A stretch of 24,096 nt of DNA, taken from the IMG/VR virus record IMGVR_UViG_3300048862_000005, positions 1-24,096 of that record; one strand, written 5' to 3'. The stretch is from a virus. Taxonomy: Duplodnaviria > Caudoviricetes. The translations under genes and the position numbers were made by a program. The notes under the pieces are model-generated. The model did not search any database, was not told the DNA's origin, and was given only the letters and a program-made list of their open reading frames with translations. Within the stretch, counting starts at the first letter, position 1, and each line of letters starts with the position of its first letter. Shown here one piece after another: positions 1 to 24,096 of this stretch.

Positions 1-68
1 GTGATGTCCTTGGCATCGTTCAGGCCGGCGGGGTGCTTGCTTTCTGCGCTGATCGTTATCTTGTTCAT
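1..68 (-). CDS. 5' end of a pL-operon gene running off the window (MNKITISAESKHPAGLNDAKDI...)
   Basis: ATG at 68, one base after the TGA of the 70..414 ORF; frame open to the window edge. Confidence 0.55.
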   Translation of the reverse strand, partial: MNKITISAESKHPAGLNDAKDI

Positions 69-69
69 C

Positions 70-414
70 TCAGTGCGTCCTTTCTAAATTTTTGACATCG
101 CAGATAGCTTCTGTTTCTGCATCCTCGCGCATCGTGTCCAGCACAATGCTCTTGACCATCGCGCCAAACTGAGCGTCGCTTATCAGCCATGCGGTGCGCA
201 GTACTTCGCCGTGCTTCGACTGCATCGCGCTATGCATCCCGCCCACGATGTCGTCATACGTCAGCCTGTTGACCTTGCTTGTGAACTTCTCTTTGGCGAT
301 GGACGCGATGAGTTCGTCACGCTCCGTCTCGGCGTCTGCGCGCTCGTCCATTTCGGCCTTTTCGCGGGCGTAGTAGTAGTCCTGGAGTTGATCCATATCT
401 GCATAAAGGGCCAT
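70..414 (-). CDS. phage hypothetical protein (early left operon)
   Basis: 114 aa ORF with strong RBS (AAGGAGG) upstream on the minus strand; downstream of pL. Confidence 0.8.
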   Translation of the reverse strand: MALYADMDQLQDYYYAREKAEMDERADAETERDELIASIAKEKFTSKVNRLTYDDIVGGMHSAMQSKHGEVLRTAWLISDAQFGAMVKSIVLDTMREDAETEAICDVKNLERTH

Positions 415-625
415 AGCTGCCTCCTTTACCTATTGGTAAGTGCTGCGCATCGAAGGAACAGTGGTTAATCAACGCTATACAATATGCACTACTAATTTTG
501 TATCGCTTGGCTTGAAGCTTAGGTACTTGTTGTGTTCAGTGAATGGCGCTGTGTATCAGCCGACAATGTTGGTGCCTAAAGACACTTAACGTTGCTTGTG
601 AACTGCCGTCGCGTGTGCCGACACG

Positions 626-641
626 CTGTGGGAATGTACAG
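626..641. promoter_or_regulatory. putative LexA (SOS) box CTGT-GGGAATGT-ACAG
   Basis: Exact CTGT-N8-ACAG in the pL leader region. Confidence 0.35.
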
Positions 642-704
642 AAACTGCTGATGAAGTTGGGGCGTAAACATGACCTCACCGATCGAATCGTTGACGATGG
701 GTGC

Positions 705-744
705 ATCATAGGCCAAGCCTAATAATTTTGCAAGGCATTGCCTA
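705..744 (-). promoter_or_regulatory. pL promoter with two repressor operators (OL)
   Basis: Minus strand TTGCAA(733-728)-17 bp-TATGAT(710-705); 13-bp palindromes TAGGCCAAGCCTA (709-721) and AAGGCATTGCCTA (732-744) match the operators between cI and cro. Confidence 0.8.
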
Positions 745-749
745 ATTTT

Positions 750-965
750 TTAGGCGTCGGGCGTAACCGATGGCTGCCTTTGATTCTTAATATTTCGAAG
801 AAGAACGATTTGTGCTTTTGCAAAAGCTTCGGCTGCGTCGATGAGATCGTATTGCCATGCACCATGCAAGTCCAGCACTGTACGTCCAGGCGCAACTTTT
901 GTAAGCGTCGCGCGGGAAGGGCAAACTTCGTCTGGCTCGCATCCGGGAAAGTAATGGACAGTCAT
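750..965 (-). CDS. small hypothetical protein downstream of cI (rex-like accessory position)
   Basis: 71 aa ORF co-oriented with cI, ending just before OL; no clear RBS. Confidence 0.4.
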   Translation of the reverse strand: MTVHYFPGCEPDEVCPSRATLTKVAPGRTVLDLHGAWQYDLIDAAEAFAKAQIVLLRNIKNQRQPSVTPDA

Positions 966-1179
966 GCTGCGTGTGGAGCAACGTAGATTGCATTACTGCA
1001 CGGTTGGGAATTGGAACGCTTTAGGAGCATGGCCTCGTGCATCCTGCTTTTCTTTTGATGGACAGGCTATCAAAGAGGGCTAGGGTGACATCACGCTGTA
1101 GCACACGAGCTATCCTCTGGTACGGCTGCCAAGTGACTCAGCTCTTAACATTGTAAGGCGACAAACATGCGTGCCCACA

Positions 1180-1626
1180 CTAGGCTTTGCGCTGATGCGC
1201 TGGTTCCTCTCTTATGCCCAAGTTAGCGTCATCAACAATGAATCTTCGGCCGGTAAGACGTGTTTTCTCTCGCGACTCTACAGGCGGAATTAGCAACTCA
1301 AGCGCGCGAGCTATCCTATCAATTTCTTCGTCGGAGCGACCTTCAAGCACTTTTGCCAAACGCATCAGCCTTGGTGGAAAACCAGGGGACGCGTTGCCCT
1401 TAACACTTTCTTCTCCTGTGATCCACCAATCTGCAGTATGTCCGAAGACTTCAACAAGCTGAGGAATGTGTTTTTTCGCAATGCGCCCAAAGTTCAGCCA
1501 GTCGTACACAGACGGTGCTTTAACGCCGAATAGCGTCGCGACCTCCGATACAGACATGCCACGCGCTTGCATCTCGTCACGTAGACGATTCCCAATGTGA
1601 CGTTCGGTGTGTGTTGGCGTAGTCAT
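1180..1626 (-). CDS. cI: CI-type phage repressor (XRE HTH) without an S24 autocleavage domain
   Basis: HTH motif GNRLRDEMQARGMSVSEVATLFGVKAPSVYDWLNFG; divergent from cro; ATG 1626 preferred because the longer frame overlaps the operators. Confidence 0.85.
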   Translation of the reverse strand: MTTPTHTERHIGNRLRDEMQARGMSVSEVATLFGVKAPSVYDWLNFGRIAKKHIPQLVEVFGHTADWWITGEESVKGNASPGFPPRLMRLAKVLEGRSDEEIDRIARALELLIPPVESREKTRLTGRRFIVDDANLGIREEPAHQRKA

Positions 1627-1631
1627 GCCTC

Positions 1632-1694
1632 CATTAGGCAACGCCGAACATATTTCGGCAATGCCTTGACTTATGTGTAGGTTATACCTAATAT
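1632..1694. promoter_or_regulatory. OR region: three 13-bp operators with pR and putative pRM
   Basis: TAGGCAACGCCGA 1635-1647, TCGGCAATGCCTT 1655-1667, TAGGTTATACCTA 1678-1690; pR TTGACT(1666-1671)-17-TAATAT(1689-1694); pRM-like TTGCCG-17-CCTAAT on the minus strand. Confidence 0.8.
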
Positions 1695-1701
1695 CTGTCA
1701 T

Positions 1702-1959
1702 ATGGATCATTTTGCCCCGATCAAAGAAGCCTGCGATACGGCAAACGGACTGAGTGGCTTCGCCCGAATGGTGGGAGTCAAACCTCCAACCGCTTACGAA
1801 TGGCTAACGCGTCAAAGGCCAGTACCACCGCATCGATGTGTGCTTATCGAAAAGATTTTCCCGACATCTACGAGGAAACGCCTCCGTCCTAGCGACTGGA
1901 TGCTGATCTGGCCGGAGTTAGCGGAAGAAGAGCAGCTTGCCTCACGGGAGGCGGCATGA
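1702..1959 (+). CDS. cro: Cro/YdaS-like transcriptional regulator
   Basis: HTH (GLSGFARMVGVKPPTAYEW), LRPxDW..IWPEL C-terminal motif typical of betaproteobacterial Cro; divergent from cI. Confidence 0.85.
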   Translation: MDHFAPIKEACDTANGLSGFARMVGVKPPTAYEWLTRQRPVPPHRCVLIEKIFPTSTRKRLRPSDWMLIWPELAEEEQLASREAA

Positions 1960-2336
1960 AGCGTGCAGTACTCCAGTCCTCCACGAAGGCAAAACGTGCC
2001 GCCGCTGCATTCTGGCTGAAAACCCAACGCACCTCGGAAGACCGAGTCGCGATGCACGACCTGTTCCGCTGCGCTTGCGGGGGCGAAACAGAAGCACTGA
2101 TCGAATGGCTCAGGGCTACGAGGAATGATCCGGAATTTCTCCCAGCAAAGCCTTCGCTAGCTGCACAGATTGAGCAACTTGAGGATCGGGTTTCTCGCCT
2201 GGAATCTGGAGTTTCTGTTCGTACCACTCGATCTTCGCCTTCCACGTCGCCCGCAAACGCTCCGGCTGCGGGTGAGTTTGAAAGACGGCAGAGATTGCGT
2301 CGAGCAATAGAAGCGTTATTGCGTTTTCGCTCATAG
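1956..2336 (+). CDS. hypothetical protein coupled to cro (3' half overlaps an antisense gene)
   Basis: ATGA overlap with the cro stop codon. Confidence 0.4.
   Translation: MKRAVLQSSTKAKRAAAAFWLKTQRTSEDRVAMHDLFRCACGGETEALIEWLRATRNDPEFLPAKPSLAAQIEQLEDRVSRLESGVSVRTTRSSPSTSPANAPAAGEFERRQRLRRAIEALLRFRS
2116..2334 (-). CDS. small antisense-oriented hypothetical protein (MSENAITLLLLDAISAVFQTHP...)
   Basis: 72 aa; AAGGA RBS upstream of ATG 2334; protein-like composition. Confidence 0.6.
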   Translation of the reverse strand: MSENAITLLLLDAISAVFQTHPQPERLRATWKAKIEWYEQKLQIPGEKPDPQVAQSVQLAKALLGEIPDHSS

Positions 2337-2358
2337 GGGCTTCCTTTCGTGGAATGAG

Positions 2359-2752
2359 TTGATGTCGATGGCCTGCAAGCCGGGGTCGATTCTGACACGC
2401 TGTATCGATGCGCAACTGTCGATGACAGCGGCCATCCGCCTGTGTCAGCAGATGTCCGGTTTGGACGACAAAAAGATCGTCGGGAAACAGGGCATTGTCG
2501 CTGACGTGGCGCAGTGGTCGCGCATCACCAGAAGCGGCCAACCTTACTTCCCCTAGGACAAGCTAAACGCCTTCATGGATTTGTGCCGCAACGAGGCACC
2601 GCTGATCTGGCTGGCCCGGTCGCGAGGGTATGACCTCACCCCGCTTGAGACCGAGATGGAGCGGCGTCTGCGCCTGGAGCGCGAGAAAACCGACGAACTT
2701 GAGCGGGAAAAACATGCTGCTCAAAAAGCTGCTGACGGGGAGGACGGAGTGA
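2359..2752 (+). pseudogene. CII-position regulator pseudogene (amber stop plus frameshift)
   Basis: In-frame TAG at 2554-2556, frame continues DKLNAFMDLCRNEAPLIWLA; removing one A from the A5 run at about 2708-2712 gives ...ELERENMLLKKLLTGRTE* ending in a GTGA overlap with the next gene. Confidence 0.65.
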
Positions 2753-2949
2753 AAAAGGCCCATTGCACATTGATTGAAATGCAGGCCTTTGCTGCCGCTT
2801 GCATACAATTCGATGGCCGAGTGCCCAAACCGCATAATCCCTATCTGTTCGATGATGGACGGCACAGGCTCTGGCAGCAAGCATTCGAAGCCGCCCAAAA
2901 ACGCGTGCGTAATCGATTTGGAGCATCCGAAGGAATCGACTATGCCTAG
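2749..2949 (+). CDS. small phage hypothetical protein (VKKAHCTLIEMQAFAAAC...)
   Basis: GTG at 2749 with GGAGG RBS; overlaps the start of the replication gene. Confidence 0.6.
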   Translation: MKKAHCTLIEMQAFAAACIQFDGRVPKPHNPYLFDDGRHRLWQQAFEAAQKRVRNRFGASEGIDYA

Positions 2950-3700
2950 CAGACTAATTAGAGAAGGGATTCTTACAAGTGAGCGCATAGACAAACTTGA
3001 TGCACCTGCCGAGGTTTTTTATCGGCGGCTTATGAGCAAGGTTGACGACCACGGGCTTTACGACGCTCGTGTGGCGATCCTGCGTTCATCCCTCTATCCG
3101 CTGCGGGTTAACCGTGTGCGTGAGGCCGACATTTCCCGTTGGATCGCTGCGTGCGAGAAGGCCGGTTTGATCGCTCTCTATGAACACGATGGCAAGCCCT
3201 ATTTGCAGATGCTGGATACGCGATGGTCTACCCGGTCAGCGCCTAAATTTCCGTTGCCGCCAACCGATTGCAATCCAGAACAACCGCTTTCAGCTGAGAG
3301 CAGCTGCAAACAGTTGAAAACAACTGTTTGCCTAGACGGAGACGGAGTCGTAGTCGAAGACGATATACCTACCCCCCTACCTAGCGCGCGCGCAGGCGAA
3401 AACTCGGCGTTTCGGATGTTCGTGGATTGGAAGCCGTCGCCGCATCTGTCAACGCTGGCACACCAGTCGGGTTTGCCGATGCCAGACAGCAATGCATTCA
3501 ATGCCGCCATCGGTGAATTCATCGCGTACTGGCTCACCCAGACCAAAGCCAGGACACAGCACGAGTGGGATCACGCGTTAGTGAAGGCCCTTCAAGGCAA
3601 TCGCCTGCGCGGATCGAGCCAGAAAACGACATCCGGTAGGCAGCTGCCGAAATCGGAAAACTTCGCCGCGATCGATTACGGTGAGGGGGGCAGGCTATGA
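2942..3700 (+). CDS. phage replication initiator with DnaT-like C-terminal domain
   Basis: MPSRLIREGILTSERI N-terminus, internal iterons, C-terminal F.M..DW.P...EFIAYW...EWDHALVKAL; followed by a DnaC-like ATPase. Confidence 0.8.
   Translation: MPSRLIREGILTSERIDKLDAPAEVFYRRLMSKVDDHGLYDARVAILRSSLYPLRVNRVREADISRWIAACEKAGLIALYEHDGKPYLQMLDTRWSTRSAPKFPLPPTDCNPEQPLSAESSCKQLKTTVCLDGDGVVVEDDIPTPLPSARAGENSAFRMFVDWKPSPHLSTLAHQSGLPMPDSNAFNAAIGEFIAYWLTQTKARTQHEWDHALVKALQGNRLRGSSQKTTSGRQLPKSENFAAIDYGEGGRL
3261..3363. repeat. putative phage origin: 10-bp phased iterons, inverted repeat and 6-bp repeats
   Basis: Related hexamers (CAACCG, CAATCC, CAACCG, CAGCTG, CAGCTG, CAGTTG, CAACTG) every 10 bp from 3261 to 3321; perfect IR GCAAACAGTTG-AAAA-CAACTGTTTGC 3306-3331; AGWCGN x5 at 3334-3363. 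Confidence 0.7.
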
Positions 3701-4530
3701 ACCGTGCAGCGGAAACGCTCAAGCGGGGCGGGGTCCATGCCGAACCTCAAACCCGCATGGCTGTATGCGATAAGCACGGCGAGTACGAGGCCAAGTGCTT
3801 TATCGGTCAGATTTGGTCAAAATGCCCGATGTGCAACGCCGAAGTTCAGACACGGGAAAAGGCGGAGGCCGAAGCCAAAAGCCGCGAGGCGAAATTGCAG
3901 GCTTGGCAAAAGCGCATTGAGGGGGCGGGCATTCCTGAGCGGTTCCAAAATCGCAGCCTCAAGTCGTTCGTCGCTGAGCATCCCGGCCAGAAACGCGCAC
4001 TCGCGTTCGCCACGTCCTACGCCGATGGCTTCGATGACGTGCTGAAAACTGGTCGCTCGGCCGTATTTGTCGGGAAACCCGGCACTGGCAAGACTCACCT
4101 TTCTGTGGGCATTGGCCTTCGCATCATGCACCGCGACAACCGCACGGTGCTGTTCACGTCTGTGCTGCGTGCAATTCGCCGGGTCAAGGAATCGTGGCGC
4201 AGAAATAGCCCGGAAAGCGAGAGCGAGGCGATCACGCATTTTGTGCAGCCCGATCTGCTCATCTTCGATGAAGTCGGCCAGCAGTTCGGCAGCGACACCG
4301 AGAAGTTGATCCTGTTCGATATCCTCAACGAGCGGTACGAGAAGCGAAGGCCAACGCTATTGCTCGCCAATGTGCCGCTTGAGGACTACCGGCGCAAAGA
4401 CGATCCGCCGGATTCGCCTTTGCGCCCGGGCGTTATCTCTTATCTTGGTGAGCGATTAATCGACAGGTTGCGCGAGGACGGCGGGGAGATCGTTCCATTT
4501 GATTTCGAGAGCATGAGGGGGAGACTGTGA
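3697..4530 (+). CDS. DnaC/IstB-like AAA+ helicase loader
   Basis: Walker A GKPGTGKT, Walker B LLIFDE, N-terminal CxxH/CxxC zinc motif, R-finger DRLRE. Confidence 0.9.
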   Translation: MNRAAETLKRGGVHAEPQTRMAVCDKHGEYEAKCFIGQIWSKCPMCNAEVQTREKAEAEAKSREAKLQAWQKRIEGAGIPERFQNRSLKSFVAEHPGQKRALAFATSYADGFDDVLKTGRSAVFVGKPGTGKTHLSVGIGLRIMHRDNRTVLFTSVLRAIRRVKESWRRNSPESESEAITHFVQPDLLIFDEVGQQFGSDTEKLILFDILNERYEKRRPTLLLANVPLEDYRRKDDPPDSPLRPGVISYLGERLIDRLREDGGEIVPFDFESMRGRL

Positions 4531-4670
4531 CGCATCAGTCTTTGTCGAAGCATCCAGTGATCGTGAAGTTTGGTTCATGCATCGAAGCAAGCCAGTCGTT
4601 GCGTTTAGCGATGTTGGCAGCCGTCAGCCTGTTTCAGGACGCACCGTCAAACCATTCTGGACTGGTTTGA
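4527..4670 (+). CDS. possible 47 aa hypothetical protein or remnant
   Basis: GTGA overlap with the DnaC-like stop codon and GGGGAG RBS. Confidence 0.3.
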   Translation: MTHQSLSKHPVIVKFGSCIEASQSLRLAMLAAVSLFQDAPSNHSGLV

Positions 4671-4726
4671 GCAGCCCTCTTTGGCTTTGCTGACCGAGAA
4701 ATCGCCGTCCAACCAGGGACACTGAT

Positions 4727-5167
4727 TTGAATTTTTGCGAAGTAAAAATAGCAGAATCCATCACTTTCACCATTGCCGGCGAGCCGGCCGCAAAGGGGCG
4801 GGCTCGCTCGTTCGTTCGCGACGGGCATGTCGCGCACTACACGCCGGAAAAGACCGCCCGCTACGAGAACCTCGTTCGATTAGCCGCGCAACAGGCAATG
4901 GGCAGCACGGCTCCGGTCGAAGGGGCGGTGTCTCTGGTTGTCCGCGCCTTTCTCTCCATCCCGACCAGTTGGAGCCTGAAGAAGCAGCGTGCGGCAGCGA
5001 TGGGTGAAATCAAACCCACCAAGCGCCCGGACCTCGACAACCTCCTCAAGGCGATTGCAGACGGTGCAAACGGCGTGATATGGCGGGACGATTGTCAGAT
5101 TACAGACACGCGAGTCAGCAAACAGTATGGGACGCCTCGCGTCGAAGTGGAAGTGAGAATCAGCTAA
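4727..5167 (+). CDS. rusA: RusA family Holliday junction resolvase (start uncertain)
   Basis: ITFTIAGEPAAKGRAR, KRPDLDNLLKAIADGANG, WRDDCQI motifs. Confidence 0.85.
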   Translation: MNFCEVKIAESITFTIAGEPAAKGRARSFVRDGHVAHYTPEKTARYENLVRLAAQQAMGSTAPVEGAVSLVVRAFLSIPTSWSLKKQRAAAMGEIKPTKRPDLDNLLKAIADGANGVIWRDDCQITDTRVSKQYGTPRVEVEVRIS

Positions 5168-5188
5168 GCTGGATTCGCAAAGAGAAAA

Positions 5189-5779
5189 ATGGATATCCAA
5201 TTCAAGAGCGCGTTCGACGCGGTGCGGTTTGCGCTGTGCTACTCGTCGCAGCAGTACGGCGAGACGCTGATAGCAAAGCGTCTGCGTGGCGAGTTAGTCG
5301 GCAGCGGGATGGGGTTGGTCGGGCTCGATGGCGCGGGGCAGGCGGGGCTCATCCGCCGCAGAATCGAGGAGCTTCCTGAGTTGCATATGTCTGTCATCAT
5401 CGCGCGCGCGGCGCCGCGTGACCTGCCGTGCTCGTGCAGATCGACATGCTGCAGCGGCCGCACACCGAACCTCGAGTGGCGAGCGGCGATTGGTTGGCTG
5501 ACCACCGCGTCCGCTGCATACTGCTCGGGCTTCTCACACTATCGTGTGCGACGAGCCATCATTGAACGTATGTTCGGGGTGAAGTGTGACCTCGCCGATA
5601 TTGCGCACGACTGTACCGTGCATGTAAATACGGTTAGCAAGCAGAATGCGGCGGTGCGCCGCTGGATCGAGGGCGATCGGAAAAACGACAAAGACCCCGG
5701 CGTCGAGCGTGTTGCGTGGTCGGCACTTGAGCGTCGGTTCGATGAGATCAAGCTGTTGAAGCGGGCGGCGGAAGTCTGA
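5189..5779 (+). CDS. putative late-gene regulator (Q-position, Cys-rich with C-terminal HTH-like segment)
   Basis: Last early gene before the late promoter; CSCxxxCC cluster; LADIAHDCTVHVNTVSK HTH-like stretch. Confidence 0.6.
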   Translation: MDIQFKSAFDAVRFALCYSSQQYGETLIAKRLRGELVGSGMGLVGLDGAGQAGLIRRRIEELPELHMSVIIARAAPRDLPCSCRSTCCSGRTPNLEWRAAIGWLTTASAAYCSGFSHYRVRRAIIERMFGVKCDLADIAHDCTVHVNTVSKQNAAVRRWIEGDRKNDKDPGVERVAWSALERRFDEIKLLKRAAEV

Positions 5780-5818
5780 TTTGGCCGCTTGTAATGCTCA
5801 CCGGATTCATCGGGCTGC

Positions 5819-6001
5819 TCATGCAGCTAGCTCTGCTGTTAGCTCTGGGTGGCGCACGATTAGCCGCATCAGGCATAGTACGCCTCCCGGGGTCGTCACT
5901 CGGCCGGTCCGAGATTGGGCTTCGGTCAGCGCCTGTCGCAAATCTGGCAGTGGCTCGCCTGCGTCCGCTTCGATGGCCTTGGCAATTTTTTCCACGTCCA
6001 T
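5819..6001 (-). pseudogene. HigA-like antitoxin apparently lacking its HTH
   Basis: Directly downstream of the toxin; N-terminal MDVEKIAKAIEADAG joined directly to C-terminal PGGVLCLMRLIVRHPEL; only 60 aa. Confidence 0.55.
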
Positions 6002-6002
6002 G

Positions 6003-6298
6003 TCACACTACCTTTTGAATGTCCTTGGGAAGCATGTTCTCTCGCTCGGCTTTGGCATAAACAGCTACGAGCAGCACCGCTTCCTCATCGGCCAGATTGA
6101 AGTAGATTACCCGCGCACCATTGGATTTCCTGTGCCTGCGCGTTTCCAGCGCACCTTGCGCGCTCCATCCGCACCGGGAATCACGTCGCCCACGTCCGCG
6201 TGGTTCGCAATCCAAGCGATGAATTCCAGGCGCTCGTCCTCGGACCAAAGGCGTTCGGCTTGCTTTTGGAAGGTGAGGGTTTCGATGACGGTGCGCAT
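6003..6298 (-). pseudogene. RelE/HigB-2-like toxin, frameshifted
   Basis: MRTVIETLTF...GDVIPGADGARKVRW in one frame, KSNGARVIYF...LLVAVYAK in another; 1-nt loss at about 6128. Confidence 0.85.
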
Positions 6299-6304
6299 GG
6301 GATG

Positions 6305-6333
6305 AATATACGGGAATCCCGCATAAACTTAAG
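6305..6333 (-). promoter_or_regulatory. TA promoter and operator palindrome
   Basis: Imperfect IR TATACGGGA-A-TCCCGCATA (6307-6325) overlapping a TATATT -10 located 6 nt before the toxin ATG. Confidence 0.6.
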
Positions 6334-6351
6334 ATTGAGTGCACGACCCAC

Positions 6352-6380
6352 TTGACAATGTGTGTTTTACACACAATAAT
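6352..6380 (+). promoter_or_regulatory. late promoter (pR'-like)
   Basis: TTGACA-17 bp-AATAAT; spacer contains IR TGTGTGT-TTT-ACACACA (6359-6375). Confidence 0.75.
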
Positions 6381-6465
6381 CCGCAATATTCGATACACGT
6401 CATACGTGCGTCCAAAGTCAGTATAGTGCTAGTTTTGCAACTCTAGCCCCCGTATTCAATCGCAA

Positions 6466-6510
6466 CGAAACCCGCGTGCAGCCCAGTGCTGGCGCGGGTT
6501 TCGCGTTTTC
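6466..6510 (+). terminator. intrinsic terminator after the late promoter (tR'-like)
   Basis: CGAAACCCGCG / CGCGGGTTTCG stem followed by CGTTTTC. Confidence 0.6.
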
Positions 6511-6524
6511 AGCCCCGCTCTTTC

Positions 6525-7943
6525 ATGCGTGATCTGATCGTCAAGAGCTGCCCGATATCGGCGCTGATCCCGTACTGCCGGAATTCGCGCACTCACTCGG
6601 ACGCGCAGGTGGCGCAGATTGCTGCGAGCATCCGCGAATTCGGCTGGACAAATCCGGTGCTAATCGATGGCGAGAGCGGCATCATCGCCGGGCATGGCCG
6701 CGTGCTGGCAGCCCGTAAACTCGGCTTGTCTGAGGTGCCGTGCATTGAAATCTGCGACATAACCGAAGCGCAGAAACGTGCCTATGTCATCGCTGACAAC
6801 AAGCTTGCTGAAAACGCTGAATGGGATAAGGAACTGCTGGCGCTCGAACTCGGCGAACTCAAGGCAGATGGGTTTGATCTCGATCTGATTGGCTTCGATG
6901 CCCTGGAGCTTGGGGAGTTGATCGACCTTGACCGCAGCCCGAATGGACTGCGCAAGCCATTACCATCGCTGGCCGACCGCTTTGGCATCGCACCTTTCTC
7001 CGTGCTCGATGCTCGGCGCAGCTGGTGGACCGAGCGCAAACGCGCATGGCTTAATAGCGGTATTGTGTCAGAAGCGGGGCGCGGTGAATTGCTGACCTTC
7101 GCGCTATCTGCCCAGCCGCCGCGCGTGTACGAGGCAAAGAACCAATACGAAGCAGCTGTTAGCCGCACGGTATCGTGGGAAGAGTTCGCTGAAGCGCAGC
7201 CCGACGCCATAGTGGCAAGCGGCACTAGCGTCTTTGACCCGGTTCTGTGCGAATTGGCCTATCGCTGGTTTTGCCCGCCCGGCGGTCAGATTCTCGACCC
7301 CTTCGCTGGTGGCAGCGTTCGTGGGTGGGTGGCAGCCAAGACCTGTCGCCAATATGTCGGCTGCGACCTTCGTCGTGAACAGGTCGAGAAAAACCACGCA
7401 CAGTGGGATGCAGCGAACCCCGACGACGCAATTAACCCAGTGTGGGTGTGTGGTGACAGCCGCGAGATTGACCGCCATGCCCAAGGGATTGAAGCAGACA
7501 TGATTTTTTCGTGCCCGCCGTATGCTGACCTAGAGGTCTATTCAGACGATCCCGCCGATTTATCGAACATGGGCTACGCTGAGTTCGTTGAGGCCTACCG
7601 TGAAATCATCCGCAAGTCTGTTTCGCTGCTCAAGCAAGACCGCTTTGCCTGCTTTGTGGTTGGCGAGGTGCGAGGCAGGGATGGGGTATATCGCAACTTC
7701 GTCGGCGACACCATCCAGGCATTCATTGATGCGGGAGCAAGCTACTACAACGAAGCGATTCTGGTAACGAACATCGGATCGTTGGCAATACGCGCCGCTG
7801 CGGGATTCACCAAGAGTCGCAAGTTTGGAAAAACGCATCAGAACGTGCTTGTGTTTGTAAAGGGCGACGCGAAAGCGGCAACTGCTGCGTGCGGTACCGT
7901 GGAAGTTGATCCCGCGCTATTCGAGGCCGAAGCGGTCGAGTAG
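6525..7943 (+). CDS. ParB/Srx N-terminal domain fused to an amino-type DNA methyltransferase
   Basis: NSRTHS..QIAASIREFGWTNPVLID..IIAGHGR (ParB-like); SAM motif LDPFAGGSVRG; catalytic-like SCPPY. Confidence 0.85.
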   Translation: MRDLIVKSCPISALIPYCRNSRTHSDAQVAQIAASIREFGWTNPVLIDGESGIIAGHGRVLAARKLGLSEVPCIEICDITEAQKRAYVIADNKLAENAEWDKELLALELGELKADGFDLDLIGFDALELGELIDLDRSPNGLRKPLPSLADRFGIAPFSVLDARRSWWTERKRAWLNSGIVSEAGRGELLTFALSAQPPRVYEAKNQYEAAVSRTVSWEEFAEAQPDAIVASGTSVFDPVLCELAYRWFCPPGGQILDPFAGGSVRGWVAAKTCRQYVGCDLRREQVEKNHAQWDAANPDDAINPVWVCGDSREIDRHAQGIEADMIFSCPPYADLEVYSDDPADLSNMGYAEFVEAYREIIRKSVSLLKQDRFACFVVGEVRGRDGVYRNFVGDTIQAFIDAGASYYNEAILVTNIGSLAIRAAAGFTKSRKFGKTHQNVLVFVKGDAKAATAACGTVEVDPALFEAEAVE

Positions 7944-8144
7944 CGCTTGTTGCCCAGCCAGCTTTAGAGTCTCGATATCCTTCTTCAACTGAACCACGAA
8001 TCGAGGGTTCGTATAGGCCATGTGCGCGGACAGGATCGCGTCGCGGTGCTGGTCGAGTCGAGGAAAACTTGCGGCGAGACGGATAGCTTCTTGCCATTGC
8101 CCGTTGCGCATATGATCTTTGACGGTGGAGAGCTTGGTTTTCAT
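7917..8144 (-). CDS. small hypothetical moron protein (MKTKLSTVKDHMRNGQWQEAIRLAASFPRL...)
   Basis: 75 aa filling the MTase-terS gap; TTGCAA-16-TAATGT promoter-like sequence just upstream. Confidence 0.6.
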   Translation of the reverse strand: MKTKLSTVKDHMRNGQWQEAIRLAASFPRLDQHRDAILSAHMAYTNPRFVVQLKKDIETLKLAGQQALLDRFGLE

Positions 8145-8187
8145 GACTCGGACATTAAGGTAATCAACCAACATTGCAAGGCTGCTT

Positions 8188-8622
8188 ATGCCTGGAGTCA
8201 AAGGTAAATCAGGCGGAAAACGACCCGGCGCAGGGCGTGGGCCTTTCAAACCGACCGAAGAGCAACGCGATTTGGTAATGCAGTTGGCCGCCTTCGGTCT
8301 GCGCCATTCGGAAATCTGCCTGCTCATCAAGGGTGCTAATGGCAGGCCGATCAGTGAGCCGACGATGCGAAAAAATTTCGCTATTGAACTCGATACAGGA
8401 AAGCTCAAAGCCAACGTCAAGGTGGCGCAGACGCTCTACAAGAAAGCCATCGCGGGTGACAGGACTTCGATTATTTTCTGGTTAAAAACGCAAGCTGGCT
8501 GGAAAGACACGCAGCGCGTCGAGTTGACGGGTAACAATGGTGGACCGGTGCAGTCGATCTCCACCGTGACAAGCGATCCGATTGAGGCCGCGAAGGTGTA
8601 TATGAAGATGATGAAACCGTGA
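8188..8622 (+). CDS. terS: terminase small subunit
   Basis: GGKRPGAGR N-terminus, IIFWLKTQAGWKD, VELTGNNGGPV motif; upstream of terL. Confidence 0.8.
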   Translation: MPGVKGKSGGKRPGAGRGPFKPTEEQRDLVMQLAAFGLRHSEICLLIKGANGRPISEPTMRKNFAIELDTGKLKANVKVAQTLYKKAIAGDRTSIIFWLKTQAGWKDTQRVELTGNNGGPVQSISTVTSDPIEAAKVYMKMMKP

Positions 8623-8628
8623 CTGTGC

Positions 8629-9111
8629 TTACGAATGGGTAGAAGCGTGACGAGGCAAATCGCCAGCCAGCCATGCCATGACGCGTTCGTATCGAGTCAT
8701 TTGGACATTGGGCTCCAGATCGAGCCGGACAGCCTCTCCAAAATGTGCCGGATTGTATAGCGCACCGAGCACGACAGAATCCTGCTGTTGGAGCTTATTT
8801 AATTCTTCGTGCAATTGCTCATTGGTGAGGGAACTCGCACGCGCATACAGGGCATCGTAAGCTGCCCGTTGCAGGTTGGCTTGTACGGCTCTCGTCGCTG
8901 GCTGATAAACGATTGTAAAGCAGGTAATTGCACATAGCATCACGGCAATCGAATACTGCAACCAGGACGCGACGCCGGCAAAGATCGATGCGCTGAGAAA
9001 GAGCGTCAGAAATGACGCGCCCCGATCGACTCGTCCAAGTAGGGTTGCGGTCATACGCTCCAGGCGAGCGGACAGGCAAATTTGAAAGATCAGTTCGGGG
9101 CGCGTCATCAT
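8629..9111 (-). CDS. two-TM membrane protein, SLATT-like accessory (moron)
   Basis: Two adjacent hydrophobic segments followed by a helical cytoplasmic tail; opposite strand to the late operon. Confidence 0.7.
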   Translation of the reverse strand: MMTRPELIFQICLSARLERMTATLLGRVDRGASFLTLFLSASIFAGVASWLQYSIAVMLCAITCFTIVYQPATRAVQANLQRAAYDALYARASSLTNEQLHEELNKLQQQDSVVLGALYNPAHFGEAVRLDLEPNVQMTRYERVMAWLAGDLPRHASTHS

Positions 9112-9132
9112 TATCGTCCTTGAGGTTTGGTT

Positions 9133-9255
9133 TTAGCTCTCCTTCGAAGAAGGGGCCGGGCTAGGTTGGGTTGTCTGGCTCTTTTGTTGCGGCACCGGTG
9201 CACGCAAGGCATGATCAAATGTTGATTGGTCACTCGACGTCTTTGAGTTCGACAA
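9133..9255 (-). CDS. 40 aa Ser/Pro/Gln-rich peptide upstream of the 2-TM gene
   Basis: AGGAG RBS then TTG 9255: MSNSKTSSDQSTFDHALRAPVPQQKSQTTQPSPAPSSKES. Confidence 0.4.
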   Translation of the reverse strand: MSNSKTSSDQSTFDHALRAPVPQQKSQTTQPSPAPSSKES

Positions 9256-9302
9256 GTTTTTCTCCTGATAGGGTTAAAAGGGTCACACCAGAATCCTATC
9301 AT

Positions 9303-9332
9303 GCTCGCGCCGGGTAACTGGCGCGGGCTTTT
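9303..9332 (+). terminator. terminator hairpin preceding repeat unit 1
   Basis: GCTCGCGCCGG-GTAA-CTGGCGCGGGC-TTTT. Confidence 0.6.
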
Positions 9333-9666
9333 CCATTACGCATTACAGCCGATTCCGTTTCCTCATGGTTTTTGCAATTCTGATTATGTGCAGGTATTCG
9401 AATAGTGGGCATAGCGGCTGAGCGAAAGTCAGCGGGCTTATTGTGTGATCGACTCTTAAGCCATCCAGACCGTCAGGTCGCCGACCAGGACAAGCCGGCG
9501 AGTGTACGCAACAACCCCGGCAGTGCGTCAAGCTCTGATCCTTACGGCAAGGACGCACCGCTGACCCGGCTTGAAGGGTATGAACGTGTAGTAATCACCA
9601 AAAAGTCATCGTAAAAGCGAAAGCCCCGACCGCTGCTAACGGTTCGGGGCTTTCTTGCATCAACCC
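9320..9666 (+). repeat. repeat unit 1: degenerate terL 5' copy (9347-9423), structured segment and hairpin
   Basis: Aligns by eye with about 10365-10700 and with terL 10879-10956; ATG lost and two TAG stops (9403, 9412). Confidence 0.9.
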
Positions 9667-9691
9667 TCTGGAACAATCAGAAGGAAGGCAT
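9612..9691 (-). ncRNA. predicted cis-antisense sRNA against peptide P1 leader
   Basis: Minus-strand extended -10 TGcTAAAAT (hexamer 9703-9698), 17 bp from CCGCAA; ends at hairpin 9619-9654 followed by a U-rich tail. Confidence 0.5.
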
Positions 9692-9693
9692 AG

Positions 9694-9837
9694 GTGGATT
9701 TTAGCAAACTCATTAGGGAGTTGCGGATGATGTTGAAGGAAATGCCAGCTCAAAGGTTTTGGGCGCTATGGATTGTGGCGCTGTGCTTCGGGGTGGGGTA
9801 TCTCGCTAAATCCGTCAGCCTTTTCTTTGAACATTAA
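9694..9837 (+). CDS. small hydrophobic peptide P1 (VDFSKLIRELRMMLKEMPAQRFWALWIVALCFGVGYLAKSVSLFFEH), type I toxin-like
   Basis: GTG 9694 with AAGGAAGG RBS; alternative ATG 9727 with AGGGAG RBS; single TM segment. Confidence 0.65.
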   Translation: MDFSKLIRELRMMLKEMPAQRFWALWIVALCFGVGYLAKSVSLFFEH

Positions 9838-9909
9838 GTGTGAAGTCGGTCGCAACGACGATTCCGGAAAACGGAAGCGATCTCGTATCGGCTAAAGATA
9901 GACGCGAAG

Positions 9910-10041
9910 ATGAATTCAACCGATGCTGGCATTGTAGCGCGCAGACTGGCTAATGCCGCATTGATCCTAGCAGCCGGGGCCTTTTGCTTTGGGTTTGGTT
10001 CCGGTATCGGCTACATCGTACACGCGATTCGCTGGTGGTAG
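9910..10041 (+). CDS. small hydrophobic peptide P2 (MNSTDAGIVARRLANAALILAAGAFCFGFGSGIGYIVHAIRWW)
   Basis: 43 aa, TM segment, C-terminus VHAIRWW shared with P4. Confidence 0.55.
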   Translation: MNSTDAGIVARRLANAALILAAGAFCFGFGSGIGYIVHAIRWW

Positions 10042-10047
10042 TTGCAA

Positions 10048-10164
10048 ATGATGTTGAAGGAAATGCCACCTCAAAGGTTTTGGGCGATCTGGCTGCTTGG
10101 CTTGTTGTATTTCTCAGCCAAATTCCTTGATGCGCCCGTTATCGTTTCGTGGTTGAGCCGATAA
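10048..10164 (+). CDS. small hydrophobic peptide P3 (MMLKEMPPQRFWAIWLLGLLYFSAKFLDAPVIVSWLSR)
   Basis: 38 aa; first 45 nt or so nearly identical to P1 9727-9771. Confidence 0.55.
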   Translation: MMLKEMPPQRFWAIWLLGLLYFSAKFLDAPVIVSWLSR

Positions 10165-10364
10165 AAAGCCAAGATTGACGCAAGCATGACCAGAACAGTG
10201 CAAGAACAGCAAGGACCGAGCGGCAAGCCGTTTATCAAAGGGTAAGCAAATTGGATCTGATCTCCGCGTGCCAGGCCAAGACGCCGATGTGTTTGGGGGA
10301 TGGAGTTCATCATGACCTAAGGCAGTCGATGAGTGCCCTCAACCGAGCCCGCATCAGGCGGCTT

Positions 10365-10700
10365 ACGTGGGCTTTTACATACCCTCGTTACATGCCGATT
10401 CCGTTTTCTTATGATTTCCGCAATCCTGATTATGTGCAGGTGTTCGAATGGCGGGCGGAGCGACTAGGCGAAAGCCAGCGGGCTCTTTTACGGTCATCCA
10501 GAACGCCAAGTCGTAGGCTAGGGCAAGCCGGCGAGTGCCCGCAACAACCCGGGCAGTACATCATGCCTTTCTCCTGGCCTGCAAGGATGCACCGCTGACC
10601 CGGCGTAAAGGGTATGAACGTGTAGTAACCACCAAAAAGTTGTCATAAAAGCGAAAGCCCCGAGCCGTTGGTAGCGGTCGGGGCTTTCTTGCATCAACCC
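10365..10700 (+). repeat. repeat unit 2: terL 5' copy (10392-10469), structured segment and hairpin
   Basis: [25 protein letters not shown] versus Ter[26 protein letters not shown]; frame stays open to TGA 10598 (68 aa). Confidence 0.9.
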
Positions 10701-10727
10701 GTTGAAAAAGGCAACGAGAGGATCTTG
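10646..10727 (-). ncRNA. predicted cis-antisense sRNA against peptide P4 leader
   Basis: Minus-strand TTTTAA-17-TATACT (-10 at 10739-10734); ends at hairpin 10653-10688 followed by a U-rich tail. Confidence 0.5.
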
Positions 10728-10864
10728 TGAAGAAGTATACGACATTCTTGAGGGAGTTAAAAATGATCTCCAATGAGCTGAAGCCAACCCGCTATTGGTC
10801 TGTCTGGTTCATCGCGTTCCTTATCGCCGCATCGACTTTTGTGCACGCGATCCGCTGGTGGTGA
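10727..10864 (+). CDS. small hydrophobic peptide P4 (VKKYTTFLRELKMISNELKPTRYWSVWFIAFLIAASTFVHAIRWW), type I toxin-like
   Basis: GTG 10727 with GAGAGGA RBS; alternative ATG 10763 with AGGGAG RBS; same two-start layout as P1. Confidence 0.65.
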   Translation: MKKYTTFLRELKMISNELKPTRYWSVWFIAFLIAASTFVHAIRWW

Positions 10865-10878
10865 AAGAGACGTGAATC

Positions 10879-12474
10879 ATGCCGATTCCGTTTCCCCATG
10901 ATTTCCGCAACCCTGATTATGTACAGGTATTCGAATGGCGGGCGGAGCGGCTGAGCCGGATTCGCGCCAACCCGGCGACGTTGCCTGCGCTGAAAACCTA
11001 CTATCGGGATCACCCTGGGCAGTTCGTCATCGACTGGGGCATGACGTTCGACCCGCGTAATGTCGAGCGGAGGTTGCCCGCGACGATTCCATTTCTGCTG
11101 TTTCCAAAGCAGGAAGCGTGGTGCGACTGGTTCATGGAGCGTTGGAAGGCGCAGGAGCCGGGCATTACGGAGAAGACCCGCGACATGGGCATGTCGTGGC
11201 TGACGGTGGCGCTGGCAGACACGATCTGCCTATTTCACGAGGGGGTGGTAGCCGGTTTCGGCTCGCGTAAGGAAGAGTATGTCGACAAGATCGGCTCGCC
11301 AAAGAGCCTGTTCTGGAAGGCGCGCGAGTTTCTGCGCCTATTGCCCCCAGAGTTCCGCGGTTCGTGGGACATCGGCACACACGCGCCGCACATGCGCATT
11401 ATTTTTCCGGACACCGGGTCAGTCATCACTGGAGAGTCCGGCGACGGCATCGGTCGTGGCGACCGCGCGAGCTTCTATGTCGTGGATGAATCGGCGTTCC
11501 TCGAACGGCCACAACTGATCGACGCGTCGCTGTCGGCGACGACGAACTGCCGACTGGACATCTCGACGCCGAACGGCATGGGCAATTCGTTTGCACAGCG
11601 CCGGCATAGCGGCAAGATTGCTGTGTTCACATTCCACTGGCGCGACGATCCGCGCAAGGATGACGCGTGGTATGCGAAGCAGTGCGCCGAGCTCGACCCG
11701 GTCATCGTTGCGCAGGAGATCGACATCAACTACGCGGCATCCATCGAGGGCGTCGTAATCCCGTCAGCATGGGTGCAAGCGGCGATCGGCGCGCACCTGA
11801 AGCTTGGCATCGAGCCAAGCGGCTTGCGGCGCGGCGGACTCGACGTTGCCGACGAGGGCAAAGACAAGAATGCATTTGCGGGCCGCTACGGGTTTCTGCT
11901 GAACTTCCTGCGGTCGTGGTCAGGCCGCGGCGGCGACATTTACCAGACGGTCGAACGCACGTTCGGCATCTGCGATGAGCTTGGCTATGAGTCGTTCGAC
12001 TACGATGCTGACGGGCTTGGCGCAGGCGTGCGCGGCGACGCACGCGTCATCAACGAGCAACGCATCGCCGCTGGCAAGCGACCGATCAATGACGAGCCAT
12101 TTCGCGGGTCAGGGCCGGTCCACGATCCGGAGGGCGAGATGGTCCCGGAACGGAAGAACAAGGACTATTTCGCGAACCTCAAGGCGCAGTCGTGGTGGGC
12201 GCTGCGGTTGCGCTTTCAGGCCACATACCGCGCGGTCGTTGAAGGTATGCATTATGACCCCGACGAAATCATCTCAATCGACCCGGCGCTGCCGGAGTTG
12301 ACCGCGCTCGTAATGGAATTGTCGCAGCCGACCTATACCGTCAACGGTGTTGGAAAAATCGTGATTGACAAGACGCCGGAAGGCACGAGATCGCCTAACC
12401 TGGCTGATGCCGTCATGATCGCATACCAGCCGGCCGGACAGGCGCTAGACATCTGGACAAGGTTGGCAAGATGA
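10879..12474 (+). CDS. terL: terminase large subunit
   Basis: Walker A-like [10 protein letters not shown], Walker B YVVDE, ISTP coupling motif, nuclease GLDVAD and C-terminal SPNLADA. Confidence 0.95.
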
Positions 12475-13907
12475 ATCGAAAGCAACGTAAGGCCGAGCAG
12501 CGGCAATATCGCTCGATGGCTGCGGATTGCGCCAATGTAAAGCGCTGGGCCGTGGCCGATAGTTTCCAGAATTTTGAAGCACGCGTCGGGCTCGGCACGC
12601 CGAACCAGTCTTCAGCCTACCAGTACGGTTTCGACTTTATCTCGCGCAACCGTGTGCAGATGGAAGCGATGTATCGGTCGTCGTGGGTCGTTGGGCAGGC
12701 GGTGGATGTGGTCGCCGAGGACATGACGCGCATGGGCATTGAGATCGGCTCTGATCTGCCGCCGGACGACAAGGACGCGCTCAACCAGGGCTTCGAGAAC
12801 CTTGCGATCTGGGACAGTTTATGCGATGTGATTAAGTGGTCGCGGCTGTACGGCGGGGCGCTTGCCGTGATGATGATTGACGGACAGGACGCATCGACGT
12901 CGCTGCGGCTCGACACGATCGCGCAAGGTCAGTTCAAGGGCCTTTACGTGCTCGATCGCTGGCTCGTACAGCCGACACTCGAGAGTCTCGTCGAGACGCC
13001 CGGTCCCGATCTCGGTATGCCGAAGTACTACGACGTGGTTGCGGACTCGATGGCACTGCCGCGTCAGCGGATCCACTATAGCCGCGTGCTTCGGTTTGAT
13101 GGCATCACGCTGCCGTACTGGCAGCGCGTTAGCGAGAATTTATGGGGCCAGTCTGTCATCGAGCGCTTGATTGACCGGCTCGTCGCGTTCGACAGCACGA
13201 CAATGGGCGCCGCGCAACTCGTCTATAAAGCGCATCTGCGCACGTATAAGGTCAAGGACCTGCGCAAGATCATTGCAGCCGGTGGCCCGGCGCTCGAGGC
13301 GTTGCTGAAGAACATTGAGATGATTCGGCGGCTACAGTCGAACGAAGGCATGACGCTGGCTGACGCCGACGACGAGCTACAGGTTGATCAGTACGCGTTC
13401 ACTGGCTTGGATGCGGTCCTGTTGCAGTTTGCACAGCAACTATCCGGCGCGCTGCAAATTCCGCTCGTTCGCCTACTCGGCCAGTCGCCGGCCGGTCTGA
13501 ATGCCACTGGCGAGTCGGACTTGCGTACCTACTACGACAACATTAAGCAGCAGCAGGAGCGACGCCTGCGGCGTGCGCTGAATCAGCTGTTCGAGGTACT
13601 GTTCCGATCGGTGCTCGGTTTGTCAGCGCCGAAGGGCTTTTCGTACGACTTCCGCGCGCTCTGGCAGATGACCGACGAGCAGAAAGCGACGACGGCCAAC
13701 ACGACGGCGGACGCTGTCACGAAGGCGGTTGACGCTGGCCTGATGACGCCGGCGGCCGGTATGAAGGAGTTGCGCGCGTCGAGTCGCACGACTGGCATCT
13801 TCGCGTCGATCACCGACGAGGAAATCGAAGCAGCCGAAGATGCGCCGCCGCCCGCCGCAGAAACGGAGCTTCCCCACGATGCGGATGACCCGAGCGACGG
13901 ATCGTAA
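12471..13907 (+). CDS. portal protein (DUF1073-type)
   Basis: Follows terL; [42 protein letters not shown] motifs. Confidence 0.9.
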
Positions 13908-14637
13908 GCGCCGCCGAAATCCGGTACGCCTTAGCGGCCCGGAGCGGCAGTACAGGACGCAGCTGCGCAAGATCGCCGCGCAAGTTGGCGCCCTCGTCAA
14001 TGGCTTTACGCCTGGCGATCCCGGCGCAGCACCGATCATCAAGCAGTTGCTTAGGCGGTATGCCGAGGCGCTCACGCCGTGGGCCGAAGCGACGGCGGCG
14101 CGCCTGCTCGCCGAGCTGAACCGGCGCGACGAGCAGGCGTGGATAAAACAAACCGCCGAGATGTCACGCGCACTGCGCGATGAGCTGCGGCGCGCACCGA
14201 CCGGCAAGACGATGCGCACGCTAATGGCCGAGCAGGTTGGACTGATCAAGTCGATCCCGCTAGAGGCCGCTGAGCGCGTGCATCGTCTGACGGTCGAGGC
14301 GCTCGAGGACAGCACGCGCGCGGCCACGATCTCGAAAGCGATTCAGGAATCTGGCGTTGTTGCGAAGAGCCGCGCCGACCTGATTGCGCGTACCGAGGTC
14401 GCGCGAGCCGCAACCTCGCTTACAGAAGCCCGCGCGCGCAGCGCGGGTAGCACGCATTACATCTGGCGAACGAGCGGCGACAGCGATGTCCGTGCGGGTC
14501 ACCGTGCGATGGAGGGCAAAGTCTGTGCATGGGACGACCCGCCGCAGGTTAAGGAAAACGGACGCGTTATGAGGCTGCACCCCGGCCAAATCTGGAATTG
14601 CCGGTGTTGGGCCGAGCCGATCATCACCGAGGATTGA
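13879..14637 (+). CDS. head morphogenesis protein (SPP1 gp7/Mu F-like)
   Basis: LIARTE, YIWRTSGDSDVRAGH, HPGQIWNCRC motifs. Confidence 0.9.
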   Translation: MRMTRATDRKRRRNPVRLSGPERQYRTQLRKIAAQVGALVNGFTPGDPGAAPIIKQLLRRYAEALTPWAEATAARLLAELNRRDEQAWIKQTAEMSRALRDELRRAPTGKTMRTLMAEQVGLIKSIPLEAAERVHRLTVEALEDSTRAATISKAIQESGVVAKSRADLIARTEVARAATSLTEARARSAGSTHYIWRTSGDSDVRAGHRAMEGKVCAWDDPPQVKENGRVMRLHPGQIWNCRCWAEPIITED

Positions 14638-14639
14638 GC

Positions 14640-14801
14640 ATGGAGGGGCACGAAATCAAGCTGCGCGCGCTCTGCGCAGGGTGGCGGCCGCTGTACATGC
14701 GCGTTATCGCTTTTTGGCATCGGCTGGCGCATACCGAATCAAATTGCGGACGTATCGAGCGCGTAACCAGACGCGGCATGCGCACCACATGGACAAGCTG
14801 A
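14640..14801 (+). CDS. small hypothetical protein
   Basis: 53 aa ORF filling the gap between head genes. Confidence 0.35.
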   Translation: MEGHEIKLRALCAGWRPLYMRVIAFWHRLAHTESNCGRIERVTRRGMRTTWTS

Positions 14802-14802
14802 A

Positions 14803-16074
14803 ATGCGTTTCTACACGATCCAGAAGCTCGGGCCGAAGCGCTCGCTGACGCCCGAAGGCTTCTTACTGTGCGAGGACGTACCCGTCGCGCGTACGGGTGA
14901 AATGCTGTACGCCGCCGGTGAGGTGCCGGTCGAGGCTGGCCCGGACGGGTTGATCCGCATCAGTCGCACGCCGGACGAGGTATTTCACGATGCCACGCTC
15001 GCGAGTTGTGTCGGTAAGCCGGTGACGCTCGATCACCCGGACGATTTCGTCAATCCGTCGAATTACGCCGCGCTCGCAAAAGGCTCGATGCTCAACATCC
15101 GGTGCGGCGAGGGCGGAGACGCCGACCTGATCATCGCCGACCTGCTGATCACGTCGCAAGACGCTATCAGCGCGGTGCAAGACGACGAAATCGAGGAGGT
15201 TAGCCTTGGCTACGAGGCTGATTATGAACAGGTAGCACCCGGCCGGGCGGTCCAGCGGAACATCGTTGTCAACCACGTAGCGATCGTTCCGCGCGGCCGG
15301 TGTGGTCCTCGTTGTGCGATTGGAGATAAGGAACTTGAGATGAAGACGAAAGACAGCAAGAAGAAGCGGACATGGCTTGACCGCGTGCACACCGCTTTCA
15401 AGGCGCAGGACGAAGCCGCGCTCGAGGAAGCGCTTAATGAAGGTCAGACGGCTGACGCCAACGAAGAAGAGGAGCGCGACGACAAGGAGGGCAGGACCGC
15501 CGACGCGCTGAGCGACCTCGTTAAGTCGGTGAAGGCGCTAGACCGTCGCCTTGCCAAGATGGAGGCGCGTGACGCCGAGCGCGAAGAAACGGATGACGAA
15601 GACGAGGACGAGCCAGACGAAACGACCGACACGATCATCGAAGCCGAATCGTCGAAGCAGGTCAACCAGGAGGAAGTCGATCTGTACACGGGCGATTCCG
15701 CACGGCTGATCGCCGCTCGCGCCGAGATCTTGGCTCCCGGTGTGAAGCTGCCGACGCTCGATGGCCTCAAGACGAAGGACCGCGCTGCCGCGCTCTGCCG
15801 TTGCCAGCGCCGGGCGCTGGATCAAGCGTATCAGACGGATGCCGGCCGCGACGCTATCAAGCCGTTCCTTGGCCGCAAAGAGCCGGATTTCGACGCGATG
15901 CCGGCCCGAGTCGTAGATACCCTTTTCACCGGCGCCGCCGAACTGATGCGCGTCCAAAACAATGCACGCGCAGCAAGTGGCGCCGCACCGACTCGAAATT
16001 TCGGCAAGGTGAAGACGGTCGCGCAAATCAACGCGGCTAATGCCAAGTACTGGGCCGATCGGGCCCGCCAGTAA
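14803..16074 (+). CDS. prohead protease/scaffold (DUF2213-type)
   Basis: TPEGFLLC..VPVARTG, GKPVTLDHP, EVSLGY, NHVAIVPRGRCG; acidic coiled C-terminal part. Confidence 0.9.
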   Translation: MRFYTIQKLGPKRSLTPEGFLLCEDVPVARTGEMLYAAGEVPVEAGPDGLIRISRTPDEVFHDATLASCVGKPVTLDHPDDFVNPSNYAALAKGSMLNIRCGEGGDADLIIADLLITSQDAISAVQDDEIEEVSLGYEADYEQVAPGRAVQRNIVVNHVAIVPRGRCGPRCAIGDKELEMKTKDSKKKRTWLDRVHTAFKAQDEAALEEALNEGQTADANEEEERDDKEGRTADALSDLVKSVKALDRRLAKMEARDAEREETDDEDEDEPDETTDTIIEAESSKQVNQEEVDLYTGDSARLIAARAEILAPGVKLPTLDGLKTKDRAAALCRCQRRALDQAYQTDAGRDAIKPFLGRKEPDFDAMPARVVDTLFTGAAELMRVQNNARAASGAAPTRNFGKVKTVAQINAANAKYWADRARQ

Positions 16075-16087
16075 CGGAGATCGCCTC

Positions 16088-16576
16088 ATGGGCAACGCTA
16101 TTTTGTTTCGTATGCCTTCGGGCATCCCCGGCGACCTGACGCGTCAGTCGCAGGCCACCGTCGAGCCGGTTTCATTCGATCCGGCCAATCCGTTTACCGA
16201 GTACGGTGTGTTCGGGAAAATTGTCAACGGGAAATTCGTGCCGCTTGCAAAGAGCGACACCGCTGATCTCGTCTACGGCCTGCTTGTGCGTCCGTACCCG
16301 ACACAGAGCTCGCAGGACCCGCTCGGCACGTCGAGGCCGCCGGCCATGGGCATCGCCGATGTGCTGCGCCGCGGCTACATTTCGGTGAAGTTGCGTGCGG
16401 GTGTCGCCGCGCTGCACGGCCAGGTCTACGTTCGCGTCGCTTCGGCGGCGGCCGGCAAGCCGATCGGCGGTATCGAAGCTGCGGCGGACGGCACCAACAC
16501 CATCGCGATCACGGACGCGACGTTCATGGCTGCGGCGGACGCCGACGGCAGCGTCGAGATCGCCTATAACATCTAA
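16088..16576 (+). CDS. head decoration/cement protein
   Basis: MGNAILFRMPSGIPGDLTR; GGAG RBS; between scaffold and capsid. Confidence 0.8.
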   Translation: MGNAILFRMPSGIPGDLTRQSQATVEPVSFDPANPFTEYGVFGKIVNGKFVPLAKSDTADLVYGLLVRPYPTQSSQDPLGTSRPPAMGIADVLRRGYISVKLRAGVAALHGQVYVRVASAAAGKPIGGIEAAADGTNTIAITDATFMAAADADGSVEIAYNI

Positions 16577-16586
16577 GGAAATCGAC

Positions 16587-17624
16587 ATGACGACGCACAA
16601 CAAGACGCTGCTTGCCCGCGCGGCGGGTATCGCGATTGCCGGCGCGCCGGCAATCATCCGCGCGCGCACTCGCGACAGCATGATGACGTTCGACGCGCGC
16701 ACGGTTGACAGCACCGGCTCGTTCCTGATCGGAGAGTTGGAGCGCCTAGATCAGACACTGCATATGCCGCTCGCGTCGGTCACGTGGTCGCGCGACATCG
16801 ATCTGCGCGAGGACGTATCGATCGCGGATGAGGCGAGCTCGTTCACGAACTCAACATTTGCGGCCGCCGGCGGCGCGTCGCCAAATGGCAAGGCGTGGGT
16901 GGGCAAGGACGCGAACGCGATTGTCGGCATGGCATTGGACATCGGCAAGACGGCCAATCCGCTGACGCTGTGGGCAATGCAGATTGGCTGGACGATCCCC
17001 GAACTTGAGTCGGCGCAGCGTCTGGGCAGGCCTGTCGATGCGCAAAAGTACGAGGGCATGCAGCTCAAGCACAACATGGACATCGACGAACAGGTGTACA
17101 TCGGCGATGGTGTGCTCGGCGTGACCGGTCTTGTGAACCATGCGTCGGTGACGAACGTCTCGAACGCGCAGACGGGAAACTGGGCGAGCGCAACGCCGGA
17201 CCAGATGCTAGAAGACGTCAACGAACTGCTCAATAGCGTCTGGAAAGAATCGGCGTACGCGATGTGCCCCGAACGGATGCTGATCGACCCGGTCAACTTC
17301 TCGCGTCTAATCAGCCGCAAGGTCAGCGATGCAGGTAACATCAGCGTGCTGCGCTTTCTGCAAGAAAATAGCCTTGCGAACCAGCTAAACGGCCGGCCGC
17401 TCGAAATCTACCCGTCGAAGTGGCTCACGGGCCGCGGCGCGGCGGGCACAAACCGCATGGTCGCGTACACGAAGGACCAGAAGCGCGTGCGCTTCCCGAT
17501 GGTCCCGTTGCAACGTACACCGCTCGAGTACCGCGACATCCGTCAGCTCACAACGTACTTCGGTCGTCTGGGCGTTGTTGAAGTCGTGTACCCGGAAACG
17601 ATCGGCTACCGCGACGGGGCGTGA
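16587..17624 (+). CDS. major capsid protein (DUF2184-type)
   Basis: 345 aa; FLIGELERLD, YIGDG..GVTGLVN, RMVAY, GVVEVVYP motifs; AAGGA RBS. Confidence 0.9.
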   Translation: MTTHNKTLLARAAGIAIAGAPAIIRARTRDSMMTFDARTVDSTGSFLIGELERLDQTLHMPLASVTWSRDIDLREDVSIADEASSFTNSTFAAAGGASPNGKAWVGKDANAIVGMALDIGKTANPLTLWAMQIGWTIPELESAQRLGRPVDAQKYEGMQLKHNMDIDEQVYIGDGVLGVTGLVNHASVTNVSNAQTGNWASATPDQMLEDVNELLNSVWKESAYAMCPERMLIDPVNFSRLISRKVSDAGNISVLRFLQENSLANQLNGRPLEIYPSKWLTGRGAAGTNRMVAYTKDQKRVRFPMVPLQRTPLEYRDIRQLTTYFGRLGVVEVVYPETIGYRDGA

Positions 17625-17625
17625 C

Positions 17626-17862
17626 ATGGCGCTGATCAACGTTGTGAAGGCGTTCACGATCCGACTAGTCCGCGACGGGCAGGAGATTGAGCGGCGTGTC
17701 GAGGCCGGCGTCCAGGAAGTCGAGCAGTACATCGCCGACCACTGGTACGCCAAGGCACATATGGGCGATTTTCCGGAGCGTGTGGCCACGCTTAAGGAAG
17801 ACAAGGACGCTAAGGCGAAGGCGGATGCTGATGCAAAGGTGCCTGCTAAGACTGGCAAGTAA
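17626..17862 (+). CDS. small virion-associated protein
   Basis: 78 aa directly after the capsid gene, IADHWYAKAH motif. Confidence 0.7.
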   Translation: MALINVVKAFTIRLVRDGQEIERRVEAGVQEVEQYIADHWYAKAHMGDFPERVATLKEDKDAKAKADADAKVPAKTGK

Positions 17863-17870
17863 GGTGACCC

Positions 17871-18254
17871 GTGGATGTATCCCAATTCAGACAGTCGTTC
17901 CCCGAGTTCAGCGATCAGAACACGTACTCCGACGCGCTCATCGAGTTTTGGATGACCGTGGCGGTATCGTTTGCCAACCCCGACCGCTGGGGGCCGTTGA
18001 CTGACATTGGGATCGCTCTGGTCACTGCGCACCATCTGGCGCTCACTGTCCGTGACCAGAAGACGGCCTCGATCGGCGCCGTGCCTGGTCAAGTGACCGG
18101 GCCGCAGTCTTCCAAGGCCGTCGACAAAGTCAGCGCCAGCTACGACACCGGCGCGGTGGCGATCAAGGACGGCGGGTTTTGGAACGCCACAATGTACGGC
18201 ATCCGGTATCTCAATCTTGCGCAAATGATGGGCACGGGCGGCATGCAGTTGTAA
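17871..18254 (+). CDS. head-tail adaptor (DUF4054-type)
   Basis: FRQSFPEF, AHHLAL, WNATMYG motifs. Confidence 0.85.
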   Translation: MDVSQFRQSFPEFSDQNTYSDALIEFWMTVAVSFANPDRWGPLTDIGIALVTAHHLALTVRDQKTASIGAVPGQVTGPQSSKAVDKVSASYDTGAVAIKDGGFWNATMYGIRYLNLAQMMGTGGMQL

Positions 18255-18282
18255 TTCCGTCGTTGCCCATTGGGGGAATTGG

Positions 18283-18762
18283 ATGGGCAGCATGAAAATC
18301 GACCGCCTTGACGAGGTGCTCAAGTCAATCGCCGGGCTCGTTCAGAAAGAGGTGCTTGTCGGTGTGCCGGACGATACAGCCGGCCGTAAGGACGGCGATC
18401 AGCCGTTCAGCAACGCTGAGATCGGCTATATCCAGGAGATGGGGTCGCCGGCGAACAACATCCCGGCGCGTCCGCACCTGGCGCTTGGTGTCGAGACCGC
18501 TCAGCCGAAGTTCACTGCACAGCTTCAGAAGGGCGTTGAGGCCGCACTCGACGGCGATTTGGAGCAAGTCAAGCGCCGTCTGAATGCTGCTGGGATGCTT
18601 GCCCAGAGTGCCGTTCGGACCAAGATCAACAGCCACATCCCGCCGAAACTCGCCGATTCGACGCTTGAAGCGCGTCGCCGGCGTGGGGTTACGCGCGAGA
18701 ACACGCTGGTCGATACCGGTCAGTACAGAAATTCCATCGTTTACGTTATCAGAAAAAAGTAG
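18283..18762 (+). CDS. neck/tail completion protein
   Basis: EMGSPANNIPARP, LVDTGQYRNSI motifs. Confidence 0.8.
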   Translation: MGSMKIDRLDEVLKSIAGLVQKEVLVGVPDDTAGRKDGDQPFSNAEIGYIQEMGSPANNIPARPHLALGVETAQPKFTAQLQKGVEAALDGDLEQVKRRLNAAGMLAQSAVRTKINSHIPPKLADSTLEARRRRGVTRENTLVDTGQYRNSIVYVIRKK

Positions 18763-18784
18763 CGTCACATGCATTGACGCGTCT

Positions 18785-18800
18785 CTGTATTGATTGACAG
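18785..18800. promoter_or_regulatory. putative LexA box CTGT-ATTGATTG-ACAG
   Basis: Exact consensus, intergenic, downstream of a TTGACG -35-like hexamer (18774-18779). Confidence 0.5.
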
Positions 18801-18802
18801 GC

Positions 18803-18830
18803 CCCGCTTTCACGCGGGTTTTTTGTTTTT
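18803..18830 (+). terminator. intrinsic terminator
   Basis: CCCGC-TTTCAC-GCGGG followed by TTTTTTGTTTTT. Confidence 0.7.
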
Positions 18831-18840
18831 GAGGTAACGC

Positions 18841-19212
18841 ATGGCTTTCCTCGACGTCACCGAAATTCTGCTCGATCCGGAATTTATGGATACGGGTCTC
18901 GTCTGTCATCGCATGACACAGACGGTCGACGAGCGCGGACGGGCGCATAACAAGTCGACTTCGTTCCCCTTCGCCGCCGTCGTGACGAGCGACAAGGGTG
19001 ACATCCTGCATCGGAACGCCGACAGCAGCCGAATCATCGGGTCGATCACCGTGCACACGATGTTTCGACTATCGGACGGCAGCGCTGGTCAAGACGCTGA
19101 CGAGGCCATCTGGCAAGGCCGCACCTACACCGTCGTCAATGTGAACGACTACTCGCACTTCGGGCGCGGCTTTGTCTGCGCGACGTGCGACCTGAAACTT
19201 CTTTCCGGATGA
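18841..19212 (+). CDS. head-closure/neck protein
   Basis: GAGG RBS, synteny, WQGRTYTV..YSHFGRGF. Confidence 0.75.
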   Translation: MAFLDVTEILLDPEFMDTGLVCHRMTQTVDERGRAHNKSTSFPFAAVVTSDKGDILHRNADSSRIIGSITVHTMFRLSDGSAGQDADEAIWQGRTYTVVNVNDYSHFGRGFVCATCDLKLLSG

Positions 19213-19216
19213 ACCG

Positions 19217-19807
19217 ATGAACGACAGCTCAACCGGCGGATACCTGGCGCCGGCCGTCGATGCGCGGCTGGTCGAGGACGATACTCTTGACGATCTCGTC
19301 CACGGCCTGATCACAGGCGTGACAGGATTACCGGGCAACCTCGTTCGGCCGCGTTGGCAGCCGAGCGTCGCGCAGCAGCCGGACCCCTCCGTTGATTGGT
19401 GCGCATTGGGCATTCAGGAGCAGGAGGTGGATGCCAGCCCCGCTATTCAGCATGACGGCATCATAGATGGGCATGACACGTACATCCGTCACCAGCGCTT
19501 TGATGCACTCTGTACTTTTTACGGGCCGCACGCCAAGGGCTATGCACAACGGCTCGCAGACGGTCTCGCGATCCCACAGAACCGCGAGCAACTTCAATTG
19601 CAAGACATGGCGCTTGTCGGCGTCGGTGCCATTCGCGCGGTGCCGGATCTAGTCAACCAGCAATGGGTGCGGCGTTATGACATCACCATCACGCTGCGCC
19701 GCAAGATTACACGGACCTACGCAGTCCTCAACCTCAAATCGGCCACCGTGGCGACCACAATGGACTCGTCAACGCTGATGGCCGGCGTATCAAACATTAA
19801 CTCGTAG
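19217..19807 (+). CDS. neck/tail terminator protein
   Basis: STGGYL, VRPRWQ, WVRRYD motifs; directly before the sheath gene. Confidence 0.75.
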   Translation: MNDSSTGGYLAPAVDARLVEDDTLDDLVHGLITGVTGLPGNLVRPRWQPSVAQQPDPSVDWCALGIQEQEVDASPAIQHDGIIDGHDTYIRHQRFDALCTFYGPHAKGYAQRLADGLAIPQNREQLQLQDMALVGVGAIRAVPDLVNQQWVRRYDITITLRRKITRTYAVLNLKSATVATTMDSSTLMAGVSNINS

Positions 19808-19816
19808 GGAACCAGC

Positions 19817-21292
19817 ATGTCCAACAGATTGCCGGTGTCGCGTCTGATCCATGTCGCGATCAACATGTCGCCGCTCGCGGCGCAAGGCGCGAACCTGAAC
19901 AGCGCGCTGATTCTCGGCCCGTCGGCCGTGATTGACACGAACGAGCGCCTGCGTTCGTACGGTGGTATTAATGAGGTAGCAGCGGATTTTGGCACGAGCG
20001 CGCCGGAATATATCGCTGCGGCGCTTTACTTCAATCAGGTGCCGCAACCGCAGAGCCTGTGCATTGGCCGCTGGGCAAAGACGGCCACGTCCGGCTCGCT
20101 GCGCGGTGGTGTGCTATCAGCTGCGCTGCGGGACATTAATGTGTGGAAGGCGATCACGACCGGCGCGTTTAAGATTTCAATTGATGGTACGACGAAGACT
20201 ATTTCCGGTCTGGATTTTTCGGCGCAGAAAAACCTGAACGGCGTTGCTACAGTGATCAGCGCCGCGTTGACCGGCGCGACAATTGACTGGAATGGCTCGC
20301 AATTTGTCGTCACGTCGAAATCGACTGGCACGGCGTCGAAGGTTGGCTATGCCATTGCGCCGGCGACCGGCGCCGACATTTCCGTGATGCTTGGCCTGAC
20401 TGCCGACCTTGCCGGCACGCCGGCCGGCGGCATCGGAGCCGAGCTGCCGGTCGATGCGGTCGCGCTGTTCCTTGATCGGTTCGACAACCAGTTCCTCGGC
20501 CTCGAGTTTGCGGATAGCTCGCTCACGGACGATCAACACGTTGCGGTCGCGAACCTTATCGAAGCCGATCAAAGGCACCTCTACGGCATCACGACGCAGA
20601 ACCCGCAAGTGCTCGACTCGACTATGTCGACCGATCTTGCGAGCCGTTTGAAGGCGCTGAAGCTAAAGCACACAATCCTGCAGTATTCAAGCTCGACGCC
20701 GTACGCGGTGTCGTCGCTGCTCGGCCGACTGCTGACGGTGAACTTCAACGGCAACAACACGACGATCACGCTTATGTTCAAGCAGGAGCCGAGCGTTGCT
20801 GCCGAGCAGCTCACTAACACGCAAGCGAACACGCTGCAGGCGAAGAACTGTAATGTCTTCGTCAACTACAGTAACGACACGTCGATCATTCAGTACGGCG
20901 TGACACCGAGCGGTCTGTTCACGGATTCAGTCTACAACGCGATCTGGTTCCGCAACCGCATCGAAACAGATGTCTACAACCTGCTGTACCAGAACCCGAC
21001 GAAGATCCCGCAAACCGATGCGGGCAACGCGCTGATCGCGGCAACGATCGAGGCAGCTTGCGAGGCAGGTGTCAATAATGGCTACCTCGCTCCTGGTGTT
21101 TGGCACTCGGCAGGCTTCGGCGCGCTGAATCAGGGCGACACGCTGGCGAAGGGCTATTACGTCTATGCGCCGCCGATCGCGGCACAGTCGCAGGCTGACC
21201 GAGAGGCGCGCAAGTCCGTGACGTTCCAGGTCGCTGCGAAGGAAGCGGGCGCGATCCACAGCGTTGACATTCTCGTCAACGTCAACCGCTGA
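19817..21292 (+). CDS. tail sheath protein (DUF3383-type)
   Basis: 491 aa; [24 protein letters not shown] motifs. Confidence 0.9.
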
Positions 21293-21308
21293 TTGAAGGG
21301 AGAATTTC

Positions 21309-21752
21309 ATGTCGGGAACCTATTCGTTTCAGGACGTTACTGCGTCGATCGTCGGCCCGGGCGGCTCTTTTTCGCTCGGCTACGGCTCTGCGAATGCAGA
21401 GGAAGGCATGACGATCGCCATGGCCGGCGATAAAAACACGATGATCATCGGCGCTGATGGTGAGGTGATGCACAGTCTTCACGCTGACAAATCCGGTCAA
21501 GTAACGCTGCGTCTACTCAAGACTTCCCCTGTCAATCAAAAATTAATGGCGCTCTACGACGCGCAATCGAGCGACAGCCGCCTATGGGGCAAGAACCTCA
21601 TCACGGTGATGCAATCCGTGAGCGGTGATGTTACGGCGTGCCGGAACTGCGCGTTCAAGAAGAAGCCGGACATTGCCTACAAGAAAGAGGGTGACGTGGT
21701 CGAGTGGGTGTTTGATGCAGGGAAAATCGATTCCATGCTCGGGAGCTATTGA
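21309..21752 (+). CDS. tail tube protein (DUF3277-type)
   Basis: TYSFQDV, GADGEVMHS, LLKTSPVN; follows the sheath gene. Confidence 0.85.
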   Translation: MSGTYSFQDVTASIVGPGGSFSLGYGSANAEEGMTIAMAGDKNTMIIGADGEVMHSLHADKSGQVTLRLLKTSPVNQKLMALYDAQSSDSRLWGKNLITVMQSVSGDVTACRNCAFKKKPDIAYKKEGDVVEWVFDAGKIDSMLGSY

Positions 21753-21754
21753 AT

Positions 21755-22195
21755 ATGGCAACTGAAATCAATTTGAACGGTCAGCGATACACGCTCGGCA
21801 AGCTGAGCGCCATGCAGCAGTTTCACGTGTCGCGGCGCATTGCGCCGATTCTTCCTGCCATTATTCGAGCGTACACGCAGATAGGCGCAAGTGAAGTACC
21901 ACTGCCCGAGAACCTTGACCTTATCGCATCATCGATCCAGCCGCTCGCGGACGGTCTTGCTGCGCTGAAAGATGAGGATGCCGAGTATGTATTGGGCACA
22001 TGCCTGTCGGTCGTCGAGCGCCGGCAGGATCATGGTTGGTCGCATGTTTGGTCGCCTACTCAAAAAACCGCAATGTTTGACGACATTGGTCTGAACGTCA
22101 TGCTGGAAGTTGCCGTGCGCGTCATCATCGAGAACCTAGGCCCTTTTATTCAAGGGCTGCTTACCAGCCCAGCGAGCAGCCCGGCGGCGACTTAA
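21755..22195 (+). CDS. tail assembly chaperone (gpG-like)
   Basis: KLSAMQQFHVSRRIAP; between tube and tape measure genes. Confidence 0.85.
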   Translation: MATEINLNGQRYTLGKLSAMQQFHVSRRIAPILPAIIRAYTQIGASEVPLPENLDLIASSIQPLADGLAALKDEDAEYVLGTCLSVVERRQDHGWSHVWSPTQKTAMFDDIGLNVMLEVAVRVIIENLGPFIQGLLTSPASSPAAT

Positions 22196-22392
22196 GCTGG
22201 GTGCGGACACTTGCCGGTGGAGAGGACTGGTTGCTCGCGCCCGTGTTAGAGGGCCTATGCAAATTCGAAAGCTTGAAAGATGGCACGCTCGATCTCGCGG
22301 ACATCGCGCTGTTGAACGACGCGCTCGCTGTCCGGGCAGACAATCGAGTGGCCGCGCGTCGCGTAATGGAGCGCAAAAATGATCATCCGTGA
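22141..22392 (+). CDS. gpT-like chaperone extension reached by -1 programmed frameshift
   Basis: Slippery C CCT TTT (22141-22147), 6-nt spacer, 8-bp stem; -1 frame open to TGA 22392. Confidence 0.75.
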   Translation, partial: PFYSRAAYQPSEQPGGDLSWVRTLAGGEDWLLAPVLEGLCKFESLKDGTLDLADIALLNDALAVRADNRVAARRVMERKNDHP

Positions 22393-24096
22393 ATTCCTGG
22401 TCAAGCTTGGTTTCAAGGTCGATCCAGACAGCCAAAAGAAGTTTAAAGATGGTGTCGAGGCTTCGACTACGAAGGTGAAGGCACTGGAGCGGGCGCAGCG
22501 CGATGCCGCGCAGTCGGCGGTCAGGCTGGCTACGGCCATGATGACGACGGGCCGGTGGCTCGGCAACAGTGCGCTGGGTTTCGCCGACAAGCTGGAGACG
22601 CTGCATTTTGCATCGAAGCGAACGGGCGCGGCCGCCAGTAGCCTAAAGGCGGTGGCCAATGCCGCGCTGGATGTCGGCGTGTCGTCGCAAGAGGCGTTGA
22701 ACAGCGTTGAGAACGTCGCGAGATTCATGCGGAATCATCCAGCCGGCGAGTCTTATATTGCAGCGCTGGGCGTTCAAACACGCGATGTCAAAGGCCATTT
22801 GCGCGACACCGTTGACATCGTCAATGACCTCGGGAAAGCACTCGGTCAAAAGGATGTATCGCTCGCGAATCAGTACGGAGACATCCTTGGTATTGGCGAG
22901 TTGTTCTTGCTGGGCATGCGAGATCCGAAATACCGCGAAACCTTCGACAAAGCGCGCCAAAACTACGTCGAAAGTGGAGTCGACAATCGCAGCGACCAAG
23001 CTCATCGTTGGATGAGCCGATGGAGATCATTGCAGACCCAATTCGAGGGGACGGTAGGGACAGTAGGCGCATGGGGCAGTCAGGCGGCCATGACGCTCGG
23101 TACTGGCCTGTTATCGTACTTTGGAGCAAAAAGTGTTTTGCAGCAGGCGCTGGGCAAGACTATTAACGCAGGCTCGGAGCACGCCGCGACCAAAGCCGCC
23201 ACCGCGGCCGCTGAGACAGCGGCCAAAACTGCTGTCACATCAGAAGCCGCCGGTGCGGCGGGCTGGCTCGGCCGGTTGATGCCATGGGTTGGGCGAGTCG
23301 GTGGAGGACTGGCCTTGATGCTGCATAGCGAAGGGCTGAACCAAGGCGAAGAGCAATACCTGGCCCATCGACGCCCGCGTCCTGGCCAGCGTTGGAGACC
23401 GGACATGAATAGGCCGATCCCGGATGAGACGAAGCCACAGTCTTTTTGGTATGCGCTCGCGAACTCTGCTTTCGGCAAGTTGATCGCGCGTGGCGAAGGC
23501 GACTACAACAGCGTGAACCGCGGCGCGCGCGGGGGCTACAAAGCCGGGACTGAGAAACTGGACGGGATGACGGTTGCGGAGGTGATGGCGGCGCAGCGTG
23601 CGGGTCGCTTCAATGCGGCAGGCCGCTATCAAATCATCGGCTCGACGCTTGCTGAAGCCGCGACTGCAATGGGGCTGACGGGGGCTGAGAAGTTTGACCG
23701 CGACTTGCAAGACCGCATCTTCGGCGAATACTTGGTCAAGCATAAGCGGCGCGCAATCGCTGACTACATCGAGGGGCGCAGCGACAACCTTCGCGCGGCA
23801 TTGCGCGCGTCGGCGCGCGAGTGGGCCAGCGTCGCGGATCCTGATACGGGCCGCAGTTATTACGCCGGCAAAGGCAATAATCGTGCGACGATCTCGGCCG
23901 CTGAGATGGAGATAGCGCTGCGTAACACGCGCGCAACGTACGCAGTCCAATTGGCGTCGCTGGAAGCGCCCAATAAAGCGCGTCCCGTCGAAATCAAACA
24001 AAACATCAAAATCAACGTAAATGGAACATCTGATCCGGTCGCGACCGGCAATGCCGTCGCGCGCGAGCAGCAGCGTGTGAACGCAGACATGGTCCG
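22379..24096 (+). CDS. tape measure protein with lysozyme-like domain (truncated by window end)
   Basis: MIIREFLVKLGFKVD...; frame open to the end; RGEGDYN and AAGRYQII..FDRDLQD..REWAS muramidase motifs at about 23470-23900; missing from the ORF track because it has no stop in the window. Confidence 0.9.
   Translation, partial: MIIREFLVKLGFKVDPDSQKKFKDGVEASTTKVKALERAQRDAAQSAVRLATAMMTTGRWLGNSALGFADKLETLHFASKRTGAAASSLKAVANAALDVGVSSQEALNSVENVARFMRNHPAGESYIAALGVQTRDVKGHLRDTVDIVNDLGKALGQKDVSLANQYGDILGIGELFLLGMRDPKYRETFDKARQNYVESGVDNRSDQAHRWMSRWRSLQTQFEGTVGTVGAWGSQAAMTLGTGLLSYFGAKSVLQQALGKTINAGSEHAATKAATAAAETAAKTAVTSEAAGAAGWLGRLMPWVGRVGGGLALMLHSEGLNQGEEQYLAHRRPRPGQRWRPDMNRPIPDETKPQSFWYALANSAFGKLIARGEGDYNSVNRGARGGYKAGTEKLDGMTVAEVMAAQRAGRFNAAGRYQIIGSTLAEAATAMGLTGAEKFDRDLQDRIFGEYLVKHKRRAIADYIEGRSDNLRAALRASAREWASVADPDTGRSYYAGKGNNRATISAAEMEIALRNTRATYAVQLASLEAPNKARPVEIKQNIKINVNGTSDPVATGNAVAREQQRVNADMV

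Follow-up and report, generated by a model that had tools for sequence, protein, structure and literature searches.

The window analysed here is a stretch of 24,096 nt from a member of the Caudoviricetes (IMG/VR record IMGVR_UViG_3300048862_000005, positions 1 to 24,096), and features lie on the plus strand unless stated otherwise. An intact terL occupies 10879..12474 (phrog_2, E 1e-27; relatives match at up to 92%), and its cognate terS lies at 8188..8622 (phrog_309, E 1e-15), homologues of which directly precede terL in relatives. In the window, an inserted minus-strand gene (8629..9111, 160 aa; phrog_6315, E 1.6e-25; 10 homologues, the named ones all ‘hypothetical’) follows terS, and an array of small elements fills the remaining gap. 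Further upstream, a DNA-binding protein is encoded in the Q position (5189..5779; 93% to a ‘DNA-binding protein’ of Mycetohabitans, a fungal endosymbiont). It matches no Pfam, PHROG or convincing NCBIfam family, and from position only we infer that it is an antiterminator. A likely late promoter at 6352..6415 aligns with chromosomal remnants; in three of these the late-promoter sequence continues straight into a terminator, here called H', and the segment described below.

The terL start is present three times in the window, with extra copies at 91% and 86%, as the first-pass annotation had noticed. Against the terL start (10879-10956), copy 2 (scar 10392..10469) matches at 90.5% over 74 nt (10392-10465; E 2.6e-25) and copy 1 (scar 9347..9423) at 85.5% over 76 nt (9348-9423; E 5.8e-21), and the third-best match inside the window reaches only E 0.017. 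Copy 2 keeps an open frame, fused into an ORF that runs to 10598; 23 of its first 25 residues are identical to TerL, and its changes are six synonymous versus two non-synonymous. Copy 1 has lost its start codon (the ATG is without its T), and its codons 20 and 23 are stops. Each extra copy stands behind a terminator-like hairpin, at 9303..9333 for copy 1 and 10345..10377 for copy 2, the latter also present in the relative G002. The two hairpins are GC-rich, resemble each other and end in GGGCTTTT, with folds of -23.5 and -13.4 kcal/mol. The first precedes copy 1 with a promoter-like site at 9274-9302, a kind of site found three times where 1.8 were expected, that is, in a number not above chance. 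Copy 2 lies directly 3' of its hairpin and has no purine-rich ribosome site upstream. The first-pass observations on the copies and their hairpins held, but the decayed beginning of a terS from a different type of phage (that of G003 and L001), at 10186..10289 and with a 37-nt deletion relative to G002, had been overlooked. We rejected an assembly artefact because G002 carries the same run of terS relic, hairpin and terL piece, with the same junctions, at 92–95%; the copies are moreover 9–14% diverged. A duplicated start is likewise ruled out as a general trait of the terL family: it occurs in 0 of 80 terL relatives, none of which has the cassette hairpin upstream; in 52 of them a long ORF stops shortly before terL begins.

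Behind copy 1 the right half of H' (9424..9443) is fused to the terL piece and followed by the shared segment, the main homology block (9444..9612); in unit 2, half-terminator and segment together span 10470..10646. The segment is 81% identical between the units and ends in hairpins at 9619-9654 and 10653-10688, in agreement with the first reading. All terL pieces join the right half of this one terminator at a microhomology of ~7 nt, with one right junction and three left contexts. The proposed structured RNA is mainly the last ~80 nt of the segment, whose minus-strand fold is more stable than those of shuffled sequences (z -4.9 and -5.3); the first 150 nt show no such excess (z 0.0 to -1.2). 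For the 150-nt segment, 94.9% of cells were paired (0/500 shuffles), two-sided changes fell on 4 of 30 pairs (47/500) and the match to Rfam Proteo-phage-1 reached E 1.2 only; no known Rfam family was found at cut-off in the region. A tRNA origin is ruled out by the lack of a tRNA in 8/8 related loci. Read as the end of a protein gene, the segment has an open frame in several copies and a shifted or stopped one in unit 2 and others. Among 396 family genomes searched (29 matched; 5 not scored), the segment was not found outside Mycetohabitans, the other matches comprising the hairpin, peptide or terL part only. Most pattern matches from early genome searches were short chance matches, and L383 is a chance match too.

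The first-pass annotation had placed a different hydrophobic peptide behind each of the two units. There are instead four peptide genes, and those behind both units belong to phrog_6632: A1 (9694..9837, 47 aa; E 1.8e-14; hydropathy 1.86) and A4 (10727..10864, 45 aa, ending IRWW; E 1e-8). Between them lie peptide B (9910..10041, 43 aa, also ending IRWW; phrog_12997, E 4e-4), which has no hairpin leader of its own, and A3 (10048..10164, 38 aa; phrog_6632, E 0.003). All four genes are intact, and their products of 38–47 aa have a best 19-residue hydropathy of 1.5–1.9 and a net charge of +2 to +5. PHROG gives neither family a function, and no known toxin family was matched in Pfam, NCBIfam or PADLOC; a protein database search returned the self-match only, and atlas matches were all <0.9. 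A peptide of E. coli Rac-SA53 matches phrog_6632 at E 2e-28.

From sequence we predict that the terminal hairpin of each segment belongs to a minus-strand, two-hairpin antisense RNA covering the ribosome site of the peptide gene, in the geometry of P22 sar. In unit 1 the predicted RNA of ~79 nt (minus strand, 9613..9706) would start from an extended -10 at 9698-9706, form a 5' stem-loop near 9667-9681 and end at the terminator hairpin 9619-9654 with its U-tract. In unit 2 the predicted RNA of ~81 nt (minus strand, 10647..10739) has its -10 at 10734-10739, its terminator hairpin at 10653-10688 and a different 5' loop. Of 109 distinct phage matches, many of them close relatives, 50 have a minus-strand -10 at a distance of 37–53 nt behind the hairpin; the three control windows give 4, 5 and 7, and the figure is 35 of 38 matches when the cassette family is defined without the -10. 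By eye count, 25 of the 50 lead into 38–56-aa peptides ending in RWW. The terminator stem shows compensatory changes. In the second stem the arms are interchangeable and the loop varies; this stem reaches at least 5 bp in 40/64 cases versus 19/64 in the control, a modest excess. The conserved promoter of the cassette is this predicted antisense one, and no dedicated sense promoter was found.

Seven related prophages have the same leader before their terminase genes, each with one to three hairpin cassettes (7/7). Their cargo, comprising peptides, a 364-aa ORF, type II toxin-antitoxin (TA) genes and IS elements, is swapped among them, and IS insertions are also present in the array. The cassette hotspot proposed at first reading is supported by this variation in copy number, order and cargo; its tie to the terL start is not, given that the unit lies before terS in relatives and most copies have no terL piece. 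Nor is the duplication a one-off of this genome: a window-type terL piece, often including its ribosome site, occurs in 5 of the 7 relatives, all of which have another terL type of their own, and no intact window-type terL was found in 5/5 genomes searched. The piece is absent from G003 and G004, and in G011 a deletion joins its first 15 nt to the A4 leader. In relatives, terS scars are arranged likewise, always with an intact start downstream, and one joining point in the terS scar is used by two different inserts.

Decay does increase away from terL, as first described. Serial duplication within the window genome is nevertheless ruled out, given that copy 1 differs from the G001 and G012 copies at 9 and 8 positions and from copy 2 at 15. 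The codon-20 stop of copy 1 is common to the G001 and G012 copies. Judged by shared derived changes, the terL pieces form two lineages that do not respect the borders between phages. Counting window and relatives, 5 of the 6 pieces of full length are disrupted by codon 27, so an open frame, as expected of a translated leader or attenuator, is not conserved across copies; the G002 copy, in the same context as in the window, has three amino-acid changes and a stop. From the broken pieces and the stop codon shared across phages we therefore regard the terL piece as a passenger and not a sensor. Because synonymous changes between scar pairs (44 versus 60 non-synonymous; 42% versus a neutral estimate of 27%, pairs not independent) exceed the neutral share, and copy 2 is open with a ratio of 6:2, some selection or recent conversion may nonetheless have acted on the scars.

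The hairpin-peptide part is found in lysis and tail regions as well. In the viral collection about 330 stretches match its pattern, and approximately half of the distinct matches examined fit the cassette. The 364-aa gene is headed by the same leader through a short coupled ORF. No integrase occurs among the listed array ORFs, and the array junctions lie in several different shared sequences with no single conserved recombination site, which sets the array apart from an integron-like one. G005 has genes for a Sak4-like protein (E 1e-86) and for an SSB, in a region before which the window ends; RecT, ERF and Rad52_Rad22 were searched for and not found.

Taken together, we consider it probable that small cassettes form a variable array here, at the late-operon head of a likely Mycetohabitans prophage, and that the extra terL starts are recombination scars; each hairpin unit is predicted to make an antisense RNA that would silence the peptide gene behind it. 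The array is best read as cargo that grows and shrinks in the late operon and is reshuffled through short shared homologies. A crossover at ~7 nt of microhomology that terL codons 24–26 share with the left arm of H', the terminator of the late leader, would have created the junction of terL start, half terminator, segment, hairpin and peptide. The intermediate this predicts, in which one lone window-type terL stands immediately behind a cassette, was not seen among 80 terL loci. Comparison shows that the terL piece, terS starts, segment, and AIRWW and MMLKEMP codons now serve as short shared homologies through which co-resident prophages with unrelated terminases swap, duplicate and delete cassettes, probably catalysed by a Sak4-like annealing protein; an insertion bringing a fresh gene start leaves the old start as a scar. 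A minus-strand sigma-70 -10 inside codons 2–4 is predicted to drive an RNA of ~80 nt over the ribosome site, in the manner of P22 sar at ant. In the lysogen this RNA would hold the peptide gene silent, until late-phase read-through of the terminators outran it. The peptides are likely to act at the inner membrane, much as in type I TA pairs, as mild toxins or as modulators of lysis or exclusion. A bolder version, which we regard as rather doubtful, would make the array an integrase-free store of portable units of antisense switch and RWW membrane peptide at the late-operon head, with dead terminase starts as reusable recombination arms. The units would be late-gated, type I TA-like systems of an undescribed family found across the proteobacteria; their variable RNA loops would insulate the copies, and they would fire when a related phage antiterminates them or host transcription stops.

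Other explanations fit less well. It is improbable that the hairpin is a two-way terminator only and the array neutral clutter in a decaying endosymbiont, with peptides that do nothing. Broken scars and IS insertions would suit such decay, as would a genus described, in part of PMC12696581, as rich in transposons and pseudogenes. However, the four window peptides are all intact, and the placement of the -10, the second stem and the RWW ending are found again in distant phages, some of them from free-living hosts. We give a similarly small chance to breakpoints that are pac cut sites, where cleavage or synapsis by terminase close to the beginnings of terS and terL triggers duplications, as proposed for amplification of T4 gene 17 in sections of PMC3012670. 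The scars do derive from packaging-gene starts, and the shared joining point of two inserts at the terS scar would be expected; but the 0/80 count among terL relatives speaks against it, microhomology alone accounts for the junction, and terS and terL simply neighbour the hotspot. It is less probable still that the terL and terS pieces are antisense decoys, transcribed by minus-strand read-through, starting at the antisense or TA promoters, against the packaging-gene starts of a competing prophage lineage. The exchange is reciprocal, in that phages with other terminases hold the window-type terL start and the window holds their terS start, and the predicted minus-strand promoters point towards the scars. 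However, the hairpin U-tract should stop such RNA, window pieces match the window's own terL and relatives' pieces their own terS, and pieces decay and get deleted. Least probable is the earlier suggestion that the terL-like leader is a translated sensor coupling peptide expression to terminase or late-gene expression: the open frame of copy 2, with its mostly synonymous changes, and recurrence in most relatives would favour it, but the pieces are otherwise broken, trimmed or absent, most units do without one, and copy 2 sits behind a terminator with no ribosome site.

Read as a cassette array with a predicted antisense switch, the locus shares features with several known systems. Like the cassette, P22 sar/ant (RF00262) has a minus-strand promoter in its target's first codons, an RNA over the ribosome site and a similar terminator hairpin (P22 annotation and alignment; passages of PMC12197685 and PMC10732415), although for the cassette this geometry is seen at sequence level only. 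The units score 22 and 19.6 bits against RF00262, below its cut-off of 43, and the cassette model scores P22 at 16.4 bits only, on the terminator. The sar target is an antirepressor and its RNA 68–69 nt long, whereas the cassette targets a phrog_6632 or phrog_12997 membrane peptide with a predicted RNA of ~80 nt; no arc or mnt was seen at the cassette, unlike in an arc-ant operon. The moron site behind lambdoid PR', in the part of PMC4104026 that describes it, also combines variable cargo with convergent small RNAs downstream of a terminator and late promoter, and our array likewise sits between genes adjacent in related phages. Here, in contrast, tandem homologous cassettes with gene-start scars reach the terS-terL gap, and the RNAs are predicted to act in cis over the ribosome site and not in trans as anti-sRNAs. 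Type I TA pairs, as outlined in excerpts of PMC2887945 and PMC8309996, resemble the cassette in pairing a small hydrophobic peptide (<60 aa; here 38–47 aa) with a cis-antisense RNA, here predicted, whose loop differs between copies; the cassette differs in lacking a known toxin-family match and a detected sense promoter, and in having a leader that also heads a 364-aa gene. Relaxed homologous recombination, in the portions of PMC3945230 concerned with it, produces comparable mosaics between co-resident prophages via short, diverged homologies, with 23–27 nt of exact pairing reported for Red-beta. The enzymes tested in that work were Rad52-like, whereas our searches yielded a Sak4-like protein, and dead gene starts are among the homology arms. 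The 24B_1 RNA of phage 24B was ruled out as a counterpart: what its partial description gives is another locus and no intrinsic terminator.

If the terL triplication is a scar, it documents with unusual clarity the cargo trade between temperate phages whose packaging genes are unrelated; a dead 78-nt gene start, stop codon included, can be traced through several prophages. The flanked cassette carries more weight than this scar. Were the antisense RNA and a peptide phenotype confirmed, a P22-sar-type switch, so far known for one antirepressor, would become a general, portable control of small late-operon membrane proteins, and two PHROG families without function (phrog_6632 and phrog_12997) would gain a testable role. 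Among the papers listed, our literature search found none on the cassette or array; supplementary sRNA tables, such as the 55 island sRNAs of PMC4104026, may list this RNA, and the part of the titles screened for ‘IRWW’ held nothing relevant. Without being annotated there, the cassette is already present in phage H-19B, between R and Rz, and in many of the Stx phages.

Within the window, the first 74–78 nt of terL (10879–12474, + strand) are repeated upstream at 10392 (90.5%, E = 2.6e-25) and 9348 (85.5%, E = 5.8e-21), and a similarity search of the window found no further terL-start match better than E = 0.017. This upholds the first-pass annotation in its count of three terL 5' ends and in where it placed the hairpins, the shared segment and the peptide genes around them. 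Copy 2 (10392–10469) keeps 23 of 25 residues identical; copy 1 (9347–9423) has lost the start codon and carries two stops. A peptide gene does follow each unit as described, but the two belong to one family, phrog_6632, and are not different kinds of gene. The region holds four peptide genes in total, together with the degraded 5' end of a terS from a different phage type at 10186–10289.

Seven distinct related prophages (G001, G002, G003, G004, G005 = G009, G011 and G012) have a common leader upstream of terS, in the order promoter-like region, terminator, shared segment, hairpin and cargo. The proposed iterated cassette-acquisition hotspot is borne out by the one to three hairpins per leader and by the differing cargo: peptides A and B, a 364-aa ORF with a convergent 106-aa ORF, IS elements, and HicB- and RelB-type antitoxin genes with partners. 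A window-type terL start occurs in five of the seven (G001, G002, G005 and G012, with only 15 nt kept in G011), although their own terL is of phrog_38 or a third type; an intact window-type terL was found in none of five genomes searched. Four of the seven have terS scars upstream of the intact terS start, and the window has a terS scar as well. Exchange thus went in both directions, linking phages whose packaging genes are unrelated, and the region is a real, repeated and reciprocal cassette-shuffling hotspot. At L190, L194 and L228, two different inserts (a promoter-region repeat and a HicAB pair) meet a terS scar at one common position near codon 31, which would reflect either a preferred breakpoint or a shared ancestor. 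A second cassette, a single hairpin with peptide A4, lies ~18–20 kb downstream in the same prophages (L195, L196, L231), a reservoir for exchange.

An alternative in the first-pass annotation, that the terL-like leader is a sensor, is not supported by the state of the pieces, given that five of the six full-length ones are broken by codon 27 and that copy 1, G001 and G012 have a common stop at codon 20. These three loci also share two other derived changes, and a third is found in G005 or G002 as well; G002 and G005 have the copy 2 junction in common. Copies 1 and 2 are 15 differences apart, against 8 between copy 1 and the G012 piece. The terL piece reads as a passenger, already dead when moved. 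Functional terL starts from 35 loci differ from that of the window by 397 synonymous and 163 other changes; scar-versus-scar differences, from pairs that are not independent, number 44 synonymous to 60 other, with a neutral expectation of ~27% synonymous. The scar pattern fits capture from slightly diverged donors and subsequent decay. Copy 2 alone, at 6:2 synonymous to other, looks recent or converted. Overall, the terL copies are best read as scars rather than a sensor.

In all six pieces the terL sequence stops at codon 26 and gives way to the right half of a GAAA-loop terminator, which is intact in three chromosomal remnants between a promoter matching the window's own at 6352 and the same shared segment. 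Codons 24–26 of terL and the left arm of this terminator have ~7 nt in common. We infer that this microhomology was enough for one illegitimate crossover, which would have placed terL start, half terminator, segment, hairpin and peptide before a full terL; this predicted intermediate was not found among 80 terL loci. Later crossovers make use of the first 14 nt of the piece, which are nearly invariant, of the segment, of terS starts, and of the codons for AIRWW and MMLKEMP. The single right junction has three left contexts, and in G011 a deletion that begins at nt 15 of the piece reaches into the leader of peptide A4. Phage recombinases accept comparably short, diverged homology, according to PMC3945230. 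RecT, ERF and Rad52_Rad22 were looked for and not found; the G005 genome has genes for a Sak4-like annealing protein and an SSB, and annealing by Sak4 has been reported. If the breakpoints were packaging cut sites, the closest known kind would be T4 gene 17 amplification, as described in PMC3012670.

The first 150 nt of the shared segment fold no better than shuffles and covary weakly. On the minus strand, the last ~80 nt fold into two stem-loops and a U-tract (z −4.9 and −5.3), and the −10 box of this predicted antisense RNA sits in codons 2–4 of the peptide gene. A pattern scan that covered 23 of the viral collection's 64 parts picked out 123 loci. Among 109 distinct matches with at least 120 nt downstream, 50 have a minus-strand −10 at 37–53 nt, compared with 4, 5 and 7 in control windows; it is present in 35 of 38 matches picked by second stem and ribosome site alone versus 15 of 71 others. 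Counted by eye, and with many close kin, 25 of the 50 lead into 38–56-aa peptides ending RWW and about 10 more into similar hydrophobic peptides. The terminator stem has two-sided changes in 4 of 13 pairs, one such pair in 15 of 29 sequences; in the second stem the arms are interchangeable and the loop varies. An RNA model built from 29 members scores the H-19B copy at 59.6 bits (the training set held a relative) and matches none of seven control loci. P22 sar shares the layout of the predicted RNA, with an RNA that ends one base before the ant start and a promoter inside ant; P22 scores only 16.4 bits with the model. The predicted RNA thus likely works like sar but does not belong to RF00262. 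A second family (L269, L306, L310, L313, L325) has a similar terminator with a minus-strand −10 ~65 nt behind, and is probably another antisense cassette.

A late transcript would have to cross several terminators before terL. In a lysogen, leaky mRNA would be soaked up by the antisense RNAs; once the late phase begins, read-through would outpace these RNAs and allow peptide synthesis. The peptides are small and charged with one hydrophobic stretch each, which suggests action at the inner membrane. Of the systems already described, those most like it include the moron site behind PR', which has convergent sRNAs (PMC4104026), the P22 ant moron with sar, and type I TA modules. Literature searches, supplements aside, turned up neither this cassette nor this array.

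The cassette family is what merits testing here. It matches 61 phage records, also lies between tail genes, and in H-19B sits without annotation between R and Rz. In both G004 and G005 this leader is followed by a short ORF, the stop codon of which overlaps the beginning of the 364-aa gene, so the predicted antisense leader seems to behave as a portable switch. At L191 (and L192) the 364-aa ORF (4564–5658, +) is coupled to the leader through the short ORF, and the 106-aa ORF (5685–6005, −) is convergent with it and has a lipoprotein-like signal; we take this layout to recall a toxin–immunity pair. Neither ORF matched a family or PDB entry, and a C-terminal part has a weak likeness to Lnb_N models, below the naming bar. 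The records of E. coli phage Rac-SA53 and Actinobacillus phage vB_Apl-pPE4 (L082, L083) are identical over the cassette and also have neighbouring gene coordinates in common; one host label may be wrong.

The window derives from a virus record, and parts of its left 9.3 kb matched all five genomes searched, of one genus (mostly 86–95%) and two of them Mycetohabitans, and the protein at 5189–5779 (+) has its best match in Mycetohabitans, which makes this the likely host. The viral collection holds 599 terL relatives; in the best 80 of them no terL start is duplicated and no hairpin lies upstream, and in 52 a long ORF ends near the terL start. Others have a terS–terL gap, some with an extra ORF inside, so insertions are tolerated there. 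Between the likely late promoter and terS lies a ParB-methyltransferase fusion (6486–7943, phrog_498); in remnants of the same phage type, terminator H' and the shared segment occupy that position. Directly before the late promoter is a broken HigBA/RelE-type toxin–antitoxin pair (5819–6298, −; phrog_5869, weak MqsA match), and an antitoxin-like gene occupies the corresponding position in the three chromosomal remnants. In the other phage type, the sequence immediately before the late promoter (L001:2700–2760) contains inverted and direct repeats, a possible regulator site. A 27-nt imperfect inverted repeat (9012–9108) lies within the start of a 160-aa minus-strand gene of the window.

Follow-up and report, generated by a model that had tools for sequence, protein, structure and literature searches.

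The window, by which we mean the whole stretch of 24,096 nucleotides analysed here, is a 24-kb virus record that is 54% complete. It comes from a temperate tailed phage and carries, besides terminase genes, repressor, replication, RusA, ParB-methylase, portal, head and sheath genes. Two diverged repeat units separate the terminase small subunit gene terS (8188..8622, plus strand; phrog_309, E 1e-15) from an intact terminase large subunit gene terL (10879..12474, plus strand; phrog_2, E 1e-27). A terminator-like hairpin, consisting of an 11-bp stem and a T run, is located 5' of unit 1 (9303..9333, plus strand). The plus strand of this region also contains ORFs for hydrophobic peptides, of which those at 9694..9837 and 10727..10864 are discussed below. 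The ORF at 9910..10041 ends in IRWW (phrog_12997, E 4e-4), and is followed by a phrog_6632-like ORF at 10042..10164 (E 0.003). Because the IRWW peptide is 98% identical to a hypothetical protein of Mycetohabitans rhizoxinica, the host of the phage probably belongs to the genus Mycetohabitans.

Some observations concern the flanks of this region. Directly after terS, on the minus strand, lies a gene for a 160-aa protein whose N-terminal half is hydrophobic (phrog_6315, 8629-9111). An Atlas lead connects it to SLATT_4 (score 0.89, 12% of members), and it is possibly a defence moron. A promoter-like sequence, TTGACA-17-AATAAT (6353-6381), which is likely the late promoter, follows an unassigned 196-aa gene in the Q position (5189-5779). 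Short antisense ORFs occupy 5900-6300 on the minus strand, and one of these, phrog_5869 (6107-6298), looks by its position like one half of a toxin-antitoxin pair with its apparently broken neighbour.

Pieces of terminase genes accompany the units. The region 9349..9423 (plus strand) holds the decayed first ~26 codons of terL, with the start lost and an in-frame stop (tblastn, 76% to terL residues 2-26), and 10392..10466 (plus strand; tblastn; repeat family D1) again repeats the initial ~25 codons of terL. A decayed 5' piece of the gene in the terS position of a second related phage type is found at 10194..10295 (plus strand; tblastn, E 1e-4); the gene that it matches lies immediately 5' of terL in G006. 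Using a pattern taken from the 3' part of the unit, we detected nine loci on five contigs which, together with the two of the window, gave 13 distinct copies, 10 of them complete. Upstream of the shared element, six copies have a terL-like piece and seven a promoter-terminator leader, and related proviruses carry one to four copies in shuffled order. The fragments of terL and terS resemble scars left by recombination, and we infer that a late-leader cassette of a related prophage type recombined into the start of terL and brought the window copies with it. Repeated exchange among related prophages, and not a dedicated mobile element, would be the underlying process. An integrative cassette or intron that restores terL was rejected, because other copies follow the promoter-terminator leader without a terL piece and no match to a splicing RNA was obtained. 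One decayed copy (L370, 766-936, minus strand) has lost the pseudoknot core described below and the second CCGGC, and has kept an ACCC/GGGT stem.

A pseudoknot and a bulged hairpin in each unit

Each unit contains an H-type pseudoknot, formed by stems P1 and P2, followed by a long bulged hairpin, P3. This fold differs from the one proposed in an earlier note on the same DNA, whose list of pairings contained neither P1 nor the pseudoknot. In unit 1, the pseudoknot (9488..9521, plus strand) comprises P1 (9488-91/9504-07, with one G-A mismatch) and P2 (9494-98/9517-21); its first loop is AA, its second has 5 nt and its third is A-rich. A hinge A (9522) connects it to P3 (9523-58), which has a pyrimidine-rich loop and a purine bulge on its 3' side (9522..9558 together, plus strand). 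In unit 2, the pseudoknot (10521..10554, plus strand) comprises P1 (10521-24/10537-40), with an A-U to G-C swap, and P2 (10527-31/10550-54), with one G-G mismatch. It is followed by the hinge A and a weakened P3 (10555..10592, plus strand), which carries a G-C to A-U swap and an A-C mismatch. Because each copy thus carries a mismatch in its core (P1 G-A in unit 1, P2 G-G in unit 2), both window copies may be decaying. Two further hairpins on the plus strand of unit 1 are clade-specific, namely a small upstream hairpin P0 (9468..9479; ensemble p=0.81), which is paired in 95% of cases without any double change, and an ACCC/GGGT hairpin (9564..9579). The folding energy of the whole units is not better than that of shuffled sequences (z -0.13 and -0.93), and the U-G and G-U pairs are consistent with a plus-strand RNA.

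The evidence for the pseudoknot comes from relatives. A first pattern, containing what is common to the Rfam RF03044 consensus (see below) and the window, matched 109 viral loci, in which stem P1 around an AAGCCGG-NN-AGU loop was mostly kept even though the flanks were free to vary. In a second pattern, GCCGG and the downstream CCGGC each had their two central bases left free; 120 of ~890 matching loci in viral contigs and 120 of ~500 in genomes were listed. Among the matches listed, which formed 120 clusters, a Watson-Crick P2 centre was present in 19 of the 28 clusters with a P1 of at least 3 bp, versus 6 of the 92 others (p=1.2e-10). Six types of paired centre were seen (CG/CG, CA/UG, AC/GU, UA/UA, UG/CA and GG/CC). 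Since P1 and a Watson-Crick P2 centre go together, with six different paired centres, the element is an H-type pseudoknot. Changes on both sides were found for four of the five P1 pairs and two of the five P2 pairs on 37 chosen rows, a count that is partly circular because pairing was itself a criterion for choosing the rows and the pattern had already dictated three P2 pairs.

P3 was absent from all search patterns and thereby offers an unbiased test. A P3 of at least seven pairs that opens at the G after the hinge was present in 14/19 true clusters versus 23/86 chance clusters; at a cut-off of eight pairs the difference was not significant (5/19 versus 13/86), and an earlier test with 5-bp stems was weak (33/38, with 22 expected). 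We also built a covariance model, R1, from 34 rows that left out the clade of the window. Its strong matches in the window are the two units only, with 50.2 bits for unit 1 and 44.4 bits for unit 2. R1 matched 16/151, 11/151 and 1/151 sampled genomes; in the last sample, which was ordered around one E. coli genome, the only match was in that central genome. The first two samples gave 36 matches, of which we examined the 23 that were outside the clade of the window and had not been seen earlier. A P3 of at least six pairs was present in all 12 new matches with an intact core versus 8 of the 11 others, although four further matches with a U-G closing pair were wrongly counted as broken. The commonest 3' bulge of P3 is UGA (16/43), and the window copies belong to a subtype with 7 bp and a purine bulge. 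The hinge is a G in one R1 match only (L407). Covariation across homologs supports P1, P2 and P3.

These results bear on the proposals of the earlier note, which had described a switchable leader or non-coding RNA controlling the peptide genes. All the sequence strings it listed are present where it had placed them. Across 15 close copies, 97% pairing was seen for the P3 stem (9523-29/9552-58), which it had recognized; the ensemble p of this stem is 0.99 in unit 1, but 0.00 in unit 2 with its A-C mismatch. The compensatory swap in this stem is real, one pair being G-C in 10, G-U in 3 and A-U in 2 of these copies. The ACCC/GGGT hairpin is indeed present in 15/15 close copies; it never varies, and is therefore uninformative on pairing. 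The note had further assigned GCCGG to the CCGGC at 9566-70 (p=0.03), and the partner turns out to be the nearer CCGGC at 9517-21 (p=0.95).

At the centre of the switch stood a long-range helix (9428-34/9559-65), which would exclude a GAAA hairpin formed by its 5' strand and, together with a leader ORF ending at the TGA in CGCTGAC, would control the peptides. In unit 1 the helix and the hairpin are predicted as alternatives (p 0.32 and 0.67), and GCCGG of unit 2 has no perfect partner other than the second CCGGC. However, the corresponding probabilities in unit 2 are 0.04 and 0.15, and the helix, with 7/7 and 6/7 pairs in the window, has at most 5/7 in the eight other complete copies. Only 27.6% of the cells are paired, and no compensatory change is seen (unit 2 being out of register in the alignment). 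The 5' strand is outside the shared element, which begins near 9440-9460, and at least one perfect 7-bp helix arises by chance in 53% of shuffled 186-nt units. Of the six copies with a terL-like piece, one has a leader frame that extends to the noted stop, and in the others the frame ends after 18-25 codons. As far as the copies compared tell, the long-range helix and the leader-ORF stop are local accidents. What stands of the proposal is a conserved, covarying non-coding RNA; the switch is not supported, its pairing and the ORF stop being absent from relatives. Nor is control dedicated to the peptide genes supported, given the presence of the motif before holin, terS, HNH and other genes and the occurrence of the peptide module apart from the motif. 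We consider such a switch very improbable.

Relation to Proteo-phage-1 and distribution of the motif

Screening the whole window against Rfam gave no matches at E up to 1. When the scan was narrowed to 9300-10900 (1.6 kb), the Rfam search, which the earlier note had suggested, yielded weak matches, among them one in unit 1 to RF03044, Proteo-phage-1, with 20.1 bits at 9455-9525 (gathering score 42). Unit 2 was not listed for this family at E up to 10. Both units, with one mismatch each, share with Proteo-phage-1 the stem closing an AAGCCGG-NN-AGU loop, the A-rich linker and the CCGGCAG end, and also the non-coding site in a proteobacterial phage, here between terS and terL. They differ in that the Rfam model has a two-part upstream hairpin, whereas the window has the 4-bp hairpin P0; many relatives lack the two-part hairpin. 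Moreover, the Rfam model stops at the hinge and so lacks P3, and its printed structure line lacks the pseudoknot. On these comparisons of sequence and predicted structure, the window RNA is a divergent, below-threshold relative of Proteo-phage-1, ~70 nt long and encoded on the plus strand. Most other relatives are also below the RF03044 threshold, which was passed by 2/20, 0/12 and 0/10 loci; two of the R1 rows are above it.

Proteo-phage-1 was reportedly first described in Weinberg et al. 2017. Rfam lists RF03044 as "Gene; sRNA" with no assigned function. A full-text literature search found no mention of "Proteo-phage-1" and nothing on the motif apart from the source on P22G discussed below; the main text of PMC5737381, in the part available, holds no passage on it.

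The RNA is widespread in phages of proteobacteria. Titled genomes with intact copies are mostly from Proteobacteria (Pseudomonas, Escherichia, Dyella, Rhodanobacter, Stenotrophomonas, Burkholderia, Acidithiobacillus and Arsukibacterium), and two copies of enterobacterial type are in assemblies labelled as other taxa. A close variant, the enterobacterial form, is present in P22, HK022 and Sf6; it was found in 165 phage records, including Sf6, HK620 and ST104, and in 1123/5426 E. coli genomes, and sits between lysis and terminase genes. Across the family, the motif precedes holin, terS, HNH and other genes, inside long operons or in an early arm. It is located 2-3 kb into operons, often kilobases from the promoter, and sometimes just behind a tRNA. 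In one locus (L403) it occupies 1501-1547, between int-alpA and isrK/C4 RNAs, within a satellite-type immunity leader (645-1823).

A full-text search with short motifs led to PMC13397905, whose accessible text describes P22G, a 204-nt P22 RNA seen after infection, with "no known function". P22G runs in the sense direction of the late operon, includes the core of the enterobacterial form together with P3, and starts ~78 nt 5' of the core. It is described there merely as an expressed RNA, and the word "pseudoknot" is not in the main text available. P22G may have arisen through degradation of the late mRNA.

A predicted antisense RNA and peptide module downstream

Downstream of the pseudoknot RNA, each unit carries a predicted antisense RNA that overlaps the start of a hydrophobic peptide ORF. 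In unit 1, a two-hairpin RNA with inferred ends is predicted on the minus strand (9612..9703; fold z -5.35). It has a sar-like hairpin at 9619-54 and a second one at 9664-84, and a -10-like hexamer (9698-9703) lies inside the start of the peptide ORF at 9694..9837 (plus strand; phrog_6632, E 1.8e-14; hydropathy 1.86). The predicted counterpart in unit 2 (10646..10739, minus strand, ends inferred; fold z -4.95) has its hairpin at 10653-88 and its hexamer at 10734-39, and is paired with the ORF at 10727..10864 (plus strand; phrog_6632, E 9.6e-9). The hexamer is placed alike in relatives and also in Rac-SA53 and SEN34; in these two, the hairpin and peptide are found between tail genes.

No Rfam family matched the module above threshold, its sub-threshold matches being sar and ctRNA; PtaRNA1, considered as a candidate, had no Rfam match. 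For sar (RF00262) the scores were 22.0 and 19.6 bits, versus a gathering score of 43. The module resembles P22 sar in that its predicted antisense RNA has two hairpins, the terminator hairpin being similar in both, but its target would be the phrog_6632 peptide, whereas that of sar is an antirepressor. A small hydrophobic peptide with a predicted overlapping antisense RNA and promoter also resembles a type I toxin-antitoxin system. The peptides have no Pfam or NCBIfam family, their Atlas matches scored below 0.9, and a plasmid search was weak. Matches to the phrog_6632 peptide are present in 53 phage records, between tail or lysis genes; matches also occur in SPN3UB and Pseudomonas phages.

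A blastn search with unit 1 against annotated phages returned the hairpin only, in two records, and R1 had no match at the hairpin and peptide loci L364, L365 and L375 of related proviruses. By its occurrence in these genomes, the hairpin with its peptide is a moron separate from the pseudoknot RNA. It is likely an antisense-controlled membrane peptide in the style of type I toxin-antitoxin systems, and an uncatalogued candidate. The peptide genes are thus likely not the target of the pseudoknot RNA, and are probably controlled by their own antisense RNA. In a related provirus (L011, 1679-2773), the module stands ahead of a 364-aa low-GC cargo ORF and has no peptide. In the related proviruses L005, L007 and L008, the neighbours upstream of the module copies are type II toxin-antitoxin pairs in antisense orientation, RelE-like ones among them.

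Likeness to HK022 put and other possible roles

To our knowledge, HK022 put is the main known case of antitermination by RNA only. The sequence of putL in the HK022 record shows a 5-bp stem, AA, a 5-bp stem, an A-rich strand, one purine and a stem started by G, so that its order of elements is the same as in our motif. A candidate for putR shows the same order by eye. The available text of PMC9378689, which aligns ten put sequences, describes a cryo-EM structure with a 5' duplex, a minor-groove triplex and a G35 hinge, in agreement with this reading of putL. The likeness comprises a pseudoknotted stem I with an AA loop, an A-rich third strand, a purine hinge and a long bulged stem II, and extends to the length of ~70 nt and the location in long phage operons. 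In 18.7 kb of sequence, one descriptor returned only putL and HK022's own late copy of the motif, versus 0.05 matches per shuffle; this descriptor was composed with the layout of put known, and a single mismatch in each of the two window copies makes them fail it.

There are also clear differences. R1 matched neither putL nor putR, and the sequences differ. The second loop has 5 nt in the motif and 0 in put, the U28 bulge of put has no counterpart, and the motif is not near a promoter. The hinge is an A instead of the essential G35, and the same text of PMC9378689 gives a G35A put as inactive. The window RNA is not a member of put and at best works like it.

We rank an action of this kind first among the possible mechanisms, since put is the one characterized RNA that we found with such a scaffold and setting, and we hold it tentatively, at somewhat less than even odds. 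HK022 put binds the zinc-binding domain of the beta-prime subunit and thereby suppresses pausing and termination. By analogy, the nascent plus-strand RNA of ~70 nt would act like HK022 put in long phage operons: the pseudoknot, joined to the bulged hairpin via one unpaired purine, would bind RNA polymerase, and this binding would reduce pausing or termination and so favour read-through. Both the binding of polymerase and any anti-pausing effect are extrapolated from put. Several points speak against it: the 300 nt that follow the motif show no enrichment of terminator-like sites (6/51, versus 8/51 upstream), the operons that carry the motif are already served by Q, a long open frame encloses it at 9/36 loci, and a put-like action leaves unexplained the enrichment of an anti-Shine-Dalgarno motif in P3. 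CCUCC or CUCCU occurs no more than 70 nt 3' of the core in 16/36 clusters versus 9/86 chance matches (4.6 expected by shuffling), and in 6/12 of the new R1 matches (1.6 expected).

Because of this enrichment, trans-acting and translational roles also stay under consideration. The RNA could be a nuclease-resistant product freed from the operon transcript that represses translation in trans through the anti-Shine-Dalgarno loop of P3, as C4 or IsrK would. The P22 copy, embedded in the 204-nt P22G of PMC13397905, would suit such a product as far as that text goes, but its start upstream of the core and its possible origin in decay of the late message speak against it, as do several members with short P3 loops that lack the motif. 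A tRNA-like CCA follows P3 in only 3/47 copies, and on this count a tRNA-like RNase P substrate of the C4 type was rejected. A search of the 60 nt before and the 200 nt after the motif gave no C4-type cognate partner. We regard repression in trans as unlikely, although it is the foremost of the alternatives. Somewhat less probable still is translational control in cis, in which the P3 loop would pair with the next ribosome-binding site, or the fold would shield the 5' end of a processed message. It shares the support of the anti-Shine-Dalgarno enrichment, and in 12/47 copies a start codon with a Shine-Dalgarno sequence lies at most 45 nt from P3, eight of them at 20-23 nt. Against it, two tests showed no preference for a copy's own flanks over foreign ones, upstream or downstream, and in unit 1 the first peptide start is ~135 nt after P3, behind a strong hairpin. 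In three clades, pairing of the P3 loop with the upstream or downstream flank, as a kissing contact or third pseudoknot, appeared plausible by eye; it was rejected after failing two own-versus-foreign tests.

A resemblance to twister ribozyme motifs was considered and rejected; Rfam gave no match. A self-cleaving ribozyme that cuts polycistronic phage RNA would fit the compact pseudoknot, the conserved unpaired bases, the conserved 3' bulge and the intercistronic site, which is sometimes just behind a tRNA. Yet no Rfam ribozyme family matched at E up to 10 in 9300-10900, loop bases vary among the model matches and P22G, as described in the text of PMC13397905 at hand, runs across the core uncut. 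We consider cleavage improbable.

Returning to the put-like reading, its broader form would make Proteo-phage-1 and HK022 put two branches of one scaffold of pseudoknot, hinge and hairpin, which we regard as doubtful but conceivable. If so, control of RNA polymerase by nascent RNA without proteins would be common in proteobacterial phages, the element would add to the action of Q inside the late operons of P22, Sf6 and HK022, and several copies of it would be present in phages like that of the window. An orphan motif with the scaffold of put stands unannotated in late operons of laboratory phages and in about one fifth of the complete genomes of E. coli. That the RNA is real is well supported, and a catalogued orphan family here receives a fuller structure and a testable link to put. 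Even if the RNA is not put-like, the corrected structure, with its pseudoknot, hinge, bulged P3 and anti-Shine-Dalgarno loop, is a usable model for a family mostly missed by Rfam. An extra short hairpin with a GAAAGA or GAGAGA loop, absent from the window, stands just after P3 in L123, L013, L250, L350 and L389, which include enterobacterial, Pseudomonas and other members.
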